A stretch of 64,000 nt of DNA from positions 2,170,001 through 2,234,000 of the forward strand of contig BCGN01000001.1 in NCBI GenBank assembly GCA_001599295.1, given 5' to 3'. This DNA comes from Sporopachydermia quercuum. Lineage: Eukaryota. Below are positions 1-64,000 of the stretch, in pieces (the first letter of the stretch is position 1; each line of letters starts with the position of its first letter). The notes under the pieces were generated by a model, which saw only the letters and a program-made list of their open reading frames with translations, was not told the origin of the DNA and ran no database searches. Made by a program: the position numbers and the translations under genes.

Positions 1-349
1 CTCAGCTAGATCTTTGCACTTCTCTTGTTGATTGGCACCATGATGTTTGAAGCATTTGCCTAAAGCTCTTCTACAAGTTTTCAATGCTTGGATTCTGATG
101 AATTGTTCTCTTAATAAAGCCTGCTGAGCTTTTCGTACCTGTGCAGGATCCTCGTAGTCGATTTCAGTGAATGACACAAGGTCAGATGCTTTGGTTTCGG
201 CAGCTATAAAATGAATGTTAGCACTGGAGAACATATCGACACTACATTCACAGATATTCATATAATATCAGGCTTGAGGATCAAAATCAACTATTGGTCT
301 ATTTTTATACCCCAACTACTAATGGCCAAGCTCAGTAATACTTACCCAT
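1..349 (-). CDS. NIDM: Complex I accessory subunit NDUFB10/PDSW (NIDM, 12 kDa); 3' end lies beyond the window start
   Basis: Exon 1 ATG-G 349-346; intron 345-204 (GTAAGT...TGCTAAC...TAG); exon 2 from 203. Gives MAAETKASDLVSFTEIDYEDPAQVRKAQQALLREQFIRIQALKTCRRALGKCFKHHGANQQEKCKDLAE, with the REQ(W/F)IR motif and C-x11-C pair typical of fungal NDUFB10. Not in the ORF track. Confidence 0.85.
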
Positions 350-987
350 GGTTGTTATGGATATCAAACGAAATGTAGTGCAGTCAAAGAGATGCTTGTG
401 TTGATAGCACGTTGATATGTCCCGGTTTTGTTTATAATGGTGGTCAATGCTGGTAGTGAAATGATAACATTGTTTGTGATAATTAAACTATTAACTTCTG
501 TGATAGTATACTGTGGTTTGGTTAGTTATGGTGGAAATTTTATTGGTTAAGCGAAGAGGATGAACACCCGAACATCGTAGAAACTTCGAATGCAGATACT
601 GCATACTTATGCATGAAAGTGAGTCAAAGCTTGTTTGAAAATATGCATACTGCGTCAAGTAGGAGATCATTGCTAAGCTAAAGGTAGTTCACTGATTCTA
701 TTTGTAAATTACAACTAAATGACAGTATAGGTACGAAAATCAAGAGGTAGATGGTTTCTTGGTCTATAGAATTGAGTAATAGTAAAAAATATGGCGATAC
801 ATTAGAAAAAACCTGCATCTATCTGTAAGTTATCCATAATTACACATAACTGTTTAACCTTATTTGTAAAGGTTGAACATAAACTTACTGGTGTATGAAG
901 AAGTGCTATTCATCAGTATGATAAGCAAAAGCATACTAAGTCAAAGCATTCACCATGTTATTTCCAAGTAATAGAAGAATTTTTCAA

Positions 988-2052
988 TCACCATCGAACC
1001 GTAACCGCATGACTTCCCAACAATTGACTGATCTGCTTGCTATCTATGTAGTCCTCCTTCCTTACGGTTTCGGCTAGAATTAACTTTATGTCTTTCTCAA
1101 TGGTATCCTTCTCTTCATCACTTCTGTTTGTTATGTAGCTTCTTGATTGCCAGTAAGGATAAACCCTATCGTAATTCATTGCATCTCTTCTTACTGAAAA
1201 TACCTCCTTCACTTTACCACCACTGGCATCAAGTACACCTCTCCATTTGGCATCTCTATATTGTGGAACCCCTCTATCTAATTGATAAGCATACTTCGTA
1301 ACATCTCTACACCAAGGAACCAATTCAAACATTTCTTTGATAGTCAAGTATGGCAATCGACCTAATTGAGCAGTCAACTCATGGTTACTATTCACATTCT
1401 CAATCACATCATCAGTTAGATTATTGATTTGTGTACCAACTATCTTTTCAAATTCTCGCGACAGTATGTCGGATCCTTGTTTGTCCAATTGCAAAACAAC
1501 ATCAACAAAATAATCACTTTCAAACTCCCTGTCGCTGAGTTTCTTCAGCTTGAGTTCTTTTCTCAGTTGCGAGCCACTAACATAATCAAAATTCCATATA
1601 AAACCTATAGTGCCATTGGGTTTCAACACTTTCTTCATTTCTTCGATCGATTTCGCTTCAGCAAACCAATGAAATGCTTGTGCTATCACAATAGCATCAA
1701 ATAATCCTAAGTTCATACTTGACAGTTTATCACAGGATCCCAGTATAGCCGGGATTTCTGGAAATCGCTTTTGAAAAGATTCTATCATTCCTCCTGATGG
1801 ATCGACCACAGTTATGTTTTTCAACCCTCGAGAAGCAAGTACCTTAGTAAATTTACCAGTTCCAGAACCTATTTCCAGTACTCTTGATTCAACTCCTATG
1901 TTCAATTGATTGAAAAATGTTTCAATCAAAGGACCTGAAAACTCAGGTCTGACTTGATCATATAAATTATGGTTCTCATTGAATGCTGATACAGCATAGG
2001 ACGTGTTGAACCGTTTTGTCGGCCGTAAAGTTCTTGCGATTTGCTTCCACAT
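988..2052 (-). CDS. Class I SAM-dependent methyltransferase (Methyltransf_11/25-like), possible mitochondrial presequence
   Basis: Motif I VLEIGSGTGKFT, VVDPS, FDAIVIAQAFHWF, LKPNGTIGFIWN; Arg-rich N-terminus with no acidic residues. Confidence 0.85.
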   Translation of the reverse strand: MWKQIARTLRPTKRFNTSYAVSAFNENHNLYDQVRPEFSGPLIETFFNQLNIGVESRVLEIGSGTGKFTKVLASRGLKNITVVDPSGGMIESFQKRFPEIPAILGSCDKLSSMNLGLFDAIVIAQAFHWFAEAKSIEEMKKVLKPNGTIGFIWNFDYVSGSQLRKELKLKKLSDREFESDYFVDVVLQLDKQGSDILSREFEKIVGTQINNLTDDVIENVNSNHELTAQLGRLPYLTIKEMFELVPWCRDVTKYAYQLDRGVPQYRDAKWRGVLDASGGKVKEVFSVRRDAMNYDRVYPYWQSRSYITNRSDEEKDTIEKDIKLILAETVRKEDYIDSKQISQLLGSHAVTVRW

Positions 2053-2221
2053 GTTGCTACAAATGGGTTAGTCCATTGGCTGATATCACTGCAATTGATT
2101 CCCTTATTGGTAAGCTGTTAGATCGAATCAATGTGTCATAATACCACCCGGAGTTGATGTTTTGCGGGGAAGTTCATGATAGGATGTTTATGAGCTTAGA
2201 GAAATAATTAGATATATTTAT

Positions 2222-2252
2222 ATCACGTGAACATAATAACACTTGTCACGTG
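2222..2252. promoter_or_regulatory. Two CACGTG E-boxes (Cbf1/bHLH type) in the methyltransferase/CWH43 divergent promoter
   Basis: ATCACGTGA at about 2222-2230 and GTCACGTG at about 2245-2252. Confidence 0.4.
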
Positions 2253-2939
2253 GCTTGCTGATTTATGGAAGCATCAAGAGAGTATTCCCAACCACCGTAA
2301 ACAGGAGATTCATATATGAGCAATTTATAACGTACTTCTAACAAGTAGAAATTATTCTCTATGTTACTTGTCATCTTTTAGATGTCTCTCAGGTTCAATT
2401 CCTCATGCATCACATTTAGTCTCATCAACACAACTGCCACGGAAGAAGATGTGATGTTATCACTAATAAAAGGATTATTAATCGAGAAAAGCGAAGACCC
2501 ACTACTAGATATCGAAGTCAACCAACCAAACCGTCTACATGATCCTTCGGTTCTTCAAACAAAACAAATACCAACATGATCCAACGTGAAGAATACTTCT
2601 AATGTATTCTTATAAACTATAGTGTCTCATGATCATCGCACAATTGCTTACAACGCTTAAGCATCGCCCCGCGGTCGCAATCAATTAATGATTACGTAAA
2701 CATTTATGGTATGGTGTAACCGAAACCCTGTTTTGAAGAATCTTCAATTGTTCTAGGTTACATAAATCAACCAGAAGCCACAACCTCTTCAAAGATACAA
2801 AACATTTTGTCTTAGCGATATCAACAACTTGTCATCTATTCACATATAGATGTATATACTTACGCATATGATGCAGTCAGTCAAAAGTTCGCACCAGTAA
2901 CTGGGACTTTAACGTAACATACATAAACTTGCTTTAGCT

Positions 2940-5933
2940 ATGGCTGAAAGTAAGACGAAACAACTTGTGAGCTTTAACGGCAGGTGGATATCTTATGCCC
3001 ACTCATTGTTTGCATCTTTAGCATTTGCAGCAGCATTCGTTGTAGGATGCCAGCTGCATTATCATAAAATTGTAAAAAATGAACATTATGGTTATCCTGA
3101 TGAATGGTTCCCAAGTGTCTCTGCCACTATCGGTGATCGGTACCCTGAACGATCTGTGTTTCAGATCTTCATTGCCTTGACATCAGGTCCAAGATTCATG
3201 CTATTGCTATTAGTATACATTCTGTTATCTCCTGAAGATTCATTGGTGAAAACAAGCAAACCGATTGCAAAATTCGGTAAACCTGAAGCAATGCTTTTGG
3301 TAGGTATCGCTAGAACTTTCACTTGTGGAGGTTGGGTCTACATTACATCTACTGATGACCACAATGCCCACGATGTGTTCATGATTGCATATATTATTCT
3401 TACCCTTCCATGGGATCTATTTGTTATTCAGTTATCTGAAAAAAATAGCAAACAAAGAAAATTACGTCTTTGGGCTTGTGGTTTATTTTTCTTCACATTG
3501 GTACCTTTAATCTATTTCTTCATTAAACATAAAGTACATAAAGTACCTGGTGCCTATACCACCTATGCTTTCTTTGAATGGAGTTTGATTATTCTCGACA
3601 TCACTTTTGATTCATTTACTAGATACGAGTTCAGTGAAGTAAATATTGTTATTAATGATACTAATGGAATAGCTGTGAAATCACTTGCTGGAACAGCAGA
3701 TGATGGTCATAATGAAACATTAGACAAAGAAAAAGATAAGTATGCTACAAAAGACAAGAAAGAAAAATTCAAAGCTCTGAAGGAATTTACCAAATCTACA
3801 TTTTTCCGTCTTTTGCTATCTATTTTGGCTTATTTCAATTTCTGGACTGTAATGACAGCGGTGCCTCTATTGGTATGGTTTTTCCCTTTATGGAACATGG
3901 GAATTAGTGGATTTGAGGCAGTGATCGTTCTCTATTCATTACCTTTTGCTCTTGCGGTTCCTTTTGTTCTGCGATACTTTCACTCACATATCTCTGTTGC
4001 ATTTATGTTGATGATTTTGCTTGGTATTGGCAGCCATTATATTGCTGACCCAGAATATAGATTACTGGCAACAGGTATCGGATCAGGTTTTGGTTGTCTT
4101 GCATTTGCCTTAGATATGTGGAACTCTCACACGAACCCAACTGTTTTAGTTCTAAATGCAAGTGCATTTTCTCTAGGCTTGACCTTTACTTCGATTGCCA
4201 AGTATGCTGATTGGACAAATAATCCTCTTTGGCCCATTATGAATGAAGACAATGGTGGCTGCCATAGTGTATATTTGCTATTTGCTATGTGTGGATTACT
4301 ATCCTTGAAACAACGACCCCAGCAGAAGCCTAATGAAGTTGGACAGAACAACAATATTGGATCTTCTTTTTTGCCTGCATGTGGATTAGGTGGTTTAATA
4401 TACGGTTTCCACTCTTTGCTATCTGATTCAACGACTATCATTCTATGGGTTTGGGAAGGATTTCCAATCAAAGGACCAATTGCAGTTCCCCATGGTGCAA
4501 TCACTATAACTGTTATGTGTAGTGCCGTTTACTTTGGTGCATTACGACCTGAATTTATGGCACGTTGGTCTACTTTTGCTGCCGCTGCTGTTGGCGCCAT
4601 CATCCTCTATTGCTTTGCTGGATGGACAGGCTACATTGGTGGGTTGGTTTTTGCATTCTATCTAATCGGTATCTGTCCGGTAATCCTCCAAGTTGTATCC
4701 AAATATCCCCCAGCATCTGTGTTTGGAGGTGCATTTGTTGTTGTTATTCTCATGACGTTAGCTCATGTATGGGTTGTAGCTTATGCTTTTGTTCCTGCTG
4801 GTTGGATCTTACGTGAACGTTCAGATATCTTACTTATTCTCACATTAGGGTTAATAGCTGGTGGTATTTGGAAGTATCACACATTAGGCTTGAGCCACAC
4901 AACTTATGACAGTAGCACGAGCTTACTAATACATCAAATACGTATTGTAGGTGTTATTGGTGCTGCTCTGGCTGCCTTCATTGCATTTTTGCGATTCCCT
5001 ACTCAAGATCCAGTTCCATATCATGCAGATGCTAAAGTATTCACTGCTGGTATCTGGACTATCCATTTTGGTCTTGATAATGATATGTGGGCATCTGAAG
5101 TTCGTATGAGAGATCTTATTGAGGATTTAGAACTAGACGTAATTGGTTTATTAGAATCAGATACCCAAAGAATGATTATGGGTAATAGAGATTTGACCCA
5201 ACGAATTGCCGAGGAATTAGGAATGTATGCTGATTTCGGCCCAGGTCCAAATAAACACACATGGGGAGCTGCATTATTATCCAAATTCCCTATTATCAAC
5301 TCCACCCATCATTTGCTTCCTTCTCCTGTCGGAGAACTTGCCCCTGCTATTCACGCTACACTCGATATCTATGGAGAGGCTGTTGATGTTGTTGTTTTCC
5401 ATTCTGGCCAAGAAGAAGACGTTGAAGATAGAAGATTACAAAGTTTAGGAGTTGCGGATATAATGGCTAGTTCTGATCGACCAATGGTTCTATTAAGTTA
5501 CTTGGTAACTAAACCGTTGAAGGGTAATTACAACACATATGTAAGTGAATACACCGGTATGAAAGACATTGATGCGTCTGATTGGGATAGGTGGTGCGAA
5601 TACATATTATACAAAAATATGAAAAGGGTTGGCTATGCTAGAATTAGTAGAGGAAGCATCACTGATACTGAAGTTCAAGCTGGTAAATTCATTGTTTCAA
5701 AGGATGTTTCAAATGTTGATGAAGCTGTGGGTGAAGCTATTGAAGGAGTGGAAGGCTATAGGGTGGAGGAAACATCGGTTAAACCTGAATATCGATTCCC
5801 TAAGCTTTTCACTGGTAATGGTGTTCGTGGTCATAAATTCCATGTGTTCAAAGAGCCTAGATATTTTGCTTATGAAGAAAACGAAGACGAAGGAGAAGAA
5901 GAAGTAATAGCCGAAACAGAGGAAGAGAAATAA
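2940..5933 (+). CDS. CWH43: GPI lipid-remodelling protein Cwh43 (Frag1/DRAM/PGAP2 N-terminus plus EEP-fold C-terminus)
   Basis: 997 aa multi-TM protein; YGYPDEWFPSVSATIGDRYPERS, TIHFGLDNDMWASE, GPGPNKHTWGAALLSKFPI, DWDRWCEYI. Confidence 0.97.
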   Translation: MAESKTKQLVSFNGRWISYAHSLFASLAFAAAFVVGCQLHYHKIVKNEHYGYPDEWFPSVSATIGDRYPERSVFQIFIALTSGPRFMLLLLVYILLSPEDSLVKTSKPIAKFGKPEAMLLVGIARTFTCGGWVYITSTDDHNAHDVFMIAYIILTLPWDLFVIQLSEKNSKQRKLRLWACGLFFFTLVPLIYFFIKHKVHKVPGAYTTYAFFEWSLIILDITFDSFTRYEFSEVNIVINDTNGIAVKSLAGTADDGHNETLDKEKDKYATKDKKEKFKALKEFTKSTFFRLLLSILAYFNFWTVMTAVPLLVWFFPLWNMGISGFEAVIVLYSLPFALAVPFVLRYFHSHISVAFMLMILLGIGSHYIADPEYRLLATGIGSGFGCLAFALDMWNSHTNPTVLVLNASAFSLGLTFTSIAKYADWTNNPLWPIMNEDNGGCHSVYLLFAMCGLLSLKQRPQQKPNEVGQNNNIGSSFLPACGLGGLIYGFHSLLSDSTTIILWVWEGFPIKGPIAVPHGAITITVMCSAVYFGALRPEFMARWSTFAAAAVGAIILYCFAGWTGYIGGLVFAFYLIGICPVILQVVSKYPPASVFGGAFVVVILMTLAHVWVVAYAFVPAGWILRERSDILLILTLGLIAGGIWKYHTLGLSHTTYDSSTSLLIHQIRIVGVIGAALAAFIAFLRFPTQDPVPYHADAKVFTAGIWTIHFGLDNDMWASEVRMRDLIEDLELDVIGLLESDTQRMIMGNRDLTQRIAEELGMYADFGPGPNKHTWGAALLSKFPIINSTHHLLPSPVGELAPAIHATLDIYGEAVDVVVFHSGQEEDVEDRRLQSLGVADIMASSDRPMVLLSYLVTKPLKGNYNTYVSEYTGMKDIDASDWDRWCEYILYKNMKRVGYARISRGSITDTEVQAGKFIVSKDVSNVDEAVGEAIEGVEGYRVEETSVKPEYRFPKLFTGNGVRGHKFHVFKEPRYFAYEENEDEGEEEVIAETEEEK

Positions 5934-8900
5934 TAAATATTTAGTTGTTGCTATTTTTTGGCTTTTTTTTGGTTTCTACTTATTTTGTTTTGATATTTTT
6001 ACTTCATTTATTTATCACCTTATATATTTAATTTAATTTTATGTTATTTTATGTTTCCTTTTTCTTTCTACTAGACGTAGACGTGCAGTGCAAATCTATA
6101 ATATCGACAGTCTTGGAGAGTTAAAACTCTATCTTGGAAACGTGTAATTATGAACATACGTTGTTGTTAGTATTTTTGTCTATTATCCTGAATACAACTA
6201 CTTTTATGAATAATGGTATATCACCCATGCATTCTTATATTTTATACGTACCTAACTTTATTCTTATAGCGTGTTCAGAATGTATTACTCTGAATAGTGA
6301 GGATACTGATATTTATTTCTTTCCACATATTGATAGCACTGGTCACCACCATTAAGTCTGTAGTGCGTTTTGCTGTCTATATCTTCACTTGTTAATGTGA
6401 TTTCTATTCATAATCATTGTCATCATTTATTGGTCGATTAATTGCAATTCCCATAGCCATTGAAACATGGGGTGACAAATAAAGAACAACTACAATTGTC
6501 AATGTGAGTAGTATAAACAATGAAAATAGAAAATAAGCGTCTCTGGTAGTAAATGATCATTACTATTTAGTGTTAATGATTAGATCACCCACAATTTGTT
6601 TTCATTTGTTGGTTGTAATAGGGATCAGTTTCCAATGGGTTTCCATGGCCTCCTACCTGTTATTTCAATGTGATATTATATTTCAGTTCAGCATCTGACT
6701 GTCATTTGGTTGGAAGCTTAAATTATTTTCAACCACCCCTCAGACAATTATTTAGGCTCAGAATAACGGTCATGAAAGGTGCTCTTGAATATTTTATCAA
6801 ATATAAAGTTAGCAAACGAAAAGAAACTGAAACAGTAGATGAACCCTTTGAGTCATGAGATGAAAACTGTCCATCTCTTCTTGATATATGTTTCATTGGG
6901 AGTTATGACAGTATACCTTTGACAGACTATTGTAAGCCAGTTACAGCCATCTGAGACTGGCTCGGCTATTTCTACATCCGAAAGAAGACAGTCTGATCTC
7001 CTTTGAATAACTTTTGAGGAAACATGAAATAAGCAGACTTGAAACACGAAAATGTGAAACATGACAATGAAAATACAGTTTAACTAGTTTTCAGATGCTC
7101 TTTGTAGTTATAAGCATACTATATTATTAGCGTCTTTCTATTGAGGCTATTTGACTAGCAGATGTGTTTGTATTCTTATTTTCCATATGCACAATTTAAG
7201 AGCCAGTTCATCAGATGCAAGGCAGCATATGAATGAAATGTACGAATAGACGGAAAATGTAAGCAAAAGTTGGAACAAATGAAGACAATTTTTACCAAGA
7301 GTCACGTAAAAATTATAAACCTGCGTTGCATGAGATTAAAGATAAAGAAATGTATTAATTAAGAAGATTCATTAGGGATGGAGAGGATTGGTTAACTGTA
7401 AGTTTTCTTGCTCTATTTGCGTATAAAGAATGGATTCCATGAAAACATTTGATTGACGGCTTCGGAAATCAAAAGATTAATAATCTGCTTTGAACAATTT
7501 TGCTACAAAAAATAAAAAAGAGAATTATGTACACAGTAATCCATATTTGGTAAAACATTTGAGCACAGTGATTGTATAGAAGCTGTGCGACATACAATTA
7601 GTTGAAGATTCTTAATAACTGGAAATCGCTGAGCCAAGAAAATCAACGAAATGGAATAATATCCAGAATGGCAAATATTATAAAAACTAGCAACTTCAGN
7701 TTTTCACATAACTTTCTGAACTAGAAAACTTCGATATATACAAGGAAATCATCTTATTCTCATCTTTCATCAAATTGATGCTGGAGCTAAGAGTTCCCCG
7801 GCATTAAGTTCGTATAGTACTAAAGTTGAGACTAACTTACCTTTAGTTGAACTAGTTGTGATCGAGTTAAGATTCATTACCCGTTTAGGATCTCATGCGG
7901 AATTGCATTCCTGGGACAATGCAACGAAAGAATTTAGAGGAGTACCAGTTCAATGGAAGGAACTATTTTTGATGAAATTGTTCCATATCGGAATTAACTT
8001 GTGATAAACAGATGATTGCTAATGAACTAAACCTTAATTGATTTCAGTAACTGACAAAGAAGAGGATATAGCAATACCAATTATAGACTTAAGTTTCAGT
8101 GTAGAAAGGACAACAGGATGACAGACGCAAATACGAAGGAAGGAATAGTAATTCTTTCTATTTGAAATATTTTTCCAGTCTCTAGTTCAAACATTCGAGA
8201 ATTAATTGCTAACTAATATTTTGGTAGGCTGGATAATTGTCGGATTTCTAAATATCTGGTCGGGAATTTATTTAAGTTAAGCAAGATGCTGCAAGTTATT
8301 TGAATTAATTGAGTTGAACTTAAATCAAAAGCTGCACATTGTAACTTTAACCTTGCTCAAGATTCTATTCAGAAGGTAAAATCTACCAGAAGGTATTAAA
8401 GAAGATTTTGGATTTCCTTGTCACCGGATTGAATACCTAGAAATGAAGGAGACTGGGTATTTTTAAATATATAGGTAGTCAAAATATTTCCCAAAATATC
8501 TGAAGATTGAACTTAGAAAGAAAGCTGTAACCCTAATTGAAATTTAAGTAAATCGCAGATACACTCAGAACTCCTATTAGATCCAAGTCAAGTCTCTCAN
8601 GATANCCATTCGTACTGTGTATTATGCTGCCTATGATCATTAATAAGACATTAGCTGAGGTGAGAAAAAAGATTTCAAATGCTANAGCAGAATCTCAAAA
8701 AGCCTTTGAGTCATGTAAGGTCAGCTTATCCTTAAGAGAAAATAAGTTGAATGGCTGAAGATTATGAAAGCAGTAAACAACAGAATAATTTATTTGCTAT
8801 TCNTTCGAAATTGAACTAAAAAGGTTGCTATATTCGCTCTTTCTGAGATTTCTTGAAAATCAGTTAGAACGCTACCANTAAAAGAGCTAGACGCTAGACA

Positions 8901-11900
8901 CACCTGTCTTCGTTTCGTTCCAGCCGTTCTAAGATTCACAGCTAAGAGAAGTACCAACTAATAAGGTCTACAGGCCCATATANGGCTAAAGAAAATGGAT
9001 TGACGTCCTTAAAATCAAGCTCGTGAGAGCAACCTCAAGTTAATTGGTTGAAGGTTTGTAGGCTCTTTCATTTCAAATGATCATAACTCATTATACTTAT
9101 TAACACATGATCTCTTTCTTTATCCACCATCAAGCTAGTTATTTTATATTCTGATCTTCAACTTGTGAGAGATAAGAACTTTGTTTCGCCTTTACTTGAA
9201 TAAAGCATTGACGGAATGGATCGTTACTCGCATCCATCTTCTCAGATTTGCTCAGTATCTAAGTACCTGCTGTGTGTTCTTTCAAGAACTTCCTGAATAG
9301 TTATCCCTGTATTCAAGTATCGAGTCCCCATTACATCACCCTTCAGATTGAAAATCTTGACGAACTTTGAGTTGATACATATGCAACAGAAATGTCAGTT
9401 AAGTCTTTCTATATATCACCATATTGAGTATGCCCTGAGTCTCAAGAATAAATGTCTCTTACCTCTGGCCACCCAATAATACTAAACTCCATAGCCTTTA
9501 AGTTTCACTTCTAAACTTTATCTCAAAGCCCACCAAACTTAGATCCACTCATTACGTAGCTGAGCAAACAGCTAAAAACCTTACTTTCTTGAGAATCGTC
9601 GTTGTTGGCAAAGAAGAGAATATTGGAAGAATGAATATTAGTTTTCGATAGGGTTAAAATTATGATAGAATTTTAAGTTATATTATCAGTATTATTAGTT
9701 TTTTATTAACTATGGTGTAACTTTTTATCGATTTTGTCTTTTTTGATTTACTGAAATACTGTCTCAGATCAATAACTACCAGCAATTAAAGGGAGTCTCA
9801 ATGTTCAAATAGTCTTTTTCATATTGAAGACCCATAAACGTATCTCAATTTTTGGTCAAAAGAAGAAATAAANGAAATTATTGAGGAGTAATCATTCAAA
9901 GATAAAACAACAATTGATCAGAAAGTAAGTATCTCAATGAAATTACTGCTGGCGGGAAATCAAAATCTGGTTCAGAAACTTAATATCGATCGTTATTCAT
10001 TCTTCTCTCTCATTATCAGGATACATAGGGAAATAGGGGAATCCCTCAATGTGTGAGCTAAGTAGCTAATTAGCTAACAAATTATATCCGATTGGAATTC
10101 TCAAAATGGAATAACAAATAATTGACTAAACTCAACTAAAAAAGTGCTTAAGAAGTTAATGACTGGATTATTAGTTGAACGGCTGGATTATCTTAAGTCT
10201 TAACTTGGATGAGAGTATACTTTAAGCAAAGTTTGACATCTCAGGTGGAGTAGTGTACGGACTATTTTTAGTTGTACAATTTGTAATTTTGAACTTTATT
10301 TATTCGTAGAAATTATCTTTTCCTTACTCAACTCATTTCCGAGGAAAGAAACAGAAGGATAATTTGTTGTAACTGACGGAGTTAAAGTTATATGATAATA
10401 GTGATTTCACACTTACTTGATAGAGAGTTCTTCATTTTAGAGTGTTTAAGATCACTTGTAATGTTATCATACTGACATGACATAACACTATGTGTGTTCC
10501 TACTGCTATTACGAAACGTGGGGGAGATTGAAGAGCTATACATTCAGGAACTCATCATTCTAAACAAATTCGATACAATATGCCGAGGATATTCTTCGTT
10601 TCAATGAAATCAAAAACAATAAAGATTTCCAGAGTTGGAATTTATTTTATGACATCAATAGAGCCGTTGATCAGCAAGAGGAAACTATGACAATATATGA
10701 TGATGAAGGTGAATGAAACCCAATAGCACACCACTTGAATTGCAGTGTAAATCCAAACTTCCTAACATGGCTATCGTCAGAAAATTCAAGCGCACGTAAT
10801 GGTTAGCATATTTCTATTATAATTATAACATTTCAGTGTGTGCCATAAACCCAGATCTAATAACTCAAAACGTTTCTACTAGATGTTCTATAGTTTCAGT
10901 TTAGAATCTAATGAAACTTTCTTCTCATTGTTATTTCAAAGTGGAGGATTGTTAGGGATATTTATTATCTACAGTGATCAATGAAAATAGCAAAAGGCTT
11001 ATTGATGAGATGTGATCAGCGAAACCTCAATCATGCATTATTATTGTTATGAATCATCTATTTTTACAGCCAAGCATACATTCACGTAGGATTACTANTA
11101 TTGCAATCGAATGCCAAAGCAATGTACTGTCATCTGAATGTGATCATAGTTGACCATTTTTGTAGTTGTGATTCAACTGATGCTTCAACAGGGCTCACTG
11201 CAAATTCAACTAGCTCACCATGCTTACCTTCTTGTCATCTAGAATTGAAACAGGGCCAATAATGTAGATACTTCACGTTCTGGTCGCAATGCCTATTGGA
11301 TCAATAAACTAATTTCCACCGTCTATAAACTCTTTTGCGAGAAGTAAAGAGATTATTGAAATATCTTCACATGATGATGTATCTAAATAGAAAGAATTTC
11401 TATCAAGTAACTCAACTATATTTCGGTCTGCTTTTAACTTTGAACGAAGGAATAGTAAATTTCAATTCCCAATATGGTTCCCATTTCTTCGCTCACAAAG
11501 CCAATGATCAAAAAAAANAAATAGTCTCCTTCAGTTAGAGCTTCAGTCGTAAGGTAATTTCTGAGGTATAAGAATAAAACATCCACTATCAGTTTCAGTG
11601 TCTCAGGTTGTTTATCCGAAAGTCAACTTTGATATCCAAGCCTTGACGTTCTTACTTTGCAGCGCTTATGAAAAATAGGAAAGCCAAAGGGTGGGTACGA
11701 GGAGATGTGATGATAGAGCATAAAGAACAGGAAAGCATAAGTATATTGAACAATGAATAACAGTAATTGATTTCTACACATAATATAAATTATACTGAAT
11801 ACGGGCAAAGATAAGAAACTGAATGAAGTACTGTCTCGGCCTGCCTTCAGATATGGTACTTGTGTTACTCTGGCCGTTGTACACTTTGTCTTCATTCTCA

Positions 11901-12422
11901 CTGAGAGAATGTGATGGTCTCTAGTCAGGGACGCAAGTCAACATTCCATAAGGTTTGCACTTTAATTTTGGCTCTTAGTTTGGTTTAAAGTTTAGACTGT
12001 ATTCAACACCTTATTTTTTTTTATCCAGATCCAATAACTTTATTCTAAACTTTAAAGTTTGAATACCTAAGAGATTCTAGAACAGCCTCCAATACTACTT
12101 ACGACTTTTATTAATTGATCGTTCTTTTTTTAAATTGAACGGACCCTGAACCTTCATTTCCCATGCTATAAGAAAGTTCATCCTAGCTTTTGAGTTAACT
12201 GTTATATATAAAATGAAGTACAATTCCACTTCCATTGGACACAACATTCTTTCTTCAATTTTCTCTGTTACTTNCTTCAAAATTTCGGTGGTTTCTCTAT
12301 AAACTATCAATTATCTATAACTGCCAACGCTATTACTACTAAAAATAACCTACTCAGATTTGGAGATATACTTCTAAGCAACAAAGAAAAAAGTCACCGC
12401 ATACACTGACTCATATTTCAGT

Positions 12423-12893
12423 ATGGAATTTGCTCAGGCAGTATCAAATACTCCAAAGGATCCTAGAACGAGAATACACACTCTACTAACTGATGATTCG
12501 CCAACTTCACTTTCTCCAAGAATTGAGCCCGCAATAAGTGAAATTACAGTTAACGAATCTTTAATCGACACGAATTACACTTATGCTCCTCCAGTTCGAA
12601 GCAAGAAAACGCTGCACATTCTCTCTGAACAAAGAAGAAGAGAGAAAATTAATGATGGGTTCTCAACTCTACGACATGTGGTACCTACAGCAAGAGGTAA
12701 GCAAATGTCTAAAGCTGCTATTCTAAAGCAAGCAGTTGCCTATATTGAAATTTTGGAGCATGAAAATCAAAGATTGAAAGCTAATCTCCAGAAGGTGCAT
12801 ACAATACCATTAAGACCGCCAATACAGCAAAACTTTTTACCTACGCCACCAATGTTTTATCAACCAGTGAGTCATATAACATCTGGGTGGTGA
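12423..12893 (+). CDS. Small bHLH(-zipper) transcription factor
   Basis: HILSEQRRREKINDGFSTLRHVVP...MSKAAILKQAVAYIEILE; H-E-R basic region of the CACGTG-binding class. Confidence 0.9.
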   Translation: MEFAQAVSNTPKDPRTRIHTLLTDDSPTSLSPRIEPAISEITVNESLIDTNYTYAPPVRSKKTLHILSEQRRREKINDGFSTLRHVVPTARGKQMSKAAILKQAVAYIEILEHENQRLKANLQKVHTIPLRPPIQQNFLPTPPMFYQPVSHITSGW

Positions 12894-13760
12894 TATAATG
12901 ACATGACTTGGGTGGTTGGTTCTGGTTTTTAATATCATATAATATAATAGTCATTTTATGTAATTTCCTCTAATGATTCATCAAAAACTTCTTATTTGAT
13001 TTACAAGTTTCTTCCATGNATTTTCCTATTTTTATTGCTTGTATTCCGGATGATAAGAAACAGGTAAACAGTTTGCTTGTTTTTCTGTGAGTTTATTGCA
13101 GCTATAGATACAGATAAATATTAGACCCCAAAAGTGTAGATTTTCAAATGATGGCTCTTGTTAATTTAGCAAAACGAAGTTATAATCATTCCTTCCAGGA
13201 TGTTAGATGTATGTAATATGTAACGCAGGCGATGATCATTACACCAAGAGATAGGCATGCCAGCAACAATGGATAAGGAACAATCAACGAATCAAGTTTA
13301 TGACCCGTAATTGGATATCATATCATTTAAAGTTTGAATTCTGAACATCCACGATAACTATATTATATTNACCATCAAAGACTGTGTCGTTCATTTCAAT
13401 ATTTTGTTATCCTAAAAATTGTGATTCACCAGTAGGAAAAAGAATGTTCGCTTTAAATAAAATTTTATTCCATACATCATTGAATTCCGAAGCTTAAGTT
13501 GACAGCGGGTGCAAAAGTGGGCAGTTTTCCCAATTCAATAATAAGATTTGATCTATATGTTTCCTAAATTCTGGGAAAACTCGAAAACTAAGTTAAAACT
13601 TCCATGTCTTCTATATGCTTAAGAATTGCGGGGCAGTAGTATTTTAAAATTTTGCAGAACCTTGATTATCTTTCTTCGATTTCCCCTTCCATGTGAAGAT
13701 TTCATTTAAACAATTTAGATTTATATTACTTTATTAATGAGTGCACATATAACCGTTTTA

Positions 13761-13806
13761 TCTCTTTGTAATGTTTAATTTTTTCTCTTTGTAATGTTTA
13801 ATTTTT
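13761..13806. repeat. 23-bp direct tandem duplication
   Basis: TCTCTTTGTAATGTTTAATTTTT x2. Confidence 0.8.
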
Positions 13807-15419
13807 TTATTGATCTGGAATCATCATGCTAATGTTCTGACAGTTGAGTTGATGAAAAGGATTACTATAAGCTTTTCCCGTTATCTTTTGATGAGATCAG
13901 GCATATTAGAAAGAGAGGAGTAATCCACGTTTTATAGGTGGAGAGCTCCTCACANCTCAACTTTATCATGTAAGGCGCTCTTAGTTCGGCGTTGTTCAGG
14001 TATCGAGGTATCTATATATTGACGTATTTCGTTTCGTATTAGCCCGTCATTTTCATATCATTTTCATAAGCTCTTTTTTATAGTTATTACGGAGAAATAT
14101 CTTTTTTTGTCTATGTCTATCTAATAATAATGATAATCACGAGAATCAATCTACAGCCAAGATTTGGCATCAAGGGCATAAACCACTTTGAGGAAGTTTC
14201 AGATAATTTGGTAATTTCATATTTTGAAACTCTTAGGTCCCAAGCTAATATTTCAATTACAGTAAAATTATTGTGTATCATTATGATTATGTCCATTATT
14301 TTGCTAATCTAATAAGATCTTGATAGTTTCAATGACTCATTCGTTGTTTGGCAATATATAATAAGCAGCACTTTTAATAGGTGACCACTAAAGGTAGCCG
14401 TAGAATGTAGACAGGTTTCAAAAGGTGTTAATGCTCGCTTTATCATTCCTTCTAGTATCATATATTTTCCACCTATTGATACGTAAGTATCATTAAGATC
14501 AATACATTCTATGGTTGTCAGCCTATTCTTGAAATGTTTTAGTATTATCAGATGGATGAATTTAGTATTCATTGTAGATTTTACTACCATATCATTTTTA
14601 ACAANAGTGAGAACTAATTAGTTTGGGAGATAATTATTCCCCATGGTTTGAACATATACCCGATATCAACGACGGCTGACTGATATAGATGCTTCTTCTT
14701 CTGCAATATTACCGTATATGTCGATTTGTTTGATGCCTCTCTATCCCGTATCATGATGATCAAAGGAAGATTGTGTGCTCGGACATTACATTGTAAACAC
14801 TTAGAGTAAGAAAGACTGACTTTGAGAAAGCAAACGTACTTCCGTTATGATCCTGATAACATCTACAACAGCTCAACTCATATTGCAAAGNCTGTTGCTC
14901 TTTCAAAGATCAGTGAGTGTTTATTGAACAACGTAAGGATTATTTGAGATATGTCGTAATTGCAGCAGTCTTTATAGTTGCGATTTCGCTTGTTTTGCTT
15001 CTGCAGTTGCACAACTATTCATGAGACAGAAACTACATTTGAGCTTGTAAAAGAAATCTCTGATCGCAAACGACTTTCTGTTATGGCTGTTATGCGTGAT
15101 TTGTTAATTTCCATTTAGACGCCTTTGCCATATCTGAATAAAAAGTGTCAAAATCTATTAATAACCAATTAATAAGTAGACGAGTTATATTTCGATGAGG
15201 AGAGATAGTATGTTAGTAGATATTCGTGCAAGCGTTGGCAACTTAACGAAAATGATCATGTCAATGACTGGCGAAACTACTAACAACTCCCTCATAACTA
15301 GTAACTTACCGCATATGATCACAGTAAATGCTCATTTAGTGCATTATTTACAATCGATTCAAAATAGTTTCCCAGAGCCCTCACAAAATCCTACGAATAT
15401 TTCATTTATAGAATATATA

Positions 15420-15452
15420 ATAAATAACAATAAATAAATAAATAAATAAATA
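15420..15452. repeat. (TAAA)n microsatellite downstream of citrate synthase
   Basis: ataaataacaataaataaataaataaataaata. Confidence 0.7.
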
Positions 15453-15597
15453 ACTCATGAAAAATCATATACAACATCATTTAGCATCATGGCAATGATG
15501 CTAAACACAGCATGATGCTTCCGATCAAAAAACCATTAAATTAATAATTGGTTCCTCCACTGAAACATCAAATATCCAGTTGATTATTTACATTTAT

Positions 15598-17611
15598 TTA
15601 CAACTTAGCACCAACAAGCTTGGCATAAGCTTCAGTGGAGAAAGACTTGGGTCTTTCAATTGGAGCACCAACAGCACGGTCAATGATCAATTGAGGTAAG
15701 ACACCAAAAGCTCTGGAAACACCAAACAATACAGTGTAAAAAGTTTCTTCCTTCAATCCGTAGTATTGCAATAAGACACCGGAGTGGGAGTCGACATTTG
15801 GCCAAGGGTTCTTGGTCTTACCGTGCTTTGTGAGAACACCAGGAGCAACTTCGTAAATAGTTGAAACAAGCTTGAATAAATCATAATCAGGCATGTGCTT
15901 GAGAGCAAATTCTCTTTGAGCGGTATATCTAGGATCGGTCTTTCTTAAGACAGCGTGTCCGTAACCAGGAATAACTCTGCCAGCGTTCAAAGTATCCCAC
16001 AAGTATTTCTCGATGGATTCCTTGGTAATGTTATCACCAACGGACTTCTTCATTTCAACAATCCATTCCAAGACTTCTTGGTTGGCTCTTCCGTGTAAAG
16101 GACCAGCCAAACCATTGAGACCAGCAGCAAAGGAAAGGAAAGGTGAGGAAAGAGCTGAACCAACTAAGTGAGTAGTGTGAGCAGAAACATTACCACCTTC
16201 GTGATCAGAGTGAATGGTCAAATACAATCTCATCAACTCTAGGAATTCTTGGTTACCACCGAAACCTAATAAAGTGGCCAAGTTGGCACCGTAATCCAAA
16301 TCCTTATTGATAGGAGCAACTTTGCCATCCTTGAAGACGTTTCTGTAGATCTTAGCAGCAATATTGGGTAACTTGGCCAACAAATCGATAGAATCTTCAT
16401 AAGCATATAACCAGAGTTCCTTCTTGTTGACACCTTTTTCATAAGCCTTGGTAAAAGCAGATTCGGATTCTAAAGCAGTGACAGCAATAGAGAATTGAGC
16501 CATAGGATGAAGAGTAGAAGGAGAACGGTCAATCAATTCTTCCACATGAGCAGGTAAAGCAGATCTAGCGGCAAATTCAGCTGACAAAGCCTTGACTTGG
16601 GATTCGGTTGGAACTTCACCAGTTAATAATAACCAGAATAAACCTTCAGGCAGAGGTTCTTCTCCACCAGGGGCCTTGGGGAGTACCTTTTGGATTTCAG
16701 GAATAGTCTTTCCTCTGAATCTGATACCTTCTTCAGGGTCTAAAACAGAACCTTCCCAGACAAGACCCTTGATACCTCTCATACCACCATAAGCTTGTTC
16801 AAGGAGAACTTCACCGATGACCTTTTTATTTGTCAGTATATGAAATAATATGCAAAATTAACGAATTAATATATGGTGAAAGGATTCTACATCAGGGTTC
16901 ATGCACTAGAGCAAAGTATGCACTAATATGCATACTCAAGGTATATGGTTACCAACGACTTGCATGTCAGTGCAGTGCACCTCAAATTTTCGGCTCTTCC
17001 ACATTGCGCATCAATATGCATCAACATGCATATTAATTGACCAATTAAATAGCCCATTTCAAATCACCCCTGGCTACAAGTAAAAATGATTCCCCGGATT
17101 ATTATTACTGAAGATACAGAAATTGCTACAAATGATCTTCGATTAATTCCGCTCTGACCAATTGACCATTATAATAAACCGATCTATGACAGTAATATCA
17201 CCAGTCATTTTGAATTTTTTCTGCAGCTATGATTTTTCATATAGAGAAAACCTCTCAGTAACCCTTCCTGTAATCCATTGTCAATTTCAACATTGATTCA
17301 AAGGTTTTACATCATACTTACAGTTTTACCGTAGTTCTTCTTCAATTCCTTGATTTGTTCAATCTTTTCAGGTAACAATTCAGCGAATCTTTCCTTCAAG
17401 GTCTATACGGAAAAAATGTTAGTGATCACATTTTAATTTCCCATGCCAAACGTATAAAAAGGCCAGTTGTAGTCTAGTCGATAATACTTACAGGTTCCTT
17501 GGTGGAATAAGCTCTTGCAGCAGGCATCAAGGTAGAAACCTTGAAAGTGCTGGCAGCAAAGTTGCTGGATGCAACCCTGGGGATTCTAGAAGCAGCTCTA
17601 ATAGCAGACAT
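15598..17611 (-). CDS. CIT1: Citrate synthase, 3 exons, N-terminal mitochondrial presequence and C-terminal PTS1 (AKL)
   Basis: Exons 17611-17492 ([16 protein letters not shown]...AYSTKEP), 17402-17322 ([27 protein letters not shown]) and 16821-15598 ([19 protein letters not shown]...). Introns 17491-17403 (GTAAGT/CACTAAC/TAG) and 17321-16822 (GTAAGT/TACTGAC/AAG). Motifs [25 protein letters not shown]. Confidence 0.97.
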
Positions 17612-20600
17612 GATGTATGATGATTATGAGATAAGTATGTGTTGAGTGAACAATAACCTAGCGACTTGAAATCAAATTGGTATTTAATTCCTAGTTGTTG
17701 AATATCAAAAGAAAGAGAAAAAGAAGGGAATAAAAATAAAAACAGAACAGCAGGAAGGTATTATAGAAGAAGAAAGAGGTTCAAGAGCGGATTCCCATCA
17801 ATATTTAAACGTTTGAAACTTCTATGTTGTGTCGCTTGGAGCCAGTTGCCTAATTAGAAGAATCATTGACTGGGTTAGCCTGGTCAAATTGTCATGCGTC
17901 AATTTCCCCAGAGTTTAGTGATCGTATTTCAAAACATGACAATACTGGAATAGAATAGGATTTTTGGAGTCTTTTCTGCTAATTGAATATACTTAACTGT
18001 GCTCGGAATATGAATTGTAAAGGAGAATATAGGTATTTTATCATTAAAAATTTAAGAATGTCTCGCGGTCCTTTCTTGAATTCAACTACTCTTGCTTTAT
18101 GACAAGACGTTGAAGATGTTAGGCAGCTAGGCAAATATGTCTTGTTGTCCCCCTTATCCGAAACTGCCTGAAACTTAGTGTACACACATCCGTATATTTC
18201 CGCAAAGTTACTGTCTGATTGTCAAATAGTTCGGAGTAGGCAATGACGATAATAACGGTTTATGAAGAAATCATCGTGACAATCGATAATTATGGCAACT
18301 AATAGTTCTGATTTTTTAATCGATGCAAGCAAGCAACAGCTTGAAACTCGTCATGTAATTAAGGGGTTGACATTTCTGTTTTACCTTACATCCGGTATGA
18401 AATTAAACAAATGTCAGATATGATTGACAATATATGTATTGAGGATTTCTATACAACTGAATTGACTTGATTGCATTTATTGATTAATTACTGTTGTTTA
18501 TGTGAGAAAAGATTCTGTTTCATAAAATATAATATTACCTAGCGTTAGACAAATATCTCGAAATGTGTTCTATCAACGCAAGACTCTGTATGGTTTGATT
18601 GGAGTATTTAGACAAATAGGTGACACTATGCCTGAGGAGCTCGTCACTTAAACTGGACGATAACCCCCGATTCCACGATAGTTCTAAGATTCAATATTAT
18701 CCTTCTAACATTCAAGAACAAATGAAAACAAACATCTCAATGTTCAACATAAATGAATCTCACTCATCTTCATGGAATAAATAGCAGTGAGTTCCACGAT
18801 CTTCTCATCAACGGACGTTCGGCTTGTAATGTTATCTTGCGTATATTTCACCTTCCTTTAAGATCCCGGCTATGTCAGGATTATGACAAATATCACATGA
18901 TTTGATAAATTGAAATACTCTTGCACATAACAGTCATAGCTATTGATCGATTTGCTGGATGGTCGAAAGCAGTGCTACTTATTGAACGCTGGTATTCTTA
19001 TGTTTCTGAGTTTTTTAGAGTAATTAATGATATATATGGTCGATATTGAAGTAAAATCTATATTATTATTGATAGCTGAAAGATTTATTAGTATTAGAAC
19101 TGAATTCAGGACATTACCCTGACATGACCAATAAATTCTCTCCCCGGATTTTCCAGTATGACAAATTAATTAAGAGAAGTAATCCACTAAAGGAAGGAAA
19201 ACATCAAAAACACAAGAATACGTAAACGGTTATTAAAATTCCAATCACTCTCCCCAGATATTGTATTCCTTGTCAGGACTAGATTCGATTTACTTTCAGT
19301 ACAACAATACTGAACGGTGTGTCAATTATGTCTCGAAATTCAGTATCTGACAAAACATCTAGGCAAGACAATTCACAGGTATCTGCTTCCGAGGATTTCC
19401 AGATTATTAACATTGATTCTACTTCATAAGCACACTAATCCACCTAATCAAATCTTCATATAGAATTGTCTTTATCTTACTTATCTCTATATTCTTTCAT
19501 ACAATTACCTTTCTTTATATGACACCAGTATGAGCAATAGAAACGCAATTAATGCTTCCCGTCATCTCCGTGGGTAGGCAATTAACTTTATTTTCATCAT
19601 TCTGTTTCTGCCTTGCTTTGCCTTACTTTCTTCTTTTAAGAACCAAATGGGGGACGAGGAAATTGTTTGATAAGNCAAATCAGACAGGATTTATTGGTAT
19701 GCCTTTTGTTAGTTTCATATATATTAATGTTGTAAATTCCGGGGTAAAATATATAGCAAATGTAATACGAAAACCAGGATCAACTGATGCGAATGGATTG
19801 CTGTAGGAGGTGGAAGAAGTTAATTGAACGTACACATACTAGAGAAATTCGTTGAACGTCATGTCTACATAGAAGCTACCAAAAAAAAAAATTTCAAGCC
19901 TCAGTTCTGAAGCTAAAAAGAACTGGTTGATAGTAATCGAGACTTTTTTCACAGCTAAACTGTTAGTATCAATCACCACAGATTATTTTCTCAAATTATA
20001 GCATATTAAAGCGTCAGCTGGGAGAGATGATGTGCATTACTACTTCAGTTCTATCACATCTCCCTTACATGTCATCGGCTTCTACATAAATAAGAAGGCT
20101 TTGATATTATGTAAGTCGCAGCAAATCAATTAATCTTCTCTTTACAAAGCTCAATGCGACAATCATAGTATTCGTGAATTTATACATCAATCACAGAAGA
20201 CACCATTATCACCGCTTACAATTGATTTGGAAAATAAAGAAAAAACGGTGTCAGTAAGAAGCTAAACTGTTTTTGCCTAGGCAGTTTCTTTTCTGGATAC
20301 CCCCAATTCGACGAAAAGTTTGAACTTTAAAATCAACTTTAATGTTCTCACAATAACGTTTATCCACCAAATTGAAAGATCAGTATTGTCCGGTGACTAG
20401 ATGATAATAAAGAGATGAAATATGAGTATTTTTGCAGTGATCATCTGATCAAAAGCAGCAGCTTCGATTGAAAAATGATCGAGAGGTATGCAATTACTAA
20501 AAATTGATACGTCACTCTCAGAAAATGCTTCTCAGATATATATTAATACGTATATTTGCGAATACCATTCAACAGTGAAAGCTATCTCTTATAAAGTAGA

Positions 20601-21212
20601 ACATATAAGGTTTCGAGGAACTACACTCTTTGGGCTCGAGGTTTTATTAGAAATGGAAGCCTTCATGTAAACATCTTGAGAACTACCCCTGTTTCTTGAG
20701 TATCAGAGTGCTACTTACCCCTCTTTTTGCATGATCCAGTAAGATCTACCCCTCTGTTAAAGCCCCTATTTAATGTTATTATTTCGATTCAAATGAAATG
20801 AAATGTTCATGTGTGTTATTGTCTTTCCGATATCATCCAGTTTCCCCTGCATGATTTATTCCTAGGGAATTAGTGGGAAGTAGTACCTGAGTCCCTTGAC
20901 TATCCATTTTCTCCATTTATACTCTGTTGTCGCAACAATTACGAATATCTCGTGTATGCTCCCCTTGAAATATCTCCTCTCATTCCCCCTTTCCTTCTGT
21001 CTTATCACATGACCATTGAAAAAGTTTATGGAGGGAGACTCTATGTCTTCTTCGCATGTTTTCTCACCCATTTCACTGATTTTCTATAGTAAGTCAGTCT
21101 TTTCCATATCTATCAATAGCTGTAAAATCGCAGTACATAATCTACATAATAAGGGTAAATTACTATCATCAATCAACTAAATACCGATTTCTTGTTCAAC
21201 TGTATTTTAACA

Positions 21213-22589
21213 ATGGCAAGTCACAAAAATGATGATCCTTATGGATCTGATATCAATGATGACATTGCTCTGTCAAAAGATGATTCAAGTACGTGCAATT
21301 ACGATTCTATTACCAAGACTATGATGATATCCCATAGTCAATGGTTGATTCCCACCTATAATTTGACATGCTATGTCAATGTTCATTTTCGGTTGCCCAA
21401 TTTCGATCTTCCACTATTTTATTTTGTTCCTTTCCTTCTAACAGTAACATAGTCTATGCTGATGTAGATATCCATGAAGAAGGCTCAACTGGGAGCGCTA
21501 CTACTACAAATAATACATATGAACCCTCTGAAACTAATGGCACCAACATAACTGATATTCCAGATACTGGGGTATTGGGTAATGACATTTCGGAAAATAA
21601 GGGCACCGACGAAGGTGACAATGATAGTGAGGAGGAGGANGACGACGACGAAGAAGAAGACAGTGAATCTGTATGTATATTATTACTATGTCTAGGCATA
21701 CCAGACCAAGAATTTTCGGCTAGTCAAAATGACCAGTCCAATTTAACTGTTCGACCCCACTAACACATTTTTGTCCCAGGATATTGAGTTTATTATAGAT
21801 GCTGATCCAGGAACAAAAACTGATACTAGCAAAACGTCAACTACTGTCAAACAGCAACAACAACAGGAATACAACTCCCAAATTCAAGTACCATCTATAG
21901 ATGTGAACAAAGTAGCTGAATACAACGGAGCACCAATAACGGAACTAGACCTAGAAAAACTGGAGGAGAAACCTTGGAGGAAACCAGGAGCTGATATAAC
22001 TGATTACTTCAATTATGGCTTTGATGAGTTCTCGTGGATGATATATGTTAACAAACAAGAAAAATTAAGAGAAGATTTTGATATGGGCAAGATTGTCATG
22101 GATTATATGGCACATATGAGCACATTGACCAGTGAAGTTGCAGGAATGTCAGGAATGCCAGGAATGCCAGGAATGTCTGATCTACAGTATCCACCGGCAG
22201 CTGGAAATGTTGATAACCAACTGCAACAGATGCAACAAATGCAACAAATGCAACAGATGCAACAGATGCAGCAAATGCAGCAGATGCAACAAATGCAACA
22301 AATGCAAATGACCCCTGAAATACAACAGCAAATGATACTACAGTACCGTCAACAGCTAATTCAACAAGGATATGATGCTGCTACTGTTGACTCTATGGTT
22401 GGAGGAATGTTTCCTCAGCAGGATCAGAAATCAATAGGAAACGACTATTCACAGCAACATCAACATCAACAACCACAAGCACAACACCAGCAGCAGCATC
22501 AACAGTGGAATAATGGCTATTACGGAAATTATGATGGAAATAGTGGTGGAAGTGGAGGAAGCGGAAGAGATAGAAGAAACTGGAGATAA
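21213..22589 (+). CDS. FIP1: Pre-mRNA polyadenylation factor Fip1, 3 exons
   Basis: Exons 21213-21288, 21453-21670 and 21780-22589; introns GTACGT...TTCTAAC...TAG and GTATGT...CACTAAC...CAG join in frame. Fip1 motif EKPWRKPGADITDYFNYGFDEFSW. Confidence 0.93.
22224..22310 (+). repeat. Coding 9-bp minisatellite encoding (QQM)9 in Fip1
   Basis: CARCARATG repeated 9 times, then CAAATG. Confidence 0.9.
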
Positions 22590-23303
22590 TGTACTTCGTT
22601 ATGAAAGGTGTAATCAGAATTATCTGTTCAAGAGATTATGGAGAATCTCACGTAGTAGACTAACGTATCATCCATGTTAGCAGAAATAATATGGAAGTGG
22701 GTGAAAATGAGATCAGTGAAGGTGTCCGAGTTAAATAAAATGAGAATGATAGGTGTAATATGATACGAATACACAAAATTTCCACGCTGGGCTCTGCTAA
22801 TGATGGTTTTATAGATTTTGTCTTTCATTTTTTCCATCTCATTCTTTTAGTTGGCGATATTTACGTCTTCAGGGCGAGCATACAAAAGAATAATAATCAC
22901 TGGATACTATGATTTATTGACTATATATGAAATAAATGGTAAGCTAAAATATTCCTTAGGCTCCTTTTAGTCTCTACGATTTCTGACCTGAATTGAATAT
23001 TATGGTATACAACTATATAGGATATCATAGCGCAGCTACAGCTAATTTAGTGAATTCTAGAAACTGTTAAGCTATTAGTGTCACTTTGAGTTAATTAATT
23101 CGGTAGACCGCTAATTAATTAACCGGGAAACTATACGTGATAGCAACTTTATGCACTCATGATTTATAAGATATAACATATTTATTTCAATTAATTAACA
23201 TAATACAATAGAGATTCTACTTCTCATCTTGAACATCATCACAATTGATGTCTTCTGCCTTCAGTTTTCAAATCTCAATCCAAAATCTAAAACTTCAAAT
23301 CTC

Positions 23304-26300
23304 TTAATTACACATCTCTAAATACAAATCTTCAACCCATGTTTCCTTTGGTTTATTGATATCAATAACTAAAGATAAAATTTTCATCCATTGTTTCATT
23401 TCTTGCTGATTTTCTGCTTGTAATTCAATTATCTCTCCGTTGATAAACTGCAGTTTGAACATATGGCCATCACTCTTAGTGCTAATTCTACCTTTAGTAT
23501 CACCATTATTTCCAGCAAAACTATTAATACTAGTAAGCTTAGTAGCATCAATACCATCAAAAAATACCATTTTGGCATTTAAAAGGTTGATATTAGCAAC
23601 AGCAGTTTTGCTTGTTGCATTGTAAGCAATCAAATCTTTTCCTCTTAGTACAAACAATCTTTTCTTCCATTTCTTACAATCACCACCATTCTGCAGTAGA
23701 GTTCCTTCATAACAGCAAGAATCTCTCATTTGAAGATCTTTTGCTTGTTGTAATGCTGATTTGATGCTGCCAGGATACGAAGTGACACCATTAATACTAT
23801 CAGGATCATTTTCAATATAAAGCATCTTTACTTCTAGTTTACCAATAGAATAAGGTGCTTTATAATTAGGAGACGTAATACCACTCTTTTTAGTGGTCTT
23901 GCTATCTGAATCAATAGTCCATTCATTAAAAGTGTCGATTTCAAATCCTTTTACTTGATGTCGAACGCTTGATTGATACTTCGCAAAATCAATATATGCT
24001 CTAGAAAATGACCCGTCCTTAGCTGTAAACTTATCCCAGTTACTGGTAGAAACAAGGTTGGTAGAAACTCCATTGTTGCTATTACTATTGGTATCAATGC
24101 TACTACTCTCTCTCTTCTTCTTTGGTGATCCAAATAACTTCGCTAGAGGACCTCCGCCTGTTGACAAACTCTTATAGTGTCTATGCTTACTCTTGTTCTT
24201 GCTATTAATACTATTACTATCACCCTTACCTTGCTTGCCTTTGTTCTTACTTTTGCTTTTGCCTTTTCCTTTTATCTTCTCATTCAATTCTTCTTTATTG
24301 ATCACTTTGAACGTGACAATGAATTCCAATGAGTCTTCAACTAATAACTCGAATTCTTGGTCAATTATCACGTCTTTGGCTAAAGGAATATATGGAGTAG
24401 TTATGCAATGAATGCCATTATCAAGGATCAAACAGATCAAAGAGTTGTCAGGCTGAATATTTGGTAGTTTGATATCTTTAATACCAAGGATCTTGAAGTA
24501 AAGCCTTCCTTTCTCAGCAGAAAGTGTATTGGAGGCACCGGTGGTAGTTCGGTTAGCATTCGAATATCTCTTTCTTAGTTCTGGAGGCTTCTGATACTTT
24601 AGTTGTTGATTCAGATTACCATTGGCCTTATTATTAATCTCTGAGAGCATAGATTTGACCTGAGCACCATTTAAAAACGATTGTTTGACATCAACGCCTC
24701 TTGGTGTTTTATTGGAAGTTGAGTCGTAGTTTAATTGCTCACGATCACCAATAGGTTGCAAATTCTCTTTGGAAGAACCATGAGTCCCAGTGCTACTGCT
24801 ATTGCTACTATTATTGTCCTTACCCTTAGTCCTATTGTCACCAAATCTTCTCAATCCATACATGCTACCATAAATATCCGACTTTCTTGAACGAGTTTTC
24901 ACTCTGGCTGTTTGGTCTAGTTTTGCGACAATCAAATCCTTATTTTCGGTAAGGGCATATCCTCTTTTCTGTATAGAAATCACTTTATCAAACTCATTCT
25001 CCACTTCATCTATGAATGATTCTCCTTCTAAGAAAGTAGATGTATCAAGCAAAAGCATGTCAACAGGTTGGGGGTCTTTTGATATCTCTAAAGCAATAGC
25101 CTTCTCTATTTCATCTGACAGGTTTTGTTTGATGGCTTCTGTTTGTTCCAAAGAAAGTGGTAGAATAGGTTGATTGAACAGTGTGTCATTGTTAAGACTT
25201 TCGCTACTATTTGTAGGCCCTCTTGGGGAGAAGAATCCTGTTGCGTCGGCAGTAAAGCTTCTGCTGTAATCCCCCGTAATAGTGTTAATCAACTTATTGC
25301 TGTTTATCTTACTATTGTTTCCATTTGATACCACTCTAGGTCCATCATAGCCTATGACAGCAACTTGTCCTTTGGCAATATCATCATTGACACTGTTGAT
25401 TCTTGTCTTACCACACTCGATTCCTTTTAGCTTATACATTTCATCGCTGACTCTTCTCTTGGTGATACTGATTCTTCGAACTTCATCTGGATTGATACTG
25501 GGAAGTATTTGAGTGGACGATGAAGCATTGCTATTAGAGGAAACATTATTTGGATTGCCATCATTATTGCTATTATCGTTGTTATCATTGGCCCTATATC
25601 TTGTTTTTGGCACTCTTATGGTTGAATAGCTTGCATCAGCATTCTTGCTTTTGGCTGAAGTGTTCCCAGTACCGCTGGCCGTACTATGATCAGAAAGGAT
25701 ATGAGTCTTAACAACATCAGTAATACCATTATCTCCTCTGGTATTCAAGTACTTGTTGTTCAACTGCACTGACAGTCTGCTGCTATTAAAGGAAGAGTTT
25801 TGGCTCCAAATAGCTTGAACGTCCTGAAACTGGGATTGGTAGGATAGCAGTGAAGATCTTCCTTGTAGTTGTTGCTCAACCTTGGATGGTGAATTCTCAC
25901 TGGGAAGTAAATAATTTCTAGTTGTACTGTTATCGAAACTTCTATCAACACCTGATCCTATTCCAATTTCTGTTGCATCAGCGTTCTTAGTCTCAGTATC
26001 ATCATTTTGTTCCCAGAAGCGTGACAGCTCTTCCACAAAGCTGAAATCTTCTTCGTCATTGATAAACGGAAGTTTCAAACTGCTGGAAGGTACTCTGGAT
26101 AAAGTAGAAGTATTTGATAGCGTTTTGACGAGGTTTGAAGTAGTTTGGTCTCTCGATAGTATACTACTGGTATTGGCATTGGTGTTGATATTGTTATTGT
26201 CAATACCTTTATTGCTACCACTGATATTAATAGCAATACTTTTAGTAGCACTTCTATCCCATTGGCTACCTTTTATCTCACTAGTCAATGAATTGGTTCT

Positions 26301-28570
26301 GAAGTTCTCTACTTTTTTTAAATCGTCTGTAGTCAATGAATAAGCCTTAATAGGTTTCTGTTTGATAGGACTCTCGGTGCCATTGCTGCCGGTATTATTG
26401 AGTAAAAAAGCAAACTTTGCTCGATTAATACGTTTGGGGGATTCATTTCCATCAGATGCAGCAGCTGAATTGTCCGTAGTTGGATCAGAATAATTTTTGG
26501 TAACATAGTCAGACGTCTCTTGCTCAGTGACAATCTCAAATGCGCTTTCCCAGCTTCTATCTTCAGAAGGAACGAACTGCGGAAGTGTTATATCGTTCTG
26601 CGTTGATAGATCAAGAGAAAAGGCATCGGCCTCAGGAGAAGCAGAAACAGATGTTCCGTCAGAGCTGGAAGCTGATGGTGGACTTTCGGAAACAGTATCT
26701 GAAGCCCCAGAAGTTTCGGAAGCTTGAGAAAGCTCCTCTTGAAAAGAATCTGCAGATTGAATTTCCGCGCTATGTGGAATAAGGGTTGGAGATTCAAACT
26801 GTTTGTCAGCATTTAGATTAGTTCTGCATTCGGAATTATTGCCTGCTTGAGACTGCAGAACGGAGATGTTTTCCGATGATTCCGGAGTAGAGTAGTTTTC
26901 GAATGATTCTGGTTTGGATTCAACTGCGGAACAATTAATTTGTTCTGACAGTTCATTGCAATTCACATCGTCTCCGTTATCACTATAAAGACAAACACTG
27001 TGTAGATCATCGTTATCCTCGTCTGACATTATTTCCGGTTTTTTGTTCAAATCAATTCCGTTATCTTCAAATTGAATTCCAGATTTTTCCCCAATTTCGG
27101 ATAATTTTCTAATTCTGATGTTTGAGTTTCCATCATTGATCTCGAATCCCTTTAAGGAATTACTATTTGCGCTTTTGGTAATAATTTTCCGTTCGTTTTC
27201 CCGAAGCGATTCTTTCCTTTGTAAATCTGATTGAAGTCGGAGATCATAGTCGGATGAATTTCGAATGTTATTCTCAAATATCCTATGAGTATTGCTATCA
27301 TCATTTCCGCTATTTTCAATTATTTTCTCCGAGCTTTGTTGTTGATTCTTGCTCACATTATATAAAAGTGCCTCCATATGGTACGAATCAACGTCAAAGT
27401 TGTGTTTCTTATGTTTTGCTGTATTTGAGCTTTCGGAAACTGTATTTTTGTTAACCTCAGTAAAATTTTCAAACGGCTGATGGCTCTCGAACATGTTTTC
27501 AATTGATTGTCCAATCGTCTTGTCTAATTCTGCTTCTCTATCAAAGAGAACAGCATCAAGCCGTTCCTCTAAAGAAAGCCTAGATTTGTTGTTATTAAGT
27601 TCTTCTTTGGAAACAGCCATATCTGTTTGAAATATACCATCGGAGTTTCCTAGTCTATCTTTGTGCTCTCCAGAGTACTGCTCGGACTCAATATTATCAT
27701 TGTTTAAANTCGGTGGCAGAGGCAAAGGGCGACCTGTACCTCGAATCTTTTCTGATGTATCAGTAACTTGCTCCCATACTGATTGAAATGAAGTGTTTAG
27801 CTCATCTGGATTGATAGGTTTATGTTGGTCTAATGATGAATAGAACTCAATAGGGTCTTTTGAATGAGAATTCAAAGGAAATATTCCGTTTTCTGTATAT
27901 TCTGCCTCTTCGCTGTCAGAGCTTTCAGGTGTTAATGATTCGTATTCCAACACTTTTGGTGGTGATCTTTCAAAGGAGACTGACATGTTTTTTTTTGAAG
28001 GAAAATGCTTTAAATTGGACTTTGATTTCCCATTGGGAGATGAAGAAAAGGAAGACACTGAGCTTGAATGAGGAAGCCCTGGGTAGTATTGGAATTCATT
28101 TTGTGGGGTAGATGGTGAGAGTAGATTGATTTGATCTGTCAATTCACTTGCAAAAGAGTCCAATGTGTCTGTTGATGTACCGTTATCGGNAGTTAGTGCT
28201 GACTGTAGAATTGGCGATTTGAAAGTTAAAGACTTAGTTGGGGATTGTAAAGGAGGTGTGGGGATTATTGGTATATGTCCTTCAATGGGGATTGGGATTG
28301 TCATTGGAACAGGTGAGAATGGTGATGTCCTTCCCGTTATTGTTTCGCTAAGTTTAACAGGACTTGGNCTTCTGGAGAAAGATCCTTGGAGTTTGATAGG
28401 TGAGCTGAAAGGGCTCGTTGTGTTTAGAGGAGACTTAGAGGCAGAGGAATCTATAAAATGTTAGTATGAATATTATAATGTGAAAAAAATGCTATCACAA
28501 GTGTCAATGAATAAATAGGTATGACGCTTGAATACATACCTGCTCCTTTGTATACAGATTCTGTTGTCAT
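23304..28570 (-). CDS. BUD4: Anillin-like bud-site/septin protein Bud4/Int1, 2 exons
   Basis: Exon 1 28570-28540 (MTTESVYKGA), intron 28539-28451 (GTATGT...TACTAAC...TAG), exon 2 in frame with the 1666-aa ORF. C-terminal GRLYFKILGIK...LDNGIHCITTP...DGSFSRAYIDF domain followed by a PH domain (EGTLLQNGGDCKKWKKRLF). Confidence 0.9.
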
Positions 28571-30558
28571 TGCGCTGGGAAGAGCTGAAGAAATGGTACT
28601 NGTTCGGCTTCAGAGAACTATTGAATCTAGAGTTCAGAGCCTCAGAAATTTTCCAATCCGAGTAGTTTGAGCTCTGACAGACTGCTGATAATATCAAGCA
28701 CTCTTTTTTTTGATTTCTTGTTGGGATTGACTTCTGTAGATCTCTTGTAGAGTAGTAAAATAGTACTGGAGTTGCACACTAGAAGCGCAATTACCCTTTG
28801 AGTGATTTAACTAACTCTTACTAATTGCAAAAGAAAATCTTCAATAGTACTGCTATTCTAATATTTTGCTAACTTAGGGTATAAAATACGTAAAACTGAT
28901 GAGTGAAGATCAATATTATTCACCTAAAAAATCCATAGAAGCAGGCAGCAGGAGGAAGAGTGAAAAGAAGGATTTGAAGAACAATGATGGATTTATTCTT
29001 GTTTAATAGCACTTTGTTGATTGATTGCTTGATTAGGAAAAAGGTAATATTGCAAGTTTAGAGTTAAAATTATCGGGGAGCAATAAGGTTTGATACTAGT
29101 CGAAAAGGAAGTTGTGAGATTGTTAGATACCGATGTTTGGTTTGATTCCATAGAATAAACTAAAAGAATGTAAAGTTCTACTAGATNTTTCACGTTGAAT
29201 CTTCTACTATTCTTCTTCAATTATTACACGGTCTCGATGTAGTGATGTAATATCAAAAAGAGCATGAAAGTGGGCCATGATTTTCAATAAAGTTTAAACA
29301 TTCAATGTAAAATTATGCCGAACCTAAATAGCATTAAAAATCACCTACCCCAAAATAAAGTTGTACATTAGCTTGCATATCCATACATGAAATGAAGGAG
29401 AGTAGCTGAAGGAATAAAACTTCTTGTTGTTAGATCTTATTGAAGAGATGGATTTAACGTATTTTTCCTTTTATAGAGATTAATTTGTTTTGTTGTTACT
29501 AGAGGTTTTCAATATCATAAAAAAAGAGAGCTCGTAACATTCTAGTAAAAGTACATCACGAATAAGTTTCTTACTTCGATTTAAAGTTCAATTACGCTTC
29601 AATCGAACAAAATTGTGTCACGTGAGAGGAAGATCTTCCACTTTTTTTTTATCAATCTGATGAAAGATATANCCAAGTTCACTTGAAGAAGCTACAATTC
29701 AATGCTTATTCAGTAGTAATTTGCTCCAGTCAGGTTCGATCTCCCTGATCATCTTCAATTTCCCATTTAAATATCTCAAAGGAAACAAATTTCTTGAAAT
29801 AGTTTACAACCAGGCCATGGAGCCGCCCGGTATCTACTCCTCTTACCAGTAAGGTCCTATCTTCTAACTTAGCTCATTACTACTCAAACTAACAAACCGC
29901 TTATACTTCTACATTTTCCTACTCCTCATCCTCTTTCCAGAGATTTTCTTCGGAACATTTCCTACACTACCATAGCCATGGTTCACTGCTCGTCACTGTC
30001 CACAACTTCACGACTCACCAGTACTCATCTCCCTCCTCCCCCTTTCCNTCCCCACAAGTCACAGTCACAGTTGTGACAAATATCGGCTTTACTACTCTCG
30101 TGACCATAATGTGTGACAAATCCTTACCAATTAGCTCAAACCATCGATTACCTCATTAACAAAAACGCGGCTTGTTAGACACGTTATACGCCTNGAATGA
30201 GTTCAATGTCTGCTTTTTCAGCACATTGAACCATACAAACATAACGACGGTTCATTGATAATTTGTTGCTTTTTTTCCTAATGACAAGTATCTGTTTACA
30301 GTGGTATCAAATAATGGCAACTAGATAGTTATTGTTATTTTGTTGTACTTATCATTATCCGCTGTATTACTTTTCAAGCACTTGTACTGTACGTGTCTTG
30401 GTGCAGACAGTAGATGTGTGCGATCATAATAGCAACAAATATATAATTCTCACTAGCAGAACAGCCCTATTATTTCATAATAATCAACGACCATAACACC
30501 CGCAAATATCCTGTTTACGATTTTTTGTTAATTCTGTAACCCTTTGAAATCCTATACG

Positions 30559-31179
30559 ATGATAGGCTCACGAAGAACTAGAATAATTGGCCTAACCGCC
30601 ATCACAGTGTCTATTTTTCTATTGATATTCCTTATGTCAGGTCATCAAACAAGCGGCTCGGTTTTAACTGGTGAATCAGACGAATCTCAAGTGAAGGCTG
30701 GTATCGAGAAAAGCCAAGAAACGGACCCAGGCCTTAGTGGCACATCTCCAGGTGTTGAGGCTGGAGGATCGTCTTCTGCAGGGCAAACAAAAGATCTAAC
30801 TAATGATCCTGGTGAACCATTTGACCCTCAAAAGGAATATAGTGCTATTTTACAAATGGCTCCTGTTGTCGTATTTTCAAAAACACATTGTCCTCATTCG
30901 AAATTTGTTAAAGATGTCTTGGCAAATGAGTATCAAATTACACCATCTCCTATCATAGTAGAATTAGATAAGCATCCTCATGGACAAGAACTACAACGGT
31001 ATATAGGCGCACAATCTGGAAGAAAAACTGTTCCTAATGTATATATCTCTGGTGTTTCTAGAGGAGGTGGTGATGAAGTACGACAGTTACATTCTAAAGG
31101 TGATTTAGCAGTTATTTTCCAGCGATGGGGTGGAAATAAGCTGAGAGTCAAGAAACTGAATGCACCAAGCAGTTCTTAA
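30559..31179 (+). CDS. Secretory-pathway monothiol glutaredoxin (Grx6/Grx7-like)
   Basis: ATG at 30559; N-terminal TM anchor; VVFSKTHCPHS monothiol site; GRKTVPNVYI, GGGDE. Confidence 0.88.
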   Translation: MIGSRRTRIIGLTAITVSIFLLIFLMSGHQTSGSVLTGESDESQVKAGIEKSQETDPGLSGTSPGVEAGGSSSAGQTKDLTNDPGEPFDPQKEYSAILQMAPVVVFSKTHCPHSKFVKDVLANEYQITPSPIIVELDKHPHGQELQRYIGAQSGRKTVPNVYISGVSRGGGDEVRQLHSKGDLAVIFQRWGGNKLRVKKLNAPSSS

Positions 31180-32094
31180 GGAAGAAGAACAAGTTTGTGT
31201 GTGTTCGTTTGATCTTTGGTTTGGTTTGGTTGGAAGATTAATATTGTATTGGACTGTTAGCTTTTGACATAAGTGAATACTTGGTACTAGTCTTACTAGT
31301 AAGAATAATGATAGCAATAAGGAAGAAGTACTTGTTAATAAATTCGTTTACAGCGAGTGTTTCCAAACCTACATAAAAGATCNGCAAGTTTCTTGATAGT
31401 GGAATGAAGTAGAGCAGAGATGGCTATGAATGGATTAAATAGTCTGGCATAGGTATTTTAATCAATACAGTGCAGTATCGTATGGCGTATTAAGAAGTTT
31501 CATAGAAACATGGTCAATTTCTGAAGAAGTAGCAAGGAAATTTTTAGTTTTAACCAGTAATAAGATCAAGAGAATCTTTTATACAAGATGCTTCTTCTGC
31601 TCTGTATTTAATCATTACAGTNGTCTATAATTGTTATTATCAAACTCTGCATTTTCACCATTTCGCCTCCAGTTATATTTTCTTGTCTCAGTACTACTAT
31701 TTCTTTTCATATTTACTGATCATTCTAGTAGAAGATAAGTAGAGTTGATAATGAAAAGCTTTAGATTTTTGTTCAGCTCCATTTTGAGGTGCATGTTTAG
31801 TTTTACCATGAAGAACTGATAACATAATGTGGTGGAAAACGAATCATGTGTTATTAAAGATATAGAATGATTATAAAGACATAAAATACAAATGGTAACC
31901 GATGTTGGCAGCAATAATTAATGCTCCATAGTTGCTGTCCGCCATTATCTTACTATCTTACGGTTTAACTCTAAGTCATACAGTATATAATTCCCAAAAC
32001 TCTTTCCAAACTATTNTTACTTCATCTATGTTACATACAAAAAGTCTCAAACTCTTATAATTATACATTTTATCTTCCAACGTAGCTTCTTGGC

Positions 32095-34689
32095 TTACCT
32101 CCAACTCAACTCAGAGTAATTAGGGTCAGCGTATATATTATGATTTTCNACCTGTCTAACTGAGTCTTCGTCAAGAGCTGTATTATCGGGACCATTATGT
32201 CCTGAATGAGGAGTGCTGTTATCATTGTTGGTATTATCTCCGTTATTACTTATATTATTGTCCTCATGGACATTAGAGTTTCCGTGATTGTCGTCTCCAT
32301 TATCATTGTTCATATTATCTCCATTATGGTCTTCTATATTATCAGTATCACCATCAGGTTGAATGACGGAGGAAGAATGTGAATGAGATTCAACTTGAGC
32401 TCGTAGTAATGATTCATCAGCTGTGAGTGTACTATCAACAGTTACATCATTATTTCCGGTATTTTTCTCATTAAACAAACCTTCTAGTTCATAGTGTCCA
32501 TTATTATTAATTCCAGTATTAATTCCATTACTAATACTATTATTGATTCCGCTATTGAGACTACCATTAATGCTGCTCATCCCACCATCATAATCCTGTA
32601 ATAAGCTCTCAACCACCTCATTGAACGACTTATTCTTATGATCACGTATACTATTTCTTAATCTTTCATAAGCTATCTTCATCTCTCCGCTGGTCCATCC
32701 TTGAATTCCAGAAAGTCTAAGTATCTCTTGCCAATCGACATCATTTTCATGTTGATATCCCGATTGCTTTAACTGCTGAAGCATCAAAACACGATACTCT
32801 TCATCCATTCCTCTTACTTTCTCGACCATTTCCCTTCTTAACAGTTTGTTCCATTTATATCTACACTGAATCCTGCTTCTAGTACCGCCCATACGTTCAG
32901 ATACAACGGTCCAATTGATACTCGTNTCAATATCTTGCATTTCTCGTATCACGTTAATAAGTCTTGATTCTTCTTCTTCTGTCCATCGGCTTTGAGCTCG
33001 TTGGTCTCCACATTTCACATAGTTTCTCCAGCGATCCCTACAATCTTCAGGCATTCTTCCTAATTCTTTAGAAATGAGTTTCCACTGTGATTTCTTTTCC
33101 GTGACAAGTTTTGCTAATAGGACGTCATCCTCTGGCGTCCACTTACCTCTTACTTGGAACACATGATATGCTCTTCTCACGTGCTTGTATAAGCTGGCTC
33201 TGGTACGATGAGGTAGCACTTTTTGTAGAGACTCCCAAAAATCATCCTTTCTTCTTTCGTTGCTCCAAACACGCTCGCAGATCTGTTGACGCGTCAGATT
33301 ATTAACCTGACAATACTGTTCTACAAATCTGTCAATGGTCNCTATTTCTTCTTTGGAGAACATTTTTACTTGTCCCGGGACAGATGTACTTGTAGCAGTA
33401 ACAGAAGTGCTGCTAGGATCTGTACCAGAACTGGATGTCTGATTGTCAACTCCTGTGACAGTCAACGGTGGTATCAAAGGTAAATCCAGTTGTCTAATTG
33501 GTTGTCTGATTGTCCTTAGGGTNGAAACACCTGGGAGTCTCTTGTCCTTTCTAGGGGATGTTATAATACTGTTACCAGACATGGGTTTATCTTTCTTCCT
33601 GAGATATTCCATGTGGGCCGCCACAGCGGCTTCAGCAGCAGCTTGGGTTTGTTGATCAATTGTCAGGTTCAATTCTGCATTAAGCATAGCTTGTTGAACT
33701 TCAGTTCCAGAAAGCTGAGCAAGTTCAGGATCAACATTGGCTGCTTCTAATTCCCGCTTCTTGTTTCTTTTCCGCTTTTTAGGCCGAGTTGGCATATTAT
33801 TGACTGCTTCTTCAGTAGAAGCTCGCTCAGCTTCTGCGGCTGCGGCCGCGGCCGCTGCTGCTTCGTATAAATCAAACTGGTTCTCATTTGTCAGTGCCTC
33901 ATCAGTGAGATAACCAGTCCATTGATTTGAGTTGTTTTGAAGAAATTCTGTTAAGTGGGTAGCATCAAATACTTTTCGTTTGCGAGATTCAGAATCATCG
34001 TCAACCCCGTCATTTTCAGAGGCGGCTGCTGCTGCTACTGCTGCCGCGGCAACTGCCTCTCTTGCTTGTGCTAATGCTGCTTCTGCTAAAGCTGTGTTTT
34101 CTGCTAGTACTACTTCTGCTGTGACTTGGTCTAACTGATCATTAGACTCCTTGATATCAAGAAGCATGGAAGAGTCCTTAGAGTCATGGTGACCTTCTTC
34201 CTCATGAATAGTGTTAGAATCTGTTAAATGGCCTTCTGATACTGAAATGTTATCAATACTATGTGCATGTGTTTCTTCGTTATCTCGTTCAGTTTCTTGT
34301 TTCAAAGCACGGGCTAATGCTTGATCGTTGGCATCAGTTTCTTGCTCTTCAGGGTTAACAAGGTCAGCAGAATGTTCACCAGAATGTTCACCTAATTGTT
34401 GCTGTGAATGTAAATTATCATCTAAGCTGTCATCTTGAAGATGTTCGGTGAGTGTTAACTCTACGTTTTCTTCTGGTGCTCGTGATCTAACATGATCACC
34501 TTGGTATATGATATTGTCTTNTCCTTGTTGTATATGTTCCTGCTGAGATTGCAATTCAATGTCTTGATTCTCCCTGCTTCTTCCCTTCTTTCCCTTTTTG
34601 CTTTTCCTGGAGCCAAGTTGCAGTAAAGCAACAGCACCTAATTCTTCTTCATGTTCCGATAGCTCGTTATCATCATTCGGAGACATCAT
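32095..34689 (-). CDS. REB1: Myb/SANT-domain general regulatory factor, Reb1/Nsi1 family
   Basis: Likely start ATG ATG at 34689; QICERVWSNERRKDDFWESLQKVLPHRTRASLYKHVRR, GKWTPEDD, GRMPEDCRDRWRNY, INWTVVSERMGGTRSRIQCRYKW. Confidence 0.9.
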   Translation of the reverse strand: MMSPNDDNELSEHEEELGAVALLQLGSRKSKKGKKGRSRENQDIELQSQQEHIQQGXDNIIYQGDHVRSRAPEENVELTLTEHLQDDSLDDNLHSQQQLGEHSGEHSADLVNPEEQETDANDQALARALKQETERDNEETHAHSIDNISVSEGHLTDSNTIHEEEGHHDSKDSSMLLDIKESNDQLDQVTAEVVLAENTALAEAALAQAREAVAAAAVAAAAASENDGVDDDSESRKRKVFDATHLTEFLQNNSNQWTGYLTDEALTNENQFDLYEAAAAAAAAAEAERASTEEAVNNMPTRPKKRKRNKKRELEAANVDPELAQLSGTEVQQAMLNAELNLTIDQQTQAAAEAAVAAHMEYLRKKDKPMSGNSIITSPRKDKRLPGVXTLRTIRQPIRQLDLPLIPPLTVTGVDNQTSSSGTDPSSTSVTATSTSVPGQVKMFSKEEIXTIDRFVEQYCQVNNLTRQQICERVWSNERRKDDFWESLQKVLPHRTRASLYKHVRRAYHVFQVRGKWTPEDDVLLAKLVTEKKSQWKLISKELGRMPEDCRDRWRNYVKCGDQRAQSRWTEEEESRLINVIREMQDIXTSINWTVVSERMGGTRSRIQCRYKWNKLLRREMVEKVRGMDEEYRVLMLQQLKQSGYQHENDVDWQEILRLSGIQGWTSGEMKIAYERLRNSIRDHKNKSFNEVVESLLQDYDGGMSSINGSLNSGINNSISNGINTGINNNGHYELEGLFNEKNTGNNDVTVDSTLTADESLLRAQVESHSHSSSVIQPDGDTDNIEDHNGDNMNNDNGDDNHGNSNVHEDNNISNNGDNTNNDNSTPHSGHNGPDNTALDEDSVRQXENHNIYADPNYSELSWR

Positions 34690-35747
34690 TTTGTTGTTTA
34701 TAAGGTTCGAAATACGATTAACCAAATTGGGATAAGCTGTGTATACAATGAGATGTGTAGTTATTGATNCTTAGATAATTTGTCACGATGTCGGGAAACG
34801 CTTCAAGTTTTGTCACAACTTTAATAATCAGTTCCACGCAAATGAATATGATAACGTTTGTGTCTATAACTTGGGTGCAAATTACCACTTGACACACAAA
34901 CAAATAAACAAAAACAACCACAATTTTATTACGCTCAAAACTCCCTAATTCCTGATGTAGTTGAAGTTGGAAAAGCAACCAATATTAACAAGAAACAAGT
35001 AATGATGCACTCTTAATATTGGACTTATTAAATCGTTTCGCGTTACCTTGATAAGTTTCACTATGAAACTAACCCTGTCTTCCTTTGGTTATCTTTCACG
35101 TCAGGATAACCCTGAAGTAATCATATCATCGTAGGGAATAAATCAAAGGTAAGGTAACTAAGAGGCGAAATCCTTTTGAGAATCAACTTCCGGGTAGTAT
35201 TTGCGAAGAGGAGAAACGATGACCTGATATATACCACTATGAAAGATACTTCAGCGTAATTTCAGTACTGAAACTGAAGTAGTAATTNCTGATTAGGTAA
35301 TACTAAAATGATGGTCTACATGATATTAATTTTCGGAAATAATGCTACTCAATTTCGGAGAATATCTCCCCATTATGTCATTCCGACTGGTGATCTGTAA
35401 TATTCCTTACTTTTCTCTAGTGAAAACGTCTCAGATTACACTATTCTGAGCGAAAATATTCCTGATTTATCAAAATTATTTGTCCTTTGTTTGCTCCTTC
35501 TATTTCTTTTTCATCAAAGTCTTTGATGAAGCCTGGAAGTGCGCTTTTTTCACCTTGGCATGGCTTTTCTAAGCATAAAATTTTCTTACATATACAACAG
35601 AGATGCCTTCTTCCTCTGAGTCTTAACTTCTCCGTTCTTTATGTATTGCTCAAGCAAATCACCATCTATTCAGCGAGCTACATATTTATATCACTAAAAT
35701 CAACATATACAAAATATAGAATTGTTCATCCTTATCGAATAGAAGAA

Positions 35748-37547
35748 ATGTTGGGCTTCTATCCAGTTAGAAGCTCAGCGTTGCGTTGCTTAAACCGAGG
35801 CTCAATTAGAGCACAATGCTTCTCGCAACACTCACTTCAACTTACTCGCAACCACATAAAACAAAAAAGCTTCTCGAACCCTTCAGTTCCGAAAATCAAA
35901 CAAAAGCCGGGATCAAAGTTTTTCTATGCTGCAGCTACTGCCGTTCCTCTTATTCTTGGACTAGCATGGATTGATGAGACTCACACTCGCAAATACCTCA
36001 ATCATGTAGTTCATACTTTAGAAAGAGTATCTGTCGTGTCTGTGGCAGCTGTCAAATGCTTTTATCATTATCGACGCGTACTTGACGCCTCTTACGCCTC
36101 AGAAGAAGACAAAGCTAAAGCGCTATCCAAATGCCATAAAAAATGCGCTGAGATCACTTTAAAAGCTTTAGAATCAAATGCTGGTATCTATATCAAATTC
36201 GGCCAGCATATCTCAGCTATGACCTACCTTTTTCCCTATGAATGGACATCTACTATGACTCCTTTGCAGGACAGATGTCCTCAATCTTCTTTGGAATCTA
36301 TTAGACAAATGATTCAATCCGATCTTGGTGTTGACCTTGATGATCTATTCAGTTCATTTGATCCAGAGCCACTAGGAACCGCTTCTCTTGCTCAAGTTCA
36401 TAAAGCTACCATAAGATCAACTGGCCAAGAAGTTGCAATAAAGATTCAACATCCATCTTTACGTGAATTTGTTCCCATAGATGTTCAAATGACTAAAATT
36501 GTGTTTGATTTGATGTATAAAGCGTTTCCAGAATATCCTTTGACTTGGCTAGGAGATGAATTACAAACATCTATCTATGTTGAACTAGATTTCACCAAAG
36601 AAGCCGAGAATTCTCAAAAAACTGACCGAGATTTCAGGCCGTTCAGAGATCAAACCGCGCTGAGAATTCCTCATGTCATCTCCGCTTCTCCTAGAGTATT
36701 AATTATGGAATACGTGTCTGGAGCCCGGCCCGATGATTTAGATTACTTAGCTAAACATAATATTGACAGAACCGACCTTTCTACTTGTTTTGCTCATATT
36801 TTTGACAGAATGATCTTCACACCAGGTATTGGAGTTCACTGCGATCCTCATGGTGGTAATTTAGCAATCCGAGCTCTTTCACCTTCTGAAAGAGCGGAGA
36901 AAAAATCTCGCCATAACTTCGAAGTTATTTTATACGATCACGGATTATATCGAGATGTACCTCGGGAACTTCGGTACAACTATGCTCAATTCTGGTTAGC
37001 TTTGCTTGACCAAAATGTGCCCAAAATGGAAGAATATGCAGAGAAATTCGCAAATGTGTCACATGATCAGTTCCCGCTTTTTGCCGCNGCAATCACTGGA
37101 AGAGATTTCGAACACGCATTGGGTGGAAAAGTCGTAACTACTCGAAGTCAGGCAGAAATTGATAATATGATGGATGCGATGTCTTCCGGACAAGTTTTGC
37201 AGCCATTAATGTCACTTCTTGCTCAAATGCCGAGAGTTGTGTTATTAATTCTGAAAACAAACGATTTGACCCGAAATTTAGACGAGAGCCTAAAAAGTCC
37301 CAAAGGACCCGAACGGACATTCTTAGTATTAGCCTCCTATTGTGCGCNTACTGTATACGAGGCTGACGTGGCGCAGTTGAAAGCGGAAAGGTCTAAATTA
37401 GGAAATTCGGGCTTAGGAAAATTGTTGGTTCAGGGCAAATTCTGGTTCAATGAGTGGAATGCATGGTTTAAGTACGTCCGAAGGGTTAATCAACTACTTG
37501 TATATGATTTTGTTGTGGCCATAAAGGGAATTCTGAAAATCGCTTAG
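35748..37547 (+). CDS. MCP2: Mitochondrial ABC1/UbiB atypical kinase (Mcp2/Cqd2, ADCK1-like)
   Basis: ATG at 35748 followed by a presequence; GIYIKFGQH, ASLAQVH, VAIKIQHP, ELDF, HCDPHGGN, LYDHGLY. Confidence 0.88.
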   Translation: MLGFYPVRSSALRCLNRGSIRAQCFSQHSLQLTRNHIKQKSFSNPSVPKIKQKPGSKFFYAAATAVPLILGLAWIDETHTRKYLNHVVHTLERVSVVSVAAVKCFYHYRRVLDASYASEEDKAKALSKCHKKCAEITLKALESNAGIYIKFGQHISAMTYLFPYEWTSTMTPLQDRCPQSSLESIRQMIQSDLGVDLDDLFSSFDPEPLGTASLAQVHKATIRSTGQEVAIKIQHPSLREFVPIDVQMTKIVFDLMYKAFPEYPLTWLGDELQTSIYVELDFTKEAENSQKTDRDFRPFRDQTALRIPHVISASPRVLIMEYVSGARPDDLDYLAKHNIDRTDLSTCFAHIFDRMIFTPGIGVHCDPHGGNLAIRALSPSERAEKKSRHNFEVILYDHGLYRDVPRELRYNYAQFWLALLDQNVPKMEEYAEKFANVSHDQFPLFAXAITGRDFEHALGGKVVTTRSQAEIDNMMDAMSSGQVLQPLMSLLAQMPRVVLLILKTNDLTRNLDESLKSPKGPERTFLVLASYCAXTVYEADVAQLKAERSKLGNSGLGKLLVQGKFWFNEWNAWFKYVRRVNQLLVYDFVVAIKGILKIA

Positions 37548-37887
37548 CATATGCATTATTTATGTTTTCTGAGTGGCTCAGCTCAAATCATAGTCCTTTT
37601 TTCATTGCGAGGCTAAATGTCGCTTAGCCTAATCAAGAGAATCAAATGGCACACTAAGCACAATCAAATAAAATTTCAAACGATTATCATTCAGTTGTTA
37701 CTGATACATTTCTAATCACTTTTCCTACTATGTATATAAAGACACATTGCTGTTACACTTTATTAATATCTAACATTAAGAATAATATCACCTAACTTCT
37801 ATAATACACAATATACAATAANTTATTTAAACACCAAAAACAACATATATGACGCATTATATGAGCCTGCCAAAAAGGATGAAACCC

Positions 37888-39949
37888 TTACTCGCGGAAA
37901 AACCCTCCAAGGTGTTTTTTCTCATCATAAAACTCAACATAGAGTGTTCTCCCCAATAGCTCCTTACCATTGAGCTCATAGTACACTAACAAAGCATCCA
38001 AGCTCTGTTCAAACACCAGATAAACATCACAAACTTCTCCATTCTCAGCCCAAAAGATTCTCATTGCTGTTGGTTTCACTGGGAGCTTCATATCTTCTAA
38101 ACCGAAAGCAATGAAATCACATAATTCAGCATCACTTAATGTAATTTCAGCAGCATAATACAGATTTTTGATTAGCAGTACGGAAGAATGAACGCCGGTA
38201 TTTTTCGATGAATTGATTTCGGAACCTTTCGGAGTTATCGCGTTTGGTAATCCGAGATTTTCCGGGATCATATCTTCTTCAAATTCCTGGTCTTCAGTGA
38301 CCGGTTTAGAATTAACTAGCTTGGTATCAGGGTTAATAAATAAGATTTGTGTTTCCGCGAATTTGTGTTTCACAAATGATTTATTTTCGGGGATTTTATC
38401 CAAAGGAACTGAAGAAGCCAAAGAATCAGAATGGGCTGAAACCGGAGAGAATGTTTCGTTAGTTGATAGATCATCATTGAAAAGCATGTTATCTAAATTA
38501 GGGAACTCTGTGGCTTTACGAATAACTGGTTTCCGAGATCTTTTCCGAAAAACTGGTTTTTCTTCCGGCGCTGTTTCCTCTTTTCTGTTTGATATGATAC
38601 CATAACTAGGAGAATATGCACTTGACATTAACTCCGACAAATATTCCGGTGTGGTCTCCCGTTTAACACTGAATTCTAAGTTTGCACCAATAGTCGGCTC
38701 TATTTCCATCTTCAGTTCTAAATCCGGTTCCGATTCGGGCTCCGGTTCCCAAATCCAAATCGACATTTGTATCCACATTTCCATCACCCTCAACATCCAC
38801 GACCATGTCGATGTCTGCTTCCTGGTCAAAATTAGTTCCTGCTCCTTGTTTCGATTCTTGCTTGACATGCGAAACAGAATCCTGACTATTCAAACTTATG
38901 ACTTCTGACTGAGCGAAATTCGTTCCTTCACCTTCTGTCTCACCCAGCAATACAATAGATTGTTCAGGGTTCTGTTCCGCTTTTTGTAGTTTGATTTCCC
39001 GAACTTCGGCAGCCACCGTACTATCTTCTACATGTATAAACCGGGATCTGGTTCTCTTAATCTTTGTGAAATCGTCTCCGCTTTCACTGGATGTTCTATT
39101 AACTTGTACTTTCTTTTTCCGACCACGTTTCTTAGGTTTATAGGCTATCTCATATAGCGGATCAATTTTGGAACGAACAAGAGATTCCCCCTCAGAAGCT
39201 GTTCCTAACAGAGAATCGAAATTTTCTGCTTTTGAAGGGGAAATCAAGTCATTTTGGGCATTTTCGACTTGAATCTGTTGCGCCTTCTTATTATTCTTTG
39301 TTGATTTCGGTGATGGATTCTTTTTGTCTTCANTATGAGTTCCGCTAGTGCGTAGATATTGCTGTTGTTGTGTTGATTTGAGCTCCGGTTCTGGCTTTTC
39401 AGTATGTTTACCGGTTTCCTTCCGAGTCAATGAAGGCGAACGTGCCGTGCTTATCTTTGTGCTGCGTTTAGATTCCGATCTTGTCCGACTATTTCGATTC
39501 TTCAAATCAAGCCGTTGTTTCAAGTCTATTAGGTAGTTCCGCCAATGAATATCCTCCTCTATCTTATACTCAGACTCAATGTAAAATAAGAAAGAATTAG
39601 GCTGTGATGGCACATAGTCTTTCTCATAAGCGGCTTTTATTGGATCCGAGTTCTCTTTCTGGGGAAATAACAGTTTTAATTCCAATTGATGTTCCGGGGA
39701 TGGGTCTCTATGATAGTTCTCAACAGTTGAATCAGAATTTTCTTCCGTTCCGTTTTCCGAGACAGTTTTCTCCAAAATTCCATTTTTTCCATTGTTCATG
39801 TTCGGGCTCCGGTTCCGGCTGCTGCCTCTTTCTCTACTATCTTCTTCTCCATCGGAAATGTGCCTGCTAATAGGATTGAAATTCACAACTACTGTCCTTT
39901 CTACTTTGGCGTTTTCTGCTTCCGTTTTGACCCTCAACGTATTTTCCAT
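37888..39949 (-). CDS. Uncharacterised low-complexity protein with a C-terminal RRM-like domain, split by a +1 frame break near 38749
   Basis: ORFs 39949-38663 and 38868-37888 overlap; C-terminus LLIKNL...VYLVFEQSLDALLVYYELNGKELLGRTLYVEF is RRM-like; basic KPKKRGRKKK segment upstream. Confidence 0.6.
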
Positions 39950-40607
39950 TATTCATTATTTCAACAATTTGTTCAAATGCACCAGTTGACTTAATTTTAT
40001 TGCTTACAATGTCAGATTCAATGCAAAATCATTACATCCATTTCGTTCATTTTTTTGGCAATTGATTACAAACAAAGGAGGGAGATTTATTCCGGATATA
40101 ATAAGTAAACAGTTTCAGAATAGTCTCCGTCTCAAACTGGGGTTATCAACAAAACATTCCCAAAATAGGTCTTATTCTTTATGGTCTTCACGTGTGCCCC
40201 TCTAAACCAGTTTCTTATCGGATGTTCCGTCTCTTTGACTGCCTTTCCGACCTTCATTTGATAGTCAAACGCTTCGTGAAGAATTGATAGTTAATTGAAA
40301 TGTATATAGTTGCGGTTCATTGTTATCTTTTTGAGTTGCAGAAACTAAGTTTGTTTGCTAGACGTCTTGCTTGGATTGCATTCTCTCGTATTGTTTGAAG
40401 TATGCAACAGAACAAGCAAATGAAGTGAACGTGAGAAGGTACAATTAGCAGACAAAAACTATTAAAATATCAACAATAACACTAATACCCTTGATATTCT
40501 GTAAATCAGCAGTAAAAAGTATTAAATCGATAGTGAATATTACTGCAATATTCCGTATTCTTTATTGTATATTCTCTGCATTAGTATATCAAAACCTACA
40601 TAGCACC

Positions 40608-41757
40608 ATGGCACCTCCTGGAGCTAGCACCATAGTAAGTATGACATAATCAATGACTCGGCGGGACTCTACATCCAACGCTGAATAAATCATAAAGAAT
40701 ACCAGAAAATAATGAATTACAACAATGAAATCTTTTTAAACCTACTAACAAATGATCCCAATCTTTTATAGATGAAGCTGAAAATTACGTTGAAGATGGC
40801 AATCAGCCGACTGAGACTGATCCAACAGAAACAAACAGCATTAGCTAAACAAGAAAGAAGAAACATGGCACAATTATTAGAAGTTGGTAAAGAAGAAAGC
40901 GCCCGGATAAGGGTTGAAAATATTATCCGAGAGGACATTTATGTTGAACTGCTAGAGATATTAGAACTCTATTGTGAGTTATTATTAGCTCGCATAGGGT
41001 TATTAGATTCAAAGTAAGTCATTGCTGGTAGTAGTTGATATTCCAATCAAACGAACTTCTGACATTATACAATACATGTACTAATATTTTACTCGATAGT
41101 GTATGCGATCCTGGACTGGAAGAAGCAGTGAAAACAATTATTTATGCAGCAAATAGATCAGACGTTAAGGAGTTACAGACCGTTAGAGAAATTCTTATAC
41201 ATAAGTTTGGCAAAGAATTTGCTCAAGATGCTATTGATAATGTAAACCGTGTGGTTCCAGATAGGGTGATTACGCGATTGTCAGTTGAGCCTCCAAGTCC
41301 AACATTGGTTTCCTTATACTTAAAAGAAATTGCAAAAGCTTATAAGGTACCATTTAGCGATTTGGATAAAGACGAGTCTTTACAAGAACTAATGGATGAA
41401 GTTAATGCAGAGAATGATAAAGAATATGATGGCAAAGGAGATTCTGGAGACGATGAAGGTGGATCTAGATCAGCACTAATTCCTAATCAACCAATTGGAA
41501 TTTCGGAGAAAGATGTTCATACTATTTCTAAAAAAGAATCAATGGAACGAAGGCTATCTGGAACAGCCAATCTACCTGATATTGGAGCTCCAAAGCCACC
41601 AATTGCCGTTTTACCTAAATCTCCGGCAACTGATGATCCGAAACCTAAATTATACATTCCGAAAGCTGCTACGATGAACAGCAATAAACCAACCTCAAAG
41701 GAAGATAAAGAGTTTGATGATTTACGGAAAAGATTTGAAGCATTAAAGAGACATTAA
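40608..41757 (+). CDS. IST1: ESCRT-III/Vps4 regulator Ist1, 3 exons
   Basis: Exons 40608-40634, 40772-41013 and 41100-41757 with GTAAGT donors and TACTAAC/TACTAAT branch points; ARIRVENIIREDIYVELLEILELYCELLLARIGL; C-terminal MIM motif DDLRKRFEALKR. Confidence 0.95.
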
Positions 41758-42271
41758 ATAGATATGTTGTATATATATACTAAGTATTACGTCAAAAACT
41801 ATAGTCGGTTCACATTCAATGTGTCTGAGATAAATTTGAATATGATATGACAAATAGTGGAGAATATATAAACATGAAGATGTAATCAGAAGAAGATTAA
41901 ACAGGTCTTTTGATNAGGTATGGAAATTTAGGAAACTATGTAGTTGATCAACTTAGATATAGGAAATGATCCGTAGGAACTGTCAGTTGAATATTTCATT
42001 ACGTTATATTATATTATCTTGTATTATACACTATTATGTTACAATAATTATCCTTAACAGCCTGCTTATCATTAATAATAGTAGAACTAATATTGTTTAT
42101 CTACTATTGATCAAACTAATAATTTCCACATCAACCTTCTTCTTTCTGCATCAACTTTAGTATCGTTATCAAGCTTTATTCCATATTATACATTCTCATC
42201 GTCAGTTTCAATTCCAATAATTGTCAAATCTCCCAAAGCCCATAGTCCCAGTATTTGCACACAAGAAGAAC

Positions 42272-45200
42272 CTATATTTCAATCTCCAGATTCTCTTCCA
42301 GCACTTGCTTCGCAAGCTGAAAATTCCCACTTGTTATATAAATCAACTGTAAATTATAAGCAGCCATTTTACCAAATCCTTCACAAGGTAAATTCTCATA
42401 TAAAAGTACTTTCTTATAGTACTTTTCAGCCAGCGTCATTAAATTAAGCATATGAAACATTCTCCCCATATTAAAATCAGCCTCCTGAGACTCACAGATA
42501 CCTTCTTTTTGCCTTGTGCTATAATAATCCAACATGAAACTTAGTCCTTGCAACAATTGACCATGTCTGTTTGCTGATACTCTCTGTAGTGCTCTATGCA
42601 CATGTGCTACAGCCATCATTAACAAAATGACTGGCTGATAGGGTTCAGTAGTATACGCTTGTACAGAATAAACTAAACTAGGTGAATAACTCTTTCCTGT
42701 TAGAAGCAGCATTCCATAATCTAATAGTAACATAACCACTGGCTTACTTAACCCTCTAACCTCTTTCCTCGAAGTTGACGCCATGCCAGTTGCTTTCCTT
42801 CCATACAGAAGGTAGTCATGAAGCTTTATTTGCCGCAGAAAATACTTCAAATGCATAATTGAGCAAAATTCACCTACTGCTTTCCTTCCGCCTGGATATA
42901 AACTGGTGAATATGCTGTATGCCATATTCTCAAATTGGTGTTCACGTAAACATTCTCGAAATGCATGACCTATCTCTCTATAGTCACGTGACAGAAGGCC
43001 ACAGGAAACATGAACAAGATCCATCAGTTGAGCTCTTTCTGGATCCTGGTAGAAAACGTTTGTTCGTTTAGCTGATTGAATTACAGAATAAGCATCTGAA
43101 ACATCTTCATATTCAGCTAGTAATAATGCATACTGCAAGAAAATATCTAACCATTGATTGAAGCTCAATCCTCTAAATCCCGTCACGTGACTACTTTTAA
43201 CATTCAATTTTTCAGTACCAACAATTGCCATATCATGCAACTGCGCCACACGTTTGATTTTATCATCAATATCAAGCCTTTTATATCTCCCACGTGCAAC
43301 TTTAACTCCAGAAAACATTTGCCCCTTGGCCCGTGGATAAAATCCTTTGACGTTGGTAAACATGTCAACCAGCTCACCAGCGATTTGAATCCAAGTAGCA
43401 ACACTTTCAGGGTTTTTCTTTCCATTTTGCAGGTTTGGCCAAAGAACAATCAGTCTATTATAGCGTAGAAGCACAAATCTGTTGAATTGTTCTTCTCTTC
43501 TTTCTCGAGCTTTTTTCATTTGGGCAATTTGCCGAGGTGTTAGTTTTCGTTTCCGTTTCTTCTCTTTAATAAACGCAGTCTCCGTTATTGCTTCATCTTC
43601 TCCGGATGCAATATCATCATCTCCGAAATCTCCTTCTTCTTCCTCTCTAATCCATTCCAAATAATCCTGACCTCTTCGATGGGACAGCTCCTCAATAATC
43701 TCTTTAGATTTCTCTAGCTGATTTGTATGATAATACAACTCAGATAAACTAATTAAAACATCATAATTTCCCGGATCAGCTACTAAAACTGTCTGATAAG
43801 CCTCTTCTGCTTGCTGAAGATCTCCAGTTTCCTGTAAGCATCTACCGATAGCAGAAACCAATCTTACAGAGTTCAATTCATCGACATAAGACAATGGAGT
43901 ATAGAAATCTAAGGCACATGCAAATTCCTCTTTATCCTCAAATGCTTCGGCAACTCGTAGATACAGATCGGAGTACTCTCCGATTTCAGATCGGACCAGA
44001 TACTTATATGTATGTACTTTAGCTTCCTCAATGTCTCCCAACTGTATCCGCAAAACAGCTAGTTTCACCCGAATTTCAAGCGGCAAGGAAAAATCCCGCT
44101 CCAGAATCCCAGGCTGAACTTCTGCTTGTTTATACAATCTTCTCGAATCGAATCTTCGTTCGTCGAACTCAGAATCATCTCCGACGTCGTCCCAAAACTT
44201 TTCATCGGCTCTACCTTGAATCCATCTAGCTACACGTTTGATTTCCCGTAACGCAAGCTTTGGAGACTTCTGCCGTTCATAAAGTTCTGCCAAAATATTT
44301 AATTCCGACCATCCAAACATCTGGACTTCTCCAGCTTCTACAGCCCCATTGTCAGCCATATTAGTATCCAAAATATCCTCATACAGCTTGACGGCATCAT
44401 TGACTCGTTTCTCGTGAATATATGCATCTGCTAGCTCACGTACAATGTTCGAATCTGCTGGCAATAGCTGATGTAGCCTTTGAAACGATAAAGCAGCTCT
44501 TTTATATCTTTCCAGTTCCATGTATAATAAAGCTCTTCTATACACAGTCTCCATATCTGATTTGTTAGCTGCTATCGCTTGAGTATAACATCGAATAGCT
44601 TGATCTTTTAACCCCAGTTTCAAGCTTAGTTCTGCACATTCGATCCACAATGTATGATCTCTGGGTGTTAATAAGGCTGCCATAATCCATAATGTGCAAC
44701 AACTAGCTAAATCTCCCTGCTGAGCTTTAATTTCTCCCAACGTTTTAAAAGCAGAATATGCTGTATTATCAATACGAATAGCCTCAGTAAAATATTTAGA
44801 TGCTAAATCGTAGTCATGTGACGCATATGCTTCATACCCTTTACTTAATAATACTTTGACTTCAACTGATAGCTTATCTTTCCTTAACACAGCTTTAACT
44901 CCACCTTTCCTAGTTTTATTATTTCCAGTTTTCTTCTTAGGCCGGAAATTATTGTATTCACGTAGACTATCAAAAAAATCATCTTGTTCCGGATCAGATT
45001 CGTTATCGGAGAATTCTAAGCTTGGATCAATGGCCTGAGCTTCTTTATCTTCCAACATGGCTTTCCGTAGTCTATCATGTTCAGTATCATTTTCCTCAGC
45101 AATAAGTTCTTTTGCGCGTTTGATTTGATCTTCAAATTCATCTTCCGAGCTTTGCAAATCAACTAGCGGCTCTGTTGAGTTTGTTACTTTTGATGCAATA

Positions 45201-45445
45201 GTTTTTGTATAATGTAGTTTGGGAACAACAGGTAAAGTTCGATCTACCATTGAAACATCTTCATTAACCTCCGAGTCTGAGTCTGAGCCCGAGTTCTGTA
45301 GAAACTCTAATTCATCTCCGTCATAGTTTCCACCTTCTTCCTCAGAATGTTCGGAGGTCAAAGAAAAGGTTCCGTCGTTATCGGAATGCTCTGTTTGGTC
45401 TTCTAATGAAAACCCTTCTTTGAGAAGTTCATCTATTTCATCCAT
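42272..45445 (-). CDS. TFC4: TFIIIC TPR subunit tau131
   Basis: 1057 aa; acidic N-terminus, TPR arrays, EIKRVARWIQGR, LPLEIRVKL, RHGQLLQGLSF, QEADFNMGRMFHML, AAYNLQLIY. Confidence 0.92.
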   Translation of the reverse strand: MDEIDELLKEGFSLEDQTEHSDNDGTFSLTSEHSEEEGGNYDGDELEFLQNSGSDSDSEVNEDVSMVDRTLPVVPKLHYTKTIASKVTNSTEPLVDLQSSEDEFEDQIKRAKELIAEENDTEHDRLRKAMLEDKEAQAIDPSLEFSDNESDPEQDDFFDSLREYNNFRPKKKTGNNKTRKGGVKAVLRKDKLSVEVKVLLSKGYEAYASHDYDLASKYFTEAIRIDNTAYSAFKTLGEIKAQQGDLASCCTLWIMAALLTPRDHTLWIECAELSLKLGLKDQAIRCYTQAIAANKSDMETVYRRALLYMELERYKRAALSFQRLHQLLPADSNIVRELADAYIHEKRVNDAVKLYEDILDTNMADNGAVEAGEVQMFGWSELNILAELYERQKSPKLALREIKRVARWIQGRADEKFWDDVGDDSEFDERRFDSRRLYKQAEVQPGILERDFSLPLEIRVKLAVLRIQLGDIEEAKVHTYKYLVRSEIGEYSDLYLRVAEAFEDKEEFACALDFYTPLSYVDELNSVRLVSAIGRCLQETGDLQQAEEAYQTVLVADPGNYDVLISLSELYYHTNQLEKSKEIIEELSHRRGQDYLEWIREEEEGDFGDDDIASGEDEAITETAFIKEKKRKRKLTPRQIAQMKKARERREEQFNRFVLLRYNRLIVLWPNLQNGKKNPESVATWIQIAGELVDMFTNVKGFYPRAKGQMFSGVKVARGRYKRLDIDDKIKRVAQLHDMAIVGTEKLNVKSSHVTGFRGLSFNQWLDIFLQYALLLAEYEDVSDAYSVIQSAKRTNVFYQDPERAQLMDLVHVSCGLLSRDYREIGHAFRECLREHQFENMAYSIFTSLYPGGRKAVGEFCSIMHLKYFLRQIKLHDYLLYGRKATGMASTSRKEVRGLSKPVVMLLLDYGMLLLTGKSYSPSLVYSVQAYTTEPYQPVILLMMAVAHVHRALQRVSANRHGQLLQGLSFMLDYYSTRQKEGICESQEADFNMGRMFHMLNLMTLAEKYYKKVLLYENLPCEGFGKMAAYNLQLIYITSGNFQLAKQVLEENLEIEI

Positions 45446-46056
45446 TGGGTCAAAACCTGGTACCTTCGGCTAAAGTAACCACTAACCAAATAACAAATAC
45501 AGCTAAAGAAGTAGCCTGGTTACCAAATGCAGACATTTGTCTTCGTGTTAGAGCTGAAGAGTCGAAGCATTTACTTAATACACGGAACAAAAGTTGGCTC
45601 AGAGCAATTAGCGGAACGCTCAAAACACGGAGAAAAGAGGTCTGTCCTAAATGGGAATTGTCATATTGATAAACTAACGGAGATAATAAGTTAAAGAGGA
45701 GATTATTCGTTGTTAATAATTTCCTAAATTTTGTTCAAGTTTTAAAGTATCACGTAATCGTTTTTATTTGTCTAATGTCAATGATGATGTATTTAAGATC
45801 ACGTAATCATTAACATCAAAGCGGCAAATCTGTACTTTTCTAGTACAAAGCATCGGCATCTATCAAATACATCAATCACAACCATCGGACATTCCGAAGG
45901 AGTTTAAGTATACTTTTACCCATACAAATAACTGATTCTGTGATTCTGTTTATTTTTATTATTTACAATTATTCTATATCGACAGTTGTATACAATCTTG
46001 GATATAAATCCGTTGGTAAGATCTAACAATCGATTCCGAATCATTACCCAACCACA

Positions 46057-47701
46057 ATGGTAAGTTGAGATAAGCTCATAGTATCGAGACAGTACTTCAG
46101 TTCGGATTTTCTGATGACTCCAAAATACTCAATTCTGGAAAATACCGTGATTTGAACCAAATATCCTCGAATGTACTAACGACTATGTTTTAGTTTGGCG
46201 GGTACACTTCGAGTAACTCATGGGGTATTGACCCTTTTCAACAGTTTGGAGTTCCATTATCAATGGGAAACAAATTTGAGGATTACTTCCGATGTTATCC
46301 TATAGCAATGATGTCTGATCAAGATCGGAAAGATGATGCAAACTATGGTGGTAAGATTTTTCTTCCTCCTAGTGCGTTGAATAAGCTAAGTAAGTATTGG
46401 AATGAAAGTGATTAGAAGATAGTGACGATATNAGATGGTATAGGAATTGGGAGTATTTCAGTTGTATGACGAAACAGATAGGAAACGGAAAAGCATTATC
46501 AAAGCGGAATCAATCACAATCAATAACGGATGCCTCTCTTAGTCAAGGTACAATCAATTATCATCTATTACAGCCAATACTTCATCTAACCCCTTACTAT
46601 TATGATGGTAATGCTTAAGACTACCATTTGAAGTATTCTATCTTTACCATGATCTATCNCTGTATCATTTTACAGTATCATAACTAACATCGAATAGCTC
46701 AATTAAATATCTCATATCCTATGCTTTTCGAATTATACTGCGAAGAATCAGATTTTACTACTCATTCTGGTGTCTTAGAATTTCTAGCTGAGGAAGGAAG
46801 AGCTTATCTACCACAATGGATGATGGAAACACTAAAAGCACAACCAGGAAGTTTACTGAAAATCGGATCAACGGATGTACCACTCGGATCTTTTGTTAAG
46901 CTCGAACCACAATCAGTAGACTTTCTGGATATATCTGACCCCAAAGCTGTGTTGGAAAATGTATTACGGAAGTTCTCTACATTAACTGTTAATGATATCA
47001 TTGAAATCAATTATAATAATAAATCTTTCAAGATCAAAGTATTAGAAGTTAAACCAGAAAGCGATAGCCATTCTATTTGCGTTGTCGAGACAGATTTAGT
47101 CACTGATTTTGCCCCGCCAGTAGGGTACGTTGAGCCTGAGAGGGAGCGTGGAGGCTCTGCTTCTGCTTCGGGAAGCGGGATTACTTCTGGAACAGGATCT
47201 GCAAATATTTCAAGAGGCGGGACACCTGTGGGAACAATGGCAAAAACTATTAGGTATGAAGAATTAGCCCGGTCGAGTTCCAGTGTGAATCTACCTAGAT
47301 TTGCTAACAAAGGACAAAAACTATCTAGTCGGCAGTCACGGAGAAAAGCCGTAACGAGTGCTGGAACTGGAACAGAAACTGGAAAAGATGCAGACCAGGA
47401 TTCGGGTAAAAATCCTGGAACAGTCGATATTGAACCTTTGAGTGACATTCCTCTTGGCGATCCGGTAGCTTTGGAATTACCCTTTGGTCAATTATTCTTC
47501 GGATATCCAGTAGTTCCCGTGAAATCAGACCCGGATGCTGATGAATCAGCTTCCGGTGCCGAGGGAAATAAAGAAAACAGCAACCATTTTGCTGGAAAAG
47601 GGAACACTTTGAGACAAAACAGGAAGAGGAAAGATGGTCAGAAGTATGGAAGTGCTGTTAAGAATAAAGCTAGAAGTCCTGATGTGATTGAAATAGATTA
47701 A
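46057..47701 (+). CDS. UFD1: Cdc48 cofactor Ufd1, 3 exons (first exon is the ATG only)
   Basis: Exons 46057-46059, 46194-46389 (FEDYFRCYPIAMM...NYGGKIFLPPSALNKL) and 46698-47701 (THSGVLEFLAEEGRAYLPQWMM, DFAPPVGYVEP, FAGKGNTLR). Confidence 0.96.
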
Positions 47702-48715
47702 TGGGAAAGGTAAAAGAAGAGGAAAAGGAGAAGAAGGGTTTGATGGTCATGCGAATATGAATAAATGTGAATAACTGTTAAAAGATTAGGTGATAAAATA
47801 TGAAGTAGTTACAATAAGAATTTAGTCTTGCGGTTGGCAATCCGATAGTAAAAGGCAATTCAACTTTGAGTGGGAAGTATGTGAATTTGGTGATGACCAA
47901 GCAGAATCCATCATAGCTGAAAAAATGGGGTGAATATGGAAGTATTAGAAGATGAAAATGAAGGTATAATAGTCTGATGTGTACGATTTATTATGTGATC
48001 TACTAGATGATCTGATGATTCATTATCAGTGATCATATTAAGCACTTATTTATACAATCTTATAGTGATATCAAATACCCTTCAAGAACGCATAAACCTA
48101 TTTTTGAACCGTCCACACTCATTACCACATCTACTTCTGTTCCATCAACACTTTTCGGGTGGGTCCAGCTTTCTGCTTTTGTCAAAAAGATCTACATACA
48201 TCATCAACAGGAAGCGCATTTGATATTCTTACTAGTGGTTGAAGGTATAATAATCAACCATATATTTTTATATCTTGATGGATTATAACCGATTTCCATA
48301 AACAATGAACCATCAAAGAAAGCAAATACATGACAATGTAAAAGAAATCTAGATTATACTCTGATAACCCTAATGCTACTACCATTAATGTTAATCAAAT
48401 GTTAATTTCTGATGTAGTAAATAATGAGGATCCCATATTCCCTTACTATTAGTTTATGTATGACTTATATCTCTCAAGTATTATGTCATTGATAAAGAAA
48501 GGCTGACTAAAGTGCAATGTCTGCGACAGTTACTGAACCTTTCTTTATCTCTGCCACAGAAGTATGCTGTCTTTGTTATATATTTAAGCACTTTTTATAG
48601 TATGTTTACATGAATTGAGCAACCAGAAGAGAATTGAATATGATAATTTGCTTCAGGATGATGATCAATCAATAATCATGAACATACTTTTTAATAATCT
48701 TCCTCATCCAATAAA

Positions 48716-51700
48716 TTAATCCTCTTCTTTCTTTCCAAAAAGATTCTGTAGCTTAAGGAAATCTTTCCTATAATTTGCCTTCGTTTCCGCTTTCTTGGAC
48801 ATGATTCTCTTTAAAACTAAGGGAACATCCTCGGCACTATCGGCACTATCCTCAGATTCAGTACTGCTCTCGGGTTTAGCCTGCTTTTCGTTATTATGTT
48901 TTTCTCTATGTTTTTCCTTTGATTTACCTTTTGATTTACTCTTTGATTTACTCTTTGATTTCTGGGAATTCTCCCCAACGCTTGGAGATCTTCCAATTGA
49001 CACTGTACGTCGTATAACTTCGGGTTGGTTTTGGGATATGGAGAAGATTCTTTTCCGGAATTGATCGGGTAAAGGTTCCATTTGTTCTTCCGTAAGAGTC
49101 CGAGGATTCAATTCGTTATCCGAAACCGAGGATTCTGATATAACATCTGAATCGACATCGGCAATAGACGTCTGTCTCAACTCAGGTGCTACATCTGGGA
49201 CAGGTGTCAAGTCTAATGCTGCTTGCTCTTCCCGGCCAATGCCAGCTTCCAATTCCGCTTCCGATAATACTTCGTCAATTACCGCTTCTCCGTCTTCGGC
49301 AGTGAACACACCTTCAGCTTTGGCTTCTGCTTCCGATTCTCCTTCAGAATCATATCCTAGGGCAGCTTTCGCTGTCCAATCTTCATACAGCGGTCTAGAA
49401 AGGAACCCGTACTTAAATTCCTTCACCCCAACTAATATTTTTGTCAGGTCAACAAGCTCTTCAATATACTCAATAACCTCTTCTGTTGCTGCACTAGAAG
49501 CGCTCCAACTGGCGTACTTCATATTGAACAGTTCCTGCCGTTTCCGAGCTTTCATTTGTAACAACTCTTTATGAGCTTCGTGCGATAAAGCTGATTGAAC
49601 CAAATCTTCATTTCCCTGCCTGATGAATCTCCGTTCGGACTCTAGTGAAGCTAAAAGTACTTCCCGAACTCGGAGAACAAGTCTTCTATTAGCTATCCGG
49701 ATACTCGGTAAAAACTGTGGTAAGGGGTTCTTGGTTTCAAGTGCGCTCCGAACGGCAAAAGATGCCGTTTCAATTGAAGCTACTACTTGTCTCCGATATC
49801 GGTAAACCTGAGTATTTAAATCCTCAATCAATACTGAGCCATATGTCCTCCGAAGTACTACGATATTATCCATTCTGTCTACTATCTGCCGTAATACAAA
49901 AATCATTTCTCCAAAGACGTTTCCGATCTCTGTATAAGATCCTTTGAGCCGAGGTTCTTTTTTAGCCAATTCTCGGTACTCATCGGCTCTGGTCAAAGCT
50001 TGCTTTGCTGTTTCCGATATTTTCCGATACTTTCTGTATTTGTCATCGCTCATAGCTACCGCGGGATCTCCGCCTTCAATCCCAGCCGCAATGAGAAGCT
50101 CCATTGGACCAAGAACTCCCGCTACATAGCTGACTTCCTGTACTAAAACATCCCTAGCTTTCACAGGGAATAAAAACACTTGTACTACTAAAGCTACCGA
50201 ACCGCCTACAATCATTGCTATACACCGTTTGGCGAAGTTGTCCAAAATAGTACCCGGAACTGAAGACGGAATAGCCGTGGAAAGCATTACAATATATGTT
50301 GAGATAACGGCAATAATACCGGCTTTATAATAAGTTCCGGAGACCATATAGTAAAAAGACGGGGCACCTCCAATAGCGGATATGACTGCCATACCATAAG
50401 GGGTTTTGTTTGGTCCGCCGGCTAAATATGAAACATAGCCCCAGACGGCACCTCCGACCACACCGACACCTCTAAGGAAAAATACAAACAAAGTACTTCC
50501 GACAACTGGTTCTAAAACAAGAATACAAACGAAACCTATCCAACCACCATGGATATCAATATACCATTGTCGATAAGCAGGAACAAACATCGGAAACGAA
50601 CAGAGTATAACTGCAGCCGCTGATTGGACACCGAAGATAAAGGGGTAGGAATGTTTTTTCGGATATTCTATTATGGCGGCTAAAGCGAGCCGATATGCGA
50701 ATATTCGGCGTTTCATTTTCGATATAATGCGATCACGTAATCCCGAAGCATGCGGAGAGCCATGACCGGCGGTCACATGATCTCCATTTCCCGCAGAGTT
50801 GTGATTGTGATTGTGATTTCTAGGTTGAGAAACCGGAAGGGGCAGTTCCCGAGATAAAAAAGTTTTTCCGGTCTTGCCTAATTTCTCACCATGTTCTCCG
50901 AATTCATACTCTTCTTCATTATCATCATCACTGAGTTCATTATTGTTATCCTTTTCACTTTTCTTGTTATCTTCAAAAACATCTAATCTAGTGACTTCTT
51001 CCATTCTCTCTTTAATACTCTGATTATCAACAATACTGTGACGACTGGCTGCTTCGCGCGGACCCCAACTAGCCCCACTGCTCATCCAATTCCGTAATTG
51101 ATTCCGATCTACCAAGAAGGAAAGCCATACTTTACGTCCCCAAATTCCACGACTTTCTCGTCGTTTACGTGTTTCATATAGCAATTTAGCTTCTTCCAAC
51201 ATAGCTACCATATTATCAGCGCATTTATGTAAATTCACTATGAAGGAAGAAAGCAAGAAGAATTCATCNCGAGGCATTAGAAAATCAGGTTCTGGGGTTC
51301 CTTGAATTGTAGCAGCGGTTAATTGATGCATGGCTTCTTGATGTGCAATATTGAATGCTACGATAGCTTGGGCAATTTCAGCCTGCATATGAGAAATAGT
51401 ATCTGGTAAAGCATTTGATTCAGCAGTGAAATTCTGAATATCCGATAATGCTTTATCAGCTAATCCAAACATTGTAGGAGTGACTCGTGAGNTATTAACA
51501 TCATAGCAATAAGCTACAGCTTTCTTGGCCTCTAGAAATGCGGTTGAAACTGCAATTTGCAAATCTTGAACTGGTTTACGTACTGATTGGATTAATGATA
51601 TAAGTAACTGTCTATCTGCAAAAGCAATTTCCTTTTGAAGCTGTGGTCTGTTTGACCCAGTTTCCTCGCTTCCACCAGTTTTAATAAGCGTGAATTGTAG

Positions 51701-52705
51701 CTCACATGCATTTACTAAAGCTGACATCGACATGAAAATATCATCCATTCTTTTGATAATACCTCGCAGTTCCGCTGGTGATAAGTAGGAATAAGAAATT
51801 TCATACAAACATTCATCCAAAACCTGCTTACATACTTTAAGTTTAGGTCTAACTTTTGCTTTACTACCAGAGATTTGCTTGAAAGTTAAAGCTTTAGGTT
51901 TCATCTCGGAAGCTGTTCCCGAGGAGGGCGCGGAAGAATGGCCAGAAGAGTATTCGGATACTTTGTCAGAAGATCCTGCTTCCGACGTGTTAATGCCTTG
52001 TGTGATGAAGAATTGAATACTATTGTCTAAAGAGTCATGTAGTTCATTCAATGCATCGACAGTTGTATTACCCAAATAACTAGCACCAAATTCAGGATAT
52101 AAGCCGAGATTGACTACTAATCCCGAGGCAATCGCTAGCAGGAACGGAACGCAGTACGCTTTAAAGACACTTCCGGGTAAGGTACTCAAAGGGTCTAAGA
52201 ACGAGAAATGGACTGCAAGGAATAACGGGAAAACCAAACTGAAAAATCTCGGAGAAATAGACCGAGCATATCCAGAGATGAATAACGGAAATGATTCAAA
52301 AACTAGTAAAATTGCTAAAGCTTTCTCCTCCCGGGATGGGTTAAGACTGAAAATCTCGGAATCGGAAAGAGTGTTTAATTCCGATCCGAGAATCCGCTGT
52401 GCGATCCATCTAGCAAAAACGGCCCAGCAACATCCCAGTGATAACCCTACCATACAAAGAATAGTACCTTCAATCATTGAACCGAATCTTCTACCCGGAT
52501 GTACAATTGAAGCGCCCAGCACTGTCATTGTAGGAGAATATCCGATGACATTCCGAACTGGCACGATGAAGTCATATGCCAGGCATATCGTAATTGTAAT
52601 CACACATTTTAGCACTCTATAGCATATAGTTTTATCCCATGGTTTCGGAAACAAAACCTTCCATGTTTTTATCGATGCTGATTTGATTCCATCAACGGAA
52701 GTCAT
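48716..52705 (-). CDS. Large membrane protein of the ArAE_2/FUSC family (YGL140C/Bre4-like)
   Basis: Two TM clusters separated by soluble regions; IVHPGRRFGSMIEG, FFLRGVGVVGGAVWG, KEPRLKGSY, NPLPQFLPSIRIA. Confidence 0.85.
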   Translation of the reverse strand: MTSVDGIKSASIKTWKVLFPKPWDKTICYRVLKCVITITICLAYDFIVPVRNVIGYSPTMTVLGASIVHPGRRFGSMIEGTILCMVGLSLGCCWAVFARWIAQRILGSELNTLSDSEIFSLNPSREEKALAILLVFESFPLFISGYARSISPRFFSLVFPLFLAVHFSFLDPLSTLPGSVFKAYCVPFLLAIASGLVVNLGLYPEFGASYLGNTTVDALNELHDSLDNSIQFFITQGINTSEAGSSDKVSEYSSGHSSAPSSGTASEMKPKALTFKQISGSKAKVRPKLKVCKQVLDECLYEISYSYLSPAELRGIIKRMDDIFMSMSALVNACELQFTLIKTGGSEETGSNRPQLQKEIAFADRQLLISLIQSVRKPVQDLQIAVSTAFLEAKKAVAYCYDVNXSRVTPTMFGLADKALSDIQNFTAESNALPDTISHMQAEIAQAIVAFNIAHQEAMHQLTAATIQGTPEPDFLMPXDEFFLLSSFIVNLHKCADNMVAMLEEAKLLYETRKRRESRGIWGRKVWLSFLVDRNQLRNWMSSGASWGPREAASRHSIVDNQSIKERMEEVTRLDVFEDNKKSEKDNNNELSDDDNEEEYEFGEHGEKLGKTGKTFLSRELPLPVSQPRNHNHNHNSAGNGDHVTAGHGSPHASGLRDRIISKMKRRIFAYRLALAAIIEYPKKHSYPFIFGVQSAAAVILCSFPMFVPAYRQWYIDIHGGWIGFVCILVLEPVVGSTLFVFFLRGVGVVGGAVWGYVSYLAGGPNKTPYGMAVISAIGGAPSFYYMVSGTYYKAGIIAVISTYIVMLSTAIPSSVPGTILDNFAKRCIAMIVGGSVALVVQVFLFPVKARDVLVQEVSYVAGVLGPMELLIAAGIEGGDPAVAMSDDKYRKYRKISETAKQALTRADEYRELAKKEPRLKGSYTEIGNVFGEMIFVLRQIVDRMDNIVVLRRTYGSVLIEDLNTQVYRYRRQVVASIETASFAVRSALETKNPLPQFLPSIRIANRRLVLRVREVLLASLESERRFIRQGNEDLVQSALSHEAHKELLQMKARKRQELFNMKYASWSASSAATEEVIEYIEELVDLTKILVGVKEFKYGFLSRPLYEDWTAKAALGYDSEGESEAEAKAEGVFTAEDGEAVIDEVLSEAELEAGIGREEQAALDLTPVPDVAPELRQTSIADVDSDVISESSVSDNELNPRTLTEEQMEPLPDQFRKRIFSISQNQPEVIRRTVSIGRSPSVGENSQKSKSKSKSKSKGKSKEKHREKHNNEKQAKPESSTESEDSADSAEDVPLVLKRIMSKKAETKANYRKDFLKLQNLFGKKEED

Positions 52706-53800
52706 TGGTATGTTTGAGTACTTTNGTGGGAATAATATTTTGAGTTCTAATTCATCGGTCGCTTGCTTTAGCAGTAGTTGTCAAATACCCGACGGCCAAG
52801 AATGCAAGGGTACGATAGAAAGTACCCAAAAGCTGACAGAATGCAGAAATTGGAGCAGGCTTACTTACAAGCCACAATATGCAAAGGCCTTAATCAATAT
52901 TTTCCTTTTAATTTTCCTTCTCGTACCTATACAGCGGAAGGAAAACGACTTGCAAGGAGATCAAACAGACGGGAAGTACTAAACAAGGCTTGCNTTGGAG
53001 AATTGGTGCTTATATAAACATATAATAGTTGTAGTGGAGTTGAGGGCCTAGAATTAGAAGTGAATAAATGTTTATGTCATATGTTATAGATGCACGTAAC
53101 AGAAAAATACCGCACAGGTCTGGTAGGGGAAGAACTGAACTTTGGGGAAAGGATGGTGAATATATTCTACCGATAACTAAATTCTGAGATAATTTGAGAA
53201 GCATTGTGTTGATATATTTATAAATATTTANATGGCATTTGGGTTGGGTTTGTAGTTTCAACGATCTAATGACTATGTGAAGTGAATATGATGTACTTTG
53301 AATTTGAGTATGAGTCATGTGATAGGTTGTAAAAAATAGTATGTATAACTATGCATAGCTATGCATGGTAGAGAAAGTAGTTCAAGAGTGCGAATAGCTC
53401 GATATAAATTAAGCAGTAAGGAGCATTAGAAATTCTTCCAAANAAGTCCAATACCTAAAACTTGTACTAGAAACTCCTTTTTAGTGTAGTTTACCCTTAA
53501 GAATTAAAAGCGTTCTCAATAATCGTAGAATAGCATCCTTCTGATTATTCCCCTATCTCCCCTCAACCATGCAAATACCCTGCATATTTCTGCATCTATT
53601 TCTGATTTTAGTAGTTCTAACGAACCTTGTTTTCTCAACCCTGGTACTGATGATCTCACAAATATATCCTATCGCTCGCTCCTTTCATTATTCCATTAGC
53701 ACAATTTATGAAAGAATTCTGTTTACTTCCATTATCACATGATGAATCGCAAAAATATCCATTATTAAAAGTAAGAAGTATCGTATAGAAGTCACTGGAA

Positions 53801-56800
53801 ATGGCAGGCCCGCCTATGCTGGTGTTTCCAGCAAATAATGCCGGATATCGCAGTAGAAAAAGAACTTACAAAGCGTGTGAACAATGCAAAAGAAGGAGAC
53901 GAAGATGTACTTTACAGTCAGACTCCAATAAAAGATGTGGACCTTGTGAGTATGCTGATATCGAATGTAGCCTTTGTCCCAACTATATGCTCAGCGATCG
54001 GATGTCTCCAACGGATCCGTTAGCTAAGCAAATGGTAGAATCGCAGAAAACTACGGTGGGAATGGGAAATCCAGGATCTGATTCAATCCGGTCAACGCTG
54101 CGGCCAAATAAGATAAACATTCCGCCTCCGTCTTCTAATCCAATTAGTGATGGTTACCGAGTTTCACCTGCCGCTTTGAACTTTTCAGGCATTCCNTCTA
54201 GAAACCGAGAAACTGTTACTTTGGTTACTGGTTCAAATGAGAAAACGACATTCAATTCAAAGTTCATTGGCAATACAGATCCAACAATGCTTTTGGCCCG
54301 AGTTTCGCCTCACCGACCAGAAAGCTTGGCTTATTCGTCATTGAAAGAGAATCATTCCAATGAACCCTCTTTGAAACTTCCCCCTGGTATAATTCCAGCG
54401 AAAACAACCCCACCATTGGGCTCACCGCAAGGGTCTCCACTGGCAGGTTCCTCATGTCAGAACCGGTCTTCTGTTTCTGATGATCAACTGCCTGTTATCA
54501 CGAAACCTAATGTGAAGAAGAGAAAAGTTAATTCCAAATCTAAATACATAACCAGCACTAATGTTGATCCCACTGATCAAGACGCTGAGAGTAAAACTAT
54601 AGGTGTGTGGGTCCATGCACCGGGTGAGAATAAAGAAGCTCTTCCAGAGATTAATTCGTTTTTACTACAATATCTCAATTCGATTGAAGCTTTTAGTATG
54701 CCTCTAAGACACATTCGTGATGCTTTAATAGATATCTACTTCCAGAGAGTCAACAGAATATTCCCATTAATCAATGAACGACATTTCAAATCGTTACACA
54801 GAGTAGGCAAATGTCCTACGGTTCTTCTTCATTGCGTGCTTTTAGTAGCTGCAAGGGATGAATCAGCTCTTCAATATATATCTCAGGATCCAGGATTCAG
54901 ATCTGTACGACAGTTTTGTCATGAGATATTCATACGGACGAAAGCTCTGTTGTTTGCCGAAGTAGAAACTGATCGTTTGACATTGTTGAGGAGTTATGCA
55001 TTACTTTCATTTCATTCCGAAGGGCCTGATGGGCTTGAAACCTCGTGCGAATGTATGGCTAAAGCTATACATTATGCTATATCGTTAGGGGTCCACCATA
55101 AAAGGCCTTTTCTAGATAAAGATGAATTAAAACAGTTATGGTGGGCATTATTTTGTATGGATAGAATCAATGCTATTGTCAATGCGAGACCTTTGATGAT
55201 CAACAAAAAGGATATTTCTATTGATTTCCCCAGTGCATCTAGTACAACTTCAAGCGCAAGTGCAAGTGGGTTCAATAACAATAATAGAATGAACTATCTA
55301 GCTAAAATGGTTCACATGTGTGTAAGGCTTGAGAAAGTGATAGCTTTGTATCAACCTCATGGCGACAGAAGAGTCGTTCCTAAGGATATTGATAAAGAGG
55401 ATTTCAATGATAATCATGGAGAAGATTTGAAGGACCCTTTTGTAGCTGTATTAGCTTTATTGTTCTACTCTACAAGTATTCTTGCCCATAAACGAACGTT
55501 TGTCAAAGGAGAAGGGTCGTCAAAGCAATCAAAATCATCACCAGAAGCTGGAAAGAAGGATCTATCTCCTAATAATAATAACGATACTTGTGATGATGCT
55601 AACAGCAGTAACAGCAATAACAATACTAATAGTCCCAATAGCACTAGCAACAGGAATACTCCCAATAACAATAATATCAATAGTAATAGCAATAATAAAT
55701 CTGCGAGATACTCGTCTGGCAATCAAAAGTCAATCAGCAACACCACCGGTACTGCTTCTGGATATGGGAGTGAGATTCAAGTAAAGAAAACTCGCACGAA
55801 CGAACTGCTGTTAAGAGCTACCTACAAAATTCTGAGCATCATAGATCTACATAAAGTAAGAGGATTACCACCTATTCCTCTTGTTCCTTATTGTATTTCT
55901 CTCACTCTCACCGTATTCTTAAGAACGTTTCCCTCCGTTGCAATTGATCCTCGCTATTTACAGATGTTCAAACAGGAGAGTAAACAGGAAACAGAATCCT
56001 TATTCACCCGTCCCAGTGCTAGTTCTTCAGCTGGTAATAGTTCGGGTAAAAACAGCACCAAAAATAATTCTACTGGCAGATTAGCTAGAACCAAAACATG
56101 TAGCAACTATCAGCCACAGGAGGATACCCAGGCTTTCTATACTTGGCAGGATTCTTGCCGGATGTTGAATAAATTTGCTGATATCTGGTGGGTATCTAAA
56201 ACCATGGGAATGATGGGTGATTCCATATTTACCAGTTTAGAGAAGGAAAATGGGGTTAATTTTGAGAGGATTTTGAATCAGTTTGGTCTTTTGAGGTTTT
56301 CTAGAATGAATTCCAATTCTCCTTCGCAAATACCAGTACATGGAAACGGGAATAACAATAATAACAATAATAGCAGTATTGGTGATCGGGTGAATAGGAA
56401 TTCATCAGCAGGACAAACAGNAGAAGCAGAAGACTATTTTTCTCAGAATTTAAGCAAAGCAAGTAGTTATGGGGGAAGCTCGGCAGGGTCAATTGGTAGT
56501 AGCAGTGTTAATTATCTGAATGCTAGTTATTATGATCTGACCCCTATTGAAGTTGACAATAGTAATAATAATCATCGAAATGGAAGTAGTAGTAACAGCA
56601 ATAGCAATAGTAATACTACTATAATGAATGATGGATTGAGAGGTGATAGTGGAAATAACGATATGAGGAATAATAGCAACAACAGCAGTTTTGATGGAGA
56701 TGGCAACAATCCAATGGTGTTTCCAAATGAAGACAGCGTTGAAGAGTATCTTATGATGTTCTCAGAATTACCCAACACAACTTCCTTTTTCGATGAGATG

Positions 56801-56851
56801 CTCAATCATTCATTAGGTGACGATTATAATAATGATCTATTCATAGGGTGA
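53801..56851 (+). CDS. Zn(II)2Cys6 transcription factor with Fungal_trans middle domain and Asn-rich tracts
   Basis: ACEQCKRRRRRC-x9-CGPC-x6-C cluster; YFQRVNRIFPLI, AISLGVH, LWWALFCMDR. Confidence 0.92.
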   Translation: MAGPPMLVFPANNAGYRSRKRTYKACEQCKRRRRRCTLQSDSNKRCGPCEYADIECSLCPNYMLSDRMSPTDPLAKQMVESQKTTVGMGNPGSDSIRSTLRPNKINIPPPSSNPISDGYRVSPAALNFSGIXSRNRETVTLVTGSNEKTTFNSKFIGNTDPTMLLARVSPHRPESLAYSSLKENHSNEPSLKLPPGIIPAKTTPPLGSPQGSPLAGSSCQNRSSVSDDQLPVITKPNVKKRKVNSKSKYITSTNVDPTDQDAESKTIGVWVHAPGENKEALPEINSFLLQYLNSIEAFSMPLRHIRDALIDIYFQRVNRIFPLINERHFKSLHRVGKCPTVLLHCVLLVAARDESALQYISQDPGFRSVRQFCHEIFIRTKALLFAEVETDRLTLLRSYALLSFHSEGPDGLETSCECMAKAIHYAISLGVHHKRPFLDKDELKQLWWALFCMDRINAIVNARPLMINKKDISIDFPSASSTTSSASASGFNNNNRMNYLAKMVHMCVRLEKVIALYQPHGDRRVVPKDIDKEDFNDNHGEDLKDPFVAVLALLFYSTSILAHKRTFVKGEGSSKQSKSSPEAGKKDLSPNNNNDTCDDANSSNSNNNTNSPNSTSNRNTPNNNNINSNSNNKSARYSSGNQKSISNTTGTASGYGSEIQVKKTRTNELLLRATYKILSIIDLHKVRGLPPIPLVPYCISLTLTVFLRTFPSVAIDPRYLQMFKQESKQETESLFTRPSASSSAGNSSGKNSTKNNSTGRLARTKTCSNYQPQEDTQAFYTWQDSCRMLNKFADIWWVSKTMGMMGDSIFTSLEKENGVNFERILNQFGLLRFSRMNSNSPSQIPVHGNGNNNNNNNSSIGDRVNRNSSAGQTXEAEDYFSQNLSKASSYGGSSAGSIGSSSVNYLNASYYDLTPIEVDNSNNNHRNGSSSNSNSNSNTTIMNDGLRGDSGNNDMRNNSNNSSFDGDGNNPMVFPNEDSVEEYLMMFSELPNTTSFFDEMLNHSLGDDYNNDLFIG

Positions 56852-57107
56852 ACGGTCTGTATATAGTATGTGACAAATACCAGCATACCGAAACAAAGAA
56901 AAAGAAAAGTATTTATAAGAATAGTTATTATAAGTGTTTATGATATGATAGTAATGAAATGTTATAAATATGTATGAATAGAAATAAAAATTAGAAAAGT
57001 TATAGAATAAAACGTGTCAAGCTATAGTAGAATGTAAAAGCAATCAAAAGGATTTATTGAAAATAAACAAACCAAAAAAATGCAAAATATAGACAATTGA
57101 TTTTCCC

Positions 57108-57731
57108 TTATTTTCTATACCATAAACGAGTGAGCTTAGTATCCATCATCCTACGTTGAAGTTGGAAGACACCATACATGAGAGCTTCAGCTGTTGGTGG
57201 ACATCCTGGGACGTAAACATCAACAGGGACAACACGATCACAACCTCTAACAACGGAATATGAATAATGATAATAACCACCGCCGTTAGCACAGGAGCCC
57301 ATAGAAATGACCCATCGAGGTTCAGGCATTTGGTCATAAACTTGACGTAAAGCTGGGGCCATCTTATTAGTTAGTGTACCAGCAACAATCATAATATCGG
57401 ATTGACGAGGAGAACCACGAAAAATAATACCCAATCTATCTTGATCATATCTCGGCGTGGACACATGCATCATTTCTACGGCACAACAGGCCAAACCAAA
57501 AGTAACGGGCCAAAATGATGATTTTCTACCCCACATAGCAATAGCGTCTAATGAAGTGAGGACATAGTCCAAAGCCGATTTTGGCTTTTGTTGGGAGATT
57601 AGTGGGAAGTTTGTAGCCAGTGATCCGTCGGGGTTTCTTGGGGCAACTGCTGATGTAGATGAGAACCGCACAACACTGCTGCTTATTATTCGCGGCATTT
57701 GACGATAACTTTGTGACAGAATTAAAGACAT
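57108..57731 (-). CDS. NUKM: Complex I core Fe-S subunit PSST (NDUFS7/NUKM)
   Basis: [46 protein letters not shown]. Confidence 0.97.
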
Positions 57732-58256
57732 CTTTAAAAAGGTTTATGCGAGTTTGGTTTTATTTGTTGATGTTGAGTATTAGTCAGGATTGCCGCTATT
57801 GCTTTCCTACTATTTGATGAACAAATGGTGAATTGTCTATGATGCTGAATTTTAATAGCTATTTCTGTTGCTGGTACTGCTTCTTTTTCCGGCTGAAGTC
57901 GTTGCTGAGTATATGAACCGATGATAACCACAACTTGTCGTCTGAATAGTGTTAATTTACAACTTATGATCAATAAGTCAGTCAATCGATCAATGCAACA
58001 CTAGTGAACAACTTAACCGAAACAGTCAATAGTCTATTGTACAATCAGGTCCCTGTTTGTCTTGGGCTACTCTTAATGTTCCACAAGATAATATCTAGCA
58101 AATGAATACCTTCTACACAGCTTTGACAGTTATATAGAGAAATCGGTGANGGTGCATGAGAAGCTGTGGCTCTAAAAGACAGTGTATTTGCAATAGTAAG
58201 AACAGTTTATAGACTGGTAATAATAGTTTTTGTGTCAATCCACAAACGGGAATAAA

Positions 58257-58760
58257 ATGAAAACTGCATAGTATGATTGGCTGGTTAGACATTTGCACGG
58301 GATATGGGACATCGTTTTTGGTGGTTCTCACAGTTGGGGCTCTTCTGGAGAGTTAATTTGTTGGAAAAACTTACGAGAGGATACTTGAAGCTAAATTTGG
58401 GCCTATATGTGTGGCTTGGAATAACCGTTTGGAGTGTATGCTCATGATTTGGAAAAAACCAGCGAATTTATAGTAGAGATCGATTCGTTTTTGNTATCTG
58501 ATTTCTACTCCTGAGTTGGAACATATATCAGAGGTCTGATTTTCTGAAGAGGAATCTTGAGATAAGCAATGATCGAAAAGAACTGATTGTGGAGAAACTA
58601 AAGTAAGGAGCGGGAAGAAGAATCCTAGTAACAGAGCCTATAAAACTCAACATACTTATACTATATGCTGATTCTGGCTCTTCAGGAGCATTTATTAAAA
58701 CTCTTATTACCTCAACAGGTATTCTCGTTATTGACTGTATGACTGTTCTTCTATAACTCA
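58257..58760 (+). mobile_element. Degenerate Ty3/gypsy-like gag-protease relic
   Basis: Across stops and frameshifts, in order: TA*YDW, WKNLRE/ILEAKFGP (58362-58404), SEFIVEIDSFL, YIRGL (58524-58538), ILYADSGSSGAFI (DSG at 58670-58678). Confidence 0.6.
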
Positions 58761-59239
58761 TTTAGACGCTTTCAATTGATGCAACCCACAACCTACGATC
58801 ACATTACCACAGCTTTCTTCTATTGATAATAAACAATTGACATTCAATAACGTACTAACAGATACTAAGAAGCGCAGTTAAGTAAAACTAGATACAAAAT
58901 GCCAAATAAAGACTCCAACATACGTGTGGAATCAAATACCAATTATAATGTATTCAAGTCCAGTATCGATGCTGTAAATGTCAAATAATGATCAAAATTG
59001 AATTCATTAGTATCAACTGGTTCTGAATCAATTTATAATCTAAATGATTGATAATGCTCAAGGATGAATATGTAGGGGATTCTGAATTGTATCAAAGAAA
59101 AATAAACAACATAACCAAAGTAAATATATGACGAAGCTAATAATAGCTTGGAATTGTATGAAGAATTCATAAGGTTATTTCTATGTATCAAAGGAATTTC
59201 TTTTTCTTAGAGATTGATGAGTTCAGGAGTGATGTAAAC

Positions 59240-60712
59240 TTAATGATGTCCGGGGAGGTCACCACCTTTAACAACACCTTTAGTGACATGAGCTTCTTTA
59301 TTCCAGCCACCAAAGGAAACCTCACCCATTTTTTCAGCGTACTCTCTTATCTTCTTTTCCATATCCGGTCTAAATGATTTGATTAAACCTTGGACAGGCC
59401 ATGCAGCAGCATCACCTAAAGCACAGATAGTATGACCCTCAATTTCTTTTGTCAGTTCAAAGATCATGTCGATCTCACGTTCCCTCGCTTGACCTGATGC
59501 AAATCTATCCATCATCTTCATTAACCAAGTAGTACCTTCACGGCAAGGAGTGCATTGACCACACGATTCGTGCTTGTAGAAGGCTGATAATCTTTGAATA
59601 GCTCTAACCATATCAGTACTCTTGTTCATCACAATAACAGCAGCAGTACCTAAGCCTGATCCTACATCCTTCAAAGCGTCGTAATCCATAAGAACGGTAT
59701 CACAAACATCTTTGGTCATAACAGGAACGGATGATCCACCAGGAATAACACCTAATAAATTATCCCAACCACCTATGATACCACCACAATGTCGTTCAAG
59801 CAATTCTTTNAACGGGATAGACATTTCTTCCTCAACTGTGCATGGTTCATTCACATGACCGGAAATACAGAACAATTTAGTTCCTGAATTTCTTTCTCTA
59901 CCAAAAGATGCAAACCAGTCACCACCTCTTCGTAAAATAGTAGGAGCAACAGCTACAGTTTCAACATTGGTGACCGTAGTTGGTCTACCGAAAAGACCGA
60001 CACCAGCAGGGAATGGGGGCTTTAGACGAGGCTTACCTTGTTTACCTTCAATGGATTCAATTAATGCAGTTTCTTCACCGCAAATGTAAGCTCCCATACC
60101 ACGGTGAATATAAACATCGAAATCATAACCAGAACCGCATGCATTCTTACCAATCAAACCAGAAGCGTAGGCTTCATTAATGGCGGTTTGAAGTACAACA
60201 GCTTCATTGTAAAATTCACCTCTAATATAAATATAAGCAGCAGTTGCATTCATAGCACGTCCAGCTAAAAGGCAACCTTCAACTAATTTATGGGGATCTT
60301 TTCTGATAATTTCACGATCTTTACAAGTGCCTGGTTCACCTTCATCAGCATTCACAACCAAATATCTTGGACCAGGATTCTTCTCCCATCCTGGAGGATT
60401 CATGAAAGACCATTTCAAACCCGATGGAAATCCAGCACCACCTCTACCTCTTAAACCGGACTTTTTCATTTCACCTATAATCCAACTATCACCCTTTAAT
60501 ATAATCTCTTTGGTTTTATACCAGTCTCCCATCTTCAAAGCAGATTTAAGATCATGCCCATATTTGTTATACACATTTTGAAAAATACGATCTGAATCTT
60601 TTAAACCTCCGTGAGCTTTCGAACTGCTGTCTGTGACTGTTGCAAATCCTCTTCTAAGGTTACTTCTGACAGCCGGCAGCATTCTGCTGCGCATGGCACT
60701 TCGATACAACAT
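59240..60712 (-). CDS. NUBM: Complex I FMN/NADH-binding 51-kDa subunit (NDUFV1/NUBM)
   Basis: ATG at 60712 ([10 protein letters not shown] presequence); [47 protein letters not shown]. Confidence 0.97.
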
Positions 60713-60841
60713 GTTCGTATGTGTATATATTATATGTAATGATGGAAAAATGCAACTCTTTTCAAGATCCCGTAAAACTTCTCTCTTCTTTATCGAAATC
60801 TGTTGTGTTTTGAACAAACCAGGCTAACAATAATCACTCTG

Positions 60842-61367
60842 TGATTGGTTTGCTTGTTTTTGTAGCCCCAAATCCGATCGTATATAATTCTAGATTCCTC
60901 TATGATAAATAACTGCTTAAGTAAATCGTTCAGCTTAGAACAATTCAACCTAAGAAATATATTTTCAGAATCTCGTCTAGTATTCAAAACAGTTCCTACT
61001 ACTTTGGCTCAATAAACAATTCCTATTGCAAAGCGTAAACAGTAAAAGAGTGTGAATGACTTGTAAATCCNTTTCTAAGTTATGTGTGGTGGTTTTTACT
61101 TTAGACAGTGTACTTTCTTGCCAATCCGCACAGCGTTAATTTTCTCAGGCTTATATGAAAGACTTTTGAAAAGCTTGATTGGTACCAAAAATAAACGTCG
61201 CCTATGAATCTATCAATATAATTCTTTTGAACGATCGGATATTAGAATAAATAAAAAATAATTGAAGCTGCCATTTTTATTGTGAAGATATGTTTACTCA
61301 CTATTATTCTAGTTCATCAATTGGTTAGATTTTATTATGCGTGTAATTTTCATTATCGCTGATTGGC
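60842..61367. promoter_or_regulatory. CCAAT (Hap2/3/5-type) boxes upstream of NUBM
   Basis: TGATTGGT at 60842 and 61176, TGATTGGC at 61360, GCCAATC at about 61120. Confidence 0.45.
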
Positions 61368-62498
61368 TAAAAGATATGCTTCGATTATGTAATACTTTAA
61401 TTTGAGATTGAGAATATTGGAAATATGAGGGCGCTTCACGAGATTAGTAATTGAGAATGTGAGGAGATGTGATGTCACATATTGGAACAGGTAGAATGTT
61501 ATGTTGACTGGAAAGGAGCTTGTATGGCAAATAGCAAGAATACCAAAGAAGAAGACATGGAATTATTAAATTAGGAAGTATATGAGGTTATAAGACAGGG
61601 TGTACATTTGAGAGTCACGAGAAAGAAAGTGGCAGAGTCCTTGCAGTATTGTATATGTACACAGGGTACATTCTGTTACATTAGCTTTCCATTTCTGAAT
61701 ATTCCAACCCCAGCCTTTCTATCGAGGAAATGCAGATTTTTCCATTGTCAAGTCCACATAGAACTAATCGATTTCTCATTTTCACGGTTTAAATCACTTT
61801 TTATCTTATTTCTTCTTTGAAAGTATCCCAGTCCTAGTTAAACAATTCAAATCCGGAACCAGTTACCAATTTGAGTGTTTAGCGAGATCCATGTCCCATT
61901 CCAGTATAGTTATCCATATAGCCGCCTTTAGATTTATTGTCTTGCTCCTCTCATTCATGAAAATGGTTCCATTTCAAATGTTGTAAATGTCAACTGAGTA
62001 ACGTCTAAATTACAATTTAGAAAAATTATCCATAATTCACTCCGTTTGAAATATTTATTGATAGAATTATATCTGTCTGACTGTTTAACTGCAGATAGCA
62101 AGGATGACTCAATGTAAGGTCCAGACTGAGAAAGTTTATAGTCATATGCAACTTTATGCAACAACTTAAACCACTTCCTAATTCTTCATGTAGGGGTAAT
62201 GCATGCCAGGCGGCAGAATATCTCTAAAGGGTGAACTCTTATCTTCATAATAGTCTCAATCCAACCTTAAGAAAGCCTATCATATCATACCAGGAACTTT
62301 AAGTAGACTTAACAGCTGTATAAATACCTAGAATATCGCTTGTATTGTGACCTCTTTATAGCTTAAATTCATAACAGATACTGATATTTTAAGTAGATAG
62401 ATAGTCCGTTCTCTAACTTATAGTTTAAACACATAAATTCAACTGAAAGTACAAACAAAACAGTGTCTCTAAATCGAACAATTACAATACTTATCATA

Positions 62499-62725
62499 AT
62501 GGAACCCACAACTGCCCCAACTACTGCATCTGCTACTTCTTCTTCTACTTCCTCTGAAGGATCATGCTGTGGAAGCAGATGCCAGTGTGGAACCAATTGC
62601 TCTTGCTGTGCTCCTTCCTGCAACACTACTAAGTAAGTTAAATTGATTCTCTTAGCTCATCGCGTTCTACATTTAGAGTAGAGCTTTCGGGGTTTTTGAT
62701 ATACTAATATATATCTAGGTTGTAA
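62499..62725 (+). CDS. Small metallothionein-like protein (45 aa unspliced, ending 62636; 46 aa spliced, ending 62725)
   Basis: MEPTTAPTTASATSSSTSSEGSCCGSRCQCGTNCSCCAPSCNTTK: 8 Cys in CC, CxC and CxCC clusters, no aromatic residues; TATAAA at about 62318; good ATG context (ATAATGG). Putative intron 62633-62718. Confidence 0.8.
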
Positions 62726-63092
62726 ATATGACTATACAACATAAATTTGACTGGATCTTGGGAAGGGTATATAATATAAAGATGGGGAGCTAGCCTCTCA
62801 AATAATGAAATATCGATTAAATTTGCCAAAAGAGCTACCATGTAGTTTGTAGATGATCCCGAAGCAATGCTTCATGTTAAGCCAGCAAGAACATCATAAA
62901 GCTATTAATGATGTCAAACAAATTACTAATAATAATGGTAATACAAAAATTCCTATTGATTAGTTTTGATTTGTTTACTCAAACTATATACTATGGCAAA
63001 CCAGCCTATTTACGATCAGAAGTTCCACTTGTTCAATCATCAAAAACCTATTCCATTATTACCAAAGTGGTCTCAATATATAAAGTTGTTAT

Positions 63093-64000
63093 TTACAATT
63101 TGGCACGAGGAGACAATTGAAGCACAGCTTTTCTCAATCTAGCAGACAAATCATCATTAACCTTAGCAAACATTTCAAAACATTTGTCTTGTATTTCGGG
63201 TCTTGCTCCAGAAATACTTCCAGCCAAGTTCTTGATCAAGTTCTCCTGACCTTTAGGATATCTAGCCAATACATGCCAAAGATCATTTGGTTGCTTATAA
63301 TCACCATCAGGAACTGATGCCATCCAGTGGTAAGAAGTGGCAGCTCCAACCCACGTTTCATGTGATTCAGCAGTTTGCAAATCCTTCCTGAAAATAGTAG
63401 GAGTAGAATATGAAGCATAATAGTTTGGCTCAGCACCATAGTTACCATTAACAACCATCGCACCATCTCTTTGATAAGGATTCCAAACCTTATTTGGTGC
63501 ATTTACTGGAATTTGCTTGTAATTAACACCCAATCTATATCTTTGGGTATCAGGATAAGAAAACAAACGTGATTGTAAAACAGGATCAGCAGATGGTTCT
63601 TGACCTGGAACAGTATGAGAAGGAGAAAATGCTGCCTGTTCAACTTCAGCAAAATAGTTCTTTGGGTTTTCATTCAAAACAAGCTTACCAAATCTTCTCA
63701 ATGGGAAATCCTTGTGTGGCCAAACTTTGGTTAGATCAAAAACAGAGAATGGAAGCTTCTCCGCTTGTTCAGCAGTCATATACTGAAGATAGACGGTCCA
63801 TGAAGGATACTCTTTTCTTTCAATAGCTTCAAATAAATCTTGTTGAGCATGATCTGGATTTTCACCAGACAACTTAGTAGATTGAGTTTGATCCATGGTT
63901 TCAAAACCGAGATCAGAAATCAAGTGAACTTGAACGTAGTACCATTCACCTTTTTTGTTATACCACTTGTATGTATGACCGGAGTAACCATGCATATGTC
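63093..64000 (-). CDS. CTA1: Peroxisomal small-subunit catalase (3' part; 5' end lies beyond the window)
   Basis: MHGYSGHTY, FDLTKVWPH, NYFAEVEQAAFSP, heme-ligand motif RLFSYPDTQRYRLG; ends in PTS1 -AKL. Confidence 0.96.
   Translation of the reverse strand, partial: HMHGYSGHTYKWYNKKGEWYYVQVHLISDLGFETMDQTQSTKLSGENPDHAQQDLFEAIERKEYPSWTVYLQYMTAEQAEKLPFSVFDLTKVWPHKDFPLRRFGKLVLNENPKNYFAEVEQAAFSPSHTVPGQEPSADPVLQSRLFSYPDTQRYRLGVNYKQIPVNAPNKVWNPYQRDGAMVVNGNYGAEPNYYASYSTPTIFRKDLQTAESHETWVGAATSYHWMASVPDGDYKQPNDLWHVLARYPKGQENLIKNLAGSISGARPEIQDKCFEMFAKVNDDLSARLRKAVLQLSPRAKL

Follow-up and report, generated by a model that had tools for sequence, protein, structure and literature searches.

The window, as the whole 64,000-nucleotide stretch analysed here is called, very probably contains at positions 62499 to 62725 a gene of two exons that encodes a small, Cys-rich, copper-thionein-like protein, and the splicing of its ordinary 86-nt intron would lead to the conserved C-terminal end CNTTKL. 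Splicing would join the AA that closes exon 1 to G-TTG-TAA, thereby yielding …CNTTKL. Removal of the intron is probably efficient, as with this yeast's other introns that carry consensus signals, and the form ending in TTKL would then be the main product. The 7-8 Cys residues of the protein would be expected to bind Cu(I) or another soft metal, and a weak peroxisomal targeting signal of type 1 (PTS1) is one candidate role for the invariant NTT[K/R]L tail. The more useful result is the family to which the protein belongs, whose members are about 50 residues long, thionein-like and essentially unannotated, carry an invariant C-terminal motif and are kept beside catalase.

Structure of the small gene and its predicted intron

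The features of the gene and of its immediate neighbour are as follows.

62319..62326, + strand: TATA-like element TATAAATA, about 180 nt 5' of the ATG (TATAAA at -180), found in a motif scan as a consensus match only
62499..62632, + strand: exon 1 from the ATG on, encoding an N-terminal half rich in S/T and a C-terminal half rich in Cys (8 Cys), its last bases being the AA of a Lys codon
62633..62718, + strand: predicted 86-nt phase-2 spliceosomal intron, with GTAAGT at 62633-62638, TACTAAT at 62702-62708 and TAG at 62716-62718
62634..62636, + strand: TAA stop codon of the open reading frame, located inside the donor hexamer and used only if the intron is retained
62719..62725, + strand: coding part of the predicted exon 2, consisting of G (completing the Lys codon AAG), TTG (Leu) and TAA (stop)
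63093..63998, - strand: 3' part of a catalase gene (Pfam Catalase, E 2.5e-88), ending …PRAKL and truncated at the end of the window

In the genomic sequence the reading frame extends from the ATG at 62499 to a stop codon ending at 62636, thus encoding 45 amino acids, and it closes with ACT ACT AAG (62631-62633) TAA (62634-62636). After splicing the product would number 46 residues. The encoded protein contains 8 Cys and is devoid of Phe, Trp, Tyr and His. As read from the window, the predicted ends are …CNTTKL for the spliced message and …CNTTK for the retained one, each followed directly by a stop. The intron would interrupt the penultimate (Lys) codon between its second and third bases, such that the downstream coding sequence comprises 7 bases including the stop. 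The introns of budding yeasts are located mostly near the 5' end of the gene, and a 7-base terminal coding exon is unusual.

The upstream interval (60713-62498, ∼1.8 kb), which reaches to the gene for the 51-kDa subunit of complex I, includes no ORF longer than 45 amino acids. A search of Rfam with positions 60700-63100 returned a single sub-threshold match (61744-61836, 26 bits versus a gathering score of 55), and the intron would therefore carry neither a snoRNA nor another known RNA. Isolated single N positions, 55 in the whole window and none of them in runs, are absent from 62499-62725; they possibly represent heterozygous positions that were masked in a diploid assembly. The 51-kDa-type gene (59240-60712, - strand) lies close to a second nuclear complex-I subunit gene, of the 20-kDa/PSST type (57108-57731, - strand), and the presence of the two indicates that this yeast keeps respiratory complex I. 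Elsewhere on the same strand, the region 37888-39949 is occupied by two overlapping long ORFs (37888-38868 and 38663-39949) with no Pfam match, possibly a single gene interrupted by a frameshift, by an N or by an intron.

The initial annotation had described the end of the ORF, the donor, the branch point, the acceptor and the intron length of 86 nt, and each of these was recovered at the positions listed above. In its donor, branch site, YAG acceptor and length, the interval 62633-62718 agrees with the introns of this yeast, and apart from its position in the gene it is an ordinary one. For an estimate of chance occurrence, a full signal set was defined as GTAAGT, followed 30-140 nt downstream by TACTAAY and then by the first AG 3-30 nt after it, on either strand. 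Four such sets were detected in the window, versus a mean of 0.32 in 300 dinucleotide-preserving shuffles, at least one being found in 27% of the shuffles. The remaining three of the four sets are IST1 introns 1 and 2 and UFD1 intron 1. A longer intron (62633-62963, 331 nt) was also considered and was rejected; it does not give the conserved tail and reads into the 3' region of the catalase gene.

The following introns of the same window served for comparison.

41014-41099: IST1 intron 2, 86 nt, phase 2, GTAAGT, TACTAAT, joining positions 1-76 of the Pfam Ist1 profile to positions 81-164
46390-46697: UFD1 intron 2, GTAAGT, AACTAAC, joining UFD1_N1 positions 1-35 to positions 37-97
28539-28451, - strand: BUD4-like 5' intron, 89 nt, GTATGT, TACTAAC, known by its signals only

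Two of the introns, IST1 intron 2 and UFD1 intron 2, were verified by the continuity of the Pfam profile across them, and three more are known by signals only. The ordinary introns (IST1 intron 2 and the UFD1 introns) share with that of the small gene the donor GTAAGT, a branch site of the form (T/A)ACTAA(C/T) and an acceptor AG that ends 10-22 nt after the branch heptamer; for IST1 intron 2 the length, the donor and the branch variant are identical. In contrast to all of these, only the small-gene intron leaves 7 coding bases, stop included. The likeness to introns of 86-89 nt, claimed at the outset for IST1, CIT1 and BUD4, thus stands for IST1 intron 2 (86 nt, verified) and, by signals, for the BUD4-like intron (89 nt), while of the CIT1 intron the acceptor region alone was seen. 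The stop codon under the donor, to which attention had also been drawn, is indeed present, but it is not special: a phase-2 intron that starts with GTAAGT brings it about automatically, and in IST1 intron 2 the donor context (TCA AA/G TAA GT, the slash marking the splice site) places a stop in the same position.

Near the 3' end of CIT1, two signal sets face one another, GTATGT…TACTAAC…TAG (15208-15301, + strand) and GTAAGT…TACTAAC (15309-15155, - strand). Since no gene is recognised in the region 15155-15309, decoy-like sets evidently exist in this DNA.

A family of small Cys-rich proteins and its conserved tail

Direct searches with the 45-residue ORF produced no homologues. A word-based protein search yielded zero candidates, in a collection from which the window's own protein is absent; phmmer gave no match at E<=1e-3 among 1.84 billion representatives; and a metagenome scan returned 595 pattern matches, of which none was confirmed. 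In the main texts of the literature, the string CNTTKL was encountered in three papers, all of them on HIV. The family was opened solely by a metagenome scan anchored on the catalase, which provided 80 loci, nine of them (L001-L008 and L015) with yeast-like catalases of 58-62% identity. The loci were screened for Cys-dense frames, and the 80 loci together with the window were then subjected to a six-frame HMM search. The small ORF was detected in L002, L004, L007 and L015 (E 3e-23 to 9e-15), the next best hit having an E value of 0.57, and the frame of the window was recognised with 58 bits (E 9.3e-16). A profile of five sequences (A1) matched 3 of 589 candidate database proteins, 47-56 amino acids in length, with E values of 1.1e-4, 1.2e-4 and 2.1e-3. 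The only named homologue among these three is the Zygosaccharomyces bailii protein with the locus tag BN860_06480g1_1.

The resulting alignment (A2) comprises eight sequences, namely the window protein, those of L002, L004, L007 and L015, and the three database proteins (P0121-P0123). The columns without any variation hold the initial Met, CCG, C-x-C-G, C-x-C and C-N-T-T, and the core of the family can be written as CCG-x(2-10)-C[K/Q]CG[S/T]xCxC-x(2-4)-CNTT[K/R]L-COOH. The relatives are 47-56 residues long and contain 7-11 Cys. Compared with them, the window protein has one more Cys and a two-residue insertion (CSCC-APS-C), and it lacks the extra N-terminal Cys residues that are present in most relatives.

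With respect to the organisms involved, the catalase of L002 is 89% identical to that of Yamadazyma tenuis, the catalase of L004 is 82-83% identical to CTA1 of Candida jiufengensis and C. oxycetoniae, and that of L007 is 92% identical to the catalase of Metschnikowia bicuspidata, all of which represent genera that we take to be CTG-clade yeasts. The L015 catalase shares 89% identity with an unnamed protein. Judged from the sequences collected here, i.e., CTG-clade-like loci, Z. bailii of the Saccharomycetaceae and the lineage of the window, the family is distributed over much of the diversity of budding yeasts.

In all seven relatives the tail is encoded in one uninterrupted frame. Six of them, L002, L004, L007 and the three database proteins, end in CNTTKL, and the seventh (L015) ends in CNTTRL. 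When the gene ends were aligned at the DNA level, the 86 nt appeared as an insertion in the window only, placed between the Lys and Leu codons, and the intron is absent from all four relatives for which DNA is at hand (L002, L004, L007 and L015). At the predicted junction Lys is followed by Leu and a stop, the order seen in all seven relatives, and the spliced end of the window gene, AAG TTG TAA, consists of the same nine bases as the end of the intronless L002 gene. The estimated chance that a random exon 2 would open with the completion of Lys, a Leu codon and a stop is ∼0.4%, given the base composition of the window. Among the species, the codons of the tail vary synonymously (TGC/TGT, ACT/ACC/ACG, TTG/CTT and TAA/TAG), and the sole replacement is Lys to Arg, which points to purifying selection on the tail peptide.

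The uninterrupted CNTT[K/R]L of the seven relatives, combined with an 86-nt stretch inserted only in the window, argues that the intron is real; we hold it to be highly likely that this is so and that the mature protein ends in …CNTTKL. By the same alignment, splicing restores an ancestral, family-wide tail and does not create a new one, the retained TTK form is a protein without the otherwise invariant Leu, and the predicted intron is a lineage-specific insertion or retention. The proposal of the initial annotation, that splicing adds one Leu and creates a -TKL tail, is thereby borne out for the TKL end, as indicated by the seven relatives and the window-only insertion, but is to be corrected with regard to its creation, since the tail is ancestral. 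Conservation in related yeasts is likewise divided: an xKL end is found in 6 of the 7 relatives (TRL in the other), but the intron in none of the 4 with DNA. Provided that splicing occurs as predicted, the gene is an example of a budding yeast preserving a terminal coding exon of 7 bases, and both the small gene and its actual end will escape annotation pipelines.

The catalase neighbour and a possible peroxisomal role

The tail-to-tail arrangement with catalase, pointed out at the beginning, was confirmed: the small gene is convergent with the catalase gene on the - strand (63093-63998) in the window, and equally so in the four metagenome loci L002, L004, L007 and L015. The gap from stop to stop amounts to ∼160-525 nt in these four loci, compared with 367 nt for the spliced gene of the window. 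Of the nine loci with yeast-like catalases, six extend 1 kb or more past the catalase gene; four of the six contain the small gene, and the other two (L005 and L008) do not. The flanks of L001, L003 and L006 extend for only 120-404 nt beyond catalase. The linkage emerged from a search of catalase flanks and so conveys no information on copies located elsewhere.

The catalase fragment of the window is 61-67% identical to its best database relatives, the nearest named ones being from Blastobotrys, Sugiyamaella and Trichomonascus. At so low an identity, no close relative of the source yeast would be represented in the collection. The fragment terminates in …LSPRAKL and thus carries the canonical tripeptide AKL. 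Among the nine yeast-like catalases from the metagenome loci, seven terminate in …LSPR or …LSPRK, that of L007 ends in …SRK and that of L008 in …SEA. On the evidence of these termini, the lineage of the window seems to have added AKL to a common …LSPR end. In terms of codon usage, CTG codons number 77 (0.79%) in the window, and none occurs in the catalase fragment.

The conserved T-[K/R]-L at the end of the small protein could itself be a weak PTS1. The protein would then be imported in part into peroxisomes by Pex5 and would provide copper or thiol-redox buffering there alongside the H2O2-producing oxidases and catalase, and in the lineage of the window retention of the intron might in addition set the ratio of the cytosolic TTK form to the TTKL form competent for import. 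We consider this role unlikely, although several properties of the tail are consistent with it. T[K/R]L is conserved in all seven relatives and in the spliced product of the window, and the sole change in the tail, Lys to Arg, is one that a PTS1 tolerates at position -2. As had been remarked from the start, however, TKL is non-canonical, the Thr at -3 lying outside S/A/C and thus outside the canonical pattern (S/A/C)-(K/R/H)-(L/M). Precedents for such tripeptides are nevertheless available in excerpts of the literature: TKL is listed among the established PTS1 tripeptides of plants (PMC9542071), it is termed "weak but functional" in zebrafish Urad, with weak targeting in COS-7 cells (PMC8919083), and in the fungus Histoplasma the rare xKL tripeptides -HKL and -PKL are sufficient (PMC13343957). 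On the other hand, the surroundings of the tripeptide are not those of a typical signal. No basic residue lies upstream of it, and the last metal-binding Cys, at -6, leaves a short free tail. Thr at -4 and Asn at -5 are invariant as well, which exceeds the needs of a PTS1; the role of the tail may therefore lie with another partner or with the metal cluster.

The position of the gene can be viewed in the same manner. Its convergent location next to the catalase gene, shared by the window and 4 of 6 informative loci (with catalases 58-61% identical to that of the window), would fit a peroxisomal function, but this linkage was ascertained through the catalase flanks themselves. The promoters contribute little. 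In the five promoters, a scan for regulatory motifs (Ace1/Cup2-type, Mac1-type, CCTCGG, ORE, STRE and Yap1) revealed no consistent pattern. With regard to induction by copper, this outcome carries little weight in either direction. CCTCGG, a fatty-acid-responsive element of FarA/Ctf1-type regulators, is present at -163 from the ATG in L002 and at -151 in L015, and an ORE-like CGG…CCG at -74 in L015, occurrences that may be due to chance; neither motif was found upstream of the ORF in the window, L004 or L007. The CCTCGG or ORE-like motifs are thus present in only two of five promoters, which speaks against a peroxisomal role. A search for literature on a metallothionein with a PTS1 in the peroxisomal matrix together with copper was matched, in the texts covered, only by a paper that apparently concerns the targeting signal of human catalase.

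A switch based on intron retention is still less probable, and we rate it as very unlikely. PTS1 isoforms that depend on splicing are described for malate dehydrogenase of Yarrowia lipolytica in the relevant part of PMC3798809, and in this respect a switch would have a parallel. However, the four intronless relatives have no means for a splicing switch, so that it would not be a property of the family. Moreover, the splice signals conform fully to the consensus, like those of IST1 intron 2, UFD1 intron 2 and the three introns known by signals only, and nothing therefore hints at regulated retention. The complete proposal, i.e., an unrecognised copper-thionein-like family of budding yeasts with NTT[K/R]L as a weak PTS1, linked to catalase over the long term and provided here with an intron through which the efficiency of splicing would decide on the targeting Leu, is in our assessment rather improbable. 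Were the tail a targeting signal, metal or thiol buffering would be linked to peroxisomal H2O2 metabolism, and if NTT[K/R]L truly is a weak PTS1, these proteins would be the first peroxisome-directed metallothioneins. If the tail is not a targeting signal, it would still constitute a cleanly testable short motif.

The weakest alternative, which we regard as highly improbable, is that the splice signals are due to chance or are a relic in the 3' UTR, and that the unspliced mRNA encodes a 45-residue protein that ends in …TTK and has lost the terminal Leu: some 0.3 full signal sets per window are expected by chance and decoy sets do exist (15208-15301 on the + strand, facing 15309-15155, with no recognised gene), but the predicted junction recreates the Lys-Leu-stop of seven relatives with nine bases identical to L002, a junction of this kind would arise by chance in ∼0.4% of cases, besides the chance of signals at this one codon, and in size, donor and branch variant the intron is identical to the verified IST1 intron 2.

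Comparison with metallothioneins and with other splice-dependent tails

The two-exon gene ending in CNTTKL remains the preferred reading, and its product was compared with known metallothioneins. The name "metallothionein" that was given to it initially is appropriate to the Cys pattern, but no significant Pfam, PDB or phmmer match accompanies it. In Pfam, the window protein had no match at E<=10, and for the eight family members the best match was Metallothio_2, with an E value of 1.4, in 2 of the 8. In the PDB, the window protein was matched only by scorpine (E 1.9-4.6), and the family profile produced no match. In neither database was significant similarity to known metallothioneins thus detected. 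In the Atlas, the ORF drew weak hints of metallothionein clusters at scores of 0.75-0.82, and the leads taken together scored 0.75-0.84. In composition, the protein has the small size, the high content of Cys and the lack of aromatic residues that are typical of the fungal family-8 copper metallothioneins. Since the likeness is one of Cys pattern only, the label "metallothionein-like (copper-thionein-like)" is applied here by inference.

Cys repeats also occur in another part of the window, in an ORF of 183 residues (22038-22589, + strand) without a Pfam match. They are found especially at 22222-22306, as CQE and CNK/CNR triplets, and the opposite strand of the repeats reads as runs of ICC; they probably represent a coding repeat of the trinucleotide type.

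The pattern of the fungal family-8 metallothioneins, as given in an excerpt of PMC4755600, is X2-[CXC]-X5-[CXC]-X3-[CXC]-X2-C-X3. The spacing in the seven relatives is [CXC]-X3-[CXC]-X2-C, and that in the window protein is CXC-X3-CXCC-X3-C, the first motif being CC in each case, so that the agreement with the pattern is partial. The family-8 copper metallothioneins of Neurospora crassa and Agaricus bisporus resemble the present family in being tiny, Cys-rich and free of aromatic residues. In particular, the second half of the family-8 pattern in the same excerpt (PMC4755600) is matched by the sequence C-x-C-G-[S/T]-x-C-x-C-x-x-C and the short tail after it, which includes Lys. In contrast to these copper metallothioneins, the first motif here is CC instead of CXC and the spacing is variable (x3-x11). 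Furthermore, the present proteins are extended at the N terminus by an S/T-rich stretch of 20-35 residues and have the invariant five-residue tail NTT[K/R]L.

An intron close to the 3' end of a metallothionein gene may have a counterpart in PaMt1 of Podospora. In the section of PMC2654708 that lists the primers, the complement of the genomic reverse primer reads …ctatag, which resembles an acceptor, and then the final 20 bases of the coding sequence. From this primer, and not from a statement of the authors, a 3'-proximal intron can be deduced for PaMt1, which would be shared with the small gene, although its position would differ from that of the intron described here.

The closest parallels for the gene end as such are malate dehydrogenase of Y. 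lipolytica and GAPDH and PGK of Ustilago, in which an intron at the extreme 3' end likewise decides on an end of the x-K-L type, according to the part of PMC3798809 concerned. In those cases, as reported there, two splice forms were demonstrated, and the PTS1-bearing form is a minor, added one. The small gene differs from the Yarrowia and Ustilago examples in that a single splice form is predicted, and in that its tail is ancestral and is encoded without an intron in its relatives.
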